Part shown: piece after piece, positions 1-64,000 of the stretch
Numbering within the stretch: the first letter of the stretch is position 1
Layout of the letters: each line of letters begins with the position of its first letter
DNA from: an uncultured virus (IMG/VR IMGVR_UViG_3300025382_000006)
Taxonomy: Duplodnaviria; Heunggongvirae; Uroviricota; Caudoviricetes
Direction: 5' to 3' (one strand)
Length of the DNA stretch: 64,000 nucleotides
IMG/VR virus record: IMGVR_UViG_3300025382_000006
Program-made: the position numbers and the translations under genes
The notes under the pieces: model-generated
Database searches by the model: none
Told to the model about the DNA's origin: nothing
What the model saw: only the letters and a program-made list of their open reading frames with translations

Positions 1-86
1 CTATCAAATGGCTAAAAAACAACCATGTGATGCCTTATTATTTTTTCCTAGTACTTGTATTTATTGAAACAAATTAAGTGCGTATT

Positions 87-521
87 TTATGCCGGACCTA
101 GCAGACCGTTGTCTTGATCAAATTTCAATTGTATAGATTCTTGCAAATTGTATAGAAAATATTTCAAATCACATTGTATTTGTATGCCATTATCATAAGG
201 TGTAACTAAAATATTTGTTGCCTGAACACGAGGATCACTGTTAAAAATCTCGTTAACATTTTCTAATATTGCATTTTGTACATCAGGTGTCAATGGCTCA
301 AACAGTAGATCCCAGATTATAGATCCAAACTCAGGTTGCATCAAACGTTCACCTTTTCTTACAAAGAAATTATTCAACAAGTCTTGCTTGATAAGTGCAA
401 AATCGTATAGTGCATAATTTTGTGTATCTTTGCTAACAGTACTGAAGCCCCTGTAGAACTGTGTTTTGACAGGGCTGTTAGGTTGATTTTGTGGTAATTG
501 TGGAACAGTATAAATGGTCAT
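87..521 (-). CDS. gp25: Baseplate wedge subunit, gp25/GPW-like
   Basis: 144 aa with IKQDLLNNFFVRKGERLMQPEFGSIIWDLLFEP...DPRV, the gp25-family signature; follows the gp5-like gene. Confidence 0.9.
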   Translation of the reverse strand: MTIYTVPQLPQNQPNSPVKTQFYRGFSTVSKDTQNYALYDFALIKQDLLNNFFVRKGERLMQPEFGSIIWDLLFEPLTPDVQNAILENVNEIFNSDPRVQATNILVTPYDNGIQIQCDLKYFLYNLQESIQLKFDQDNGLLGPA

Positions 522-522
522 A

Positions 523-2043
523 TCAATTGTTTCCTTTTAAGAAGGTATCTGACGAAGATGTATATGTTTTCCAAGATTTTGGAACACTGATAGCTGAGGC
601 TTTTTCCCTATCAGTAGCATCAGGCTTAAACAAAGACCCATCTAGATTTTCATGGTGCGGATAAGGTTCTGTAGTTGGTATTCGAGCCATTATACTTGTA
701 ATTGTTGTACCGTCAGTTTCTGTTGGATTGTCTATGGTAGACAATGCAGTTGCACTGGCTGCGCTGGTTGCAACACCTGAATTAAAATTAATGTTACCGC
801 CATCGATGGCAGTATTGGCTGCCATGATATGCGTATCTCCGCCTGATGTAAATTTGTTACTAGAGCCAGTATGAACATCATATTTTCCAGTAATAGTAAG
901 TTTGCCATCGCCTCCGACAATCACATTATAATCTTTGCCCGACTCTGATTGAAATCTTTCTGCGGCTTTGATATTAACGTTGCGGCCTGCTTCAAAATTA
1001 ATGTCTCGATCAGCATAAAAATTTAAGTCGTTACTAGAATGAACACTTACGCTGTCCTGAGCATAGATATCTATTTTACCATCACTGGTTAATTCTATCC
1101 AAGCAGTGCCTCGACTATTGGTAATATAAATTAAATCCTCAGTATTATGCATTAATATCTGATGACCAGTTCTTGTACGTAACCTAATTAGTTCGTTGGC
1201 AGGTTTTGTAACATCGCCGTCTGTATCACCATTATCAATACTGGCGTATTCTGGAGGACCATCCGTAGGAGCTTTTTTTCTAAGCCAGTTGGCATCTCCA
1301 TCATCCATAACAAATGTACTACCGCCCAGCCTACTTACTGGAGCATTTAATCTTTTCCACTCTGCTTTACCAACGTCTGCACGTTTTGCATCTGTTTGCT
1401 TATCTGTTGGGCCAGGAGTGCTAATACCAAATACCATACTAGGACTTTCTCTTCTAGCACTGCTGGTAGTAATTCCACGAATGTCATCTAACAACAATCC
1501 TTGGTTTTTTAGTATCTGTGCAAAGGGATGAACGGGTTTGAGATTTTTTTCAGGATCTCCTGTAGTGGCACTGTCTGGAGCCGCTTTGTTATATTCAGAA
1601 GTTGGCACTCGACTAGCACTGCCGTAATTGGTGTCTATTGCACCGCCCACTACTTGTTGTGTGGCAGCCAAACCTGGAATCATAAAATTCATTGTGTCAT
1701 CAATTACACACCCTAACCAGTAACCTCGCTTAGGATCTCCGTTGACAAACATTATCATGACAATAGTACCTACATCAGGTGGTACCATCCACATGCCGTA
1801 ACTTTTTTGTGTATCCTGATAATCATTATTAGGTCCAGTAAAATCTACACTGGTTACGCCATAAAAAGGACTTAGATATTTTACTTGATGTAGTTGTGTT
1901 TCACTATCAGTTGATCCTACGGGTCTTAAAATTTCAACTTCAAGGATACCCATGTAGGTAGGATCAAGATTGCTGACAACCTTTGCTAAAAACGGGCCTG
2001 GTTTTGGTTCCGTTCCTTGTGAGGAATAATCTTCATTCATCAT
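523..2043 (-). CDS. gp5: Baseplate central spike, gp5/VgrG-like
   Basis: N-terminal OB-fold-like segment (VVSNLDPTYMG...GMWMVPPDVGTIVMIMFVNGD), RTRTGHQI motif and beta-helix repeats; no lysozyme motif seen. Confidence 0.8.
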   Translation of the reverse strand: MMNEDYSSQGTEPKPGPFLAKVVSNLDPTYMGILEVEILRPVGSTDSETQLHQVKYLSPFYGVTSVDFTGPNNDYQDTQKSYGMWMVPPDVGTIVMIMFVNGDPKRGYWLGCVIDDTMNFMIPGLAATQQVVGGAIDTNYGSASRVPTSEYNKAAPDSATTGDPEKNLKPVHPFAQILKNQGLLLDDIRGITTSSARRESPSMVFGISTPGPTDKQTDAKRADVGKAEWKRLNAPVSRLGGSTFVMDDGDANWLRKKAPTDGPPEYASIDNGDTDGDVTKPANELIRLRTRTGHQILMHNTEDLIYITNSRGTAWIELTSDGKIDIYAQDSVSVHSSNDLNFYADRDINFEAGRNVNIKAAERFQSESGKDYNVIVGGDGKLTITGKYDVHTGSSNKFTSGGDTHIMAANTAIDGGNINFNSGVATSAASATALSTIDNPTETDGTTITSIMARIPTTEPYPHHENLDGSLFKPDATDREKASAISVPKSWKTYTSSSDTFLKGNN

Positions 2044-4262
2044 TTAGATGGTTCCTGTACTTTGGCTTTTTCTGGAACGTTAACGTTAAATGTATTTGAT
2101 GCAGAACCGGTACCTTTGAATTCCTGACTTGGTACACGATTGCCTTTAAGCGTTTGTGTAAATTGTCCGCCAGCAAATTTGCTTGTAACAGTTAATAGAT
2201 GATAAAATCCACTCCACATTAATACAGGTGCGCTCTTTGTACTTTTTCCAAAGTCATATAAACCAGTAGCTTGATTCAAATCAACTGGTGTTCTAAAATT
2301 AATAACGATATGCACTTCTCCATTTTGATGATTAATAGTCATATCACTATTGAGATTTTTGTATTGACTTGGTTTAGCTGTATAATTGCCGTTGCCACTT
2401 TGTGCAATATAGTAAGGATCGCCTATTATGTCCATCTCTAACTGTTGCATGGCTGACTGATCATTTACAGCATCGTGAAATAGTCTAGCCGCACGGGTAT
2501 TAGGAGTTTCAAGTCCACCGCCGCCTTTGTTATCTGATTTTGTTTTAGTGCCAGTATATCTAACTTGTGACGGAACTGTTCCTTTTTGAGCTTTTTGTCC
2601 ATCTGGCAAAGGATTAGAATTATTTAATTTAGGTTCTGCGGCACTGTCTGAGTCGGCTAATTTTGCATCGGCTGTTTGATCTATTGCCGTTGCTCCCATT
2701 ATGGCTGCAAAAGAAGTTTTGAAACTTAAATTAAATCTTATAACATCAACGTTTTTTCCAGTATAGATGTAATTGTATTCTTTAACAATTTGTTTTTTAA
2801 GTTCAGTAAACCCTGAAGCTTTTGTATTAGGTGCCATAAGTTTAGTAGAATGTACTTCATAGGGCACTACCCTGTACACTATAATTCTAGGTTGTCTACC
2901 TGTAGTTTTTTCATTAGAATTATCGCTGACAATAAAAACTTGTGTGTCAATTCTCCACCACACTTTCATACCGTCTTTAGTTACTTGTGCTTCGCCTAGT
3001 GCGCTGGATGCATATTCGCTGTTTAACAATACTTGATTTATTGCTGTTGGTATATCAGTATCTTGGCTAAACCTAATGTCACTAATTTTAGGATCTACAG
3101 TATTGTTACTGCGTATAACATTGCCTTTACTGTCAATTACCTTGTTGTCTTTGCCCACAGGTGCATCACCTTTTCTAGTGTCGCTAAATCCCATTTTGGC
3201 TTTGCCAAGTTCGTTCACATTGGCAGGATCTTGTACAAATGTATTGTTGCCTGGAACTTTGCTTTGCACCAAATGTAATTGCTGTGTGATTGCAGACATT
3301 GTTGATGTAGATATAGTTGCTCCAGACGAATTTTCACCCTTTGACTGTGTTGATCCAGCTGCCGAAGAAGAAATATCTTTGGGAAAAAGAATAAAAATTT
3401 GATCAGGAGTTTTTACAATACCTTTTTTTACTTGATCTTTTAGTCGTTGATTGATAACCACTTGCAAACTTTTTTCTCCTGTTTGCAAAACTTCTTGTAC
3501 AGTAATACCTTTTACACTTACATCAGTTTTTATTTCACTGTTGTGTGCGCTGTGTGCTTCTCCGTTGGCTGCTGTACATTCGCAATGATAAACTGACCCG
3601 TGTTCGTTCACTGTCATTTCGATATTCAAAAATTTGAAAGGAATCTTTCTACTAGTTTGAGGTATAGTGGAAATTTTTCCTGTTTCTGTGTTGCCTCTAA
3701 AATCAATAGTTAACAAATACGGAGCCATTGTATAATTGTCATGCTTATTTTTCCAAGCGGCTTCTTCAATTGCCATTAAAAAAATACCCATACTGTAAGG
3801 CTCGATGATATCAAACGACATGTTCAGCATGTTTGACGAACTGTTACCCTCCATGCCCATGCTAGAATTAATTTCTAATTTGTCTATATAGAAATCAAAT
3901 TTTCCAAAGGCAGTTTGTACTCGGTTGCCGGGATCTATGTTAGCTGATTTACAAATCCAATCAAACTTGGAAGTGTTACCCATATAACCTTTATCTGGAT
4001 TATTCAACTGTTCATTAGTAATAGATGCAATGCCTAAAATATAATCGTAACTAGCATAGGCAAATAAAGGATTAGCTAAAGGTAATTTGATTCCACTTAA
4101 TGGTTTAATGCCTGACGTAAGCGAGGAAACAAGTCCACCGGCAGCGCCTGCTATGGCAGATAATCCACCTGCTACTCCAGAACTAACAAAATCTACAGCA
4201 GATGATGCGGCATTAGATACTGAAGTAGTTGCAGAGTCAACTAGGTTTGAAAAGTCACTCAT
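2040..4262 (-). CDS. Baseplate hub protein (gp27/GPD-like), putative
   Basis: 740 aa between gp53-like and gp5-like genes; C-terminal IIGDPY...SGFYHLLTVTSKFAGGQFTQTL resembles hub proteins. Confidence 0.6.
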   Translation of the reverse strand: MSDFSNLVDSATTSVSNAASSAVDFVSSGVAGGLSAIAGAAGGLVSSLTSGIKPLSGIKLPLANPLFAYASYDYILGIASITNEQLNNPDKGYMGNTSKFDWICKSANIDPGNRVQTAFGKFDFYIDKLEINSSMGMEGNSSSNMLNMSFDIIEPYSMGIFLMAIEEAAWKNKHDNYTMAPYLLTIDFRGNTETGKISTIPQTSRKIPFKFLNIEMTVNEHGSVYHCECTAANGEAHSAHNSEIKTDVSVKGITVQEVLQTGEKSLQVVINQRLKDQVKKGIVKTPDQIFILFPKDISSSAAGSTQSKGENSSGATISTSTMSAITQQLHLVQSKVPGNNTFVQDPANVNELGKAKMGFSDTRKGDAPVGKDNKVIDSKGNVIRSNNTVDPKISDIRFSQDTDIPTAINQVLLNSEYASSALGEAQVTKDGMKVWWRIDTQVFIVSDNSNEKTTGRQPRIIVYRVVPYEVHSTKLMAPNTKASGFTELKKQIVKEYNYIYTGKNVDVIRFNLSFKTSFAAIMGATAIDQTADAKLADSDSAAEPKLNNSNPLPDGQKAQKGTVPSQVRYTGTKTKSDNKGGGGLETPNTRAARLFHDAVNDQSAMQQLEMDIIGDPYYIAQSGNGNYTAKPSQYKNLNSDMTINHQNGEVHIVINFRTPVDLNQATGLYDFGKSTKSAPVLMWSGFYHLLTVTSKFAGGQFTQTLKGNRVPSQEFKGTGSASNTFNVNVPEKAKVQEPSK

Positions 4263-4263
4263 G

Positions 4264-4563
4264 TTATAGTCCTAACGCAGATGTTAATTCACTTAGTTTG
4301 CAAAGATAAATTTGTGTGCCTGGAGCAAAATCTAAAACAGGATCTTGAAGTACGTCCATATTACGTTGCATAAAGACCCACCATAGGCTAGAATTTCCGT
4401 ACAAAGCAAATGCTAATAAATCTGGGCGATAGGCAAATTTTGCATCTATTGTATATAAAATATCGTCTGCAGATGCACTGACAGGTCGAATAGCCAGTAC
4501 GTCCAAATAATTATTTGTGACTTCTGTAGTATACCAAGGACTTGTGTTTGAATAGTTGGCCAT
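4264..4563 (-). CDS. Baseplate wedge protein, gp53/LysM-like
   Basis: YRPDLLAFALYGNSSLWWVF motif typical of gp53/tail-X LysM proteins. Confidence 0.75.
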   Translation of the reverse strand: MANYSNTSPWYTTEVTNNYLDVLAIRPVSASADDILYTIDAKFAYRPDLLAFALYGNSSLWWVFMQRNMDVLQDPVLDFAPGTQIYLCKLSELTSALGL

Positions 4564-4564
4564 G

Positions 4565-5551
4565 TTAAATGTATCCGAATGGGCTGTTTAGATAACCGCC
4601 TTGAACAAATCTATCAAGACTAAAATTCTTAGCACTATTTCTACTATAGATAGGTGCTAGTGTTACAGTAAAGCTACTTTTAGTTGGTACGTGTGTTACA
4701 CCACCACTAGTTTGCCCTCCTAGGCCTAGCGATCCTGCAACTCCAGCAATATTACCAACTGCTCCAGCTACACTACTTATACCACCAGCTACACTGGACA
4801 GTAGTCCTCCTGGATCTCCAAATCCGCCTATGGTATCTGCAAGGCCGCCTATGCCTCCTGCAATACCTTGTATTTCTCCTGCGGCACTTCCTACTACATT
4901 AACGCCAATGTAATCGCATTGTGAATTTAATGACACTGACATTTGTGTTACTACTACTGGAACATTCTTAAAAACATAGTTACCATACCCGTTTAAGAAT
5001 ACCACAGGAGGAGGATTTCCAGCCTTTGGATCATTTCCAACAAACATTTTGGTAAGGCTACGTAAATAATGAACCGCGGCAATCCAGTATAATCCTTGTG
5101 TAGCATCTTCAACGTTGAATGGTGCAGTAATTGTTATCGATCCAGGGTCGCTACTTTTGAATGATTGAAAGGTATAGTTGTTGTGTACCGTATCAATTTT
5201 GCTATATGAAGCACTACTTTGTATTGTTATTTCTGGAGTATAAGGGAAAATGAGTCCACCAGCGTCTTTTAATGGTTTTAACACAGGGCTACCTTTGAAG
5301 CTAGTCCAGTTGGCCAAACTTAATCTTACACGCCAGTCATTGGCGGCCGCATCGCCCCCAAAACTTGAAACAGCACCTGCAATATCTCCAATTGCTTCTG
5401 CGCCCGCGGCTAGTCCAGTGCCGTTTAACAGGCTATCTGCTAGATTAAAAGAACCCGATAAATCACTAAGCGTATTTAGGCCCGATGACGCGGCTCCAAT
5501 TAAACCAGATGCGCTAGAAATCGATTGAGAAAGACTATCACCCAATGCCAT
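4565..5551 (-). CDS. Baseplate/tail tube initiator-like protein
   Basis: LIFPYTPEI...GNPPPVVFLNGYG...VPVVV motif of tube-initiator-type proteins; Gly-rich flanks; SD AGGAG. Confidence 0.55.
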   Translation of the reverse strand: MALGDSLSQSISSASGLIGAASSGLNTLSDLSGSFNLADSLLNGTGLAAGAEAIGDIAGAVSSFGGDAAANDWRVRLSLANWTSFKGSPVLKPLKDAGGLIFPYTPEITIQSSASYSKIDTVHNNYTFQSFKSSDPGSITITAPFNVEDATQGLYWIAAVHYLRSLTKMFVGNDPKAGNPPPVVFLNGYGNYVFKNVPVVVTQMSVSLNSQCDYIGVNVVGSAAGEIQGIAGGIGGLADTIGGFGDPGGLLSSVAGGISSVAGAVGNIAGVAGSLGLGGQTSGGVTHVPTKSSFTVTLAPIYSRNSAKNFSLDRFVQGGYLNSPFGYI

Positions 5552-5575
5552 AATAAAATACTCCTTTTGATGTAT

Positions 5576-5581
5576 TATTTA
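5576..5581 (-). promoter_or_regulatory. T4-type late promoter (TAAATA) for baseplate cluster
   Basis: TATTTA on + strand, 25 nt upstream of the 5551 start. Confidence 0.65.
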
Positions 5582-5582
5582 T

Positions 5583-5611
5583 TTGACTTTATTATGTGCG
5601 TAGTTTATAAT
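5583..5611 (+). promoter_or_regulatory. Sigma70-type promoter for gp55 operon
   Basis: TTGACT (5583-5588), 17-nt spacer, TATAAT (5606-5611). Confidence 0.85.
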
Positions 5612-5634
5612 AACTTATTAGAGGACTCTACCGG

Positions 5635-6468
5635 ATGACAGCAAAAGTAAATTACTTAAACAACAAGGATATGTTGTTAGAAATACATAGATCAAAAACA
5701 TCATATTGTAGTTTCACCAAACCAGAATATCATCAATATGATTTGATTGTACCCAGTTTAGACAAAATTAATGTTAGAACTATTGCAGAAGCCAAACGTG
5801 TACAGGCTAAACGACTGGGACAACAAGATTTTGAACAAAGAAAGAAAGCTGGCGAAAAGATTAAATTAGCTGATTGTGAAATTGACTATAAAAAGATAGC
5901 AAAGACCAGTGTTGTATTCCGTGTTATGACATTTGATCATATTCCATTAAATGGAACACGTAAGAAAAATCCTAAAAGTCTTGCTGATCATAGAGACAAA
6001 GTTAACTTTCCACCATTTCAACATTGGAAGTTTGATGATAAAGATCCAGAAAAACTCATATGTGTAGGCAAAAGCCATTGGAAAGGTGATTTAGAAAAGG
6101 GCAAGTTTGATAAAGATGCTGGACAAATCACTAATACCCTGGCACGTATGATGATTAAACTATGCGAACGCTATGCTACTCGCGGTAATGTGCGAGGTTA
6201 TACTTATAACGATGAGATGAAAGGTATGGCTATATTGCAATTAACACAGATCGGATTGCAATTTGATGAAAGTAAAAGCGATAACCCCTTTGCTTATTTT
6301 ACTGCGGCAGTAACTAATAGTTTTGTCCGTGTTATCAACACAGAAAAACGTAATCAAAACATACGTGACGATATCTTAGAAATTAATGGTATGAATCCTA
6401 GCTACAGTAGAACTGGTGCTGGAGAACATGCGGCGGCATTGAAACGTTATTCAGAGGACACAGAATGA
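5635..6468 (+). CDS. gp55: Late-transcription sigma factor, gp55-like
   Basis: YLNNKDML N-terminus; NVRGYTYNDEM...FDESKSDNPFAYFT motif; directly upstream of gp47/gp46 as in T4. Confidence 0.9.
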   Translation: MTAKVNYLNNKDMLLEIHRSKTSYCSFTKPEYHQYDLIVPSLDKINVRTIAEAKRVQAKRLGQQDFEQRKKAGEKIKLADCEIDYKKIAKTSVVFRVMTFDHIPLNGTRKKNPKSLADHRDKVNFPPFQHWKFDDKDPEKLICVGKSHWKGDLEKGKFDKDAGQITNTLARMMIKLCERYATRGNVRGYTYNDEMKGMAILQLTQIGLQFDESKSDNPFAYFTAAVTNSFVRVINTEKRNQNIRDDILEINGMNPSYSRTGAGEHAAALKRYSEDTE

Positions 6469-7479
6469 CACAGTTGTTTAAGAAAGTAGCTTGTTTTACG
6501 GACATTCATTTCGGATTAAAGTCTAACAGTAGTGTACACAACCAAGACTGTGAAGACTTTGTAGATTGGTACATTGCAAAAGCAAAGGAGGAAGGTTGTG
6601 ATACAGGTATCTTTATGGGCGATTGGCATCATAATCGTAATAGCCTTAACATTACTACAATGGATTATAGCCTTAGGGCCCTGGAAAAGCTGGGGCAGGC
6701 GTTTGATAACTTCTATTTCTTTCCTGGTAATCATGATTTATATTACAAGGATAAGCGGGACATACACAGTGTGGAATTTGGAAAGTATATTCCTGGTGTC
6801 ACTGTCGTACACGAGCCTACTACTATTGGAGATGTCACCCTTTGTCCGTGGTTGGTTGGCGAAGAGTGGAGATCCATTAGCAAAAAAGGCGGAAAATACA
6901 TCTTCGGACACTTCGAACTCCCCAGCTTCTTCATGAATGCAATGGGTGCAAATGCCGGATCACGGAGAGATTCAGTTAGATAGTTTCAAACAATATGAGC
7001 TAGGATTTAGCGGACACTTTCATAAACGTCAACAAAAAGGCAATATGATCTATATTGGCAATGCATTTCCGCACAATTATGCAGATGCATGGGACGACGA
7101 GCGTGGAATGATGACTTTAGAATGGGGAGGAACTCCAGAATATCATAGTTGGCCAGGACAACCTACCTTTAGAACTATTAAATTAAGTCAACTAATTGAT
7201 GAAGCGGACAAAATAATATTGCCCAAGCAACATTTACGTGTTACACTAGACATAGATATCACATATGAAGAAGCTAGTTTTATCAAAGAAAAGTTTGTAG
7301 CAGACTATGACATTAGAGAACTTACACTTATTGCTGAAAAGAAAGATGTTGAAATCAATACCAACATAGATGTACAAGCATTTGAAAGTGTAGATCAAAT
7401 TGTATCTAGTCAAATTGTCAATATTGACAGTGATACTTACGACAAAAATACATTACTAGCAATTTATAACAGCCTATGA
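6465..7479 (+). CDS. gp47: Recombination endonuclease gp47 (Mre11/SbcD-like), split by a +1 frameshift near 6944-6946
   Basis: DIHFG, GDWHH, GNHD, GHFE in ORF 6465-6983 and SGHFH in ORF 6937-7479; removing one G of GGG restores a 337-aa frame. Confidence 0.85.
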
Positions 7480-9257
7480 CAATAAAATTAAAAGAATTAA
7501 CAGTTAAAAACTTTATGAGTGTGGGTAATCAAACCCAGGCTGTAAACTTTGCACAAGAAAATTTAACACTTGTACTAGGCGAAAACTTAGATCAAGGCGG
7601 CGACGACAGCGGAAGCCGTAATGGTACGGGTAAGACTACTATTGTCAACGCATTGAGTTTTGCTTTATTTGGTAATGCACTTACTAATATCAAGAAAGAC
7701 AACTTAATCAACAAGATTAACAACAAAAACATGTTGGTTACTCTGTCTTTTGAAAAAGACGGAATAGATTATCGTATTGAACGTGGACGCAAACCCACTG
7801 TCATGCAATTTTTTGTCAACGATCAAGCACAAGATGTTGAAGAAACAGATGACAGTCAGGGCGACATGCGTGAAACTCAGAAGGATTTAGACGATCTTCT
7901 GGGCATGAGTCACGACATGTTCAAGCACATTGTTGCATTAAACACATATACAGAACCGTTTTTAAGTATGCGGGCCAATGATCAGCGAGTGATCATTGAA
8001 CAACTTCTAGGTATTACTCTGTTAAGTGAGAAAGCTGAAGCTCTTAAAGAACAAATTAGACAAACTAAAGACAATATTACACAAGAATCAGCCAACATAG
8101 AAGCTATCAAACGTAGCAATGAAAACATTCAAAAGAGTATTGATGGCATTCTAACTAGGCAAAGTGCTTGGCGCAATCAACATGCCACCGAAGTTGAAAA
8201 GATTGGCAGGGCTATTGTAGAACTTGAGGGCGTAGATATTGAAGCTGAGCTTGCGAAGCATACGGAGCTCAAGGAGTTTGCTGAGAAATCAGCAAAGCTA
8301 AAAAGCCTAGAAAAGGAACAAGCTACGTTAAATAGCGCGATAGCGCAAGCGGAGCGAAGCGTCACAAAGTATGACGGCGAGCTCGCCAAGTTGGCTAACA
8401 AGACCTGTCACGCTTGTGAACAAACTCTCCATGACCATAAACATGAAGAAATGACTGCTACGGCACAACAGCACCTTGATGAGGCCCGAAAATATTTGGA
8501 CAAGGTCACAAAAGATTTCAACAAAATACAAAAAGAAATTGCCGCCATTGGAGACGTTCCTCGCAAGCCCACTACCTACTATGACAGCGTTGAACAGGCG
8601 CTTAAACATCAAAACAATCTTAAAACTCTTGAAACACAGCTACAGATCAAGGCGGGCGAGTCCGATCCTTACCAGGAACAGATTGATGAATTGACCAATA
8701 CTGCCATACAAGAAGTCACTTGGGACACAGTCAACACGCTTACACAGCTGAAAGATCATCAAGAGTTCTTGCTTAAACTACTAACCAGCAAGGATAGCTT
8801 TATTCGTAAGAAGATTATTGATCAAAACTTGGCCTATCTAAACAATCGATTGACTTATTATCTTGATAAGATGGGCTTGCCACATACTGTCATGTTCCAA
8901 AACGACCTAAGTGTGCTGATTACTCAGCTGGGTCAGGACCTAGACTTTGATAACTTGAGCCGTGGCGAGCGTAATCGCTTGATACTGTCCCTGTCATGGG
9001 CCTTTAGAGATGTGTGGGAAAGTCTATATCAGCCCATTAACTTGCTGTTTGTGGACGAGCTTATTGACAACGGACTCGATGCGTCGGGTGTTGAAGGCGC
9101 ACTGGCAGTGCTTAAAAAGATGTCGCGTGAACGTAAAAAGAATATTTTCTTGATATCGCACCGTGATGAACTGATTGGCCGTGTCAACAACGTGCTCAAA
9201 GTTATCAAAGAGAATGGCTATACTTCGTATGCCAATGATCTAGAAGTAAATGAGTAA
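7476..9257 (+). CDS. gp46: Recombination ATPase gp46 (Rad50/SbcC-like)
   Basis: Walker A NGTGKTT, zinc hook CHAC, signature LSRGE, Walker B FVDE, SH switch. Confidence 0.95.
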   Translation: MTIKLKELTVKNFMSVGNQTQAVNFAQENLTLVLGENLDQGGDDSGSRNGTGKTTIVNALSFALFGNALTNIKKDNLINKINNKNMLVTLSFEKDGIDYRIERGRKPTVMQFFVNDQAQDVEETDDSQGDMRETQKDLDDLLGMSHDMFKHIVALNTYTEPFLSMRANDQRVIIEQLLGITLLSEKAEALKEQIRQTKDNITQESANIEAIKRSNENIQKSIDGILTRQSAWRNQHATEVEKIGRAIVELEGVDIEAELAKHTELKEFAEKSAKLKSLEKEQATLNSAIAQAERSVTKYDGELAKLANKTCHACEQTLHDHKHEEMTATAQQHLDEARKYLDKVTKDFNKIQKEIAAIGDVPRKPTTYYDSVEQALKHQNNLKTLETQLQIKAGESDPYQEQIDELTNTAIQEVTWDTVNTLTQLKDHQEFLLKLLTSKDSFIRKKIIDQNLAYLNNRLTYYLDKMGLPHTVMFQNDLSVLITQLGQDLDFDNLSRGERNRLILSLSWAFRDVWESLYQPINLLFVDELIDNGLDASGVEGALAVLKKMSRERKKNIFLISHRDELIGRVNNVLKVIKENGYTSYANDLEVNE

Positions 9258-9519
9258 GCACGTTGAGCCCAGTCCCTATCAAAATGAAGAGTCGCATGAG
9301 CAACTCATGGCGGCCTTTAGAGAATACTTTAAGGCCAATCAGGATTGGCAACGCAAAGGCACAAGACGAGCAGGCGAAAACATGCGCTACTGGCTAGCGC
9401 AGATCCGTATTATAGCACGACAACGTAGAGAACACGTACAGCAGTATCGTGTGTATCTAGATCAATCTAAGGCTGAACGCAAGGCAAACCAAAATGACAA
9501 GGACTCTGGGACAGAATAA
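9250..9519 (+). CDS. Hypothetical protein, helical
   Basis: 89-aa ORF overlapping gp46 stop. Confidence 0.7.
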   Translation: MSKHVEPSPYQNEESHEQLMAAFREYFKANQDWQRKGTRRAGENMRYWLAQIRIIARQRREHVQQYRVYLDQSKAERKANQNDKDSGTE

Positions 9520-9531
9520 ACTACATAGTTA

Positions 9532-9969
9532 ATGTCCTGGTACTATGAAAATCAATTAATAACAGAATTGCCCGAAACCTGTGTTGGGTTTGTATATCTT
9601 ATAACAAATACAGTCACAGGGCGTATGTACATAGGCAAAAAACTAGCTAAATTTTCTAAAACCACATACAAAGTAGTTAAATTAAAGAACGGCACTAAGA
9701 AAAAAAAGAAAATCCGTGGCAAAATTGATTCAGACTGGAGAGACTATTATGGATCTTCAGACGAACTACTCAAGGATGTCGCGCAGTTAGGTCAAGAAAA
9801 CTTTCGGCGAGAAATATTATTTTACTGTACCAGTAAAGCCGAAACGTCATACATAGAGGCACGAGAACAATTTACACGCAGGGTATTGGAATCTGACGAC
9901 TATTACAATGGTCAGATATCTGTTCGTGTCCACGGCTCCCACATCAAAGGCAAACAGTTAAACGGTTAA
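9532..9969 (+). CDS. Stand-alone GIY-YIG nuclease
   Basis: GFVYLITN...MYIGKK, YYGSS, conserved E and YYN; 145 aa; Lys-rich insertion. Confidence 0.85.
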   Translation: MSWYYENQLITELPETCVGFVYLITNTVTGRMYIGKKLAKFSKTTYKVVKLKNGTKKKKKIRGKIDSDWRDYYGSSDELLKDVAQLGQENFRREILFYCTSKAETSYIEAREQFTRRVLESDDYYNGQISVRVHGSHIKGKQLNG

Positions 9970-10402
9970 AAGCTAGCGCAGGCCAACATCATGCGCCCAT
10001 GACAACTCGATAATAAGAGGGACGGAATTCTCCAGCCGTAGGAGTACTCAGCAACTATCCTTGACAGGACGTGGATCAGATATGCCTTCATACAACTGGT
10101 TTTGCTGTTTAGAAAGATTTCAAAAGGCTAAAAGAGGGGTTGTAGCCCCACGGTTTGTTGTGTGTTAGCGTATGCAACAAGCCCGCCGTCATATAAAGAC
10201 AGCATGAGTAGGTACCGGATGACCGCCTACGTTCTAGTGCTAACGCTAAGTGATATTGTTCGACTCAGATAATGTCCATTCGCTTTGCCCGCTAGGGCAA
10301 AGTGTGACTGAACGATCTAGATAATATCTTAACGCTTCGCGTTTAATTGTGAAGCTAGAATAGTTCGAGCGAAAGCGAAGAACAGAAGAACGCAGTTCTT
10401 CT
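9970..10402 (+). ncRNA. Candidate large structured RNA
   Basis: No ORF; more than 10 stems and two possible pseudoknots; G-U pairs favour the + strand; ends in a terminator-like hairpin. Confidence 0.6.
10384..10402. terminator. Hairpin between convergent units, likely terminator
   Basis: AGAAGAAC-GCA-GTTCTTCT immediately before the convergent stop at 10403-10405. Confidence 0.5.
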
Positions 10403-10642
10403 TTACAGTAATGGCATTCGCGTGTCTTGAGTGGCTTTGATATTGTCGTTGATAATGTTGTATATCATTTCACGATCTTCGTAACTGTAGGTCTGTAGTA
10501 GATCATTAACAGTTACACCCCCTCGCATATACCAACTGATTCTAAATAAGTCTTGTTTGAATTCTTTAACTTGATTGTCTAGCCTAATTAATTTCTGTTC
10601 AATCTCTTGGGGTGAGAGACTAATTAGGCTTGAACGAAAAAA
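10403..10642 (-). CDS. -1 frame extension of the gp26-like gene (gp51/GT-like segment); absent from ORF track
   Basis: Open frame FFRSSLISLSPQEIEQKLIRLDNQVKEFKQDLFRISWYMRGGV...RMPLL*, entered at slippery T TTT TTC. Confidence 0.7.
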   Translation of the reverse strand, partial: FFRSSLISLSPQEIEQKLIRLDNQVKEFKQDLFRISWYMRGGVTVNDLLQTYSYEDREMIYNIINDNIKATQDTRMPLL

Positions 10643-11448
10643 CTGCTTTGATCTAGATCCACAGACAGTTTGACTTCGGTTCCGCAGTTGTCACACTTGA
10701 CAGGAAACAAGGGCATGCTAAAGCGATCTGCATTGCCCTTGTTGTGATCTCTGATTTGATCAAACACATGTTTTTCGCAGTTGTCAATCCACTCTTCTAG
10801 GAATCTGCGTTCAGTTACCACTTGATTGTCAATCTCAACGCTTTCCACTACCATTTTGAATATTTCATTGTTGACCTGTGCCAGTTCAACAAACAGTCTA
10901 TTCAATACAGTTTGACGTTGGTCAGCATCTTCAATGGCTTCCACTTGTGAAATCTGTTGTTGTATCTTGAAGTTTTTAATACTGACGTCTGTGCTTTCTT
11001 TATAGTTCAAAGGGCGCAGTTTAACTGCCAGCTCGCCCACAATCAATTGATTGTCAAACTGTGTGGTCATGTAGTATTCAATGATTTTATTGAGTTCCAA
11101 GTCATATTCGTTTACAGTACCGCAGTTGTCACACTTGTGACTAACGCCCAGCTCGGGACCAAATGTGGCAATGCGTATGGCTGCCATGATAATGGGCAGG
11201 TCAATGTTGCTGACATCCCATGGATCTTTAATAGTGGGACAGCAACTGGCCACAATGGCTGCCGTACTTTCTCCTGTCAACAGGCTGTCGGGCGTTTTAA
11301 TTATAATTTCGTCCATGCCAGTCATGCCATAGACAGGAATGTGTTCAGGATCGCCCTGAATAGCACCAGGCTGATTGAAAACTCCTCCGCTGGGCAGGCG
11401 AATAAAAATTTTGGGTTGTCTAAAATACTTTTGTAAGGGGTTATTCAT
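10624..11448 (-). CDS. Baseplate hub assembly chaperone, gp26-like
   Basis: RLPSGG, AIRIATFG and two CxxC pairs (CDNC twice), as in T4-like gp26/gp51-type proteins. Confidence 0.7.
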   Translation of the reverse strand: MNNPLQKYFRQPKIFIRLPSGGVFNQPGAIQGDPEHIPVYGMTGMDEIIIKTPDSLLTGESTAAIVASCCPTIKDPWDVSNIDLPIIMAAIRIATFGPELGVSHKCDNCGTVNEYDLELNKIIEYYMTTQFDNQLIVGELAVKLRPLNYKESTDVSIKNFKIQQQISQVEAIEDADQRQTVLNRLFVELAQVNNEIFKMVVESVEIDNQVVTERRFLEEWIDNCEKHVFDQIRDHNKGNADRFSMPLFPVKCDNCGTEVKLSVDLDQSSFFVQA

Positions 11449-11473
11449 GCTGTCTCCAAATGGGATTATGTGT

Positions 11474-11481
11474 TATTTATA
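11474..11481 (-). promoter_or_regulatory. Late promoter, full TATAAATA
   Basis: TATTTATA on + strand upstream of 11448. Confidence 0.75.
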
Positions 11482-11536
11482 TGCGTATTTTTTGGTGTAT
11501 TTTTTATTCAAACAGTCTAACAGGTAAATATACGAT

Positions 11537-12649
11537 ATGAAAGTCTACGAAATTATATCTGAAACTTGGTACAATCCCTTGACTTGGGGACAGTCAGCCG
11601 CTCCAACAGTAAATCCTGTGACCAAGGCAGTGGCCGCTGTTACGCCTAAAGAAATGGCGGCGGCCTTGAAAAACATCAAAAAAGATCCAGCAGCCTACTT
11701 AAAAGTAATTAACAAGCGTATTGAAGCAGGCGAGTTTGCCAAGGACATTGAAGCGGCCAAGAGCGCAGGCACTAGTCGCATGGGCATGACTTGGTGGGGA
11801 GTGTTCAAGGCCATTGGTTTTGCCACTGCCTGTTATGAACTGTGGGCACACTTGGCCGCAGTGGAAGCAGACTATCGTGCAGGACAGCGTGGACAGAAAA
11901 ATCCAGATCCAACAGGACTGGTCAAAGACATGCCTGGCGATGCTTCCATGGAATTCAACGAAGGCGAATACAAAGAATGGCGCAGATTCTATATTGGTCT
12001 ATGGGAAGCACAAGTGGCACTGCCTTTGATAGTTGGCATGATCAAAAAGATCAGCAATGTGTTCATGCTCACTAGAGCCATAGTGGGCATACTCAGTGTT
12101 GCTGGCAGCTTGGCCACATTTGGCGGAGCATTTCTAGGATTTGTCAGTTTTGAAGTATTGACACAGGCAGTGCAGTGGTGGTTAATGAGTCCACAAGGAC
12201 AAGAATGGGCTGTGAAAAATTTATTTGGTCCGTTAACACTTGCTGGTGAAGTGGGTGAAGACGCTTGGCTAATATTCTACAAAGGTGTAAGTGGATTTAA
12301 GAAAGCCATGAAGAGTGGCGACATGTCAGATCTAGCCAAGGGCGACAACTACTATGATGTTACCAAAGCTGAAAGAGATAAAGATCCTAGGCTGGCCAAA
12401 CGAGATGCCGAACTGGGCAATGCAGATAATGTACAATCTGGCACTAACTCTGTGGTAGTGGGCGGAGTGCGCATTACAGACAAGGATGGCTATCTCTTGC
12501 CCTATGCAGACAGCTGGGGACAGGTCAAGTATGCTATACAATATGATCCCAAAGAAAAAGCCAAGTATGATGCTGTTGTGGCCAAGGGCAAACCACCAGC
12601 AACTGCCGCAGAAAAACAACCCGGATATGGAAGTTTTGACAGCATGTAG
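11537..12649 (+). CDS. Hypothetical virion (internal?) protein with hydrophobic segments
   Basis: 370 aa; starts MKVYEIISE; TAAATA at 11525-11530. Confidence 0.6.
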   Translation: MKVYEIISETWYNPLTWGQSAAPTVNPVTKAVAAVTPKEMAAALKNIKKDPAAYLKVINKRIEAGEFAKDIEAAKSAGTSRMGMTWWGVFKAIGFATACYELWAHLAAVEADYRAGQRGQKNPDPTGLVKDMPGDASMEFNEGEYKEWRRFYIGLWEAQVALPLIVGMIKKISNVFMLTRAIVGILSVAGSLATFGGAFLGFVSFEVLTQAVQWWLMSPQGQEWAVKNLFGPLTLAGEVGEDAWLIFYKGVSGFKKAMKSGDMSDLAKGDNYYDVTKAERDKDPRLAKRDAELGNADNVQSGTNSVVVGGVRITDKDGYLLPYADSWGQVKYAIQYDPKEKAKYDAVVAKGKPPATAAEKQPGYGSFDSM

Positions 12650-12682
12650 CACAGTTGGTTAAACTAGCAGTTAATTCAATCC

Positions 12683-12690
12683 TATAAATA
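12683..12690 (+). promoter_or_regulatory. Late promoter TATAAATA
   Basis: Exact T4 late consensus upstream of 12715. Confidence 0.75.
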
Positions 12691-12714
12691 TAAAATATAT
12701 TTCTAGGATTTTTT

Positions 12715-15000
12715 ATGGCCGACACTCCACCACCAATTGACGAACGCGGTGCCAAGCTGATTGCTGATGCTATTGCCAAGAACCAAGGTGGTAACTCGGC
12801 TCCTAAAAGCACAGGCCCAGTAACAACTGGATTTGAAAAAGCAGACTCTTATGCTGGATCAGTTGGTGACAAACTAAAAGAAAGATTAGGTGTAGGAGCG
12901 GACGCGGCCGGTAAAGGTCTGAGTGATCTAAAGGCTGCCACTCAAGAAAACATAGGTGCTTTTCAGAATCTAAGTAAATCTGGTGCAAATTTCAGCAACG
13001 ACCTAGTGGGCATGCGAGCCGCTCAAGCAGGCAGTCGAGTCAGTCTAGGTGAATTTACAGATACCATACAAAAAAACAATACAGCGTTTGTTGGCTTAGG
13101 TGGTAACGTCAGTAAGGGAGCAGAAAACTTTGCTAAACTTACAAAAGAAATGTATGATAACAATGCCGTTGAGACAGATAGACTGCGCTCAATGGGTATT
13201 ACCAACAAAGAACTTAACGATACTCTAGCATTACAAATCAGTTTCCAACGAGGAAGTTTCAAAGATAATAAAGAAGGTCACGAAGAAAGTATCAAAGCCG
13301 CTACGGAACTAGCGGATCAAATGAATAAAACTGCTATCTTGACAGGTAAGAGTCGTCAAGAACAAGAAGATGCTTTGAAGAAAGCACAAGCAGACTCGAT
13401 GGTTGAAGCCAAGTTTAGATTACTGGGCGCACAACAAGGTCCTGAAGCAGAAGCCAAAGCACGTAAAGAATTCGCTATTCAAATGCAACAGGCTGAAGCA
13501 CGTGGTCAAGGTCAGTTCTTCAAAGAAGTATTTGCTACAGGTCATGCCATCAGTCAAGAAGCCGCAACTCAAAGTGCAATGTTGGGCAAACAAGCTATTG
13601 CTACAGCTGAACAAGCTAAGGCCACAGCAAGAGGCGACCACGAAGCCGCTAGTAAATTTAATGAACAAGCCCGTGTTGAACAACTAGCCAACAGTAAAAA
13701 TACTTCCATAATGACTGCGGCCCTGTATGGTGATGTAGGCGGAGCATACAACAAACAAGCACAGCAACAATTAAAAAACGATCAAGCAGTATACGATGCA
13801 CGTAAGAAATTAGAACAAGATGCTAATTTTGCTAAACTAAGTGATCAACAAAAACTAGCCGCAATTGACAAACAAGTTGCTGAAGATGCTGCCGCCAAAA
13901 AGAAAGATGGTACAGATAAAGAAGGCGCCGCAACTACTAAAGCCGCATTAAACATTGAACAACGCATGAATGATGCTGGCTCGGCAGTAATGAACAAGTT
14001 GGTAAATCCGCTAAATGAAAAAGCAGGACCTTCTATTAATAAATTTGCAGATACTGCACTAGGAGCACAAACTAAACTCAGCAATGGACAAGTAGTAACT
14101 AAACCTCAAGCATTTGAACTAGGAGTTACACAAGGATATAAAGGCTACGATGGTAAAAGTCCTACACCTACAGATTTAGGCAGTAAAGCATTGAGTACAG
14201 TAGGAGCTGTAGGCAAAGGAGCAGAAACTGTTGCTAAAGGTGTAGGCAAGGTTGTAGATTTTGGTAAAGAAGCAATCAATGGCACACAACCTAAAGAACA
14301 ACGAGACGGTGGTACACTGGAAAAAACTGGAAGTCCTGTAGAACCTGCTGACGTGATTGCAAAAATTCACAAAGGTGAAGCTGTGCTAAAACCCGAAGCT
14401 GTGCAAAACATGGGTCTTAAGATGTCTGAAATGAGTAAAATGGTTCAGACTACTATTAGCAGTGCAGGCGGACCAGGAGGCAAAGATCCAAAAGAAATAA
14501 TGGAGGAAGCCAAACGTAGGTTTGAAAGCCTTAAGATAGAAGATATACCTAAACTAGATGCAGGAGGTGGATTAGAAGCTGCCAAGAAAAAAGCAAGTGA
14601 GGAAAGCAATAAATTAGTTAAAGCATCCGGCGCCGACAAAATAACAGAAGCATTACCAAAAGGCATAGAAGGATTTGGCGGAATAAAATTACCAAACTTT
14701 GATGAAATTGAAAAGACAGCAACTAAAATTAGTCCTCCCAAAGTTGACAACAAAGCTGATGCAGAAACTAAGGCCAAAGCTGATGCAGAAGCCAAAGCTA
14801 AGACTGCTAAAGAACAGCCTGCAGATCAAAAAACTGCGCCTGCTGTTGGAGAAATATCCATGAAAGATCTCAATGCCAGCTTACATCAGTTAAATATAAC
14901 TATGAAGCAAGTGCTGACTTATACACAACAGACTGCTACGGCAGCCCAAGCCCAAGTTAAGGCCACTAAGAGTTTGTCAGGCAACAAGTTTGCCACCTAA
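12715..15000 (+). CDS. Tape-measure-like / baseplate hub protein, putative
   Basis: 761 aa Ala/Lys/Gln-rich helical protein close to the chaperone gene. Confidence 0.5.
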   Translation: MADTPPPIDERGAKLIADAIAKNQGGNSAPKSTGPVTTGFEKADSYAGSVGDKLKERLGVGADAAGKGLSDLKAATQENIGAFQNLSKSGANFSNDLVGMRAAQAGSRVSLGEFTDTIQKNNTAFVGLGGNVSKGAENFAKLTKEMYDNNAVETDRLRSMGITNKELNDTLALQISFQRGSFKDNKEGHEESIKAATELADQMNKTAILTGKSRQEQEDALKKAQADSMVEAKFRLLGAQQGPEAEAKARKEFAIQMQQAEARGQGQFFKEVFATGHAISQEAATQSAMLGKQAIATAEQAKATARGDHEAASKFNEQARVEQLANSKNTSIMTAALYGDVGGAYNKQAQQQLKNDQAVYDARKKLEQDANFAKLSDQQKLAAIDKQVAEDAAAKKKDGTDKEGAATTKAALNIEQRMNDAGSAVMNKLVNPLNEKAGPSINKFADTALGAQTKLSNGQVVTKPQAFELGVTQGYKGYDGKSPTPTDLGSKALSTVGAVGKGAETVAKGVGKVVDFGKEAINGTQPKEQRDGGTLEKTGSPVEPADVIAKIHKGEAVLKPEAVQNMGLKMSEMSKMVQTTISSAGGPGGKDPKEIMEEAKRRFESLKIEDIPKLDAGGGLEAAKKKASEESNKLVKASGADKITEALPKGIEGFGGIKLPNFDEIEKTATKISPPKVDNKADAETKAKADAEAKAKTAKEQPADQKTAPAVGEISMKDLNASLHQLNITMKQVLTYTQQTATAAQAQVKATKSLSGNKFAT

Positions 15001-15012
15001 GGATAACATACG

Positions 15013-16740
15013 ATGACATGGAAAAAGTATTTCCAACCTGTAACGGTTGATAGTCAATTAAGCCCAATCAGCGGACTTAATGGCAGTGGCGGCCGACCAG
15101 GACCTGCACGTACTAATTACTCCAGTTATCTTCCTGATGTATACACAGGCAGTCCAAATCGTGTTGAACGCTATCAACAATATGAAGTTATGGACTCAGA
15201 TCCAGAAGTCAATGCCGCATTGGATATTTTGGCCGAATTCTGTACACAAAAACTCAAAGATGGTAAAAGTGCCTTTGCTGTCAAGTGGCGACAAAAGGCC
15301 ACTAATGCTGAAATTAAAATTGTAGGCGAGTATCTACAGCAGTGGAATCGCTTGCAAGACTTTGATAAACGTATATTCCGTATTGTACGTAATACTTTTA
15401 AGTATGGTGATGCTTTCTTTATTCGTGATCCAGAAAATCAAAAATGGTCATGGGTTGAGACAAGTCAAATTATCAAAGTTATTGTTAACGAAAGCGAAGG
15501 CAAAAAGCCAGAGCAGTACATTATTAAAGACCTAGCACCTAATTTTGTTAATCTAGTTGCTACACAAATCACTCCTAATATTAATCCACGACAAGGTGGA
15601 GGTGGCCCACAGTCTGTAGGCGGTTACTCAGGACAAAGCGGTGGAGCTAAAGGCAGTGCAGGTTCTAGCAGTAGCAGTCGTTTTGGTTTACAAATGACAG
15701 AACATGCTATAAACGCAGAACATGTAGTGCATTTAAGTTTGAGTGAAGGGTTAGACAATAACTATCCATTTGGCAATAGTTTATTAGAAAATGTCTACAA
15801 AGTTTACAAACAAAAAGAATTATTAGAAGATGCGATTCTTATCTATCGTATAAGTCGTGCTCCAGAACGTCGTGTGTTTACCATTGACGTGGGTAATATG
15901 CCCAGTCATTTGGCCATGGCCTTTGTTGAGCGTGTTAAAAACGAAATCCACCAACGTCGTATTCCGTCACAAACAGGAGGCGGACAGAACGTCATAGACT
16001 CTGCATACAACCCTCTCAGCATCAATGAAGATTACTTCTTCCCTAAAACAGCAGACGGCAAAGGATCAGACGTCAAGATGCTAGAAGGCGGTAAGAATAT
16101 AGGCGAAATTGATGACTTGAAGTACTTTACTAACAAGTTATTCCGTGGATTACGTATACCTAGCAGTTACTTGCCAACAGGGCAAGACGACAGTCAAAGT
16201 AACTTTAATGACGGTCGTGTGGGCACAGCTTACATACAGGAACTGCGCTTCAACAAGTATTGCGAACGCTTACAAAGTTTAATTACCACAGTATTTGACG
16301 AAGAATTTAAGATGTTCATGAGCAGTAAAGGCATGAACATTGATCCAGCATTGTTTGAAGTAGAGTTTAATCCTCCAATGAACTTTGCAAGTAGTCGTCA
16401 AGCGGCCATAGATGCAGAGCGTATCAACACATTTAATACAATTCAAGCAGTTCCTTTCATGTCAAAGCGTTTTGCATTGAAACGTTTCTTGGGTTTGACA
16501 GACGAAGAAGTAGCAGAAAACGAACGTTTCTGGGCAGAAGAAAATGGCAAGGGACAACCTACAAGTACTGACGCCGCAGGTGAATTGCGTAGCGCAGGAC
16601 TTAGTGCCGCAGGTATGGCAGGCGATGCAGATGCCGCAGGAGACTTGTCAGCACCAGATGATATGAGTTCCGACGAAGCTACACCAAGTCCAGGAGCCGC
16701 GGCAGCTCCTCCAGCCGCTGGCGCCGCACCAGCCGCATAA
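15013..16740 (+). CDS. gp20: Portal protein
   Basis: LLEDAILIYRISRAPERRVFTIDVGNMP, EDYFFP, LRIPSSYL, ELRFNKY. Confidence 0.95.
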   Translation: MTWKKYFQPVTVDSQLSPISGLNGSGGRPGPARTNYSSYLPDVYTGSPNRVERYQQYEVMDSDPEVNAALDILAEFCTQKLKDGKSAFAVKWRQKATNAEIKIVGEYLQQWNRLQDFDKRIFRIVRNTFKYGDAFFIRDPENQKWSWVETSQIIKVIVNESEGKKPEQYIIKDLAPNFVNLVATQITPNINPRQGGGGPQSVGGYSGQSGGAKGSAGSSSSSRFGLQMTEHAINAEHVVHLSLSEGLDNNYPFGNSLLENVYKVYKQKELLEDAILIYRISRAPERRVFTIDVGNMPSHLAMAFVERVKNEIHQRRIPSQTGGGQNVIDSAYNPLSINEDYFFPKTADGKGSDVKMLEGGKNIGEIDDLKYFTNKLFRGLRIPSSYLPTGQDDSQSNFNDGRVGTAYIQELRFNKYCERLQSLITTVFDEEFKMFMSSKGMNIDPALFEVEFNPPMNFASSRQAAIDAERINTFNTIQAVPFMSKRFALKRFLGLTDEEVAENERFWAEENGKGQPTSTDAAGELRSAGLSAAGMAGDADAAGDLSAPDDMSSDEATPSPGAAAAPPAAGAAPAA

Positions 16741-16747
16741 ATACAAT

Positions 16748-16990
16748 ATGATACTTAGAGAATTGTTTTACATCGATCCAGACACACGCCATGTGGCTAA
16801 TGATCTGCGCTACGAACCTAATCGCGATGGCGATATGGTGCATAGAAGTGATACTCGTAAAACAAGATTAACTCTTAAACAAATTAACGAGCTACGTAAG
16901 AGTACGGAAGCTCACATATTGGAACAGGAAAGCGAATTAGAATTTATACATTCAATGTACGCCACACCACCAGCTCCAGCTGGTGCCTAA
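16748..16990 (+). CDS. Small head-module protein
   Basis: 80-aa ORF between portal and core genes; TAAATA 4 nt upstream. Confidence 0.7.
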   Translation: MILRELFYIDPDTRHVANDLRYEPNRDGDMVHRSDTRKTRLTLKQINELRKSTEAHILEQESELEFIHSMYATPPAPAGA

Positions 16991-17104
16991 CAAAATAAGT
17001 AAAAATAGTCAAAAACTGACTATTTTCAGCCTTTATATGCACTAATATTCTCATTTAGTGTAAATAATAGACAGCCTTGTATCACAACAACAGGAGAATT
17101 TAAC

Positions 17105-17938
17105 ATGACTGACCGCGCTCAATTCGAAGCAATGCTTGAAGCTTTAATCAATGATGATACTGACCAAGCTAAAGAAATATTCCACAATATCGTAGTTTCT
17201 AAATCACGTGAAATTTACGAAGAACTACTAGCCGAAGACTTTGAACAAGACAAAGGCAATCCTTATGCTAAGGAAGAAGAGGAAGAAGAGGAAGAAGAAG
17301 AATCTGTAGGTGACGAGGAAGAATCCGAAGAACCAGAAGATGATGGTGAAGAGCCAGAAGATGATGGTGAAGATCCAGAAGATGACGGCGAAGAAGAGCC
17401 AGATTTTGGTGACGAAGAGGGTGAAGACGGTGATATCGAAGATCGCGTAATGGATCTAGAAGATGCATTGGAAGACCTAAAAGCAGAATTTGAACAACTA
17501 TTGTCACAAGAAGGCGAAGAAGGACATCACGACATGGACGCAATCCATGACGCAGGACATGACATGGACATGGGCATGGACGAAGAAGATGGTATGGGTA
17601 GTCCAGAGCCAATGATGGAATACTACAAGAAAGTATCCGTAACACATGGTGACAATGGACAAAATACAAAGTCAACAATTGACAACATGAAGAACGATAT
17701 GGGTGGAACAACTGCTAATATCGCTAAGAACTTCAGCACAACAAGCGGTGGAACAACTGGCGGACTAGCTAAGAATACACCAGACGACTTGACTAAAGGC
17801 ATGAACGTACACAATCGTGTACAATCAAATGCAGGTAAAACAGCATTTAAGAAGCATGAACCAGGTCATGGTCCAGAAAAAGCTGGCAAGAAAGAAACTG
17901 CTGATAACAAGCAGAGCATCTTGAAAGCACGTAAGTAA
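17105..17938 (+). CDS. Acidic prohead core-like protein
   Basis: Very D/E-rich; position between portal and protease like T4 gp67/68; SD AGGAG; TAAATA at 17061. Confidence 0.6.
   Translation: MTDRAQFEAMLEALINDDTDQAKEIFHNIVVSKSREIYEELLAEDFEQDKGNPYAKEEEEEEEEEESVGDEEESEEPEDDGEEPEDDGEDPEDDGEEEPDFGDEEGEDGDIEDRVMDLEDALEDLKAEFEQLLSQEGEEGHHDMDAIHDAGHDMDMGMDEEDGMGSPEPMMEYYKKVSVTHGDNGQNTKSTIDNMKNDMGGTTANIAKNFSTTSGGTTGGLAKNTPDDLTKGMNVHNRVQSNAGKTAFKKHEPGHGPEKAGKKETADNKQSILKARK
17327..17389 (+). repeat. Three imperfect 21-bp tandem repeats (EEPEDDG)
   Basis: gaagaNccagaagatgaYggY three times. Confidence 0.8.
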
Positions 17939-17950
17939 TAAGAGACGACA

Positions 17951-18586
17951 TTGAAAAATATGTTATACCTCCGAGAGAATCTCAGTTTCAACGAAGCAAA
18001 AATGATCGTTGAATCTGATGACAAAGACGGTAAGAACTTGTACATGTCCGGGATTTGTATCCAGGGCGGTATACGTAACGCTAACCAGCGTGTTTACCCT
18101 GTTAATGAGATTGGCAAGGCTGTTAAGACCCTTAACGATCAGATTCAGAACGGTTATTCAGTTCTCGGAGAAGTAGATCATCCAGATGATCTAAAAATTA
18201 ACCTGGATCGTGTAAGTCACATGATAGTTAATATGTGGATGGACGGTCCTAATGGTTACGGTAAACTGAAAATTTTACCAACCCCTATGGGACAGCTTAT
18301 CAAGACAATGCTGGAAAGCGGAGTCAAGCTAGGTGTTTCAAGTCGCGGATCCGGAAACGTCAGAGATGACGGATCCGGTGAAGTATCAGATTTTGAGATT
18401 ATCACAGTAGATATGGTAGCTCAACCCAGTGCTCCAGGAGCATATCCTACACCAATTTACGAACACTTGATGAATAATCGCGGTGGTCTAAATGCCTTGC
18501 GTATAGCGCAAGAGGTCAAGGGAGATCCTAAAGCACAGAAATATCTCAAAGAGAGCTTATTATCAATAATAAGCAAACTCCAATAA
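17951..18586 (+). CDS. gp21: Prohead protease
   Basis: NANQRVYP, GEVDHP, VSH, LGVSSRGSG, DMVAQPSAPGAY. Confidence 0.95.
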   Translation: MKNMLYLRENLSFNEAKMIVESDDKDGKNLYMSGICIQGGIRNANQRVYPVNEIGKAVKTLNDQIQNGYSVLGEVDHPDDLKINLDRVSHMIVNMWMDGPNGYGKLKILPTPMGQLIKTMLESGVKLGVSSRGSGNVRDDGSGEVSDFEIITVDMVAQPSAPGAYPTPIYEHLMNNRGGLNALRIAQEVKGDPKAQKYLKESLLSIISKLQ

Positions 18587-18601
18587 CAAGGAGAATCATA
18601 T

Positions 18602-19693
18602 ATGTTGGATGCGCTAAAACAGTTATTTGAAAACAATGTGATTTCTGAAGAGATCAAAGAGTCAATTGAACAGGCTTTCGAAGCTCGCATCAGCGAGTCA
18701 CGTGAAGTACTAACTCAACAACTACGCGAAGAATTCGCACAAAAATACGAACACGACAAGAATACAATGATTGAAGCTGTTGATCGCATGATCAGCGAGC
18801 AACTTTCTACAGAGCTTGTTGAGTTTGCAGATGATCGTAAGCAATTAGCTGAGATGAAAGTCAAGTATGCTAAAAAGATGAAGCAAGATGCCGCTGTAAT
18901 GAAGGAATTTGTTACACGTCAATTGGCTTCTGAAGTTAAAGAATTGCACGAAGATCAAGTTACTATGGCCAACAAGTTTGGTAAGTTAGAACATTTTGTA
19001 GTTGAGGCTCTTGCTCAAGAAATTACAGAGTTTATGCAAGACAAAAAGGATCTAGCTGAAACTAAGGTACGCCTAGTTCGCGAAGGTCGTCAAGAAATCA
19101 AGAAGGTAAAACAACAATTTGTTGAACGTGCCGCTAAGATGGTTGATCAAGTAGTGACTGAGAATTTAACTTCTGAAATTCACAGCTTGAAAGAAGACAT
19201 CGAAGCCGCTCGTCGTCAAGATTTTGGTCGCAAGTTATTTGAAGCTTTTGCTTCAGAGTATCAAGCAAGTTACCTAAATGAAAAATCGGAAACAGCAAAA
19301 TTACTCAAAGTCATAGACTTGAAAGATCTAGCAATGCAAGAAGCCGCCAAAGCTGTTGCAGATGCTGAGAAACTATTAGAAAGTAAAGAAGCTCAAGTCC
19401 GTGCTCTTAAAGAGAGTCAAACAAGAAAAGAAATCATGAGCGAGTTACTGAGCCCACTTAACAGTGAGCAACGTGAAATCATGAGCGAGTTAATGGAGTC
19501 TGTGAAAACAGAACGTCTTAACGAAAGTTTTGAAAAGTACTTGCCATCAGTATTGAATGGTAAGGCTCCGCAGAAGAAACAGGCACTAGTAGAGGCTAAA
19601 GAAATAACCGGAAATAAAATTTCCAACACAACCCGTAGTAGCGAAACGGCTGATATCGTCGATATCCGCAAACTCGCTGGACTAAAATTCTAA
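18602..19693 (+). CDS. gp22: Prohead scaffold protein
   Basis: Coiled-coil E/K-rich protein between protease and capsid genes. Confidence 0.8.
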   Translation: MLDALKQLFENNVISEEIKESIEQAFEARISESREVLTQQLREEFAQKYEHDKNTMIEAVDRMISEQLSTELVEFADDRKQLAEMKVKYAKKMKQDAAVMKEFVTRQLASEVKELHEDQVTMANKFGKLEHFVVEALAQEITEFMQDKKDLAETKVRLVREGRQEIKKVKQQFVERAAKMVDQVVTENLTSEIHSLKEDIEAARRQDFGRKLFEAFASEYQASYLNEKSETAKLLKVIDLKDLAMQEAAKAVADAEKLLESKEAQVRALKESQTRKEIMSELLSPLNSEQREIMSELMESVKTERLNESFEKYLPSVLNGKAPQKKQALVEAKEITGNKISNTTRSSETADIVDIRKLAGLKF

Positions 19694-19705
19694 GGAGAAT
19701 ATTAA

Positions 19706-20881
19706 ATGTCAGAACTATTAAACGGACGTTGGGCAGAAACTAAGGAAGCCCTATTAGAAGGCTTACAAGGCACTAAAAAATCAGTAATGGGTGTAACTCT
19801 AGAAAATACTCGCAAGTATTTGATGGAATCTCCAACTGCTGGTGCTACTTCTGCTGGCAACGTTGCAACACTAAATCGCGTGATCCTTCCAGTGATCCGT
19901 CGCGTTATGCCAACCGTTATCGCTAACGAGTTAGTTGGTGTACAACCAATGACTGGCCCAGTCGGTCAAATCCACACATTGCGTGTGCGTTATGCAGATT
20001 CATCATCAGGTGCTAGCATCCTAGCTGGTGAAGAGGCATTAAGCCCATTCAAGATTGCGTCTTCATACTCAGGTAACCAAGTTGAGACTTTACCTAAGGC
20101 AGCTACTACAGCTTCTTTAGAAGGTCAAGCTGGTAACCGTATGTCAATTCAAATCTTGAAACAAACAGTTGAAGCTAAAACTCGTAAATTGTCTGCTCGT
20201 TGGACATTTGAAGCCGCTCAAGACGCTCAAGCCCAACAAGGTATTGACGTTGAAGCAGAAGTTATGGCTGCTTTGGCTCAAGAAATTACAGCTGAAATCG
20301 ACCAAGAAATTATTGCATCATTAACAAGTCTAGCTGGTACAGCTACACAAACTTATGATCAATCAGCAGTATCTGGTACAGCAACATTCGTTGGTGATGA
20401 GCATGCCGCATTGGCAGTTCAGATCAATCGCGTAAGCAACTTGATCGCTCAACGTACACGTCGTGGTGCTGGTAACTACGCTGTTGTAAGCCCATTTGCT
20501 TTAACAATTCTACAATCTGCTACTACTTCAGCTTTTGCTCGTACAACAGAAGGTACATTCGAAGCTCCAACAAATACAAAATTCGTTGGTACATTGAACG
20601 GTGCTATGAAGATTTATGTTAACAGCTATGCATATGACAATGCTCCAATTCTAATTGGATACAAAGGCTCAAGCGAGAGCGATGCTCCTGCTTTCTATTG
20701 CCCATATATCCCATTGATGAGCAGTGGTGTTGTATTGGATCCATCAACATTTGAACCAGTCGTATCATTCATGACACGTTATGGTTATGTTGAGTTGACA
20801 AACACAGCATCATCACTAGGTAACGCCGCTGACTATTTAGGTCTAGTAGCTATCACTTCAGCTAACGTTAAGTTCAGCTAA
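19706..20881 (+). CDS. gp23: Major capsid protein
   Basis: VGVQPMTGPVGQI, VEAKTRKLSARWT, FYCPYIPL, FMTRYG. Confidence 0.97.
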   Translation: MSELLNGRWAETKEALLEGLQGTKKSVMGVTLENTRKYLMESPTAGATSAGNVATLNRVILPVIRRVMPTVIANELVGVQPMTGPVGQIHTLRVRYADSSSGASILAGEEALSPFKIASSYSGNQVETLPKAATTASLEGQAGNRMSIQILKQTVEAKTRKLSARWTFEAAQDAQAQQGIDVEAEVMAALAQEITAEIDQEIIASLTSLAGTATQTYDQSAVSGTATFVGDEHAALAVQINRVSNLIAQRTRRGAGNYAVVSPFALTILQSATTSAFARTTEGTFEAPTNTKFVGTLNGAMKIYVNSYAYDNAPILIGYKGSSESDAPAFYCPYIPLMSSGVVLDPSTFEPVVSFMTRYGYVELTNTASSLGNAADYLGLVAITSANVKFS

Positions 20882-20913
20882 TCTGATAATCCTAGCGATT
20901 ATTGTAATAAAAC

Positions 20914-20938
20914 AAAGGGCATCTTCGGATGCCTTTTT
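20914..20938 (+). terminator. Rho-independent terminator after capsid gene
   Basis: GGCATC-TTCG-GATGCC followed by T run. Confidence 0.9.
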
Positions 20939-20955
20939 GTTTGGGTAAATATAAT

Positions 20956-22011
20956 ATGACTACTTCTATTGTTTACAATCCCACGCAGTTGGCCAATGTT
21001 AATATACTTAATGCAATAACCAACATACCTAGTATAGATTGGAAATTCAATCCAACAGCATTAGTACCTAATGTTTATGCGGTAAGCAACAAACCATTAT
21101 ATACTATATCAGGCATATGGATGGAAAAATATCTATCTAACACAAGCCAATTGTGGTGTACTGGTTATAATATACCCAGTACAGGTAAGAAAATTTTAGG
21201 CATAGAGCTGATACTGGACATGCAACGAAATGCTAGAATTGAAGATTTGATTATACAACTTACCTATAGTGGATCCCTAATAGGCAATAACAAAGCATCC
21301 ACAGTTAATCCAGCTCAAACAGATATCTATACCGGTAATGCTATAGACCTTCCACAACCAGTTGGTGATTATCATATATATGGAAGCGGTTCAGATGTAT
21401 GGGGTTTAGATGCACCCTTAACCACATTTACTCCAACAGAATTATTAACAAACGGAGATTTTGGTACAGGAGATTTCACCGGGTGGACTCTTGGTATCAG
21501 TGCCGGAATTAATATAGATCTTGTTTCGGCGTTGTCAGGGGTACCAACTCTCAGCGCACAATATGTAATTGGAGGAGGCCGAGTGAGTCAATTGGGACTC
21601 ATAAGCCAAACAGTCAGTTGTAATTTTGGAGACAATTTAGTTGTTAGTTTTTACAGTTATAATTTCAATGCTCCAGAAGAACTCAAGGTCACAATGACCA
21701 ACATACAGGGCAATCAAGTTTTATTGGACGAAAATAATGTATTACTTAATACTTGGCAATATCATGAATTTCACGTAACTACAACTGATACCACTACAAC
21801 ATTGACTTTTGGACTACGTGAAGATCCTAGTTATGTTTACATAGGAAACGTGAGAATAATTACAAATATTCCTACTTTTTTAGGTCTAGCCGAAGATCAA
21901 ATTACCAATTCAACGTTTGGCGTAGTGTTAAGTTTTAGAAGTAATCAAGTACTTCCTCATAGCGATTTTGCTTATATACATCAAGCAGGCTTAAGAATCA
22001 CCTACGCATAA
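20956..22011 (+). CDS. Virion protein with inserted carbohydrate-binding-like domain
   Basis: Start moved to ATG 20956 because the track start lies inside the terminator; LTNGDFGTGDFTGW module. Confidence 0.6.
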   Translation: MTTSIVYNPTQLANVNILNAITNIPSIDWKFNPTALVPNVYAVSNKPLYTISGIWMEKYLSNTSQLWCTGYNIPSTGKKILGIELILDMQRNARIEDLIIQLTYSGSLIGNNKASTVNPAQTDIYTGNAIDLPQPVGDYHIYGSGSDVWGLDAPLTTFTPTELLTNGDFGTGDFTGWTLGISAGINIDLVSALSGVPTLSAQYVIGGGRVSQLGLISQTVSCNFGDNLVVSFYSYNFNAPEELKVTMTNIQGNQVLLDENNVLLNTWQYHEFHVTTTDTTTTLTFGLREDPSYVYIGNVRIITNIPTFLGLAEDQITNSTFGVVLSFRSNQVLPHSDFAYIHQAGLRITYA

Positions 22012-22101
22012 ATACAATGTACGACTCACATGGGGTGAGTTTTATGCAGAAATCCAACTGCGTACGGCCTAGAACGCCGTTTTTCTACAGGAGAAAACAA
22101 A

Positions 22102-23871
22102 ATGGGACGTCCCTTAAATAAAAAATATATTGGTAAACGTAATACAGGTGCCGCAGGCACATTTGGTAACACAAACTTGTTGCCAACAGACTACGACTTA
22201 GGTGGTCTAAAAGCTCTTAACGCAAACGTTACAACAGCTGGTTCTTATACTCAATCGCAGGCTGCCGCTCTAACAACAACATTTCCAAAGCCAGCACTAT
22301 CTGGCGAAGGTGCTGTAACAGCAGTTGGTACACCAACATTTACTATTTTAACTGGTACAACTAACGCAGTTGGTTCACAAACAACAGCTTATGCCCCAAC
22401 AGCTGGTAGCATTTCGGTTACGTATGGTGGTGTTACAAGCACATATACTCCAACACTAACAACTTACAGTGGTTTTAGCATTGCTAGTATTACATCGGGC
22501 GGTGTAATGACATTATCTGGTGGTACAATTACAGCTTTGGCTGGAACAAGCGTTATATTTAACGCTGGTTTGACTGGCTCAACTGGTCTAACAGCTGGCT
22601 CAACATATTACATTACAACAAGTGTAACATCAAGTTCAACAGTGACTCTAAGTGCATCTTACGGTGGCGCCGCAATTAGTATTGCTGGTGGTACACCAAC
22701 AGGTACTCTAACACTAACAATTGGTACAACTTATGCATCAGTAGCTTCTGTAGCAGTAGTATCGGGCGGTACATACGCTCAGTCAGGTGTTACATCTGGT
22801 CTAGCTGCCGCTCAAGCAACTACAGCCGCATTTGGTTCTGGTTTGACAATCGCCCCAGCAACATTTGGTGTTAATGGTGTGTCATATTCTAATGCTGGTA
22901 ACGGCTATATCAACACAGTTCCAGTAACTCCTGGTATTAGTGCTACAACTGCAACAACTATTGCTAGTGGTACTTATGGTACAATCACAGTTGGTGCTAC
23001 ACCTTTCAACTCAATCACATTGGGTACAGCACAATCTGCTAATACATTCTATGTTGGTCAAGTTGTTTCGTTTACTGGCACACCAGGCGGCAACACAGCA
23101 TTCATCGACAGCGGCTTTGCATCTGGCAACAGTTATTTGGTCAGTGCTACTAATGGTACAAGTACTTTAACATTGACAAAACTTGACGGTACAGCACTAT
23201 CAGGTGGTGCCGCAGGTGCAGTAACTGGTTTATCAATTGTATTGTACAAAGAAACAGTAAGTTCCACAGACCAATTAGTTCCAGGTATGAAGGTTGTTAC
23301 AACTGGTTCAGGCGGTAGCTTGACGGCTGGTACATACTACATTATTGCAGTTAACGGATCAACTGAAATTGTTCTAAGTAGCTCAGTAGGTGGTAGTGCC
23401 GCAGTGGTAACTTCAGCATCAAGTTTGACAATTACTACAGTAGTAAGTGGTAACACAGCAATCACATTTGGTTCAGGTGTCGCAGTTGCAACAATGACAT
23501 TTGCCGCACAGGTAACAACTGGTTATACTGGTAACTATGCCGCTATCCAAGCACAGTCATTAATTACAACAGGCGGTGTTGTTCGTCAAGATACAGACAT
23601 TATCAAACAAGAAAACACACAACGTTTCCGTGTTGAAAGTTCTGACGGTGTATTCTACGCTAAATTAGTTAACACTTTCCCAACAGTTGGTGGAACAATG
23701 GCTATCAACGCTACTGATTCCGCTGGTGGTACATATTGGGTAACTAAGATTACTAATCGTCGTTGCCGTGTAACTCGTAATACAGGTACACAGTTTACAG
23801 ATGGATCAACAGTTAACTGGACATTTGGTGCACCAACAGCCAACGTTTCTGTTAAGATCGACAACGCTTAA
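22102..23871 (+). CDS. Thr/Gly-rich virion structural protein
   Basis: 589 aa; own TAAATA promoter, structured leader and terminator. Confidence 0.65.
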   Translation: MGRPLNKKYIGKRNTGAAGTFGNTNLLPTDYDLGGLKALNANVTTAGSYTQSQAAALTTTFPKPALSGEGAVTAVGTPTFTILTGTTNAVGSQTTAYAPTAGSISVTYGGVTSTYTPTLTTYSGFSIASITSGGVMTLSGGTITALAGTSVIFNAGLTGSTGLTAGSTYYITTSVTSSSTVTLSASYGGAAISIAGGTPTGTLTLTIGTTYASVASVAVVSGGTYAQSGVTSGLAAAQATTAAFGSGLTIAPATFGVNGVSYSNAGNGYINTVPVTPGISATTATTIASGTYGTITVGATPFNSITLGTAQSANTFYVGQVVSFTGTPGGNTAFIDSGFASGNSYLVSATNGTSTLTLTKLDGTALSGGAAGAVTGLSIVLYKETVSSTDQLVPGMKVVTTGSGGSLTAGTYYIIAVNGSTEIVLSSSVGGSAAVVTSASSLTITTVVSGNTAITFGSGVAVATMTFAAQVTTGYTGNYAAIQAQSLITTGGVVRQDTDIIKQENTQRFRVESSDGVFYAKLVNTFPTVGGTMAINATDSAGGTYWVTKITNRRCRVTRNTGTQFTDGSTVNWTFGAPTANVSVKIDNA

Positions 23872-23879
23872 TAACCAAT

Positions 23880-23899
23880 AGGGGCTTCGGCTCCTACTT
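23880..23899 (+). terminator. UUCG hairpin, probable terminator
   Basis: AGGGGC-TTCG-GCTCCT; weak T tail. Confidence 0.55.
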
Positions 23900-23910
23900 A
23901 AGGATACACA

Positions 23911-24897
23911 ATGTCAAGAGTCTTAAACCTCAGTGGTGATTATCGAATCAGAGTATTGTCTGGCGGGAACATTATTCTCGATCCAGGTACTACTGGTACA
24001 GTGACCATCACGGGCAATCTTGATGTAATGGGTGCTCAAACTAATATTGAAAGCACTACAGCAATTATACAAGACAATCTTATACAGATCAATTACGATC
24101 CTAATAATGTTTACAACGGTGATGGTATTCCCACAGCAAGTCCAATTAATGGACAAGCTGGATTATCTATTTGGCGAGGAAGTCGTAGCACAGCAACATT
24201 TTTATTCGACGAAAATGTCAGTCACTACAATCCAAGCACTAGCACAAATCTAGCAGGTACGTTTACAGCTAAGACCGCAGATGGAATTCCATCTGGATTA
24301 CAATTAGCTACATTGGTAACTCCAAGTACCAGCAACTTTGTTTTTGATTTTCAAAATAATCCCTATGTACTTAGAATAGCCAACGGCGGCAGTTATGAAG
24401 CTCGTGTGCTTAACGATAATGATATTCCTAACAGAAAATATGTACAACAGTATGTACAAAATGCCGCAGGAACTATTGCAGTTAGTGCATTATGGTATCC
24501 TACAGTAACACCACTAGTTGATGCAACTGCAAGTGTACAGGCATTTGCTTCTAGTATTGTTTTTCAATTGGGCGGTATTACACAGGCAACATTGGCCAGC
24601 GGTGGTTTTACCATGGGCAATATTACTGTATATCAAAACAGCATTAGTAATACTGGAAGTAACAGCAACAATTTAGTTCTACAAGCCAATACTGGAAAAA
24701 TAGAATTGAACGGTGTTCTTACATTAAACGATCAAGGAGCAGACCCAAGCATAGTTGCAGGTACTACTAATTTATATTCTAAAGCCACTCCTGGACCAGG
24801 AAAAACAGGATTGTTTTTTAACAATAACAATGCGTCACAAACTCCAGACGAATTAGTCAGCAGAAGTCGAGCTGTAGCACTAAGTATTTTATTATAA
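23911..24897 (+). CDS. Virion/fibre-associated protein
   Basis: 328 aa beta-rich; GNLDVMG fibre-like motif. Confidence 0.55.
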   Translation: MSRVLNLSGDYRIRVLSGGNIILDPGTTGTVTITGNLDVMGAQTNIESTTAIIQDNLIQINYDPNNVYNGDGIPTASPINGQAGLSIWRGSRSTATFLFDENVSHYNPSTSTNLAGTFTAKTADGIPSGLQLATLVTPSTSNFVFDFQNNPYVLRIANGGSYEARVLNDNDIPNRKYVQQYVQNAAGTIAVSALWYPTVTPLVDATASVQAFASSIVFQLGGITQATLASGGFTMGNITVYQNSISNTGSNSNNLVLQANTGKIELNGVLTLNDQGADPSIVAGTTNLYSKATPGPGKTGLFFNNNNASQTPDELVSRSRAVALSILL

Positions 24898-24906
24898 GGA
24901 ATAGCA

Positions 24907-25251
24907 ATGGCACTAACATCGACTTTAATTTCAACAGCAAATACAAACACTACAGTGTTTACTAGCACAGCAGTTTCTCCAGTGCTGGGAAATGCCATTA
25001 CAACTATAATGATTTGTAATACTAGTTCAAGCACGTCTGCAACATTTACTTTATATGCAGTACCAAATGCAGGAGGATCTCAAGGAACGGCTGGTGTTAA
25101 TAATATGATTATTAACGCTATTACTATTCCGCCAACAGAAACTGTAAGTTTAGATCAAGAAAAATTAGTATTAGGCAACAATGATCTGCTAGTGGCAAAA
25201 GCCAGTGTGGCAAATATTTTAACAGTGACAGTGAGCACTTTGGCCGTATAA
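24907..25251 (+). CDS. Small virion protein (paralogue of 29376)
   Basis: 114 aa; shares C-terminal EKL(V/I)LxxN motif with 29376. Confidence 0.6.
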   Translation: MALTSTLISTANTNTTVFTSTAVSPVLGNAITTIMICNTSSSTSATFTLYAVPNAGGSQGTAGVNNMIINAITIPPTETVSLDQEKLVLGNNDLLVAKASVANILTVTVSTLAV

Positions 25252-26270
25252 TGAGATACTTAAAACAACAAAACTTAAATCGTAGAACAGCTAATCACAC
25301 CAGTGTGTATGTGGATTATACTGACACGAATGTGATTTTAAGTCCAGTCAATCTAGGTAGTGTAGTGTTACCTTCTGGAACTAGCGCACAACGTCCTAGC
25401 AGTCCAATTAATGGTATGATGCGTTACAATACAGATGTTGATACAGGCGGCGAAGTAGAAATTTATCAAAACAATGCTTGGAGAAGTTTGAGATTCAAAG
25501 AGTCAACTGGAATAACACAACAAAATCTCGGTGCTGGCGATGATGTTAATACAATCTTTGGACCATTAAGCCCTCGCCCACCTAGTATAGTATCCAGCAA
25601 CAGTACATGGGGCGGACAAAATTTAATTGTTGTAGTTGAAAACGTTATTCAGTTAAACAATATCAACTATACAGTTGTTCAAAATCCAACATTTTCTAGT
25701 GAAACCTATACTGTTACAACCAGTATAGCAACTTCGAGCGGATCAAACGTGCTTTATTTGAACAGCAGTTTAACAGCAACTGGTGCAAGCGGCAGTGGTT
25801 CACTAGTGACTTTAACATTTCCTACTCAAAGTGCCGCACCTTTTGCAGTAGGTTCAATTATTGTAGTGACTGGATTTATTCCTCAAGGCTACAATGGCAA
25901 TTATACTGTTGTTTCTTGTACTACCAACTCTGTAACTTATAATAGTACATTTAACACAACTATGACTTTTCCTGGTAATATTACTAGTAAAACTGCAACA
26001 TTCCCAACTATTAATCTAGTAGGATCAACAGTATCAGGAACTGGTATACAATCAGCTACTACGGTATCTAGCTATACTATAGATTCTGTAACAGATGCGT
26101 TAACTAGTATTACTCTTAACAAAACAACAAACGCAACAATAGCCACAAATACCGGACTAACTCTAGTAGAGTCTACTAGAACTGTAGCCACTGGTGAATA
26201 CTACTTACAATTTACAACTCCTGTACCAATAGGAAAAGTTGTTACGGTCTTGATCGGATTCGATCAATAA
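25251..26270 (+). CDS. Fibre-associated protein
   Basis: PSGTSAQRP...GMMRYNT motif. Confidence 0.6.
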   Translation: MRYLKQQNLNRRTANHTSVYVDYTDTNVILSPVNLGSVVLPSGTSAQRPSSPINGMMRYNTDVDTGGEVEIYQNNAWRSLRFKESTGITQQNLGAGDDVNTIFGPLSPRPPSIVSSNSTWGGQNLIVVVENVIQLNNINYTVVQNPTFSSETYTVTTSIATSSGSNVLYLNSSLTATGASGSGSLVTLTFPTQSAAPFAVGSIIVVTGFIPQGYNGNYTVVSCTTNSVTYNSTFNTTMTFPGNITSKTATFPTINLVGSTVSGTGIQSATTVSSYTIDSVTDALTSITLNKTTNATIATNTGLTLVESTRTVATGEYYLQFTTPVPIGKVVTVLIGFDQ

Positions 26271-26280
26271 GAGGTCAATT

Positions 26281-28182
26281 ATGGCCCATAAAATATCTCC
26301 AAAGATAAGCGCAAAAAGCGTAAGTCTACCACAAGCAGTCTCTCCTGCGGCAGTCTTGCCGCAAAATAACCCCTTTGGCCAAGCTGGTCGTGAGTTTGGA
26401 AGAATCAGCGGACCTTTGTTGTCAGCTAATTTACTACGTAACGGACACGATTTATCTTTTGAAACTGATTTACTGTATCTAAGTGTTAACAGTGGATTTG
26501 TTGGTATTAAAAATAGCACACCAGTTCGTGCGCTTGACATGGGCGGCTCTGCCACAACAGATAATCTTATTGTAGATACAGAAGCAGATCTGGGTGTTGG
26601 ATTTCAAATAACTACCAATCAAATTTTTAACACTTATAATCTTCCGATTACTCTATATCCTAATCAGTCTAGTAATCCAACGATAGCTGTTAACGGCGGA
26701 CTTAATACTGCCAACTTAAATTTTGCAACCAATACCATAACAGGCACAGCCAATGCTAATATAAACATTACACCGTTTCAGAATCCAAATTATGTAACAA
26801 ATGGAGATTTTGAAACTGGAACATTGTCTGGCTGGACTGTACTAGGATCTGTTTCAACTATTACGATAGCAGATAGCACAAATGCCGCTACAGGCAACTA
26901 TGCATTATCTGCAAGTTCTTACATAACAAAATCTACAGTATCGCAGACACTTGCAACGGCTGTTGGTCAGACCTATATAATAACTTTTGCTCTAAAAAAC
27001 ACCATTAATCTGTTTTTAACTACAGAAGATAGCAGTTCAATAATGACCACTGAAGATGCAAATAACATCCTTTCAGTAGTTCCAGCAACAAATTCTGGAC
27101 AAGCAGATTTTTCAGTTTTATGGAATGGTGTTGCATTAACAGGTGGAAGCCCTGTTGGAACTGGGCCCAGCTTACCCTACAGCTCACCGGCATCTAGCTA
27201 TTGGGAATATACCAAATATTCATTTACTGTCACAGCTTCTGGATCAGATGTACTGACTTTTAGTTTGAGAAATGACAACGCTATATTTTATTTAGACAGT
27301 GTTTCAACTATACTACAAGGAACTACTGGCGGTATTACTCAGATTAATTCAAATACTCTAGTAAATGGTGCTCTCCATGCTACCGGTGACATTACCTTTG
27401 ATGGAAATATTCAGTTGGGCGATGCAGTTACCGACAGGATTTCGATTCCAGCAGAAGTAGCCAGTGACATTATTCCCTTAGCAGGAACAACTACAATTAC
27501 ACCGGTAACTGTAGCAATAACCGATCAACTGGGCAATGCACTAACAACTCAAACTAGCATTGGCTTATTCACTAATCCAGGTGCGTCTTATACTCAAAGC
27601 GCCAGCTATAATCTTGGTTCCAGCGCACTTGAGTGGAATAATGTATGGCTTAAAAATGCAAACTTATCGTCTGCACTAACTTCGAATACTGTTACTACAA
27701 CTGCATTGACTGCTGGAAATATCAGCATATCGAGCAATAAGATAGGAGATGGTACAGCAGATTTGAATCTGTCCACCCTAGGTATTGGGCAAGTTAAAAT
27801 CAATGGTTCTGCATTATTTTCTGGCAACACGATCAACAATCCAAGTTTTAGCAGTCCTTACTTTACTGCTGAATCTGGGTCTTATATTATTGTTGCAGAA
27901 AATTCTGTTATCATAGCCGCAGAAGTTACAGCACTTCCTTTAGAAATTATCAACACTGGTATTGGTTATACTGTATTCAGCGGTACCGGTGCTATAGAAA
28001 TACCGGCAGGCTCTACAGCAGAGCAACCTGCAAGCCCTCAACTTGGAATGACTCGTTATAATACTACCATCCAAACCAATGAAATATGGAATGGAACCAG
28101 CTGGCAAAATCTTGCAGGCGTCAGTGCCAGCTCTAGTGTAGAAAGCGACCAGACCACAATTTGGAGCCTAATACTAGGCTAA
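26281..28182 (+). CDS. Fibre-like protein with carbohydrate-binding-like insertion
   Basis: GRISGPLL...FETDLLYL head; NGDFETG module; C-terminal PAGSTAEQP...GMTRYNT. Confidence 0.6.
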   Translation: MAHKISPKISAKSVSLPQAVSPAAVLPQNNPFGQAGREFGRISGPLLSANLLRNGHDLSFETDLLYLSVNSGFVGIKNSTPVRALDMGGSATTDNLIVDTEADLGVGFQITTNQIFNTYNLPITLYPNQSSNPTIAVNGGLNTANLNFATNTITGTANANINITPFQNPNYVTNGDFETGTLSGWTVLGSVSTITIADSTNAATGNYALSASSYITKSTVSQTLATAVGQTYIITFALKNTINLFLTTEDSSSIMTTEDANNILSVVPATNSGQADFSVLWNGVALTGGSPVGTGPSLPYSSPASSYWEYTKYSFTVTASGSDVLTFSLRNDNAIFYLDSVSTILQGTTGGITQINSNTLVNGALHATGDITFDGNIQLGDAVTDRISIPAEVASDIIPLAGTTTITPVTVAITDQLGNALTTQTSIGLFTNPGASYTQSASYNLGSSALEWNNVWLKNANLSSALTSNTVTTTALTAGNISISSNKIGDGTADLNLSTLGIGQVKINGSALFSGNTINNPSFSSPYFTAESGSYIIVAENSVIIAAEVTALPLEIINTGIGYTVFSGTGAIEIPAGSTAEQPASPQLGMTRYNTTIQTNEIWNGTSWQNLAGVSASSSVESDQTTIWSLILG

Positions 28183-28316
28183 AAAGTCCAAACAGCTAAA
28201 TACTATTACTGTAGAGCTTGACCAAAGGTTCTACGATATTAAACAGTGGTAAACCCGCTAAGAGCGTCCAGCTGAAAAAGTGGTTAACCGTGAAACACGG
28301 GGTCAAAGGAGCGTAA

Positions 28317-29372
28317 ATGGCTGTTGGTCGAATTTCGGGTCCGCTCTTAAAAGATAATTTGCTTCGCAACGGAGTAAATTTAGCTTTTGAGACGAACTTA
28401 CTTTATCTAGATGTTGTAAACAGCCGCGTGGGCATTAATACAACAACGCCTTCCAATGACCTACAAGTAGTCGGAACTACAAGAACAACAAATTTAACAG
28501 TAAACACACAGGCCCAATTGGCTTCGTTTACTATATCTGGCAGCACTATTGCCAGCACAAGCAATACAATCAATCTTGTTCCAAATAATGGTAACGGTGT
28601 AGTTTACCAAGGAACTATCACAGTTGGTCAGTTTAGCATTGCAGGAAGCACAATCAGTGCTACTGGTACAAATACCAACATTAATATAACCCCAACAGGT
28701 ACAGGTACTACTATTATCAATAGTAATACACTGATTAATGGTAATTTGCATGCCACTGGCACCATTACAGCTGATGGTAATATCAGCCTAGGTAATCAAA
28801 CAACTGACACTATTACTTTTACTGGTGAAGTAAACAGTGATATTATTCCCAGCGCAACTAACACTTATAACTTAGGTAGCAATGCACTACAGTGGAATAG
28901 TTTGTATGCCAACACACTAAACATCAGTAATGCATTAACATTGCCTACTTTGAACGCTACTACATTAAATGTGGGCAATTTGGTTCTAAGCGGAAACACA
29001 ATTACAACTGCTAGTGCAGATACAGATATTAATCTAACAACTAGCGGAGCTGGTGGTGTTTTTCTAGGTAATTTTAGAATTTATAACAACACAATAACAA
29101 ACACAGTGGCCAATTCTAACACTGTGTTTACAGAATCAGGTACTGGCTATGTAGTGCTACAAGGTACAAATGGTGTTGTTATTCCTAGCGGAACAACTCT
29201 ACAGCGTCCAGTTGGAACTGCTGGTATGATTAGATACAATACAGATTTACAATATTTAGAAAACTACAATACAGCAACAGCCGCATGGCAACCTGCAGGA
29301 ACTACCAGTGGTGGATTAACTTTGACACAAGTACAAAATTTAAGCATCACAGCGGCATTAATATTTGGATAA
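28317..29372 (+). CDS. Fibre-like protein (paralogue of 26281)
   Basis: MAVGRISGPLLKDNLLRNG...; PSGTTLQRP...GMIRYNT. Confidence 0.65.
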   Translation: MAVGRISGPLLKDNLLRNGVNLAFETNLLYLDVVNSRVGINTTTPSNDLQVVGTTRTTNLTVNTQAQLASFTISGSTIASTSNTINLVPNNGNGVVYQGTITVGQFSIAGSTISATGTNTNINITPTGTGTTIINSNTLINGNLHATGTITADGNISLGNQTTDTITFTGEVNSDIIPSATNTYNLGSNALQWNSLYANTLNISNALTLPTLNATTLNVGNLVLSGNTITTASADTDINLTTSGAGGVFLGNFRIYNNTITNTVANSNTVFTESGTGYVVLQGTNGVVIPSGTTLQRPVGTAGMIRYNTDLQYLENYNTATAAWQPAGTTSGGLTLTQVQNLSITAALIFG

Positions 29373-29375
29373 AAC

Positions 29376-29741
29376 ATGGCAACGCAATTCTTAAACAGTA
29401 TCTCTCAAAATATAGGAATAACACCAGTTGCTGTGCTGTCTACCAACAACGTTGGATCATACACAGTTATTGGCTTAAACTTAGCCAATACTACTAACGC
29501 TATGGTACAGATCAGTGTTCAATTATTCACCTATGGTGCCAACGGGGATGGTACAAACAATACTAGCAATGTGATCAGTCAAGCATTTATTGCTAAAAAT
29601 ATTATGATGGCACCACAAAGCAGTTTGAAATTAATAACCAACAGTGAAAAATTGATTCTTGCAGGCAACAATGCAGTATTAATCAATTCTAATGCCAATA
29701 ACAGTATAGATGCTGTTGTCAGTTACGTGAGTATAAGTTAA
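29376..29741 (+). CDS. Small virion protein
   Basis: 121 aa; similar to 24907. Confidence 0.6.
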   Translation: MATQFLNSISQNIGITPVAVLSTNNVGSYTVIGLNLANTTNAMVQISVQLFTYGANGDGTNNTSNVISQAFIAKNIMMAPQSSLKLITNSEKLILAGNNAVLINSNANNSIDAVVSYVSIS

Positions 29742-29750
29742 GGATAGTAT

Positions 29751-30320
29751 ATGGCAAATAATTTTTATCTAGGTCAAACACCAGAAGAGTTCTTTAATCA
29801 GACTGCTAGATACTTCTATGGCATGAATAGAACAGCTGATGGTTTCTTAAAAGTTACCAAGATTAATCTAGACTCAGATCCTGATCCAGTTAGCCTAGAA
29901 GACTTAACTACCTTAAACACCACTGGATTTTATGACAATCTTGAGCAAGGTGTGGATTTCTTTGAAGGAGTAGACGGCACAACTCATATGCCTAACTATT
30001 CTGGACTTAACTTTGAACAGTATAAATGGAGCCCAGACGATTTATATTATTATGTTGACGCCAACGGAGTACTTAGTGTAAGAGTTGATGTTCCATATAA
30101 CTATGCGTTTGGAGTAACTACACAAGTTCTAGCAGAAACATTGTTAACTGGTAGCACAGCGGCTGCCAATCCGGTAGCACATATTTTGGCTAACGGCTAT
30201 TCGTTTGGTACTATAATTGGTACTGGCAATCCTTTAGAAAATATTAACGCCAGCAATCTTAGCACAGTAAGTGACATAGAAGGTACATTGTACGCAATAG
30301 ATATGGGGACCATAGCATAA
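29751..30320 (+). CDS. Hypothetical virion protein
   Basis: 189-aa ORF with SD in the structural operon. Confidence 0.6.
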   Translation: MANNFYLGQTPEEFFNQTARYFYGMNRTADGFLKVTKINLDSDPDPVSLEDLTTLNTTGFYDNLEQGVDFFEGVDGTTHMPNYSGLNFEQYKWSPDDLYYYVDANGVLSVRVDVPYNYAFGVTTQVLAETLLTGSTAAANPVAHILANGYSFGTIIGTGNPLENINASNLSTVSDIEGTLYAIDMGTIA

Positions 30321-30370
30321 GCTAATTTAGTTCATTAAGTATGAATAAATAAGACATCGAGGAATAAAAA

Positions 30371-33300
30371 ATGGCAGAATTCAAACTAGGTAGGATCAAA
30401 TTTGTATGGAAAGGCCCATGGCAGGCTAGTACACCATACTACAAAGATGACGTGGTCATTGTTGGTGGCGTTAGCTACATGTGTATCAACGCATACACCA
30501 GCAGTTCATCATTTGCAACAGATCAAGCTAACTGGCAAAAAATGGCCGGTGGTACAAATTTTGTTACAGGTGGTTGGTCCGCTAGCACAGGGTTTAATCC
30601 TGGTGATCTTGTCACAGTTAACGGAAACGTTTACTATTGTACAACTGCACATACCAGTGCCAGTACTTGGTTAAGTGACATCAGCAACTGGGTACTATAT
30701 AGCCCAGGTGTTAAATTCCGTAATACATGGACTGCCAGCACACAATATTATATTAACGATTTAGTTAAGTATGGTGCTGACATTTATATTTGTACTACAG
30801 CTAATCTTTCTAGTTCTGCTTTTAGTTCAGACTTATCTAACTGGACAATTTTTGTTCAAGGCTTAGAGTACGTTAACACTTGGAATAGTTCAACAACATA
30901 CGCAATTGGTGACCAAGTTACTTATGGCGGTTATGTTTACAACGCAATATCAGTTAACGTAAATCAAACTCCTAGTACAGCAGTATCATATTGGAGTGTG
31001 GTTACAACAGGCTACAGCCAACAAGGTGATTGGAATTTAGCAACTGCTTATAAAACAGGTCATGTAGTTACATTTGGTGGCTGGACTTATGTTTGCGTAC
31101 AAGATTGTACAAATCAACAACCATATGTTCAAGGAACTGGCGTTAATTCTGCTTACTGGTCATTAATTGTAAAAGGTTTCAACCATCGCGGTGCTTATGC
31201 AAAAGCACTAACTGTTACCAATGCAACTCGCAGTGGTAGCACAGTTACTTTGACATTTGCTACACAATCTAGCACACCATTTACTGTAGGAACTAACATT
31301 GTAGTTACTGGTGTATCTAGTACAACAGGATCATATAACGGTGTATTCGTAGTTTCAGGTACAGGTTCAAATACACAAGTTCAATATCAAATATCAAGCA
31401 CACCTGGTACATATACTTCAAGTACAGGTACTGTGGCAGGCATTTACTATCCAGGTGACGTAGTTCTTAATACTAGTTCTACATACGTGGCTACTGGTAT
31501 CAGCAGTAACGTATCTCCTCCTAATTCAGTTTATTGGCAAATTATTGGTCAAGGCGGTGTTGGTGCAACACTAACTGAAATTGGTGACTTGGCCTATCGC
31601 TATAGCGATGGTACAGTTACTGGCCTACACATGGCCAACGGTACACAATCAGGTAGTGCAGTATTAGACGGTTATGTATTAAAAGCTCGTACACAGGGCG
31701 ATACCACAATGCAACCGCGTTGGGGCGAGTATGGATATATCAGCAACATTTTTTATGTTAGCGCCACATCGGGATCAGACGGAACTAGTTATGGTCGCAC
31801 AATAGATAGACCTTTTGCAACTATTCGTTACGCTTGTATTCAAGCTGCCAGTGTAGCAACTAGTACTTCGCCAGTTACTATTTTTATCAAAACAGGTACA
31901 TACAGCGAACTATTGCCAATCACAGTGCCAGCATACGTTAGTTTAGTAGGCGACGAATTGCGTACAACCATTGTACAGCCAGCCGCTGGTCTAAGTTCAG
32001 ATGGGGTTACTCCAAATAACCGTTCAAGAATGTTCTTGCTAAATCAAGCCTGCGTACTTCGTAATATGACAATGGGCGGATTGACAGGTCAATTTACAGG
32101 TACTCCATATCTTGCAGGCGATACAACAGGCGGATCAGGTATTCAACGTTTGACAGTTGGTACATGGCCTAGTGCAACAGCCAGTGGTGCTTATTGCGCA
32201 CTAGATCCAAACGGATCTATCACTAGCAAGAGTCCTTATATTCAAAATTGTTCAACATTTGGAAGCAAGGCAGTAGGATTATATATTAACGGATTAGATC
32301 AAAATCGTACTGGTACTATTTCTATGGTATGTAACGATTTCACACAAGTCATCGATGACGGTATCGGTATCATGTGTCTTAATGGCGGCCGTTGCGAAGC
32401 AGTTAGCGTGTTCACTTATTATGCTTACATTGGTTATCTTTGCCAGTCAGGTGGTGTACTACGTGCTACTAACGGTAATAACAGTTATGGTACTTATGGT
32501 GATGTTGCTGCCGACACAGATCCAACCGATGTTGGATACCCAGGTACAGTTAACAACTTGGCCAACAGCGCACAAATTGGAAACATTCTAGTAGGTAATG
32601 GACAAATTCTAGCTATCTATTGGAACTACTGTGGACAAGCCTACACAAATCCAACAATCAGTTTAGACTCGGCTCCTACAAACGGTACCAATGCCAGTGT
32701 ATCAGGTGTTATTACTAGCAATGCACTTAGCCACGTGGTTGTAACAAGTCCAGGTTCTGGATATCAATTTGTTGCTGGTACAGGACGTAACGGCGGAACA
32801 AGTTCAAGCGGTGTGTGGTTTGCACTAGCCGCAACAGACAAAGCAACAGCAAATAATCAATATCAAGGCATGCGTATCACTATCGTTAGTGGTACAGGTG
32901 CAGGGCAAACAGGTATTATTGCCAATAGCTATTTGGTAGATACTCCAAGCGGCACCACTAAAGTAGTGTATGTTCAAACAACTGCTGGTGCGCAAGGATG
33001 GGAAACACTAGTAACTGGCGCTGGCATTGTTACAGCACTAGATGCTTCTAGTCAGTATACTATTCTTCCTGAAGTTACTATAGTCGGTGGTGGATATAGC
33101 ACTCAAGCTGTGGTAAGAGCTAATATTGATCCAAGTACATTTACTTTTGCAGGTGTTTATATTCTTAATGGTGGTGCTGGTTATACCGGTACTCCAACAT
33201 TTACAGTCACAGACCCACAAGGTTCTGGTGCAACATTTACTCCACAAATTCTAAGTGGAGCAATTAGTAGTGTAACGTATACAAACAGAGGAGCTGGATA

Positions 33301-34366
33301 TATTGTATTCAACCAAGTTGGTCTAGCTACAAGTATATCAGATGCTACAGGTTATGCAAATATTGCACAAACTGGAAATGTATTGAATTTCTTAGGATTC
33401 AGTCAAGCACCGCGTGTTGGAAGCATTATTATTATCAGCGGTCAGGCAGCTCCGTTCCTAGTTGTATCAACTAACAGCTATACAGCAGGAACTGGTAAGT
33501 GTAATGTAACAGTTGGTTCATCAGTTTCAACTACAAATCCACTAACACAAGGCGCAACTGCTACAGTATACCAAAAATTCAGTCAAATACGTTTGACAGG
33601 ACATGATTATCTGGCTATTGGTACTGGTAACTTTGCCAGCACAGCATATCCTAGTGTAAACACAGCTTCGTATATTACAGCTAATCAGCACTTGGGACAA
33701 AATAATGGTCGTGTGTTCTACACCAGTACTGACCAAGACGGTAACTTTAGCGTTGGTGATTTGTTTAAGATTAACCAAGCAACTGGACAAGCTACATTGA
33801 ACGTAAGTGCGTTTAATTTGGCAGGTTTGAACAGTTTGCAGTTGGGTACAACTGGAGCATTTGTAAGCCAGTTCTCAACAGACGGAACACTAAGTGCAAA
33901 CAGCGATGCCATAGTACCAACACAAAAAGCAATCAGAACATACATCAGTAGCCAGTTAGGTTCTGGTAGTAACAATTTACAAGTTAACGTGTTGACAGCT
34001 GGTAAGGTTTATATTCAAAATAACATTATCAGTAGTTCACCGGGCACTGGTTCAGACATTGTATTTGCACCAGACGGAGTGGGAGCGGTACAATTTAATA
34101 GTTTAACTAACTACAACTACACTAATGCTCAAATTCAAACACAGTCTTATGCAGTATTGGCTAATAAAGACTATGTGGATCAAGGTACTAGAGAAAACGT
34201 ACATTCACTAGCAGTGGATGTAAACGGCAACTTGATATGGGTTAATGATGCTGGAGGTACCGCATCTCTAGTAGATGCATCATCGTATGTTGATTATGCA
34301 ATGGTGTCTCGTGGAACAAACTTGTTAATAAATAACGCGACTGGTAACTTACAACTCACATACTAA
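30371..34366 (+). CDS. Large fibre/spike protein with N-terminal W-x5-Y-x2-GD-V repeats and a pectin-lyase-like region
   Basis: 1331 aa; about six N-terminal repeats; FYVSATSGSD...RPFATIRYA...IFIKTGTYSE beta-helix start. Confidence 0.7.
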   Translation: MAEFKLGRIKFVWKGPWQASTPYYKDDVVIVGGVSYMCINAYTSSSSFATDQANWQKMAGGTNFVTGGWSASTGFNPGDLVTVNGNVYYCTTAHTSASTWLSDISNWVLYSPGVKFRNTWTASTQYYINDLVKYGADIYICTTANLSSSAFSSDLSNWTIFVQGLEYVNTWNSSTTYAIGDQVTYGGYVYNAISVNVNQTPSTAVSYWSVVTTGYSQQGDWNLATAYKTGHVVTFGGWTYVCVQDCTNQQPYVQGTGVNSAYWSLIVKGFNHRGAYAKALTVTNATRSGSTVTLTFATQSSTPFTVGTNIVVTGVSSTTGSYNGVFVVSGTGSNTQVQYQISSTPGTYTSSTGTVAGIYYPGDVVLNTSSTYVATGISSNVSPPNSVYWQIIGQGGVGATLTEIGDLAYRYSDGTVTGLHMANGTQSGSAVLDGYVLKARTQGDTTMQPRWGEYGYISNIFYVSATSGSDGTSYGRTIDRPFATIRYACIQAASVATSTSPVTIFIKTGTYSELLPITVPAYVSLVGDELRTTIVQPAAGLSSDGVTPNNRSRMFLLNQACVLRNMTMGGLTGQFTGTPYLAGDTTGGSGIQRLTVGTWPSATASGAYCALDPNGSITSKSPYIQNCSTFGSKAVGLYINGLDQNRTGTISMVCNDFTQVIDDGIGIMCLNGGRCEAVSVFTYYAYIGYLCQSGGVLRATNGNNSYGTYGDVAADTDPTDVGYPGTVNNLANSAQIGNILVGNGQILAIYWNYCGQAYTNPTISLDSAPTNGTNASVSGVITSNALSHVVVTSPGSGYQFVAGTGRNGGTSSSGVWFALAATDKATANNQYQGMRITIVSGTGAGQTGIIANSYLVDTPSGTTKVVYVQTTAGAQGWETLVTGAGIVTALDASSQYTILPEVTIVGGGYSTQAVVRANIDPSTFTFAGVYILNGGAGYTGTPTFTVTDPQGSGATFTPQILSGAISSVTYTNRGAGYIVFNQVGLATSISDATGYANIAQTGNVLNFLGFSQAPRVGSIIIISGQAAPFLVVSTNSYTAGTGKCNVTVGSSVSTTNPLTQGATATVYQKFSQIRLTGHDYLAIGTGNFASTAYPSVNTASYITANQHLGQNNGRVFYTSTDQDGNFSVGDLFKINQATGQATLNVSAFNLAGLNSLQLGTTGAFVSQFSTDGTLSANSDAIVPTQKAIRTYISSQLGSGSNNLQVNVLTAGKVYIQNNIISSSPGTGSDIVFAPDGVGAVQFNSLTNYNYTNAQIQTQSYAVLANKDYVDQGTRENVHSLAVDVNGNLIWVNDAGGTASLVDASSYVDYAMVSRGTNLLINNATGNLQLTY

Positions 34367-34379
34367 TTAGGATAATAGC

Positions 34380-37300
34380 ATGGCACAAACAATAAATTTA
34401 GGAAAATTAAGACTGGATTGGAGAGGTGATTTCAATCCGTCTACTGCCTATGTTGCAAACGATATTGTGACATATCGTCAACAACAATGGGTATGTACAC
34501 AGCCAACACAAACTGCATCGTTTGTAGGTAGTCAAACTAACTATACCCTAACAGTAACATCACTAAATCCAATCACACTATCGACTGGAACTAGCATTAT
34601 TTCTACATCAGCTGGAACTACTGTAACAGTAGCCAGTACAGCAGGGTTGCAAACTGGTAACAGATTTGTTGTAAGTGGAAACGCTGGTGGCGGGTTAACA
34701 GCAACTACATATTTTGTTGGTAACGTACTTTCTGCAACAACATTAACTCTATCAACAAGTTACGCCAATGCTATAGCAGGCACTTACATAACATTTACAG
34801 CTTATACATTTGGATCAGTAAGTTCAGGATCTGCACTGATTACAGGCACATCTTTTGTTGCATACGGATCTTTAGCAGTAGGCCAGGTAATAGCAGGTTC
34901 TACAACACCGTTAGTTGTAACCAATGCAACTGGCACTGGTTCAGTTGCTACACTAACATTTCCAATTCAATCAACAGGCACTCCATTTGCTAGCGGTTCT
35001 ACCATTGTTGTGCAAGGTATTACTCCATTAGGCTACAACGGAACATTTGTAGTATTGACTAGTACTTCTACTACAGTGACGTATGCTAATACTACAACAC
35101 TTAGCATGCAAAGCGGAAGTTTAGGAACAGTTTCAAGCACATCTAACGTTACTACCATTACAGCGGCAGCCGCTGGTAATGGAACTGGTGTTTATACACT
35201 AAGTTCGTTAGTAGTTACTCCTACCAACAATTTGACTTACACAACAGTTGCACCAGGAGTTCCAGCAGTAGGAAGTGCATACTGGACTTCATTTACACAA
35301 TTATTCAATAACAACGGTACATGGACAAACGGACAAACTTATTCCGTAGGAGACACAGTAGTTTATGCTACTCCTACAAGTTTGTTAACAGTACCGACTA
35401 GTATTGCTGGTAACTATAGTTTAAGCAGAACCGTAACACAGGCATATTATTGTATTCAAGCACATACTGCCAGTTTAACATCTCCAGTTATCACTCCTAT
35501 AGATTCAGCTTATTGGACTCCTGTAACACGTAGAGGATTGTTGGGTACACAAATTGCACCAAGCAGTACACAGGGCGGTTATAATCTTGGTGTGTATGGT
35601 AACAACAATTATCAAGTACTAGTACAGCCTAACAGGGGCATTGCATTTGATAACAGTCCTAACTATTATAATGGTTCAACTAAAAATACTACAGATAGTC
35701 CTAGTTTTGGATACGTAGCTTACAATGGTCAAGCTATGTCATGGGGATTAGATGTTAACGGAAGCGTAGGTGTTCCACAAGGCGGACAAGCAACTAGCGG
35801 TGCTAGTGCTTTTGCATTAACTGCATTATCATTTCCATTCTATGATTACTGGCGTTCAGCTAGTAATAGCGGAAACGGTGTACATTCAACACCAGATAAC
35901 AATTTACCTCGTGTAATACAGTGGGAAAAAAGTTATGACGGTAATCTAGTATTAATGAATTCGGGTGAAGTATTTGCATGGGGCAGTGCTACAGGCGGTG
36001 AAAACGGAGACGCATCTACTAATAATAGAGCATATCCAGTGCGTGTAGGCGGATCTTTAGTTAGTGTCAATGCTAACACAACTGCAACTGGAACTACTTA
36101 TTCTACTGGTACTATTTTAACTGCTGGACATGCGTTTAGCAATGTGCGTATCAAACGTATCAGTATGAGCGGTGGTTGCGGATTTGCTGATAGCAGACGT
36201 CATTGCATGGCAATTGACGAGAACGGTAACGTGTGGGTATGGGGATCAAACAACAACGGACAGTTGGGCGTGGGTTTCATTACAGGAACAAATAATACAA
36301 CCAACTATAGCATACCACAACAGTTGCCAAGAACAGCATTTGCAGTGGGCGGTGTTGGACCAGGACAATCGGTTGTAGCTATTTGGGCATGTGGAGCTTC
36401 TACTAACGGTTGGAGTTTTGCTGTAACCGCGGACGGCAACTTGTGGGCGTGGGGCGCAAATGGAAGTGGACAATTAGGATTAAATGATACAACCAACAGA
36501 TTCCAACCAGTGCAAGTTACAACAGCCGGTGCTCCAAGCACACCGTTTGGTGGTGGTGCAGTAGGTTCCATAGTAAAAATACAAGTGTCAGACAACTTTA
36601 CCGGTAGTGCAGCCACAAATGCTTGCTCGGCTGTTTTAACCAGTACAGGTCAAGTTTACATAGCAGGTAACAATGCAAGTGGCTGGGCAGGAAGTGGTAC
36701 TGTAGCTAATCCTCAATGGTCTCCAGTAGGTAGCGGCCCAGGTACTGTGGCCAACAGTGCATGCGTTGACATGTGGTTATACGGATCAGGCGGTTCTTAT
36801 ACTACAATGATGCAACGTGATAAAAATACAGGACTTTGCTATACTTGCGGATATAACGGACAAGGACAATTAGGAGCTACTGGTCTAGTAACTTCAAATA
36901 ACAGCACAGCAACAGTTAGCAAAATTAATATTGCTGGAAGTTTTTATAATCTTACAAACGTAAAACAACTGGCGTTTAGTGCTTGGAACAGTTATGTTTC
37001 AGCAACCATAGTACTAGACAACGGTATGAGTTTTAGTATAGGTAATAATTTTTACGGACAATGTAGTACTGGATTTAGCGGAAGTGGTCCAAACGCATCA
37101 TACGGCGCAATATCAACTGCACCCAACGTAGCATCATTTGGCGGTACCAATGGTAGTGATGCCAACGGTATTGAAATTGTAAACTCATTTGCATGGCAGC
37201 CACTGCGTAGTGCTCCAGGCATGCAGGGCTACATGGATAATTGCATGGGATATGCAGGCCCAGGCGATGCATACAAATGGTTAGTATGGGTTAATAAAGA

Positions 37301-37436
37301 TGGAAGATTGATGTTGTCTGGATCGGCAGCCAGTGCGGCAACTGGTACTACTGTAAACGTGTTCGGACAAGTGTACACTACCTATGCTAGTAACTTTGCC
37401 AACGCAGAATCCATGACTATACCACTGACTGATTAA
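34380..37436 (+). CDS. RCC1-repeat (beta-propeller) fibre protein 1
   Basis: GEVFAWG, GNVWVWGSNNNGQLG, GNLWAWGANGSGQLG. Confidence 0.8.
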   Translation: MAQTINLGKLRLDWRGDFNPSTAYVANDIVTYRQQQWVCTQPTQTASFVGSQTNYTLTVTSLNPITLSTGTSIISTSAGTTVTVASTAGLQTGNRFVVSGNAGGGLTATTYFVGNVLSATTLTLSTSYANAIAGTYITFTAYTFGSVSSGSALITGTSFVAYGSLAVGQVIAGSTTPLVVTNATGTGSVATLTFPIQSTGTPFASGSTIVVQGITPLGYNGTFVVLTSTSTTVTYANTTTLSMQSGSLGTVSSTSNVTTITAAAAGNGTGVYTLSSLVVTPTNNLTYTTVAPGVPAVGSAYWTSFTQLFNNNGTWTNGQTYSVGDTVVYATPTSLLTVPTSIAGNYSLSRTVTQAYYCIQAHTASLTSPVITPIDSAYWTPVTRRGLLGTQIAPSSTQGGYNLGVYGNNNYQVLVQPNRGIAFDNSPNYYNGSTKNTTDSPSFGYVAYNGQAMSWGLDVNGSVGVPQGGQATSGASAFALTALSFPFYDYWRSASNSGNGVHSTPDNNLPRVIQWEKSYDGNLVLMNSGEVFAWGSATGGENGDASTNNRAYPVRVGGSLVSVNANTTATGTTYSTGTILTAGHAFSNVRIKRISMSGGCGFADSRRHCMAIDENGNVWVWGSNNNGQLGVGFITGTNNTTNYSIPQQLPRTAFAVGGVGPGQSVVAIWACGASTNGWSFAVTADGNLWAWGANGSGQLGLNDTTNRFQPVQVTTAGAPSTPFGGGAVGSIVKIQVSDNFTGSAATNACSAVLTSTGQVYIAGNNASGWAGSGTVANPQWSPVGSGPGTVANSACVDMWLYGSGGSYTTMMQRDKNTGLCYTCGYNGQGQLGATGLVTSNNSTATVSKINIAGSFYNLTNVKQLAFSAWNSYVSATIVLDNGMSFSIGNNFYGQCSTGFSGSGPNASYGAISTAPNVASFGGTNGSDANGIEIVNSFAWQPLRSAPGMQGYMDNCMGYAGPGDAYKWLVWVNKDGRLMLSGSAASAATGTTVNVFGQVYTTYASNFANAESMTIPLTD

Positions 37437-37447
37437 GGAAAATAAAA

Positions 37448-39898
37448 ATGTCAACATTAGATTTAGGAAAAATTAAACAACTTTGGAGAGGTACTTGGAG
37501 TCCTAGCAACAGCTATTTGCCCAACGATATTGTGGCATACAACGGCGCTGTTTGGATTTGTACCCAAGGTCACGGTGTTGGCACAAGCACTGAATTTAGC
37601 CCAGGTAAAAGAGATCGTTCAAATGTTTTGTCAAAAACAGTGGATGCAAATGAAATCAACGTGTTTTATGTAACTGTAGGAACCGTCAGTAACGTTAACT
37701 ACTTTTTTATAGACGGTAGAGCTTACCCAAGTTTAACATTATATGCTAACGTTCACTATAGATTTTATCAGAAAGATAACAGCAATCTTACACACAGATT
37801 TGCTTTATCAACTACAGCAGATGGTTATTTTGGAACTAACGGTGTAGAACTAAGCACTAGTTCTACAACTTATACATATCAATATAATGGAACTCCTGGC
37901 ATTGATGGTGTATTAGATGTAATTTTACCTAGCTCTTTGGTTGGTACTTTATATTATTTCTCAGCTACTGATACAGGATATGGCGGAGCCGCTTTAACTC
38001 CTAAACCAGCAATTACTGTGACTCCGTCATTTAGAGGATATCAGTATTGGGATCAGTTGACTTCTGGCTATAGATTCCAAGGAGCCTATAATGCAATTAC
38101 ACAGTACTACTATAACGATATAGTAGAATATCAAGGAGCAACTTATCTAGCTCTTGCAGATTCAATTGGATCATTCCCAACTAATCCTATAACTGGCAGT
38201 GCTGGGCATAACTGGATGCTATTGGTTAACGGAGATCGTAGAACAGAACACAATAGTGTGGGCTGGTTTATGAACAAAGGACCAATCAACTGGCCTTATC
38301 CACACGGAAACAGCGGTAACGGTAATCATAGTAAAAGTATGAAGTGGATCAGTCGTTCTGGTCGCGTGTATCAACACGGCACTGGCGATACTTATAATAA
38401 CGGATTAAATAACACAGCTAACGGCGGTAACGGTACTGCTCCTATACAAATTAGTTTCCCGCAAGAAATAACATTCAATCATGCTGATTGGTGGAACAGT
38501 CGTGATAATGGCGGTCCAGGCCGTCTAGTTACCCCAGATGGTATGCCGCCACGTTGCATCCAAATCGAAGCTGGATATCAGTGGGCTCACTATTTGTTTA
38601 ATAACGGTGAAGTTTGGGGCAACGGAAACAATTCACAAGGATACTTGGGTACAGGTGATAACACTAATATTGGTATGCCTAAGCGTGTAATTGGTCTTAA
38701 CGATGTAAAAATTATTAAAATTTCAGCTCCTTATGGCCCAGCTAGTGATGCACACCATGTATTAGCATTAGATGATCAAGGTAACGTATGGACTTGGGGT
38801 GCAAACAACGTAGGTCAATTGGGATTAGGTACCACAAGTGATATGTGGACCGCACAACGTTTGCCACGTACATATTTCAATAACGAGCGTGTGATAGACA
38901 TATTGGCAATGGGCCCAGCAGGTTCAGGCGTTAGTTATGCACGTACAGCTCAGAACAACTTGTATGCATGGGGCTATAATGCCGCAAGCCAATTGGGTAC
39001 TAACGATACTAACACTAGATATCGTCCAACACAAATGACAAACTGGACACCGACTACTAGTCTTGGTATTACCAAATGGCAAGCAGCCAACGTAGGTTCT
39101 AATGCTACGTTTATGTTACTAGATGGTCAAGGTTTCTTGTGGCAAACTGGTGCAGATGCATACGGAGCTTCTGGTAATGCTATTGCTTCTACCAGAACAC
39201 AATTAACTAAATCAACAATTGGTATCAACGGTTCTATCACAAACTTTTGGCTATTATGGAGTAGTGATAACTCTGCGTTTGTACAAAACGTTGTAAGAGC
39301 TGTAAACGGCCAAACTTATATCTGTGGCGCTAGTTCTACTTTAACTTCTGGAAATAACACACTGGGTTATAGCAGTGCTACTACACCTGCTACTGGACAG
39401 TTGATAACATCAACAAATAATCCTCTAGCATTAACATTAGGTAGCAGTCAAGGAATTGTAAACGTGGTAGATGTGTTTATACATCTTGCCAGTTCAGGCG
39501 CTTACAGAACCATTACATTTTTAACTGCTTCCGGCAAAGTATTCAGCCAAGGCTATAATTACTATGGCGAACTAGGCAACCCTGGCGTTCCTGGCGGTAC
39601 ATCTAATCCAGTTGACGAAAGTGGTAGCACATACTATCCAGTATCAACTTATGTTCCACCTGGAACCAAGCTAGTACAACTTATGCCTAGCGGTTGGGGC
39701 AACACTGATCAAAGTTATCCACATGCCATGTTTGCTATAGCTGATAGTGGCCAAGTATTTGCTTGGGGCGAAGGCAACGGTAACGTGGCTGTAACTACAG
39801 CAGATAGTATGTCTTTTACAGGATTCCTATTGAACGTTAGCGGCGGCACACAAGGCCTAGGCGTATTCATGCCAACTAACATACAATATGCAAGGTAA
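37448..39898 (+). CDS. RCC1-repeat fibre protein 2
   Basis: GNVWTWGANNVGQLG, LYAWGYNAASQLG, GYNYYGELG. Confidence 0.8.
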   Translation: MSTLDLGKIKQLWRGTWSPSNSYLPNDIVAYNGAVWICTQGHGVGTSTEFSPGKRDRSNVLSKTVDANEINVFYVTVGTVSNVNYFFIDGRAYPSLTLYANVHYRFYQKDNSNLTHRFALSTTADGYFGTNGVELSTSSTTYTYQYNGTPGIDGVLDVILPSSLVGTLYYFSATDTGYGGAALTPKPAITVTPSFRGYQYWDQLTSGYRFQGAYNAITQYYYNDIVEYQGATYLALADSIGSFPTNPITGSAGHNWMLLVNGDRRTEHNSVGWFMNKGPINWPYPHGNSGNGNHSKSMKWISRSGRVYQHGTGDTYNNGLNNTANGGNGTAPIQISFPQEITFNHADWWNSRDNGGPGRLVTPDGMPPRCIQIEAGYQWAHYLFNNGEVWGNGNNSQGYLGTGDNTNIGMPKRVIGLNDVKIIKISAPYGPASDAHHVLALDDQGNVWTWGANNVGQLGLGTTSDMWTAQRLPRTYFNNERVIDILAMGPAGSGVSYARTAQNNLYAWGYNAASQLGTNDTNTRYRPTQMTNWTPTTSLGITKWQAANVGSNATFMLLDGQGFLWQTGADAYGASGNAIASTRTQLTKSTIGINGSITNFWLLWSSDNSAFVQNVVRAVNGQTYICGASSTLTSGNNTLGYSSATTPATGQLITSTNNPLALTLGSSQGIVNVVDVFIHLASSGAYRTITFLTASGKVFSQGYNYYGELGNPGVPGGTSNPVDESGSTYYPVSTYVPPGTKLVQLMPSGWGNTDQSYPHAMFAIADSGQVFAWGEGNGNVAVTTADSMSFTGFLLNVSGGTQGLGVFMPTNIQYAR

Positions 39899-39899
39899 C

Positions 39900-40301
39900 A
39901 TGAGAAAAATTCTTAGTCACATTACTGGAGATTTAACTGGCTTTCAAGATGCTGAACATCTTGACGGATTTATTCCTAAAGTCAGTTATAAATTGCTTGG
40001 CACTGTGGACGACAAGGAGTTTTATAGTTTTGATACTGCTGTGGTAATACCAGCTGACAACGATGAAAAATTTCAAATGAAAATATACGATGTCACTGAT
40101 CCAGCAGACAAAGCCTACCTTGATTCAGTAAAAGACAAACTATGGGTAGTAAGAGAAGAATTACAAGATATTAAAAGCAAGCTGACCATGGATCTATTTA
40201 CAGTATTAACCAACTTAGCAGTTGGCGATAAATATACTATAGATACACTAACAGCACTTAAAAAAGAACACGACGATTACCTAAGTAATCTAGGATTTTA
40301 A
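39900..40301 (+). CDS. Hypothetical protein, possible fibre chaperone
   Basis: Charged soluble-type ORF between RCC1 genes; ATG 39900 preferred over 39888. Confidence 0.55.
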   Translation: MRKILSHITGDLTGFQDAEHLDGFIPKVSYKLLGTVDDKEFYSFDTAVVIPADNDEKFQMKIYDVTDPADKAYLDSVKDKLWVVREELQDIKSKLTMDLFTVLTNLAVGDKYTIDTLTALKKEHDDYLSNLGF

Positions 40302-40313
40302 CAGGACAACATC

Positions 40314-42764
40314 ATGGGATTAACCGTTTCTCAATTCAAATTTAGCTACAGAGGCCAATGGCAATCATCTACACTGTACAAAAAGAACGATATAGTACAA
40401 TATAACAATGCCGCTTATGTTTGCTTGCAAGACGTTCAAGACGAGTGGAAAATTGCCATGGAAAAGGATGTTAATACACAATCCTCTTACACTGGAACTC
40501 CTGAAATTTATTTTGTAGACAAGCGTCCTGATCTAGAAACACAATATTTCCGTTTGATTGTACGTGGTAATCAGTTCAAACGTGGTTGGGCGCCTCACAG
40601 AGTTTATGTGTATGGCGACATAGTGCGTTACGGTGGCGATCTTTATATGTATACTGGTATGCCAGGCCAAGGCGCAACAGCAACAGCAGTTATCAACGGC
40701 CAAGGCAGTATTGTTAACGTAATCATAACTAACGGAGGTACTGGTTACAGTCAAGCTCCACTGGTAACATTTGGATTTGACAGCTTGAGAGGCAGTTTTG
40801 GCGCTCAAGGATATGCCACTATATCACCAACAGGTGCAGTTACCGGTGTGGTAATAACAAGCCCAGGTATTGGCTATCAAACAGCGCCTACAGTATTTTT
40901 TAACTTTGCTCCTGTACGTAACACACATCCAGAAGATCCTACCTATTGGGTAAGAGTATTTCAAAGCCCTAGCAGAGATTCTAGACGTTTGTATGCCACA
41001 GTTTTTGCTAACCATCAACCTTTAGGTTGGACTCGTAACAATGGTGACTATCCAAATACACAAGTTTCAGATGGTAATACTATAAATTGGATTGGAGCAG
41101 ACGGTGTTCCTTATAGTAACGGCTGGTCTAGTGTGTCCCTTAACGCTGTAGGTCGAGGCATTAGAGATTACACAAATAGTTGGCAACCTGCTACATTTAC
41201 ATTTGTAGATTGGTTACGTTCTACTGATAATGCTTCTAGTTTAGGACTAGGCGCATTACCAAACACATGGTTACCTACACCAGATGGATTGCCTCCAAGA
41301 TGCATTCAATGGGTAAGAACATTTAACCAGTCATGCTGGGTATTTAACAATGGTGAAGTTTATTTTTCAGGATATAACAATGCATCGGGCCAAGCAGGCA
41401 ATTCAGGTACTAGCCAATACAACAACACTACCCGAGTAACCAACGTAGGTACAACTGGTTGGTTAGGCGACACACTACCTCGCAGTTTTAATCAAACTAA
41501 GATTGTTAAAGTTGATTCTTCAGGATCAGGTCTACAAAGTTCGTTACAGTTGTCATGGTATGCACTGGGTAGCGATGGCAGTATGTGGGCATGGGGATAC
41601 AACCAATCAGGACAACTAGGGTTAGGTGCAACAACAACTAACACTACTATCACTGGTTCTTATGTAAACCAAACACAGCCTATCAGAATTCCAGGCGTAT
41701 TTTTTGATAACAAAAAGATTGTTGACTTTATTGCATTTGGTGGTGATACAGGATCAGTATTAGCCATAGATGAAGACGGTGACCTATGGGGTTGGGGATC
41801 AGATTGGTCAGGCGAATTAGGTATGGGTGGGCAAGTTAGTACCAACAACTATAGAGATATACCTACTCGTGTGCCATTTGACTTTAAGAAATTTGGCGGC
41901 ATTAAAAAGATGACATTTGCTCATTATACTGGAGCCAACAACCGTTGGGTACTAATACTAACTAACGACGGCAGTTTATTTGGTGCTGGTGCAATACCTC
42001 AAGCGATGAGCCCATTAACTCCTATGTATTCAGTTGCGGCGCAGGTAACCAATGGCGCAGGTAACTATCTAAATAGATTCACTAAGTATCAAACTACCAA
42101 CTATAATATTAAACAGGTAGAAAATGTATGGATTCTAGGCGATGCTTATTCAAACAATGTGTTCATCCGTGAAAAAGACACAGGATTAACCTACGGTATG
42201 GGCGACAACAGAAGAAATACTATTTCTCCACAGTCAAGCAACTACAGTACTAACGCTCAAGGCGCTACTGGTCCATGGGCATTGATTCGTGGTCCGCGCA
42301 ACGTAGTGACTATTACTAACAATGAACAGGGTAATCAAGGCGCAACTTCCACCAGCCAATTTACTATTATGATGTTGGATGAAAGCGGTCGCGTATGGGG
42401 TCAGGGAACCAACAGTTATGGTAGTTTGAGTTTAGGATATAGCTCACAAGCTGCCGCAGTATCTAGCAACGATCAAACACAAGATCCAGAAACAGGTGGA
42501 TGGTATCACTACTGGCCAGCACGTATGCCTAGCAACGTGAGAATAACAACCATTATGGGCTTTGGCGTACCAGGTAATGATTTGTCAGGATTCATTACAG
42601 ATGACGGACAAGTATTATTCTGCGGTGTAGACGGTACTAGTAACAACGTCTCGACAGGAATACAGGGCGGTGTAAACTACATCTATTTGTATTACAAAGT
42701 ACAAACTACAAGTAACAACAACGGTGTTCCACGTTTTACCATGCACAGCATGTTGGGCGATTAA
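40314..42764 (+). CDS. RCC1-repeat fibre protein 3
   Basis: GSMWAWGYNQSGQLG, GDLWGWGSDWSGELG. Confidence 0.8.
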   Translation: MGLTVSQFKFSYRGQWQSSTLYKKNDIVQYNNAAYVCLQDVQDEWKIAMEKDVNTQSSYTGTPEIYFVDKRPDLETQYFRLIVRGNQFKRGWAPHRVYVYGDIVRYGGDLYMYTGMPGQGATATAVINGQGSIVNVIITNGGTGYSQAPLVTFGFDSLRGSFGAQGYATISPTGAVTGVVITSPGIGYQTAPTVFFNFAPVRNTHPEDPTYWVRVFQSPSRDSRRLYATVFANHQPLGWTRNNGDYPNTQVSDGNTINWIGADGVPYSNGWSSVSLNAVGRGIRDYTNSWQPATFTFVDWLRSTDNASSLGLGALPNTWLPTPDGLPPRCIQWVRTFNQSCWVFNNGEVYFSGYNNASGQAGNSGTSQYNNTTRVTNVGTTGWLGDTLPRSFNQTKIVKVDSSGSGLQSSLQLSWYALGSDGSMWAWGYNQSGQLGLGATTTNTTITGSYVNQTQPIRIPGVFFDNKKIVDFIAFGGDTGSVLAIDEDGDLWGWGSDWSGELGMGGQVSTNNYRDIPTRVPFDFKKFGGIKKMTFAHYTGANNRWVLILTNDGSLFGAGAIPQAMSPLTPMYSVAAQVTNGAGNYLNRFTKYQTTNYNIKQVENVWILGDAYSNNVFIREKDTGLTYGMGDNRRNTISPQSSNYSTNAQGATGPWALIRGPRNVVTITNNEQGNQGATSTSQFTIMMLDESGRVWGQGTNSYGSLSLGYSSQAAAVSSNDQTQDPETGGWYHYWPARMPSNVRITTIMGFGVPGNDLSGFITDDGQVLFCGVDGTSNNVSTGIQGGVNYIYLYYKVQTTSNNNGVPRFTMHSMLGD

Positions 42765-42782
42765 AATTTTTAGGAAAATAAG

Positions 42783-44777
42783 ATGGCAAAAACCACATTA
42801 CAATTACGCAGAGGAACCACAGCAGACAATGCTACCTTTACTGGTGCAGTCGGCGAGGTCATTGTCAACACAACTACTAACAGCCTAGTAGTACACGATG
42901 GTACAACGGTTGGTGGTTTTGCTCAAGCACCTTTGGCAAGTCCAGCATTTACAGGAACACCTACAGCTCCTACAGCTACAGCCGGCACAAATACAACACA
43001 GGTGGCTACAACAGCGTTTGTAACCACAGCAGTGGCCAACTATACACCTAGTTTGACTACTACTAGTGTATCAGAAGGTAGCAATCAGTATTTTACACAG
43101 TCTCGTGCAAGAAGTTCAGTTAGTGCTACTGGTAGTATCAACTATAACAGCAGTACAGGTGTGTTTAGTTATACACAGCCTACTAACATATCAGCATTTA
43201 TTAACGACGTTAACTATTTGACATCGTCAAATGTTCTAAATCAATTGAGTGTTAGTGATCCTAGCAATTCTTTGACTTATAATAGTGCTAACGGTGTTTT
43301 TACTTTTGTTCAATCAATTACAAGTGTTAATAATCAAACTGGTGTTATTGTTCTAACTACAGATCAAATTTCTCAAGGAACAACCAACAAGTACGCAACT
43401 ACTGCTAATATTCAATCAGCATTGGCTGGTGGTGGCGTTAGCAATTCAATGTTGGCCAACAGCACAATTACTGTTAACGGTTCAACATTAACATTGGGTG
43501 GAACAAGTACAATTACAGCGGCAGCTGGTACACTAACTGGCGCAACATTAAATTCAACAGTATTAAACTCAAGTTTGACCAGTGTTGGAACACTGACAAG
43601 TTTATCAGTTAGTGTTGGAACAGGTAGTTTAAGCAATCAAGGTGCTATCACTGTTGGTACACAGACATTTAACGATGTTAATATTTTAGCCAGTTTTGTA
43701 TCCAACACCAATAATTACAATCAGATTACAATTCAAAATGCCAATGCTGGTAATAATGCAAGTGCAAACATTGTTGCCTATAACAATGCTGGTACCGCAA
43801 GTGCTAACTATGTAGAATTAGGTATCAACTCTACAACCTATAACAGTACAGCATATGGTATTGGTTCACTAAATGCCGCCGGATATAGCGTTTTAGCATC
43901 TGCTACTACCGATCTAGCAATTGGAACTTATAGTGCCAACGCAATTCGCTTACAAGTAAATGCGGCAACAAATGCATTAGATTCAGTCACAATTTCATCA
44001 ACAGGTAAAACTGGTGTCAACAACATGACTCCAACATATCAGTTGGATGTTGGCGGCGATGTTAACATGACAGGCGCATTGCGCATGGGTGGTAGTGCTG
44101 GCACAGCCGGGCAAGTATTGATTACCAACGGCGCCAGCAAATCAATAGCAGTAACTGGTGTAGCCAGTTCAGGAACTACAGCTACTTTAACATTTGCCAG
44201 CATTGGATATGTGTTGTTCAGCGTAGGATCAGCTATCAACGTAGCCGGTCTAACACCAGTAGGCTATAATGGTAGCTTTACCGTTACAGCTAGCTCAACT
44301 ACTACAGTAACATATACCACATCGGGTAGCAATTTAGGTAATACAGGATTTACATTGGGTGCAGGTACAGTAACAGGTACTATAGCACCTACATGGTCAA
44401 ACATTAGTAGCAGTTTACCAAACATCACACAGTTAGACAGTTGGAATCGAGGCGCTGACGCCAATTACACAATAAACGGCGGAACCACTGTTTTTAGCCC
44501 TACAAACAACGGAAATGCGGTAAGCGTAACTTACCCTGTTCAGCTTTTAGTGCATAAAAATGGGGTATATCAGCAACCTTGGCTAAATAATAGTAGACCA
44601 GTGTGGAACACATTGACACGATACGGCGATTACACAGTAACCGCTGGACAAGTTGTTTTTACAAGTCCACCGCAGTATGGAGATATAATTAGTGCAATAG
44701 TAATGATAGGTAACGTAACTAACCCAGTTTACACCACTTATCCTTTCACTGCACTAGATATAGCAACAGGAACTTAA
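42783..44777 (+). CDS. Tail fibre with Mtd-type N-terminal domain
   Basis: LQLRRGTT...GEVIVNT...VVHDG; APLASPAFTGTPTAPT...VATTAFV fibre repeat. Confidence 0.75.
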   Translation: MAKTTLQLRRGTTADNATFTGAVGEVIVNTTTNSLVVHDGTTVGGFAQAPLASPAFTGTPTAPTATAGTNTTQVATTAFVTTAVANYTPSLTTTSVSEGSNQYFTQSRARSSVSATGSINYNSSTGVFSYTQPTNISAFINDVNYLTSSNVLNQLSVSDPSNSLTYNSANGVFTFVQSITSVNNQTGVIVLTTDQISQGTTNKYATTANIQSALAGGGVSNSMLANSTITVNGSTLTLGGTSTITAAAGTLTGATLNSTVLNSSLTSVGTLTSLSVSVGTGSLSNQGAITVGTQTFNDVNILASFVSNTNNYNQITIQNANAGNNASANIVAYNNAGTASANYVELGINSTTYNSTAYGIGSLNAAGYSVLASATTDLAIGTYSANAIRLQVNAATNALDSVTISSTGKTGVNNMTPTYQLDVGGDVNMTGALRMGGSAGTAGQVLITNGASKSIAVTGVASSGTTATLTFASIGYVLFSVGSAINVAGLTPVGYNGSFTVTASSTTTVTYTTSGSNLGNTGFTLGAGTVTGTIAPTWSNISSSLPNITQLDSWNRGADANYTINGGTTVFSPTNNGNAVSVTYPVQLLVHKNGVYQQPWLNNSRPVWNTLTRYGDYTVTAGQVVFTSPPQYGDIISAIVMIGNVTNPVYTTYPFTALDIATGT

Positions 44778-44802
44778 GCCTAAATATTGGAGAAATAACA
44801 AA

Positions 44803-47800
44803 ATGGCAAGAAAAATATTAGTTGACACAGCATACACATTCACTCCTTCGACCGCCACTATCGTAATTCCACGATACATACCAAGAGAAAGATTGATTCT
44901 GATCACTGACGTCACCAACAATACCGTATTATATAACTTTTCAGACACAACATTGAAAGCTACTAGCTATACAGCAGTAGCAGGTCAAGTGTCATGGGGT
45001 GCAAGTGCAGGAACAACAACTATTGTATTAGGCTTCAACACCAATACAGCGGCGTTTAATGCAACTGATAAACTACAGATCATGATTGACGAGTATGTGG
45101 AAACATTTACTCCAGCAGAAGCTCTTCAAGATCCTACAAACAAACTACGTGTAACACTACCACAAAGTTTGATTGATACTGACTTTGAATACTCATTCCA
45201 ACCAACCAAGTGGGAATTCTTCCAAACACAAAACTGGCATGCTAGTATCTATACCAGCACCAGTAACTCAGTTCTATCAATCAACTACGGTGGAGCTGGA
45301 TTCACACTACTTAACTATGCAGTCAGCATCAACGCTAACGTTGGTACTGTAACTGGACTTTCATTATCTAGTGCTCCATATGCTGGTTCATATGTGTACA
45401 TTGTGGACGCCAACGGTACAAGCACTCAGTTCAGTAACTTCCGTTACGCTATTGCAAGTTCAAGCACATCACAGTTTACATTCCCTGTAACAGGTACAAC
45501 TGGTAGCTATACAGTACAAAGCATTACAATTGGTGCTCTACCAGGTACAGCGGCTAACCCAAGCTATGCGGCATTCCAAGTATCTAACAACATCACAGCA
45601 GCCGGTGTTAACTTAACACCAGGTACACCAATTCTAATTGCTGAAACACAAAACGAACCATATTGCGACGGATCATTTGTAGCGGCATTTGTTAGTCAGA
45701 TCCAAGGTGCATTTTCATATTTTCCAAAAATTAACCAGCAGTTCAACGCAAACCAATTGCAAAAAGCACAAACTACTGCATTCGTTGGCGGATACTATGC
45801 GGCAGGTTACGGCATTGGAAGTATTGTGCCTATCAGCGCAATAACAACTGGCTCAGACGGTCGTACAATCACAATTACTACTTATAGTAACCATAACTTT
45901 GTACCAGGTGCTCCTATCTACGTAGGTGGTTTACAAACTGCTATCACTAACGGTAACGGTCCACAGTACATTCAAAGTGTACCAAGCCCATACACTTTCA
46001 CATATAACGTGCCAGCCGGTGTTCCAACTAGCCAGCCAAGTGCAAACGTGTTGCAGAACACTACAGTAGTATATGCTCGTCCAGAATCATTCCAAATCCA
46101 ACGTTCAGGTGACGGCGGTATCGGTATTTTCTCTGGTAACCCAGTGGCGGGTGCTCAAGCATTGCGTCAAACACGTCGTTATTTCCGTTACCAAGCTGGT
46201 AAGGGAATTCAGTTCTCAACTAGTGCAACATTCAAACCAAACTTTGATATTGCTAGTATTACTGTATCTGGTAACATTGCAACAATTACAACAGATCAAG
46301 ACCATGGTTTACAATACGGTGCGATTGTTAACTTGCGTAACATTACAGCGGCAGGCGCCAGTGCAGTTGCCGATATGGGTTTCTATAACAACACATATAG
46401 TGTAAGCCCACAAGTAGTACTAACAGCACGTAGCTTTGGTGTACAGTTGAGCGGTAGCCCAACAGATACCAACCCAGGCGTTGGTATTGGTTCAGTTGAA
46501 GTTGGTTATGCAACAGGTTCATGCATTAGATTTGGACTATTTGATGATCAAAACGGTTTCTTCTACGAATATGATGGTTCATTCTTGAACGCTGTTCGTC
46601 GTAACGGTACAACTATCATGCGTGGTTCAATCAACGTGTTGACTGGTAGTACTATTGTTATTGGTACTGGTTCACAGTATACAAAACAAGTACAAGCAGG
46701 CGATAAAGTTATTATCCGTGGACAAACTTATGAAGTCAACCAGGTGGTTAACGATAACGTGTTGAACATTACTCCAGCATATCGTGCGGCTACTCCAGCG
46801 TTGGCATCAGGTACAGCAGGCTTGCCATTTGCATATATTACTTCTGGTTCTAGCACAAATACTGCAACAGTACAGATGAAGACTACAGCAACAGCAACAA
46901 GTATTACATTTACTTCACTAGTAGGTAGTGGTACAGCTGGCTCAGGCGGTGTAGGTGTAACAGGTGCATATCAGTTACAAGGTACTATTCCACAGATCGT
47001 TGCTACTTCAATTCCATCAGTTACTGCTGTTAACAGCACAACTATCACAGTGGCTAGTGCTACAAGTATCCAACCAGGACAACTAGTTGTTATTACTGGT
47101 GCAGGTTATTTGCCAGCTAACACATTTGTTGCTTCAACTTATGTTTCAGGCTCAACAGTTGTTCCACTAACACAGGGTATTACAACAGCTACTACAGCTA
47201 ACATTGTTGTTGCATTCTATAACAGTCCAGCAAGTGGTATGAACATTGTAGCAACTGGCGGTTCAATGGCACAAGGTATTATTGCCAACGGTACACAGGT
47301 TTCATCATTTACCAACACAGCTGGTAACAACGGTGCTAACTTGACAATTAACTTGTACATTAACCAGGCGGTGATTCTTACAACTACTGCAAGCACATTG
47401 ATTATTGGTTCAGTTCCAGGTTATCAATCAGCCGCTTTGTATACAACAAGTACACAGGTTATTGGCCTAAATACTACATACGGTATTGCTCCAGGTATGA
47501 CTATTACTGGTTCTGGTGTTCCAGGTAACTGTGTGGTTGCTGGTCTAGCAGTTGGTGGTGTTGGTGTTATTCTAAACACTCCAATTACTACTAACGTTAC
47601 TGGTAGTTTGGCATTCCAAGCTAACACAACATTGTATGCATTGACTATTGCTACTGGCGGTTCAAGTGCAAGTTCTGGTGCAACTACACTAACGATGAAC
47701 ACCGTTGCTGGTATTCAAATTGGTAGTTTTGTTACTGGTACAAACGTTCAACAGAATACATTTGTAACTGGTATCAACACAAGTACAAACGTAATCACAT

Positions 47801-49821
47801 TGTTTACACCATTTGTAACTACACAGGGTTTAAGTGGTACAGTTTCTAGTGCTACTAACTTGGTATTTGGATCACGTATATTTGTAGTAGGTGCTACACA
47901 AACCAACGCAAACGGTATGTGGCCAATCATCAACATTGCATCTGACGGTTCAACAATACAGTATCAAACAGCTGGTACAACAACAGGTTCAACTGTTATC
48001 AGCACATATGGTACTACTAAGATGTTTGCTGAAGATATTGCAGTTAAGAAATACATGGTACGTGAGCTACGTACTCCACAGTTCCAGTTCAACTTGGATA
48101 CTATGGACGGCACAGGACCAACAGGATTTAACATGGATCACACTAAGATCCAGATGATCTACATCGACTACACATGGTACGGTGCAGGATTTATCCGTTG
48201 GGGAGTTAGAATGGTTAACGGTGATATCGTGTACGCTCACAAGGTACAACACGGTAACCGTGAATATCTAGCGTTCCAACGCTCAGGTAACTTGCCAGGC
48301 CGTTTTGAAGCAGTTAATGCTCCAGCACGTAGCCCAATTACTGTTGATATTCCTTCAACTGGTTACACAATGAGTGCAAGCCCAAGTGCAGGTACTATCA
48401 GCTTGTATGATGCAAGTCGTTACTTTATGCCAAGCAGTACTGGTGATAAAGGACAGATGTTCAACGGCGAAGTAATTATCGACGGCGAATTGTTCTTCTA
48501 CACAGGTGTGGCAGCTCAAACAACACAAAAACTTACTGGTAACCCAGATGCAGTTAACCAAAATATTTCAGTTCCATTCGCTCCACAGAGTACTAGTGCT
48601 CCATGGGCAACTGGACTTGCAGGTCTAACAGCAGTTGCTCAAACAGGTACTATTGTAGTTAGTGGTGGCGGTGTAACAAGTATTCCAGTGGTATCAGGCG
48701 GTGTTGGTTATACCAGTACTCCACCAGTGAATATCTTTGGTGGTGGCGGTGCAGGAGCTCAAGCTCGTGCAGTAGTAGTTAACGGTTCTGTGACACAAGT
48801 TATTGTTACAGCGGCAGGTTATGGCTATACTAGTACTCCAACTGTAGTTATTGGTGCTAATCAATTGATTGGTTGCTATCGTGAAAGTTCAGTAGTAAGT
48901 TCAGTGAACTCAAGCGGTGCTGGATTCAGTGTTACAACAACACAAGGTTCAAATGCAATTACTATTGGTAGTGCAACTATTGCGGCTCAGTTGTTTGTTG
49001 GTTGTACAATAGCGGCACATCCAGCATGGAACTATGTAAACGTTAAGATTGTTGGTATCAGCGGTACAACTGCATATACTAACATTGCGTCTACTGGTAC
49101 AAGCGGACCACAAACTGTGTTCTTGATTAACCGTGGTAACCCAACAGCTAGCCAACACTACAGCTATAACAATACTGGTAATCCATTAAGTAACGCTTTG
49201 AATTCTAACATCTTGTTAGCACCAAACGTACAACACTGGGGTGTGTCAGCTATTATGGACGGACGTTTTGACGGCGATATTTCATATGTGTTTACAACAC
49301 CACGTCAGACAGCGGCGGTTGTACAGCCTAACCAAACATCACCATTGATTAGTATGCGTGTAAGCCCAAGTAGTTCAAACGGCTTTGCTCGTAACTTTGG
49401 TGTACGTGACGTTATTCTACGTATGCAAGCCAAGTTGTACCAGATGGACGTATTCAACGCTGGACCATTCTTGATTACAGTTAAGTATAACTGTGCAAGT
49501 GTTGCGTTTACTCCAGCACTATGGACAGCTAACAGCGTAGGTTCAGGATCATTAAGTCAAGTTATCTATCACAACCCAAGTGATATCGTAACTGGTGGTG
49601 ATATTATCCTAGCTTTCTACGCTAACGCTTCAGGTGGTACATTCTTCACTTCAACAAGTGCTGATATGACAGTTGTTAAAGACTTAGGTAACAGCGTATT
49701 TGGCGGTGACGGTGTATTCCCAGACGGTCCAGACGTTATCACAGTGTTTGCAACTAACTTGGATACACGTTATGCAAACCCAATTTTCAGTCGTATTTCA
49801 TGGACTGAATCACAAGCGTAA
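44803..49821 (+). CDS. Very large virion structural/fibre protein
   Basis: 1672 aa; SLIDTDFEY, RQTRRYFRYQAGKG, WYGAGFIRWG interrupted by T/G-rich modules; TAAATA at 44781. Confidence 0.7.
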   Translation: MARKILVDTAYTFTPSTATIVIPRYIPRERLILITDVTNNTVLYNFSDTTLKATSYTAVAGQVSWGASAGTTTIVLGFNTNTAAFNATDKLQIMIDEYVETFTPAEALQDPTNKLRVTLPQSLIDTDFEYSFQPTKWEFFQTQNWHASIYTSTSNSVLSINYGGAGFTLLNYAVSINANVGTVTGLSLSSAPYAGSYVYIVDANGTSTQFSNFRYAIASSSTSQFTFPVTGTTGSYTVQSITIGALPGTAANPSYAAFQVSNNITAAGVNLTPGTPILIAETQNEPYCDGSFVAAFVSQIQGAFSYFPKINQQFNANQLQKAQTTAFVGGYYAAGYGIGSIVPISAITTGSDGRTITITTYSNHNFVPGAPIYVGGLQTAITNGNGPQYIQSVPSPYTFTYNVPAGVPTSQPSANVLQNTTVVYARPESFQIQRSGDGGIGIFSGNPVAGAQALRQTRRYFRYQAGKGIQFSTSATFKPNFDIASITVSGNIATITTDQDHGLQYGAIVNLRNITAAGASAVADMGFYNNTYSVSPQVVLTARSFGVQLSGSPTDTNPGVGIGSVEVGYATGSCIRFGLFDDQNGFFYEYDGSFLNAVRRNGTTIMRGSINVLTGSTIVIGTGSQYTKQVQAGDKVIIRGQTYEVNQVVNDNVLNITPAYRAATPALASGTAGLPFAYITSGSSTNTATVQMKTTATATSITFTSLVGSGTAGSGGVGVTGAYQLQGTIPQIVATSIPSVTAVNSTTITVASATSIQPGQLVVITGAGYLPANTFVASTYVSGSTVVPLTQGITTATTANIVVAFYNSPASGMNIVATGGSMAQGIIANGTQVSSFTNTAGNNGANLTINLYINQAVILTTTASTLIIGSVPGYQSAALYTTSTQVIGLNTTYGIAPGMTITGSGVPGNCVVAGLAVGGVGVILNTPITTNVTGSLAFQANTTLYALTIATGGSSASSGATTLTMNTVAGIQIGSFVTGTNVQQNTFVTGINTSTNVITLFTPFVTTQGLSGTVSSATNLVFGSRIFVVGATQTNANGMWPIINIASDGSTIQYQTAGTTTGSTVISTYGTTKMFAEDIAVKKYMVRELRTPQFQFNLDTMDGTGPTGFNMDHTKIQMIYIDYTWYGAGFIRWGVRMVNGDIVYAHKVQHGNREYLAFQRSGNLPGRFEAVNAPARSPITVDIPSTGYTMSASPSAGTISLYDASRYFMPSSTGDKGQMFNGEVIIDGELFFYTGVAAQTTQKLTGNPDAVNQNISVPFAPQSTSAPWATGLAGLTAVAQTGTIVVSGGGVTSIPVVSGGVGYTSTPPVNIFGGGGAGAQARAVVVNGSVTQVIVTAAGYGYTSTPTVVIGANQLIGCYRESSVVSSVNSSGAGFSVTTTQGSNAITIGSATIAAQLFVGCTIAAHPAWNYVNVKIVGISGTTAYTNIASTGTSGPQTVFLINRGNPTASQHYSYNNTGNPLSNALNSNILLAPNVQHWGVSAIMDGRFDGDISYVFTTPRQTAAVVQPNQTSPLISMRVSPSSSNGFARNFGVRDVILRMQAKLYQMDVFNAGPFLITVKYNCASVAFTPALWTANSVGSGSLSQVIYHNPSDIVTGGDIILAFYANASGGTFFTSTSADMTVVKDLGNSVFGGDGVFPDGPDVITVFATNLDTRYANPIFSRISWTESQA

Positions 49822-49840
49822 TCAACGACGCTTATACAAG

Positions 49841-49865
49841 AAAAGGATCGAAAGATCCTTTTTTT
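49841..49865 (+). terminator. Rho-independent terminator
   Basis: AAAAGGATC-GAAA-GATCCTTTT plus T run. Confidence 0.85.
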
Positions 49866-49904
49866 GTGACTATACAACTGCACAAATTAAAATTTTAGTC
49901 AACA

Positions 49905-49928
49905 AAAAACCCGCCTTAGCGGGTTTTT
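49905..49928. terminator. Bidirectional terminator
   Basis: AAAAACCCGC-CTTA-GCGGGTTTTT between convergent genes. Confidence 0.85.
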
Positions 49929-49944
49929 GTTTAAGCATAGTTGT

Positions 49945-52431
49945 TTAGGTTGTTGTCATTGTAGCATATACATCGTGTATACTACCACCAGCATATCCTG
50001 CTCCAGTTTGATTTAACAAACTACCCTGACTTAACACAATGAATTCTACTTTCAGTGTTTTGTTAGCCGCTAGTGTTGGAGTAGTACCAGTTGAACCAGC
50101 GTTGTTTGCCTGCAAGTTACTAAATGTTAGTGTAATACCACTACCGCTAGTATTCTTTACATAAAGAATGATTCTGCGTCCCAATGGAAAACCTTTGTTA
50201 TAAGGAGTTGCGTTTGGAGAACCTTGTGCGTAGTTATCAAAGTAGAACGTACTTGAAGCCGCTGTTTGTAAAAATACCACATTATGTCCGTTCAGTCCAA
50301 AGTCTAGCACATAGGTATTAGCACTGACTGAACCAAATGCCACTTGAGGAACTAGTGTAGATACAATTGGTTTTTCTCCAGGATTACCAATAACTGCTGT
50401 AGCACTGGCCACGGCAGTTTGACCGCCCTGTCCAACAAATGTTACACTTGGTGGATATAAGTAACCAGATCCTGCATCAACAATGTTTATAGCAGTTATG
50501 CTACCGCTAGCAACTGTAGCTGTTGCTATGGCTTGACGTCCACCAGCAACTTGTGGTCCACTTAGTAATACTTGCGGAGGAGCAGTATAGCCAGTTCCTG
50601 CAAAGGTAATTATAATATTAGTTACTGCACCAACTTGATGTACTGCACCTGCTGTAATAATGCCGCTGTATCCAATAGCTGATTGACCAGTAGCAACAGA
50701 ACCAACATAAGTTAAACCTGCGGTACCATTAACAGCAAGACCTACTGTATGAGTAGGAGTACTTGCTCCTAAATAACCTGGATAGCTTACTTGATAGTAA
50801 TAAACTTGTCCGTTACTCTGTGGAGCTTTAATAAACAATGTTGGACAAGCATTTGGCAATGAAGTTACAGTACCGTTAGCACTTAATGAACCTGTTACAC
50901 CAGTACTGATAGTAACTGTAGTGTTGGAAGCTGTCCAAACAATCCATGTACCGTTGTACTGATTATAACTTCCGCTACCTGCAATACCTGTTCCAGTACC
51001 TTGTATCTGTATTTGTTGACCAGGATAAAAAGGCACAATACTACTACCAAGGCTGGAAAATGAAAATGTTACAAATCCTTGTGAGATATAAGTAGGTATT
51101 TGGCTAGTAACTGTAACTGTACCTGTCATAGATCCACTACCAAATGTGTAAGGTAAATTCCATAAAGCGTTTTGTAAAGTTGTAGCCAGTGTAAACGGGC
51201 TAAGTGACGCAATATACCATACACCGTTATATAGACCGTTTTGAATACCGCCTGACACACCAGCTACTAGGATAGGCTGTCCTACGTTTAAGTTAGTAGT
51301 ACTAGCAACGGTAACTGTAGTACCGCTTACAGCAGTTATACTAGTGTTTGCTGTAGCCGCAATAGGACCAGTAGCATTTGATAGACCAGTAATAGCAAGA
51401 CTTTGTGGAACTGCGCCTAGTGCAAATCCATTTTGAGCTTGATAATATACAGTTTGTCCAGGAGCTACCGGATCAGAAAACGTAATCTGTGGTTGTTGAG
51501 TATATCCAGTACCAGGATATACCACGTTAGTTCCAACAACATAACCACTACTTACTGTACCTTGTTGTGTAATTGGACCACTTGCTGTTGATAGATAACT
51601 TACTTGGGTAGCTGTACATGCTGTGACAGCATAAACACCGTTCATAGTACCAGATGTAGGAGTAACGTCTTGTACTCTTATATATTGACCAACTGCAAAT
51701 GGAGGAATAGTTGCACTACCATATGGGTTAACAAATGTCAATGTGGTAGTTCCTGCACTGTTAGTACCAGCTGTAACCATTAGTGTTTGATTATTCATTA
51801 CAGGATTAATACTTGCTGGAGCACTGTTAGGCAACTGTGGTGCCTGTACGGTAATGCTAGGTGCGTTCACTCCGCTGATTGTTTGGAATACAAATCCTTG
51901 AGTAGTAATAACACCAGGATCTGTATAGTTAACTGCAAATGTAACTGAAGTAGTTGTACACGCTGTTACGGTATAAACACCGTTGTAAGTTACTGGAACT
52001 ACGCCTGATACAGTTATTGATTGACCTACAATAAAAGGGGGTGCATTTTGTGCAGGCATTGCACTAAATGTTACAGTATAGCTTGAATATACTCTGGTAG
52101 CACCTGTGGGAACTAGATTATAGTAACCTCTGTAGTCACCGCCAAAGCCTGGCGGAATAATGACGTTGCTCACACTATAGCCATAAGGCATGTTGATAAA
52201 CTGTCCTCCTACGGACACGTTATTCTGAGAACCAATACCACCAATCGCCTGTACTGCACCTGAATTAGGTCCAAAACTGGATGTTGCTTCATCGAATATC
52301 ACAGCACCCTTGTTGCCGTTGCTGGTTGATCTAATAACTAAGTTACTACCAGCACCGTCGCCACCTACAATAGGGAAGCCAGGATTTATCTGATTGGTAT
52401 TAGTTACGCCTTGTTGGGTTTGAGTCGTCAT
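49945..52431 (-). CDS. Modular fibre/virion protein
   Basis: 828 aa; repeated PFxVGQxIxV...YNGVYxVTAC modules and GxGYTxPP sheath-like repeats; TAAATA at 52456-52461 (-). Confidence 0.65.
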   Translation of the reverse strand: MTTQTQQGVTNTNQINPGFPIVGGDGAGSNLVIRSTSNGNKGAVIFDEATSSFGPNSGAVQAIGGIGSQNNVSVGGQFINMPYGYSVSNVIIPPGFGGDYRGYYNLVPTGATRVYSSYTVTFSAMPAQNAPPFIVGQSITVSGVVPVTYNGVYTVTACTTTSVTFAVNYTDPGVITTQGFVFQTISGVNAPSITVQAPQLPNSAPASINPVMNNQTLMVTAGTNSAGTTTLTFVNPYGSATIPPFAVGQYIRVQDVTPTSGTMNGVYAVTACTATQVSYLSTASGPITQQGTVSSGYVVGTNVVYPGTGYTQQPQITFSDPVAPGQTVYYQAQNGFALGAVPQSLAITGLSNATGPIAATANTSITAVSGTTVTVASTTNLNVGQPILVAGVSGGIQNGLYNGVWYIASLSPFTLATTLQNALWNLPYTFGSGSMTGTVTVTSQIPTYISQGFVTFSFSSLGSSIVPFYPGQQIQIQGTGTGIAGSGSYNQYNGTWIVWTASNTTVTISTGVTGSLSANGTVTSLPNACPTLFIKAPQSNGQVYYYQVSYPGYLGASTPTHTVGLAVNGTAGLTYVGSVATGQSAIGYSGIITAGAVHQVGAVTNIIITFAGTGYTAPPQVLLSGPQVAGGRQAIATATVASGSITAINIVDAGSGYLYPPSVTFVGQGGQTAVASATAVIGNPGEKPIVSTLVPQVAFGSVSANTYVLDFGLNGHNVVFLQTAASSTFYFDNYAQGSPNATPYNKGFPLGRRIILYVKNTSGSGITLTFSNLQANNAGSTGTTPTLAANKTLKVEFIVLSQGSLLNQTGAGYAGGSIHDVYATMTTT

Positions 52432-52454
52432 TTAAGAATCTCCGCTTATTGCTA

Positions 52455-52763
52455 TTATTTAGCCAAATCTTGGATAACTTCTTCTACATGGGTGTTTGGC
52501 GCATAGGTCAGCATCCATGTTTCCATGGCTGTTTTAGCTTCGCGCACACGGTCTTGTGCGGCCACGTGATCCAAATGGGCACCAGTTTCAGTTTTTATTA
52601 TAAGTCCTCGAGTAGTGTTGTCAAAATCTTCAACTGACTGTTTCAAACTTTCAAATAGTTTTTGACCTTCTTTGGCAACATCGTCCGATTGGCCTTGTAT
52701 TCCTAGGGTAAATCGTTTACAATCAAGTTTGTAACGATCTAAATCTTGTATTCTTGAAAACAT
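52455..52763 (-). CDS. Hypothetical protein
   Basis: 102 aa; SD GGAG. Confidence 0.65.
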   Translation of the reverse strand: MFSRIQDLDRYKLDCKRFTLGIQGQSDDVAKEGQKLFESLKQSVEDFDNTTRGLIIKTETGAHLDHVAAQDRVREAKTAMETWMLTYAPNTHVEEVIQDLAK

Positions 52764-52830
52764 ATTTTTACTCCACTTTATAGTATACTTATTTCGGATC
52801 TAGTTAAATAGTTGCAACCCTGGAGAGCAC

Positions 52831-53295
52831 ATGAGCACAGATAATACAGAAATTAAAGATTGGCAAGACGACCTTGCAGAAAAAGACATTATATCAACAG
52901 CATGGCAAGCTGAGTTTTTTGGCCCTGAAGAAAAAATTGAGGATGAACAAGAGCTGGCTAAATTTGATGTGCATGTAATTTATAAAAACACAAAGAATTT
53001 TACTTGGTATTATCCTCAGATCAAAGCCGCGTTATTGGCCAATTCTGTAAAAGAATTTGTAGAGTATCATGGCATTGTTGATGCTACGGATAACGACATT
53101 GAAGAACTAAAGGCGTTCTTTTTCCATTATCTTAGATTTATAAATTTTGAAGTAGAGTTAGATGAGACTGCGCCACAAGTATTTGAAGCAACTGACGTTA
53201 ACGAAACTATCGGAGACGACGATATGGAAGAAATTGTGGACGAGTTAAAAGAAGCTAAAATGGATCGATTTGGCGACAAACCAACATTACATTAA
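52831..53295 (+). CDS. Acidic hypothetical protein
   Basis: 154 aa; TAAATA at 52805 and SD GGAG. Confidence 0.65.
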   Translation: MSTDNTEIKDWQDDLAEKDIISTAWQAEFFGPEEKIEDEQELAKFDVHVIYKNTKNFTWYYPQIKAALLANSVKEFVEYHGIVDATDNDIEELKAFFFHYLRFINFEVELDETAPQVFEATDVNETIGDDDMEEIVDELKEAKMDRFGDKPTLH

Positions 53296-53736
53296 ATCAA
53301 CTACATCAAAGACTGTTTGAAGTTTAGTACGAATAGTCTTGTTGCTAAAACTGTTACGTAGACCCTGGTGTAGTGGCTTAGGCGCACGATCCAGGGTTGA
53401 CCAAGCCCATCCTTGATGTTCATCGCTTAGTTCAGGCACAAATTCTTTTTCAATAACACACAAGTAAGTGTGAAAATTAAATACTTTATCATTGGATACA
53501 AATGTTTCTAATGGGATAGTTTTTATAATATCAGGACAACGACCAATTTCTTCTTGTATTTCTCGTTGCAATCCCTGCCAAGGTGTTTCTCCTTGCACAT
53601 TAGTACCACCAACTAGTCCCCAAGTTCCTTCGTGTTTACCTGCGGCTTTTTGTAATAGTAAAAATCGTCGTGTAGATTTAGCATAAAATAATGCGCCACT
53701 ACATACTATCTGTTCTTTTATAATACTATTTTCCAT
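53287..53736 (-). CDS. Nudix hydrolase
   Basis: Nudix box GGTNVQGETPWQGLQREIQEEIG. Confidence 0.9.
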   Translation of the reverse strand: MENSIIKEQIVCSGALFYAKSTRRFLLLQKAAGKHEGTWGLVGGTNVQGETPWQGLQREIQEEIGRCPDIIKTIPLETFVSNDKVFNFHTYLCVIEKEFVPELSDEHQGWAWSTLDRAPKPLHQGLRNSFSNKTIRTKLQTVFDVVDLM

Positions 53737-55199
53737 CGGTCTGCCGTATATTCACCTTCGTAACTCTTAACCCATGAAACACCGTTCCATAAGTATTGTA
53801 TACCAGTGTATATATTCGTTTGCCAGACCATAGTAGTTGTATATTGACTGTGACTAAAGATTACATTCCAGTGCGTACCTGTCCACTCTATAATATCATT
53901 GGCATGTGCGACTAGATTACCCCAAGCAACAGCTGGTGTAGTATTGGCCGCATTGCCAATGTCTTCGATTATGAGATAGCGTGTACCAGCAGACACGGTT
54001 CCAGGATTATAAGTTAACGGATTAATGATAGCATCAAATGTGCCTGTGCTGTTAGCTCTATAACTGGCAGCGGCATTATAACCTGTCATACTATCCAGTA
54101 GGCCAGCACTGTCTATGCCGGTGTTTGTAACTAACGAATCGGGGTTCCAATTTACACTTAATTTTCCTGGATCCAAGGGATTTAGAGCAAATGTACCTAC
54201 TACATAAGACCCGTTGGTTTGGAGTAGATATATCATACTGCTACCAGCAACATAGTTGCCACCAGCAGTAATTAAAAATTCATTCCAATCTAACGCTGGT
54301 TGTTGTCTTACAGGTGCTGGATCCGCAGTGGGCTCATTGGGCATAACGCTTTCATTAGGGTGTAATAATATAACAGAACTACCGTAAACTTCTATATTGT
54401 TTTGACCTTGTACAGTTACTACTTTATCTAAAATAGTCGATAATGATGTAGTACTGCCAATAGGATCGCTTCCTAACCCTTCAATATAAGTACCGCTAGT
54501 AGTAGAATTTTCGTACATACTAGTAATAATTTTAGTAATAACACCCAAGTGTTTGACTTTAGCTGGCGGACTAATCCATACTGGAGCATCTACAGTAATA
54601 GTGGCAATGTCTATAGGAGTATCTGCACCTACGGGAACTTGTCGACTACTCCAAGTAACATCGTTTAAGTTTAGTACGCTAAGGCTAGTCCAGTCAATGT
54701 AGTTGTCTGTAGTTTGTAATTCTAAACTAGGATTGAATAAGACTAACAGTTGTTCCATAATTTGCAATTTTTGCTCACTACTAGAACTCCAAATATCCAC
54801 TTTCATGGTAAGTTTGAAAGGAGTTGGCATTAGTCTTTCAACAGTATATTGTCTTCCTTGATCTTCATTGTAGATCATTTGTCCATATGTAGGACTACCA
54901 GGTGTAGAATCTAGCTGTGTGCCACGTTCTCGGATATGTATTTTGCCTACGTAACTGGAATCAGCTAGACGATCTCTGTCTAAGGCAAACGAACTTACAT
55001 AGACTGCAATTCGAGGCACACTATTAACTTTGTTTTCGCTATTATTGCGTATGATACTGGCCACTTGGCGATCAGCATCTCCGTACATGACTGGTATTCT
55101 AACTAGCGTACCGTCACCGTACTTGACTACAAAATTACTGAACACACGTATGGTTTGTGTAATGTAGCGTCTTATTTGACCATCGTAAAAAAATTCCAT
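53718..55199 (-). CDS. gp15: Tail sheath stabiliser/terminator gp15-like, with C-terminal extension
   Basis: FFYDGQIRRY...FSNF...RIPVMYG...PTPFKL...LQIMEQLLVLFNP. Confidence 0.8.
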   Translation of the reverse strand: MEFFYDGQIRRYITQTIRVFSNFVVKYGDGTLVRIPVMYGDADRQVASIIRNNSENKVNSVPRIAVYVSSFALDRDRLADSSYVGKIHIRERGTQLDSTPGSPTYGQMIYNEDQGRQYTVERLMPTPFKLTMKVDIWSSSSEQKLQIMEQLLVLFNPSLELQTTDNYIDWTSLSVLNLNDVTWSSRQVPVGADTPIDIATITVDAPVWISPPAKVKHLGVITKIITSMYENSTTSGTYIEGLGSDPIGSTTSLSTILDKVVTVQGQNNIEVYGSSVILLHPNESVMPNEPTADPAPVRQQPALDWNEFLITAGGNYVAGSSMIYLLQTNGSYVVGTFALNPLDPGKLSVNWNPDSLVTNTGIDSAGLLDSMTGYNAAASYRANSTGTFDAIINPLTYNPGTVSAGTRYLIIEDIGNAANTTPAVAWGNLVAHANDIIEWTGTHWNVIFSHSQYTTTMVWQTNIYTGIQYLWNGVSWVKSYEGEYTADRWKIVL

Positions 55200-56653
55200 T
55201 ATAAATCTGCCCTAGGTTTAAGTGCTTGGCTAAGACTTTGACGTTCAGATTGTCTAGTGTTGTAGAACGTTATAATCCATTGACCTGTAACCGGTATGGT
55301 CTGTTGTACACTTCCAATAGTTGGTAGTGTAATACGTGTTTTATTACTGGTTATGCCGGCAGGACTTACGTATTGATAGGTACTAAACATGGTTGGATTA
55401 TCGGCTACAACATATTGTAGTGTGGTAACTTCCAATTTTAACACAAGATACAGACCAGTTACATTAGGATCAATAATAGTATTAATTACACTATCTCCTT
55501 GATTCAATATTACATAGTCGCTGACCACAGCATCAAAATAAACATAATTGTTGTTGTTGATGAATCCAGTCTTTAGAGTATTTCTAGTATCGTTATTGGT
55601 CATATTCATACGTACTGCATCTTCTACAGCAATCCAAGAGCTTACATCTGCGTCAAACCTATACAGTCTGTTGGGTAAAAAATCTACACGCAAAAAGAAA
55701 TCGTCTTTGGCAGGGTTAGATGGAAATTGTATTCCAAATCCAAAATCATATCCGTTGGGAGGAGATCCATCTCCTAACAAGTATCCAGTATAACCACTAC
55801 GTTGCGGCACTGCATTTACAGCCGCCGCAGTTACCTCAGTACCATTATCGCTGGCCAACATGGATCCACTGTCAGCAGTTTGTAATAATGGGCTGCCAGT
55901 CTTAGGATCAACAGCCAGGGTATAATATTGTCTTGTTTCGTAACCACTTTTTGGAGCGTCTGCTTCAGCTTGGGCAACAATGGCATCATTGATAGACAAT
56001 TCTGTACTGTGCATACTCAACAAATCTCTAAGAGATTTACCAGACGGATCAGGATCACCGTTGGCGTCTTTGGCAGGCTGATTAAAGATGTCTGCAAATT
56101 GTTGAGCATCTGTGATTTTTTTAATTTTTAATCTGTATAGATGCGGATACCACGTAGCACTAAAACCTTCACTTGCACGACCTACATCTTCAATAACGTA
56201 GTATCTGGGTAAACTTACATCATAATCATTTAAGGCAAAATCATCTCGTAAATGAGGCAATTCGATTACATCACCACTGATGGGTTTACGGCCAATGTAG
56301 TGTATAAAATCATTAATGTGTACAGTCATGTACAAGGTGTCATTGTCGATAAACAGGCCAAATTGACTCAAATTAAAGTCAATATTTTGTACATTGTATA
56401 TACCACGAATTCTGTAGATCTGGCTATCATAAGCTCTGTCACGATTTTCTAAGAACAATAAATCTTGAATGTTTGTAGGGCTTTGTTGAGCATAGATAGG
56501 CTGATCCGCGGTACCAATTGTGGGATTTTTAGTGCCTAAATATTTGTGCAAATAGACATCTGTGCCCCCAACTTGGAACATCTCGCTGGCTTGTCGATCT
56601 ATGAATTTATAGTCCGAGCTTTTTTCTGGTCTGTATAAGGATAATCGTGGCAT
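55199..56653 (-). CDS. Neck protein gp14-like
   Basis: True start MPRLSLY at 56653; LSQFGLF...KPISGDVIELP; adjacent to gp15-like and gp13-like genes. Confidence 0.65.
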   Translation of the reverse strand: MPRLSLYRPEKSSDYKFIDRQASEMFQVGGTDVYLHKYLGTKNPTIGTADQPIYAQQSPTNIQDLLFLENRDRAYDSQIYRIRGIYNVQNIDFNLSQFGLFIDNDTLYMTVHINDFIHYIGRKPISGDVIELPHLRDDFALNDYDVSLPRYYVIEDVGRASEGFSATWYPHLYRLKIKKITDAQQFADIFNQPAKDANGDPDPSGKSLRDLLSMHSTELSINDAIVAQAEADAPKSGYETRQYYTLAVDPKTGSPLLQTADSGSMLASDNGTEVTAAAVNAVPQRSGYTGYLLGDGSPPNGYDFGFGIQFPSNPAKDDFFLRVDFLPNRLYRFDADVSSWIAVEDAVRMNMTNNDTRNTLKTGFINNNNYVYFDAVVSDYVILNQGDSVINTIIDPNVTGLYLVLKLEVTTLQYVVADNPTMFSTYQYVSPAGITSNKTRITLPTIGSVQQTIPVTGQWIITFYNTRQSERQSLSQALKPRADL

Positions 56654-56658
56654 AATAG

Positions 56659-56679
56659 TATTTATGGTAGTGATAAATA
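56659..56679. promoter_or_regulatory. Back-to-back late promoters
   Basis: TATTTA 56659-56664 (-) and TAAATA 56674-56679 (+). Confidence 0.7.
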
Positions 56680-56696
56680 TCATAGGAGAACAAAAA

Positions 56697-57488
56697 ATGT
56701 CAGATTTACTACCATCAACAACCCAATCAAACAGCACAGTTGAGCGCAATAAAGTGTTTGAATATATCAAATTAATGCTGGGCGATGGCATGGTTGAAGT
56801 AGAATTAGATCCTGCACATTTAGAACTAGCACTAGATCGTGCGCTAACCTACTATAGACAACGCAGTAGTAACAGCGTAGAAGAAAGCTATATGTTCTTA
56901 GAATTAATACAGGATCAAAATGAATACAGATTACCTGATGAAGTTATTACAGTTCGCCAAGTATTCCGTCGTGCTATTGGCAGTCGTAGCGGTATCGGTG
57001 CTGGCGGCACTTTGTTTGAACCCTTTAACTTGGCATATACAAATACATATTTGATGTCAGGGTCAATGATGGGCGGTCTAGCAACTTATGATGCATTTGC
57101 CGGCTATCAAAAATTAGTTGGACGTATGTTCGGTAGTTACATTGAATTTTTATGGAAACCCACCAGTCATATCATAGACATTTTACAACGCCCTTTTGCT
57201 CAAGGCGAACAGATATTAATTCAATGTTACAATTTTCGTCCAGACTGGGTATTGTTGCAAGACCCGTATGCAAAACAATGGTTGAAAGATTATAGTCTGG
57301 CCACTGCTAAAGGCATGCTAGGACAAGCACGTAGCAAATTTGCTAGTATTGCAGGACCTGGTTCAGGCGGCATTACTCTTAACGGTACTGCACTAATTTC
57401 TGAAAGCAAGGAAATGATAGACAAATTAGAAAAAGAAATAGAAACCAATGCCGCAGGCGGAACGCCTATGACTATGGTTATAGGATAA
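56697..57488 (+). CDS. gp13: Neck/head-tail adaptor gp13-like
   Basis: LGDGMVEVEL, WLKDYSLATAKGMLG..RSKF, GGITLNG; start at ATG 56697 after SD AGGAG. Confidence 0.8.
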   Translation: MSDLLPSTTQSNSTVERNKVFEYIKLMLGDGMVEVELDPAHLELALDRALTYYRQRSSNSVEESYMFLELIQDQNEYRLPDEVITVRQVFRRAIGSRSGIGAGGTLFEPFNLAYTNTYLMSGSMMGGLATYDAFAGYQKLVGRMFGSYIEFLWKPTSHIIDILQRPFAQGEQILIQCYNFRPDWVLLQDPYAKQWLKDYSLATAKGMLGQARSKFASIAGPGSGGITLNGTALISESKEMIDKLEKEIETNAAGGTPMTMVIG

Positions 57489-57491
57489 TCT

Positions 57492-58613
57492 ATGGCAAAA
57501 TTTACAGACCTTCCAAGTCTTGGACAATCGCTAACTGGCTCAGAAATCGCCGCAATAGTCGCCAACGTCTCAAGCACACTTACAACAGTACAACTTCCAT
57601 TAAGTACAATTAAAACATTTGTTCTTAACGGAACATCTACTACAGCCAGCAACTTGGCCAGCGGTGGTGCAAATCAGTTGGCCTATCAAACAGCCGCAAG
57701 TACTACTGGATTTGTTGCCGCTCCAGTTACAACAGGCACTGCGTTGATTTGGAATGGAACTAGTTTAACCTGGGGTAGTCCCAATGCAACCGCAACTACA
57801 CTAACGGGTTTACTAAAAGGTAATGGCACAGTTATTAGTGCGGCAACTAGCGGAACAGATTATGCTCCTGGTACCAGTGCGCTAGCTACTGGTATTGTTA
57901 AGAGCACAACTACTACCGGAGCACTGACAATTGCGGTTGCAGGTACTGACTATCAATCACCTATTGGAACTATCAGTGGCATGGTAAAGGGTAATGGGGC
58001 AAATGCGCTCACTGCCGCGGTTGCCGGTACTGACTATGTTAGTCCAGGCGGATTGACGACCGCATTGACATCCTATGTGACATCAAGTACCTTGACCAGC
58101 ACACTGACATCCTATGTGACATCAAGTACCTTGACCAGCACACTGACTTCGTATGCCACAACTTCATCACTAAGCAGTTATCTAACAACTAGCACAGCCA
58201 GTACAACTTATGCGCCATTGTCCGGTCCAACATTTACAGGGTCTGTAATAGGATTTGCCGCAACAGCTACTACGTCTAGTACAGCTTCCAGTATTGGTTA
58301 TTTAGGCATGCCTCAAAATAGTGTTTCTAGTGCATACCCTATTGTTATAGGCGACGCTGGAAAACATATCTATGTAACAGCAACATGCACTGTAACTATT
58401 CCTGCCAATAGTAGTGTAGCATTTCCTATTGGGACAACTATTGCATTTATTGCGGCAGCAGGAGCAACAGTCACTATTGCTATAACAACTGACACCATGT
58501 ATTTAGGTGGTACTGGTACAACAGGAAGCCGAACACTGGCCGCATATGGTATGGCCACTGCGGTTAAAGTTACCAGTACAAGCTGGTTTATAAACGGAAC
58601 AGGATTAACATAA
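57492..58613 (+). CDS. Thr-rich fibre protein
   Basis: AVAGTDY repeats; C-terminal TVTIPANSSVAFPIGT domain. Confidence 0.65.
   Translation: MAKFTDLPSLGQSLTGSEIAAIVANVSSTLTTVQLPLSTIKTFVLNGTSTTASNLASGGANQLAYQTAASTTGFVAAPVTTGTALIWNGTSLTWGSPNATATTLTGLLKGNGTVISAATSGTDYAPGTSALATGIVKSTTTTGALTIAVAGTDYQSPIGTISGMVKGNGANALTAAVAGTDYVSPGGLTTALTSYVTSSTLTSTLTSYVTSSTLTSTLTSYATTSSLSSYLTTSTASTTYAPLSGPTFTGSVIGFAATATTSSTASSIGYLGMPQNSVSSAYPIVIGDAGKHIYVTATCTVTIPANSSVAFPIGTTIAFIAAAGATVTIAITTDTMYLGGTGTTGSRTLAAYGMATAVKVTSTSWFINGTGLT
58066..58147 (+). repeat. Perfect 39-bp tandem duplication
   Basis: TGACATCCTATGTGACATCAAGTACCTTGACCAGCACAC twice, plus a partial copy. Confidence 0.9.
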
Positions 58614-60628
58614 TGACTGGTATAATAATGCACAACATGAGCCACAAGGCTGGCCCGACTCCTGTTACTTTGGTCTTTAATTTAGATGCGGCAAACTATT
58701 CTGCTGTGCCTACAAATGCGTCAACTGACGCAACTGGCAATTTTACATTGACCGTTAGCAATACCAATGGTAGAATAAGTTGGAACAGCGCCAACAGCGG
58801 TGTGTTTAGAAGCACTTATATAGGCGACGCCATGGGCGACTATATTGCCGGTGGGCCAAACTATGGCGCAGGTAGCCAGAGTTATACAGTATTTGTGGCA
58901 TATAAGTTGGCCACGTCAAGTTCAGGACGTTTAATCAATACCAATAATGAAACCCTTGGCGATTTTGTCATGGCTGGCTATAATGGTAAACCCAAAGTGT
59001 ATTACAGCAATGGTGTCACCATTAACTTGAGTGGAGAAACAGCAGATACTGTATGGCATTTGGACTGGGCAGTGTATGACAACACATCAGGTGTGGGCAA
59101 AATCTATTCAGCAACAAACAGTCAACCTTTGAGCTCTGCCTACTCAGTAACCAATAGTTCCATTAGAGGACCCAATCAATTGAGATTGTTCAACAGAGCA
59201 AGCGGTACAGAAGCCGCACCCGCAGACATTGGTGTTATCAAGGTATGGAATGGTGCGCTGACCCTGGCACAGATACAAACTGAGTGGGCCGCCTACTACG
59301 CAAGATACTATTCTGCTAATCCCAGCAGTCAATATTATTTTGCCATATGTAATTTTGGTGTCAACACCGGAGCTGGACTTGGGTTTGACATACAGACCAC
59401 CACCGCCTACACAGTACCGAGCGGATTTACATTTGTTAGCAATGCCACGTTTGATCCAGCACATAATGGTACTGGTAATACACTGAGTAACGGTAATTTG
59501 TCAATGAGAGCATTAACCGGTAATAATACCACTACAACTACCTATGCTATCGGTGTGAACGACAAAGTCATGATGAGTTTTAAGTATGTCTATACTGCTG
59601 TGTGGCCTGCGGCGGACAACGGAATCGTTGGAATTGCTAAACAATCGATCGTTACATCTACAGGGCAATGGCCTGGCAGCTTGGGCAACATTCCAGCCAC
59701 GTATGCGGCTGGTATATATGACGACGGCCGCACCATAATCACATCGTCGGCTGGTACAGCTGAAGATTTTAATGCTGGTACACGAAAAGCTAGAATATAT
59801 AATCCCAACGACATCATTGATGTGGCAGTAGATGCGGCCAACAACAAAATGTGGTTTAGAATCAACGGAAATCCTTGGATGGCCCTGTATTCTGCTCCTA
59901 CAACAGATGTAGGTGCAAATCCTGCAACCAATACTGGCGGATTTGACATTACCAACATAAACATACAAAATCTTGGCAAGTATATGTTGAGTACAACTGG
60001 AACTCAATATTTTAATATCAATCCCACACCGGTCAGCACTACATGCACCATAGAAGGTTGGTTCTACTGTAATGCCGCCAATTTAACAACCTATGTTCAG
60101 GGTTTATTTGACTGGATTGGATCAAATGCAGAATTCAGTGCTTATTTTAATACACTTGGAGCCTTGCATTTTGCCAACTCGGGAGGTACAGTCAATGTCA
60201 CAGCCGCAACTGGCACAGGATACACACCCGCTGTCAATACTTGGATGCACTATGCTTTCACTTGGAACAGCACCAGCTCCAGTAGTACAACATATACTGC
60301 TTATATGAATGGATATTGTATAGGTACAGCTACAGGCTCTGCAAGCCACGACGGTTCAAGCAATCCGCTCAACAGTGTGATGCACGTGGCCTACAACGGC
60401 TCTGGTAGTTGGAGAGGATATATAAGAGATTTTAGAATCAGCAACAACTTGCGATATACTGGCAGCACCGTAGGTACAAACTACTTTACACCAGCTACTA
60501 GAGGCACTATACAAACTGACAGCAACACCTTAGCCTTGTTTAGTTTGCCAGACAGCACACTGGCTGATAGTTCTAGCAACAATTTGACTATTACAAATAC
60601 TGGAGTAACTACAACTACAGGTACTTAA
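58613..60628 (+). CDS. Multi-lectin adhesin (LamG/ConA-like and SPRY-like domains)
   Basis: LVFNLDA...WNGALT; DIIDVAVDAANNKMWF; TIEGWFY...WMHYAF...GYIRDFRIS. Confidence 0.7.
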   Translation: MTGIIMHNMSHKAGPTPVTLVFNLDAANYSAVPTNASTDATGNFTLTVSNTNGRISWNSANSGVFRSTYIGDAMGDYIAGGPNYGAGSQSYTVFVAYKLATSSSGRLINTNNETLGDFVMAGYNGKPKVYYSNGVTINLSGETADTVWHLDWAVYDNTSGVGKIYSATNSQPLSSAYSVTNSSIRGPNQLRLFNRASGTEAAPADIGVIKVWNGALTLAQIQTEWAAYYARYYSANPSSQYYFAICNFGVNTGAGLGFDIQTTTAYTVPSGFTFVSNATFDPAHNGTGNTLSNGNLSMRALTGNNTTTTTYAIGVNDKVMMSFKYVYTAVWPAADNGIVGIAKQSIVTSTGQWPGSLGNIPATYAAGIYDDGRTIITSSAGTAEDFNAGTRKARIYNPNDIIDVAVDAANNKMWFRINGNPWMALYSAPTTDVGANPATNTGGFDITNINIQNLGKYMLSTTGTQYFNINPTPVSTTCTIEGWFYCNAANLTTYVQGLFDWIGSNAEFSAYFNTLGALHFANSGGTVNVTAATGTGYTPAVNTWMHYAFTWNSTSSSSTTYTAYMNGYCIGTATGSASHDGSSNPLNSVMHVAYNGSGSWRGYIRDFRISNNLRYTGSTVGTNYFTPATRGTIQTDSNTLALFSLPDSTLADSSSNNLTITNTGVTTTTGT

Positions 60629-60655
60629 TAATTACCAAAATACAATAAATACACT

Positions 60656-62764
60656 ATGCCATCCTACACCACACTTTCGCAATTATCCACAACCAGCACA
60701 TTAGCAGATGCTAATTTGACCTTGGTTACTGCCACAGTTGGCAGTACTCCAACCAGCCAAAACACCACTTTGCTCACGCTGAAGAACTATGTGTTGGCAG
60801 GAACGGCAGCCACCTCCACAAAACTTTACACACCCCGTACAATCAACGGTGTACAGTTTGATGGTAGTCAGAATATTACAATTCCTTTTGATATTTCAAC
60901 AGGAAATGCGGCCACAGCAACTAAGCTGTACACAGCCCGTACAATTAATGGTGTTAGTTTCGATGGTAGTGCAAACATTACTATTCCTATCACAAGTCTG
61001 GCGTTCAGCAATATTACCGCTTTACCAACAACTGTTAGCGGATATGGTATTACAGATGCTGTCAGTCTAACTGGCACACAAACGCTAACTAACAAAACAT
61101 TAACGGCACCAAATATTAGCACGATTACTAATACTGGTACATTAACATTGCCAACCAGTGCAGATACACTGGTAGGTCGTGCAACTACTGATACACTAAC
61201 TAACAAGACTATCAGCGGTGGTGCCAACACAATTACAAACATTGCCAACTCATCATTGACAAATAGTTCAATAACAATTAATGGTACAACAGCAAGTCTA
61301 GGCGGCACATACACTATTGGTGCTAATTTGGCCAACGTGTTAACCATTGGTAATGGTATTTTGGCAACTGGTGCAACTACCTACAATGGTAGTGTAGCAG
61401 TTACTATTGATTTGAAACAAGCAACCGACACTCAGCTAGGCGGCGTAATTATTCCGCTAGTAGCAACCAGCGGTATAGTCAACAGTACTGGAACTATAAG
61501 TCTTGCTATTGCTAGTACTACACAGTTAGGCGGAGTCAAAGTAGACGGTACCAGTACAACTGTAACCAATAGTATTATTTCAGCTAACGCAAGCGGTCTA
61601 GCTGGTACAACATTAAAATCAACAGTAGTTAGTTCAAGTTTAACCAGTGTAGGCACATTAACAAGCCTAGCAGTTGGCGGAGATGTAACGACTACACAAA
61701 CTACACAAAATTTATTCAACGCAACTGCAACAACAATTAATTTTGGCGGTGCCGCAACGAATCTTAATATTGGTACCAGTGGCGGTACAACAACAATCAC
61801 TGGACATGTGTCACTAGAAGGAGTTACATCTACTGGTGCAACAGGAACAGGTTCTGTAGTATTTGCAACTAGCCCGACATTAACTTCTCCAGTAGTTAGT
61901 ACAAGTCTAACAACTGCTAGTACATCTTTCAACTTACTAAACACAACAGCTACCACAGTTAATTTTGCTGGCGCAGGAACAACAGTAAGTATTGGCGCAT
62001 CAACAGGCACAACTACAGTCAATAATGGTTTAACAGTAACTGGCACAACTACTCTCAGCGGTTCTACACAAATAAACGGTAATACTACCTATGCATCTAG
62101 CGTACAGATAGCAGGCGATTTTGATAATGCCACAGTGAACAGCCGCACAGTGTTCACAACTAAAACAACTAATGCTAATCCAGGTATATATGTTGTACCA
62201 AACGGCACAGCAACAGCGGCTTCATGGCAAGCGGCAAACAGCAGTAGTTTAACCAATGCTAGTAAGATCTTAATTGCTACAAATGGTACAACTGATGTAC
62301 AACTAGTTTCAGGTGTTAACGGTACAGGAACATATTTACCATTGAGTTTTTATAATGGTGGCAGTCAACAGATGCAGTTGAGTACAACTGGTGTTTTAAG
62401 TTTTACCAATCCAACTTTAACAACTGCAAGCACTGGTACTGTTAGTCTATTCAATACTAATGCTACAACTATAAATGCTTATGGAGCTGCCACAACAATT
62501 AATGAAGGTGCGGCAGGTGTTACATATTATGTTGGACAAAGCACTGGCAACAGTACATTTAGTGTACTAGGCAACGGTGCCAGCGGCTCGGCAACAATTA
62601 CAACCAACGTAACTAGCGGTACAGTTAACTTGTTTGCTGGTGTAACTGGTACGATGACAGTTGGATCCAGCACTGGCACTACTAATTTCCCAGGAACACT
62701 AAAACAAAACGGAGTAGTAGTACCTAACTTGACTACCATGTTAGCCTATCAACTAGCACTCTAA
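60656..62764 (+). CDS. Tail fibre protein
   Basis: TKLYTxRTINGVxFDGSxNITI twice; TQTLTNKT; QLGGVK repeats. Confidence 0.75.
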   Translation: MPSYTTLSQLSTTSTLADANLTLVTATVGSTPTSQNTTLLTLKNYVLAGTAATSTKLYTPRTINGVQFDGSQNITIPFDISTGNAATATKLYTARTINGVSFDGSANITIPITSLAFSNITALPTTVSGYGITDAVSLTGTQTLTNKTLTAPNISTITNTGTLTLPTSADTLVGRATTDTLTNKTISGGANTITNIANSSLTNSSITINGTTASLGGTYTIGANLANVLTIGNGILATGATTYNGSVAVTIDLKQATDTQLGGVIIPLVATSGIVNSTGTISLAIASTTQLGGVKVDGTSTTVTNSIISANASGLAGTTLKSTVVSSSLTSVGTLTSLAVGGDVTTTQTTQNLFNATATTINFGGAATNLNIGTSGGTTTITGHVSLEGVTSTGATGTGSVVFATSPTLTSPVVSTSLTTASTSFNLLNTTATTVNFAGAGTTVSIGASTGTTTVNNGLTVTGTTTLSGSTQINGNTTYASSVQIAGDFDNATVNSRTVFTTKTTNANPGIYVVPNGTATAASWQAANSSSLTNASKILIATNGTTDVQLVSGVNGTGTYLPLSFYNGGSQQMQLSTTGVLSFTNPTLTTASTGTVSLFNTNATTINAYGAATTINEGAAGVTYYVGQSTGNSTFSVLGNGASGSATITTNVTSGTVNLFAGVTGTMTVGSSTGTTNFPGTLKQNGVVVPNLTTMLAYQLAL

Positions 62765-62772
62765 GGACAACT

Positions 62773-63222
62773 ATGAAACAATTATTACCATTTCAACCAA
62801 TTTTAACTCCAGGTGCCGCAGGCGTAGGTACACTGGATTTCAGTGCTTACCCAGGCATTTTTAACATCGACAAACTTTATGCAGTAATGGATGTTACAGG
62901 AAATACACCGCTTTATATTGCAGGTGCTCCAGGATTAGGTATTACCAATATCAACGGTAGTGTAATTACACTGGCTGTTAGTACAGCATCTCTAAATGCA
63001 AGTGATAAAATCAACGTTTATTATGACACAGCGCCAGGTTATGAGTCTAACAACGTTGCAGAATACGGTGGACAAATACAAAAAATGCAAGAAACTATGG
63101 ATCAAGTCTTGCAAGAATTGCGTGTAATGAACATTATTTTGGCTCAAGGGCTAAATATTAATGACGATATCGACGGGTTACGCAATGACGTGCAGACCGT
63201 CAACAATAACCCGATCAATTAA
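62773..63222 (+). CDS. Virion protein resembling the N-terminus of 44803
   Basis: IDKLYAVMDVTGNTPLY versus RERLILITDVTNNTVLY; C-terminal coiled coil. Confidence 0.55.
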   Translation: MKQLLPFQPILTPGAAGVGTLDFSAYPGIFNIDKLYAVMDVTGNTPLYIAGAPGLGITNINGSVITLAVSTASLNASDKINVYYDTAPGYESNNVAEYGGQIQKMQETMDQVLQELRVMNIILAQGLNINDDIDGLRNDVQTVNNNPIN

Positions 63223-63234
63223 GGAGATTTATAA

Positions 63235-63867
63235 ATGTTAATTCAAGGACAAGTCGGCGCACCAGCAGGTTCTAACCAACCAGGCGCTACCCCAGCAATC
63301 CGTCAAGGACAATTAGGCGATTTAGTAGTTAGCGAACTACACGGTCGTTATTACGAAACAACTTACCGTCGTAACGTGTTTGTTGCAAATACAGCCGCAC
63401 AAACAGCTTCAAACGGTATTATTGCACTAGGTTCAGCTTACACAGGTTTGGCATTATTCAACCCATTAGCAAGCTCAGTTAACTTGGTTATCAATAAAGT
63501 AGGTTTTGCATTCGTTGTTGCTCCAACTGCTACACTATATGGTCTAGCAACTGGTGTTACAACACAACCTCCATCAAGCACAACACTAGCTACTACACGT
63601 AACGCTTTTGTAAACGGCCAAAACGCACAAGGTCAAGGTATTGCTTACTCTGTAGCAACTTTTGGTACAGCGGCTAGCACAGGTGGTACAACTCCAGTAG
63701 TTCACACTATTGTTGGTGCGCAGGCAGCTTCAGTTGGTGGTGCATACTATGATTTGGAAGGTTCATTGATTCTTCCACCAGGTGCATACGCAGAATTTTA
63801 CCTAAGTGCCGCTTCAGGTTCATCAGGTACAGCTTATTCAGTACAGTGGGAAGAAGTTCCAGTATAA
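63235..63867 (+). CDS. Hypothetical structural protein
   Basis: 210 aa; strong SD AAGGAG. Confidence 0.65.
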   Translation: MLIQGQVGAPAGSNQPGATPAIRQGQLGDLVVSELHGRYYETTYRRNVFVANTAAQTASNGIIALGSAYTGLALFNPLASSVNLVINKVGFAFVVAPTATLYGLATGVTTQPPSSTTLATTRNAFVNGQNAQGQGIAYSVATFGTAASTGGTTPVVHTIVGAQAASVGGAYYDLEGSLILPPGAYAEFYLSAASGSSGTAYSVQWEEVPV

Positions 63868-63883
63868 TTGAGTAATTAATTAA

Positions 63884-63912
63884 TTGACCCCGTAATAAAA
63901 GTGTTATATACT
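63884..63912 (+). promoter_or_regulatory. Sigma70-type promoter
   Basis: TTGACC (63884-63889), 17-nt spacer, TATACT (63907-63912). Confidence 0.75.
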
Positions 63913-63935
63913 AGCACTACATTACGGGGTTTCTT

Positions 63936-64000
63936 ATGATTATAGGTGTATGCGGATTTATTGGTTCTGGCAAAGACACTATTGCCGATTATTTGACTAA
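63936..64000 (+). CDS. Deoxynucleoside monophosphate kinase (T4 gp1-like), truncated by window end
   Basis: MIIGVCGFIGSGKDTIADYLT, N-terminal P-loop. Confidence 0.8.
   Translation, partial: MIIGVCGFIGSGKDTIADYLT

Follow-up and report, generated by a model that had tools for sequence, protein, structure and literature searches.

The closest described relative of the RNA reported here is Polynucleobacter-1 (RF01718), a motif of ~140 nt that Rfam has listed since 2010 and that Weinberg et al. rated as probably cis-regulatory ("cis-reg: y" in their table) (PMC2864571). Its habitat, fresh water and Burkholderiales, is shared by the RNA studied here; neither its table entry nor its seed alignment mentions phages, a GIY-YIG gene or bacterial islands (PMC2864571). 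The catalogued motif makes up just the 5′ domain of an RNA of 430-560 nt, in which two pseudoknots are supported by covariation. It is new that this RNA is carried by freshwater jumbo phages as well as by bacterial islands, and that two of its exposed segments stay identical to each other while differing among lineages. These facts offer a concrete experimental handle and make the RNA a candidate large ornate RNA.

GOLLD, ROOL and HEARO (the omega RNA of IscB) are likewise several hundred nucleotides long, contain many pseudoknotted helices and are carried by phages or mobile DNA, but none of them matches the RNA studied here in sequence or by model. GOLLD, ROOL and OLE are described as forming homo-oligomers (PMC12286853). 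HEARO carries a long guide and has an HNH/RuvC nuclease as its partner, whereas the RNA studied here has a GIY-YIG neighbour, which is not obligatory, and two identical segments of 7-8 nt; nor does it show the constant nuclease-RNA co-occurrence of OMEGA/HEARO-like systems. As for GIY-YIG nucleases, I-TevI and the Seg proteins carry a C-terminal DNA-binding module, which the nuclease studied here lacks. T4 endonuclease II (EndoII) is short and stands alone, as does the nuclease here.

The noncoding gap and its predicted RNA

The window, a 64,000-nt stretch of DNA from an uncultured virus (IMG/VR IMGVR_UViG_3300025382_000006), contains a 433-nt gap (9970-10402) between the stop codon of the nuclease gene and the next conserved gene, a 41-aa ORF at 10403-10528 on the minus strand. 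The initial annotation had described this gap as the longest noncoding stretch of the window and as beginning at the nuclease stop codon, both of which an inspection of open reading frames bore out. A candidate gap of 700 nt elsewhere in the window was rejected, as it turned out to be a 274-aa ORF. Neither ARAGORN nor Rfam models found a tRNA or tmRNA in the window, and a blastn search of the region against cultured phages returned no match. Genes and predicted RNA elements are listed below, with the evidence for each in brackets.

9250-9519, + strand: orf89, small arginine-rich ORF upstream of the nuclease gene (ORF list)
9532-9969, + strand: SegE-type GIY-YIG nuclease gene, 145 aa (ORF and profile matches)
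9971-10110, + strand: RNA domain 1, Polynucleobacter-1 motif, RF01718 (covariance model)
10111-10135, + strand: conserved A-rich linker, AAGGC.AAAAGA (nearly invariant columns in the 76-sequence alignment)
10136-10149, + strand: hairpin Ha, GGGG/CCCC (helices 1-2; 75-83% paired, double changes at every pair)
10152-10183, + strand: hairpin Hb, 12 bp, loop 10164-10171 (helix 3; double changes at 12/12 pairs, 90.6% paired)
10165-10249, + strand: pseudoknot 1, loop 10165-10171 with 10243-10249 (helix 4)
10188-10223, + strand: pseudoknot 2, 10188-10192 with 10219-10223, the latter in the loop of the 10208-10230 hairpin (helix 5)
10202-10240, + strand: stem Hd, outer part 10202-10205/10237-10240, inner part 10208-10212/10226-10230 (helices 6-7)
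10264-10275, + strand: twin segment r1, CTCAGATAATGT, single-stranded (identical variation with r2)
10283-10302, + strand: hairpin Hf, CTTTGCCC/GGGCAAAG (helix 8; compensatory variants visible in the alignment)
10316-10327, + strand: twin segment r2, TCTAGATAATAT, single-stranded (identical variation with r1)
10331-10343, + strand: UUC-triloop hairpin Hg (helices 9-10; counts blurred by indels)
10363-10383, + strand: hairpin Hh, with outer stem, GA/GAA internal loop, 2-bp stem and GNRA loop (helices 11-12)
10384-10402, + strand: terminal hairpin Hi, 3′ end of the conserved RNA (helix 13; 95.6% paired, 8/8 pairs covary)
10403-10528, - strand: orf41, conserved convergent small gene bounding the gap (ORF list)

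No Pfam or PHROG family was matched by orf89; its relatives, found by tblastn, hold the same position in many loci, and those of orf41 adjoin the hub gene in many loci. Comparison of relatives indicates that the gap encodes a real, elaborately folded plus-strand RNA of ~430 nt (430-560 nt across the family). Single-sequence folding is only modestly better than that of shuffled sequences (z of -2.8 for the plus and -2.1 for the minus strand), so the case for an RNA rests on comparative data, with stem support counted across 60-76 relatives. The strand proposed by the initial annotation agrees with these data, since the UUC triloop, the GNRA hairpins and the compensatory changes all read on the plus strand.

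The initial annotation had named a match to a described Rfam family among the results that would refute its proposal, and for the first third of the RNA a cmscan-type check gave such a match: domain 1 matches RF01718 at 90.9 bits (gathering score 37; E 4e-18) over model positions 1-141 of 141. The family does not cover the whole RNA; the further 290 nt are structured, with conservation across more than 100 phage contigs. At E ≤ 10, no Rfam family was assigned to 10111-10402, a tracrRNA row (E 0.56, 23 bits against 70) having been rejected as chance. Judged from the alignments, 9971-10402 is one multi-domain noncoding RNA, mostly undescribed, that belongs to mobile elements.

The Rfam-type stems of domain 1 comprise 28 pairs, which in 60 relatives are 92% paired, against 37-43% in slid controls; 19 of the pairs show double changes, and 0 of 500 shuffles were as good. 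Compensatory changes among relatives are found in the stems GCGCA/TGCGC, CAGCAA/TTGCTG and GATCAG/CTGGTT, all of which had been drawn from the single sequence, and TCCT/AGGA is conserved with scarcely any variation. The stem ACGG/CCGT is 69% paired, a value that 290 of 500 shuffles equalled. Because this stem is unsupported, so is the H-type pseudoknot suggested at 10022-10044; CTCC/GGAG, its other half, is retained as a plain hairpin with compensatory changes.

Applied to a MAFFT alignment of the 3′ core, D2-D3 (76 sequences, with indels), RNAalifold found no more than 39 pairs, plus a GCC/GGC helix that is spurious, and for this reason the helices were defined by hand and counted. The resulting 64 pairs are 87.6% paired, against 38-42% in slid controls, and 0 of 500 shuffles did as well; their covariation is 0.471, against 0.07-0.09 in controls. 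The covariation check among homologues that the initial annotation had suggested thus gave a strong signal in both parts of the RNA.

Several elements of the core had been recognized from the single sequence. The 12-bp stem at 10152-10183 was confirmed, and the long-range pairing of its loop (TTAGCGT with ACGCTAA, pseudoknot 1) is 96.3% paired, with double changes at all seven pairs. AGCAT/GTGCT around GTAGG/CCTAC corresponds to the two parts of stem Hd, both of which are supported (98-99% paired, with the outer pairs covarying at 4/4). Compensatory changes support the GGGG/CCCC part of the proposed GGGGT/GCCCC, and compensatory variants are present in the inner stem CTTTGCCC/GGGCAAAG (Hf), the counts of which are depressed by alignment shifts. 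The outer helix drawn around it, GATATTGTT/GATAATATC (10252-10328), did not hold: it is 72% paired, and 59 of 500 shuffles matched it. An alternative outer helix, 10255-10261/10310-10316, was tested and is unsupported. Pseudoknot 2 is 97.9% paired, with UA/CG at 41:35 and GC/AU at 47:26 at two of its pairs.

Towards the 3′ end, the stem of Hg occurs as CGC/GCG, CTGC/GCAG, GTGC/GCAC and ATGC/GCAT, and the hairpin is missing from more distant relatives. Hh is exemplified by the pair 10366-10380 (UA in 39 sequences, CG in 28). The terminal hairpin Hi is followed by TTTACAG in the window and by mixed sequence in relatives, there being no clear U-tract, and a terminator scan did not call it; most relatives have an ATAAATA motif and a plus-strand gene 3′ of the RNA. 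When all collected loci were searched with a D2-D3 profile, 177 matches reached E ≤ 1e-5, some of them in loci that are negative for RF01718 and have a different 5′ domain. By these matches, the 3′ core is the more widely conserved part of the RNA.

Twin segments and bacterial homologues

The segments r1 and r2, predicted to be single-stranded, agree with each other at four variable positions in every one of the 76 phage RNAs, among which 10 different core 7-mers occur. Bacterial RNAs show the same arrangement, with the first 6 nt of the twins identical in 11/11 cases and five different cores. The initial annotation had suggested looking for a variable, guide-like end; twins with variable cores of 7-8 nt are present, but no complementary site was found within the loci. 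No partner was found within D2-D3 or ±1.5-2.5 kb, nor an exact reverse complement of the 8-mer in the phage loci, nor a complement of the core in the bacterial loci; the search was limited to the loci, 8-mers being too short for a genome-wide one. A peak of wobble complementarity just upstream traces to an invariant GTTTGAA in domain 1 that shows no covariation.

The homologous RNAs of bacteria lie in islands of Burkholderiales. Features in common with the phage RNA are domain 1, both twin segments and the hairpins at the 3′ end, where the Hh module again closes the molecule; in the central domain, divergence is too great for detection by the phage D2-D3 profile. Homology is thus indicated by domain 1, the twins and the 3′ modules in one alignment. 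The RNA is sporadic, with 4 of 151 Burkholderiales genomes above the cut-off (~3%, the centre genome included), and must therefore be accessory rather than a core host gene. Hits of a pattern scan of genome contigs were mostly due to chance; 4 of 120 loci are phage contigs (by profile and tblastn), and in a further 8 of 14 checked loci from genome contigs RF01718 lies in bacterial contigs.

No GIY-YIG gene was found near the bacterial RNA loci. A DUF6641 gene adjoins the bacterial RNAs; as a shared partner it was not found in five phage records, in which the positive control was silent too. The RNA of three bacterial loci is closely followed, on the same strand, by a tyrosine integrase gene, an arrangement that resembles tRNA and tmRNA island integration sites, although the RNA is neither a tRNA nor a tmRNA and is found in only ~3% of the Burkholderiales genomes sampled.

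The GIY-YIG nuclease and its linkage to the RNA

The 145-aa nuclease matches the whole of PF19835 (SegE_GIY-YIG; profile positions 1-123 of 123, E 2.5e-33, 115.3 bits against a cut-off of 25) and also phrog_447 (E 2.3e-37). Homologues with a stop codon are 140-159 aa long in 78/78 loci, and an AF2 model (pLDDT 82) consists of one domain plus a β-hairpin; by both measures the family has no separate DNA-binding domain. The initial description of the protein as a catalytic domain with a basic arm fits the whole-profile match and the model, in which the K-rich stretch is predicted to form the β-hairpin (residues 40-66). This lysine-rich insertion would distinguish the nuclease from I-TevI, the Seg proteins and EndoII. 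Y22, Y33/G35, R93, E109/E112 and N126 are invariant in 21 nuclease sequences; we take them to be the active site (the GIY and YIG tyrosines, Arg, Glu and Asn). The best fold matches of the model are to the catalytic domain of I-TevI, likewise a GIY-YIG domain, and are weak (E 0.19, probability 0.97). At E ≤ 1, a sequence search for solved relatives gave nothing meaningful and no solved EndoII chain.

The family occurs in 494 cultured phage records, at one place in each. It is near-universal in cultured T4-like cyanophages (Kyanoviridae) and their relatives, as a single copy at a different conserved place; in S-ShM2 and Melnitz the gene adjoins nrd genes, a position that we count as a likeness to T4 EndoII. 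The GIY-YIG protein keeps 70-92% identity where identity is down to 49% for gp46 and 23-58% for the hub protein.

In the jumbo-myophage relatives, the RNA follows the SegE-type gene in 74/76 and 75/78 RNA-seeded loci, two samples that share contigs. Conversely, the RNA is present at 64 of the 71 assessable GIY-YIG loci and absent at seven. It starts a few bases past the nuclease stop codon and, in nearly all loci, directly after a plus-strand stop codon; an additional ORF separates it from the GIY-YIG gene in 3/78 and 7/76 loci. At L101, L104 and L485, a PD-(D/E)xK gene, not a GIY-YIG gene, precedes the RNA, and at L161 and L467 no nuclease gene does. A MazG-like assignment of the ORF before the RNA in L467 was dropped, as it found no Pfam support.

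The nuclease is likewise found alone. The genomes of S-ShM2 and Melnitz, searched in full, lack the RNA although they have the nuclease. The nearest cultured relative by gp46 (49%), PA5oct, has neither the GIY-YIG gene nor the RNA in the corresponding region, where the PD-(D/E)xK gene is a native resident. The co-occurrence predicted at the outset is thus tight in jumbo phages, but each partner also occurs without the other and the linkage is not obligatory. Since the nuclease elsewhere does without the RNA, a short GIY-YIG protein lacking a DNA-binding domain needs no such RNA in general, and a minimal GIY-YIG gene beside a big RNA is not in itself evidence for an RNA-guided nuclease.

The upstream regions of the 10 loci viewed contain no conserved motif, and promoter-like sites are at chance level. 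Because no promoter of its own was found for the RNA, the two may be functionally tied by co-expression. Diverged relatives of the nuclease gene are present in two runs recorded as RNA, as contigs only and with DNA possibly in the libraries; runs with relatives hold small shares only, and all are stored as contigs. In one of the two, a 248-nt contig spans 10283-10394 and continues on both sides; it gives no ends, strand or level.

Possible roles of the RNA

The initial annotation had proposed a nuclease-RNA system. What stands of this is that these phages have a large, pseudoknotted plus-strand RNA with genetic linkage to the nuclease gene; the ribonucleoprotein reading itself is weakened, because the 5′ third of the RNA is RF01718, because the RNA occurs without GIY-YIG genes in bacteria and some phage loci, and because the nuclease occurs without the RNA (in S-ShM2 and Melnitz and at 7/71 GIY-YIG loci). 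As each occurs alone, a nuclease-RNA machine is unsupported, and a particle of the two as an obligatory system is unlikely. In a looser form, the RNA would scaffold or guide whichever minimal nuclease adjoins it, mostly GIY-YIG and in a few cases PD-(D/E)xK, with the twins as guide-like specificity elements. The tight linkage in phages (75/78 and 74/76), the 140-159-aa nuclease without a DNA-binding domain in all 78 loci, the variable twins on a conserved scaffold and the other nuclease family in the same place at L101, L104 and L485 agree with this. However, PA5oct, which lacks the RNA, has the PD-(D/E)xK gene as a native resident of this region, cores of just 7-8 nt have no matching target nearby, and no RNA-guided GIY-YIG system was found in the literature searched; together with the bacterial RNAs, L161 and L467, the 7/71 loci and the 494 cultured records with the nuclease (both genomes checked being without the RNA), this makes even the looser form unlikely. 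That the RNA is instead a cis-acting element, either a structured 3′ UTR with a stabilising, terminating or regulatory effect on the nuclease message or a long leader ahead of the next gene, is suggested by its place after a plus-strand stop codon in nearly all loci, its terminal hairpin, the same-strand integrase gene that follows it in three bacterial loci and the "cis-reg: y" of the Polynucleobacter-1 table entry (PMC2864571). We consider this quite unlikely, since some 430-560 nt with two pseudoknots and specificity-like twins exceed the needs of a stabiliser or terminator, the upstream gene varies (GIY-YIG, PD-(D/E)xK, an unrelated ORF or none), the gene on the other side also varies or, as in the window, is convergent, and no U-tract follows the terminal hairpin.

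Conserved RNA genes are typical targets of homing by T4 seg genes, and the nuclease family is named after SegE, so that a free-standing homing endonuclease might target the RNA gene and co-conversion spread both; the high identity of the GIY-YIG protein (70-92%, against 49% for gp46 and 23-58% for the hub protein) would fit. A nuclease found in ~97% of RNA loci is not sporadic, however, and this one is present in one copy per genome, is near-universal in cultured Kyanoviridae at another conserved place, has no DNA-binding module and has as its alternative a PD-(D/E)xK gene native to this region of PA5oct, which leaves a homing cassette improbable. Least credible of all is an element acting as DNA, such as an origin of replication whose direct repeats resemble iterons, or a region for R-loop priming. 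Two direct repeats evolving in concert are the usual pattern of protein-binding iterons, and r1 and r2 evolve in this way; but Watson-Crick and G-U pairs are preserved in 13 helices, including both pseudoknots, and the GNRA and UUC loops are legible on the plus strand only. Compensatory changes and strand-specific loops imply selection on RNA, not on duplex DNA.

The reading that we favour, and hold to be fairly probable, is that of an independent RNA acting in trans, the twins of which bind a partner, with the GIY-YIG gene merely upstream in the same unit. In the fold itself, domain 1 precedes, in this order, a compact core containing both pseudoknots, the identical 7-8-nt twins on a conserved scaffold, the hairpin that has a GA/GAA loop and a GNRA cap, and the terminal hairpin. 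Carried by freshwater jumbo myophages and by genomic islands of Burkholderiales, such an RNA would work alone, its two exposed twins binding two copies of one partner, which may be a nucleic acid recognized by base pairing or a dimeric protein. Transcription would proceed by read-through from the upstream gene and end at the terminal hairpin, and the GIY-YIG gene would encode a near-core small phage nuclease of an RNA-independent kind that merely precedes the RNA in the transcription unit.

A further reading, to which we give very little weight, is that of a programmable recognition RNA, in which a rigid double-pseudoknot scaffold displays the twins and directs a neighbouring DNA enzyme. Each twin might then pair with its own copy of a short nucleic-acid site, or the two together with both arms of a single site, and the enzymes so directed would be the GIY-YIG or PD-(D/E)xK nuclease in jumbo phages and the tyrosine integrase in bacterial islands.

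Conserved structured RNA in the gap behind the nuclease gene

The gene coding for the 145-aa GIY-YIG protein and its surroundings in the window are arranged as follows.

Features of the nuclease region
6937-7479, gp47-like recombination nuclease subunit gene
7476-9257, gp46-like recombination nuclease subunit gene
9250-9519, small ORF
9532-9969, 145-aa ORF with a SegE-type GIY-YIG domain (PF19835, E 2.5e-33; phrog_447)
between the 145-aa and 41-aa ORFs, 433-nt stretch without a conserved ORF
10403-10528, minus strand, 41-aa ORF, convergent
10624-11448, minus strand, T4-type baseplate hub gene, convergent

The gap behind the nuclease gene is indeed the longest non-coding stretch in the window, as the initial annotation stated; a longer apparent gap elsewhere was rejected, being a 274-aa ORF. 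No tRNA or tmRNA was found in the window. The nearest cultured phages by gp46 are PA5oct-like jumbo Pseudomonas phages (49% identity), and related contigs reach about 350 kb; the source virus is therefore a jumbo myophage of fresh water that has T4-type modules.

A nuclease-seeded search of viral contigs yielded 587 relatives, from which 80 loci were kept. In many of these, DNA 3′ of the nuclease gene aligned over the whole gap with about 66-88% identity. The gap was not a decayed protein domain, since no ORF in it was common to these loci and all nuclease homologues ended at 140-159 aa. A profile of the 3′ part of the gap, 10111-10402 (the core), produced 177 matches across all collected loci.

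We aligned 76 full-length non-redundant copies and defined by hand 64 pairs in 13 helices. As can be seen from this alignment, 87.6% of the cells were paired vs. 38-42% when the 3′ partner was slid, the covariation score was 0.471 vs. 0.07-0.09, and none of 500 shuffles reached the observed values. A single conserved, structured RNA fills the entire gap, as had been proposed from the sequence, and a large plus-strand RNA fold is under selection. The plus-strand assignment holds, with UUC-triloop and GNRA-capped hairpins readable on that strand only. The suggested long-range pseudoknot, in which 10165-71 in the loop of the 12-bp stem pairs with 10243-49, was confirmed (96% paired, double changes at 7 of 7 pairs), and a further crossing helix (98% paired) joins 10188-92 to 10219-23, a segment looped out by the hairpin at 10208-30. 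The stems of the 5′ part, 9971-10110 (domain 1), were 92% paired in 60 sequences (0 of 500 shuffles). Across relatives, pairing was unsupported for ACGG/CCGT, and hence for the H-type pseudoknot placed near 10022-10044, and for the outer helix GATATTGTT/GATAATATC. Folded as a single sequence, the RNA was only mildly better than shuffles (z -2.8).

Domain 1 (plus strand) matches Polynucleobacter-1 (RF01718) in Rfam with 90.9 bits vs. a gathering score of 37 and with the whole model covered; no Rfam family beyond it was found in a permissive scan of 9400-10800. Thus, the RNA belongs to a known family at 9971-10110. Weinberg et al. (2010, PMC2864571) give 16 sequences of this motif, from Burkholderiales and fresh water/estuary. 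Of 50 records with the nuclease, only 33 contained RF01718 itself, because there are loci in which another 5′ domain, of ~200 nt, precedes the same core. The 5′ third of the RNA is, therefore, already known; as far as our searches show, the full architecture with its two pseudoknots, the twin segments, the alternative 5′ domains and the phage and island contexts are undescribed. A second catalogued RNA, the freshwater-2 motif (RF02980; 71.9 bits vs. a gathering score of 49.9), is located at 22024-22104 (plus strand) inside a 90-nt intergenic gap.

Association with the nuclease gene in phages

The search seeded with domain 1 retrieved 80 loci, or 78 after removal of one chance match and one locus at a contig end. 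A GIY-YIG gene was located upstream on the same strand in 75; it adjoined the RNA in 72, and an extra ORF of 257-283 aa intervened in three. In two of the 78, a PD-(D/E)xK gene (PF24608) was present instead, and one (L161) had neither. The core-seeded sample is independent of domain 1, with several contigs common to both; among its 76 assessable loci, the nuclease was adjacent in 67, separated by an insert in 7 and missing in 2, one with PD-(D/E)xK and one with no nuclease. Starting from the nuclease, the RNA core was found downstream in 64 of 71 assessable loci and was absent in 7. The inserted ORF, present in a minority of phages (L102, L145, L137, L021, L053 and others), matched no Pfam or PHROG family.

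Just 3′ of the terminal hairpin, most relatives have an ATAAATA motif, close to the T4 late-promoter consensus, and then a plus-strand gene homologous to the window ORF at 11537. Given this order, the RNA is a unit separate from the downstream gene. The product of the latter starts with MKVYEIISE in L001, L005, L009-L017 and other relatives; its window homologue (11537-12649) lies past the inverted hub gene, and the region is therefore rearranged.

As for the nuclease itself, 21 diverse homologues show no variation at the GIY, YIG, Arg, Glu and Asn positions. The AlphaFold model (pLDDT 82) is a single domain, with the lysine-rich stretch forming a long beta-hairpin (residues 40-66). No solved structure related by sequence was found; the best Foldseek matches, the I-TevI catalytic domain and a GIY-YIG-type restriction enzyme, were weak (E 0.19-0.6).

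Twin segments and RNA copies in Burkholderiales

Two single-stranded segments, 10264-75 (CTCAGATAATGT) and 10316-27 (TCTAGATAATAT), vary in step: they agree at four variable positions in 76 of 76 phage sequences, with ten different 7-nt cores. Their relation is identity, not complementarity, and the covariation is that of identity, not of base pairs. No RNA column of the alignment covaries as a pairing partner, and no complementary site was found within 1.5-2.5 kb. Most simply, the two segments would each interact with a partner of the same type. Variant phage subtypes also carry this arrangement.

When prokaryote genomes were scanned with a pattern, most matches were due to chance, and four were phage contigs binned into MAGs. 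Eight Burkholderiales contigs contained RF01718 and lacked GIY-YIG; among the bacterial carriers are a Limnohabitans isolate and assemblies of Comamonadaceae and Burkholderiaceae. There, a conserved extension of ~330-420 nt comes after the motif; it carries twin segments and ends with the same GA/GAA-loop hairpin and terminal hairpin. The GAACUC-N and GAAUCU-N arrangement was present in all 11 full-length homologues (L275, L282, L214, L278, L279, L260, L323, L325, L326, L327 and L328). These have five other cores; the two segments agree in their first 6 nt in all 11 homologues and in 7 nt in 10 of them.

Bacterial RNA/DUF6641 loci
L282, 2285-2776, minus strand
L236
L278
L260
L323 (Comamonadaceae, G054 contig 15), 6473-6913 and 15002-15463
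L323, RNA copies, about 5491-5902 and 14348-14783, minus strand

A divergent DUF6641 gene (PF20346, phrog_31551) was located upstream of the RNA in all loci scanned (L236, L282, L278, L260 and both G054 copies), and the remaining loci have a divergent ORF of similar size at this position. RNA and DUF6641 may form a small RNA-protein module of islands; a literature search found no paper naming DUF6641. An ORF of 112-173 aa with no assigned family follows the DUF6641 gene. In three bacterial loci, a tyrosine integrase gene lies 3′ of the RNA. In L323, the two diverged copies of the module share 80% identity at a distance of 8.9 kb, with two genes of the integrase family and one for an AAA ATPase around them. 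Of the 151 Burkholderiales genomes sampled, only 4 were above the cut-off, counting the centre genome, so the bacterial RNA is accessory DNA and not a core host RNA. The RNA is carried by two kinds of mobile DNA. The copy in the Limnohabitans isolate (L236) is identical in pattern to L214 up to about 40 nt past domain 1; from there on it is wholly different and has no twin segments, as would be expected of a truncated copy or a recombination junction. Another copy in this genome (L328) is full.

Possible roles of the RNA

A tblastn search found the small GIY-YIG protein in 494 cultured phage records, mostly T4-like cyanophages, at one place each and always below 60% identity. The gene directly follows nrdA/nrdB in S-ShM2 and lies behind a ribonucleotide reductase gene in Methylophilales phage Melnitz; both genomes lack RF01718 and the core. 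The linkage of RNA and nuclease is non-obligatory, and the ribonucleoprotein system initially suggested is unsupported, with the RNA lacking the nuclease in Burkholderiales and the nuclease lacking the RNA in these two phages. A nuclease-RNA particle is accordingly unlikely, and a literature search found no GIY-YIG RNA-guided system. We consider it probable, taking all parts jointly, that the RNA is a stand-alone molecule that would act in trans. It would be produced by read-through from the upstream gene, with the terminal hairpin closing the transcript, and its twin exposed segments would bind two copies of one partner. In this lineage, an ordinary small phage nuclease, the GIY-YIG protein, would share a transcription unit with the RNA.

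The table row for Polynucleobacter-1 in Weinberg et al. (2010, PMC2864571) rates it as likely RNA and likely cis-regulatory; that the RNA is a cis-acting UTR is, in our estimate, slightly less likely still than the particle. We would give yet less weight to a homing cassette with the RNA gene as its target. The PD-(D/E)xK "replacement" seems to belong to the native gene content and not to be a homing gene that was swapped in, since PA5oct has a PD-(D/E)xK gene in its gp46-hub region, with GIY gene and RNA absent. An origin acting at the DNA level seems very improbable.

In cyanophage records, the small GIY-YIG protein is often labelled "NAD synthetase" (e.g., NC_015281.1, 163368-163817), which looks like a propagated misannotation of the nuclease.
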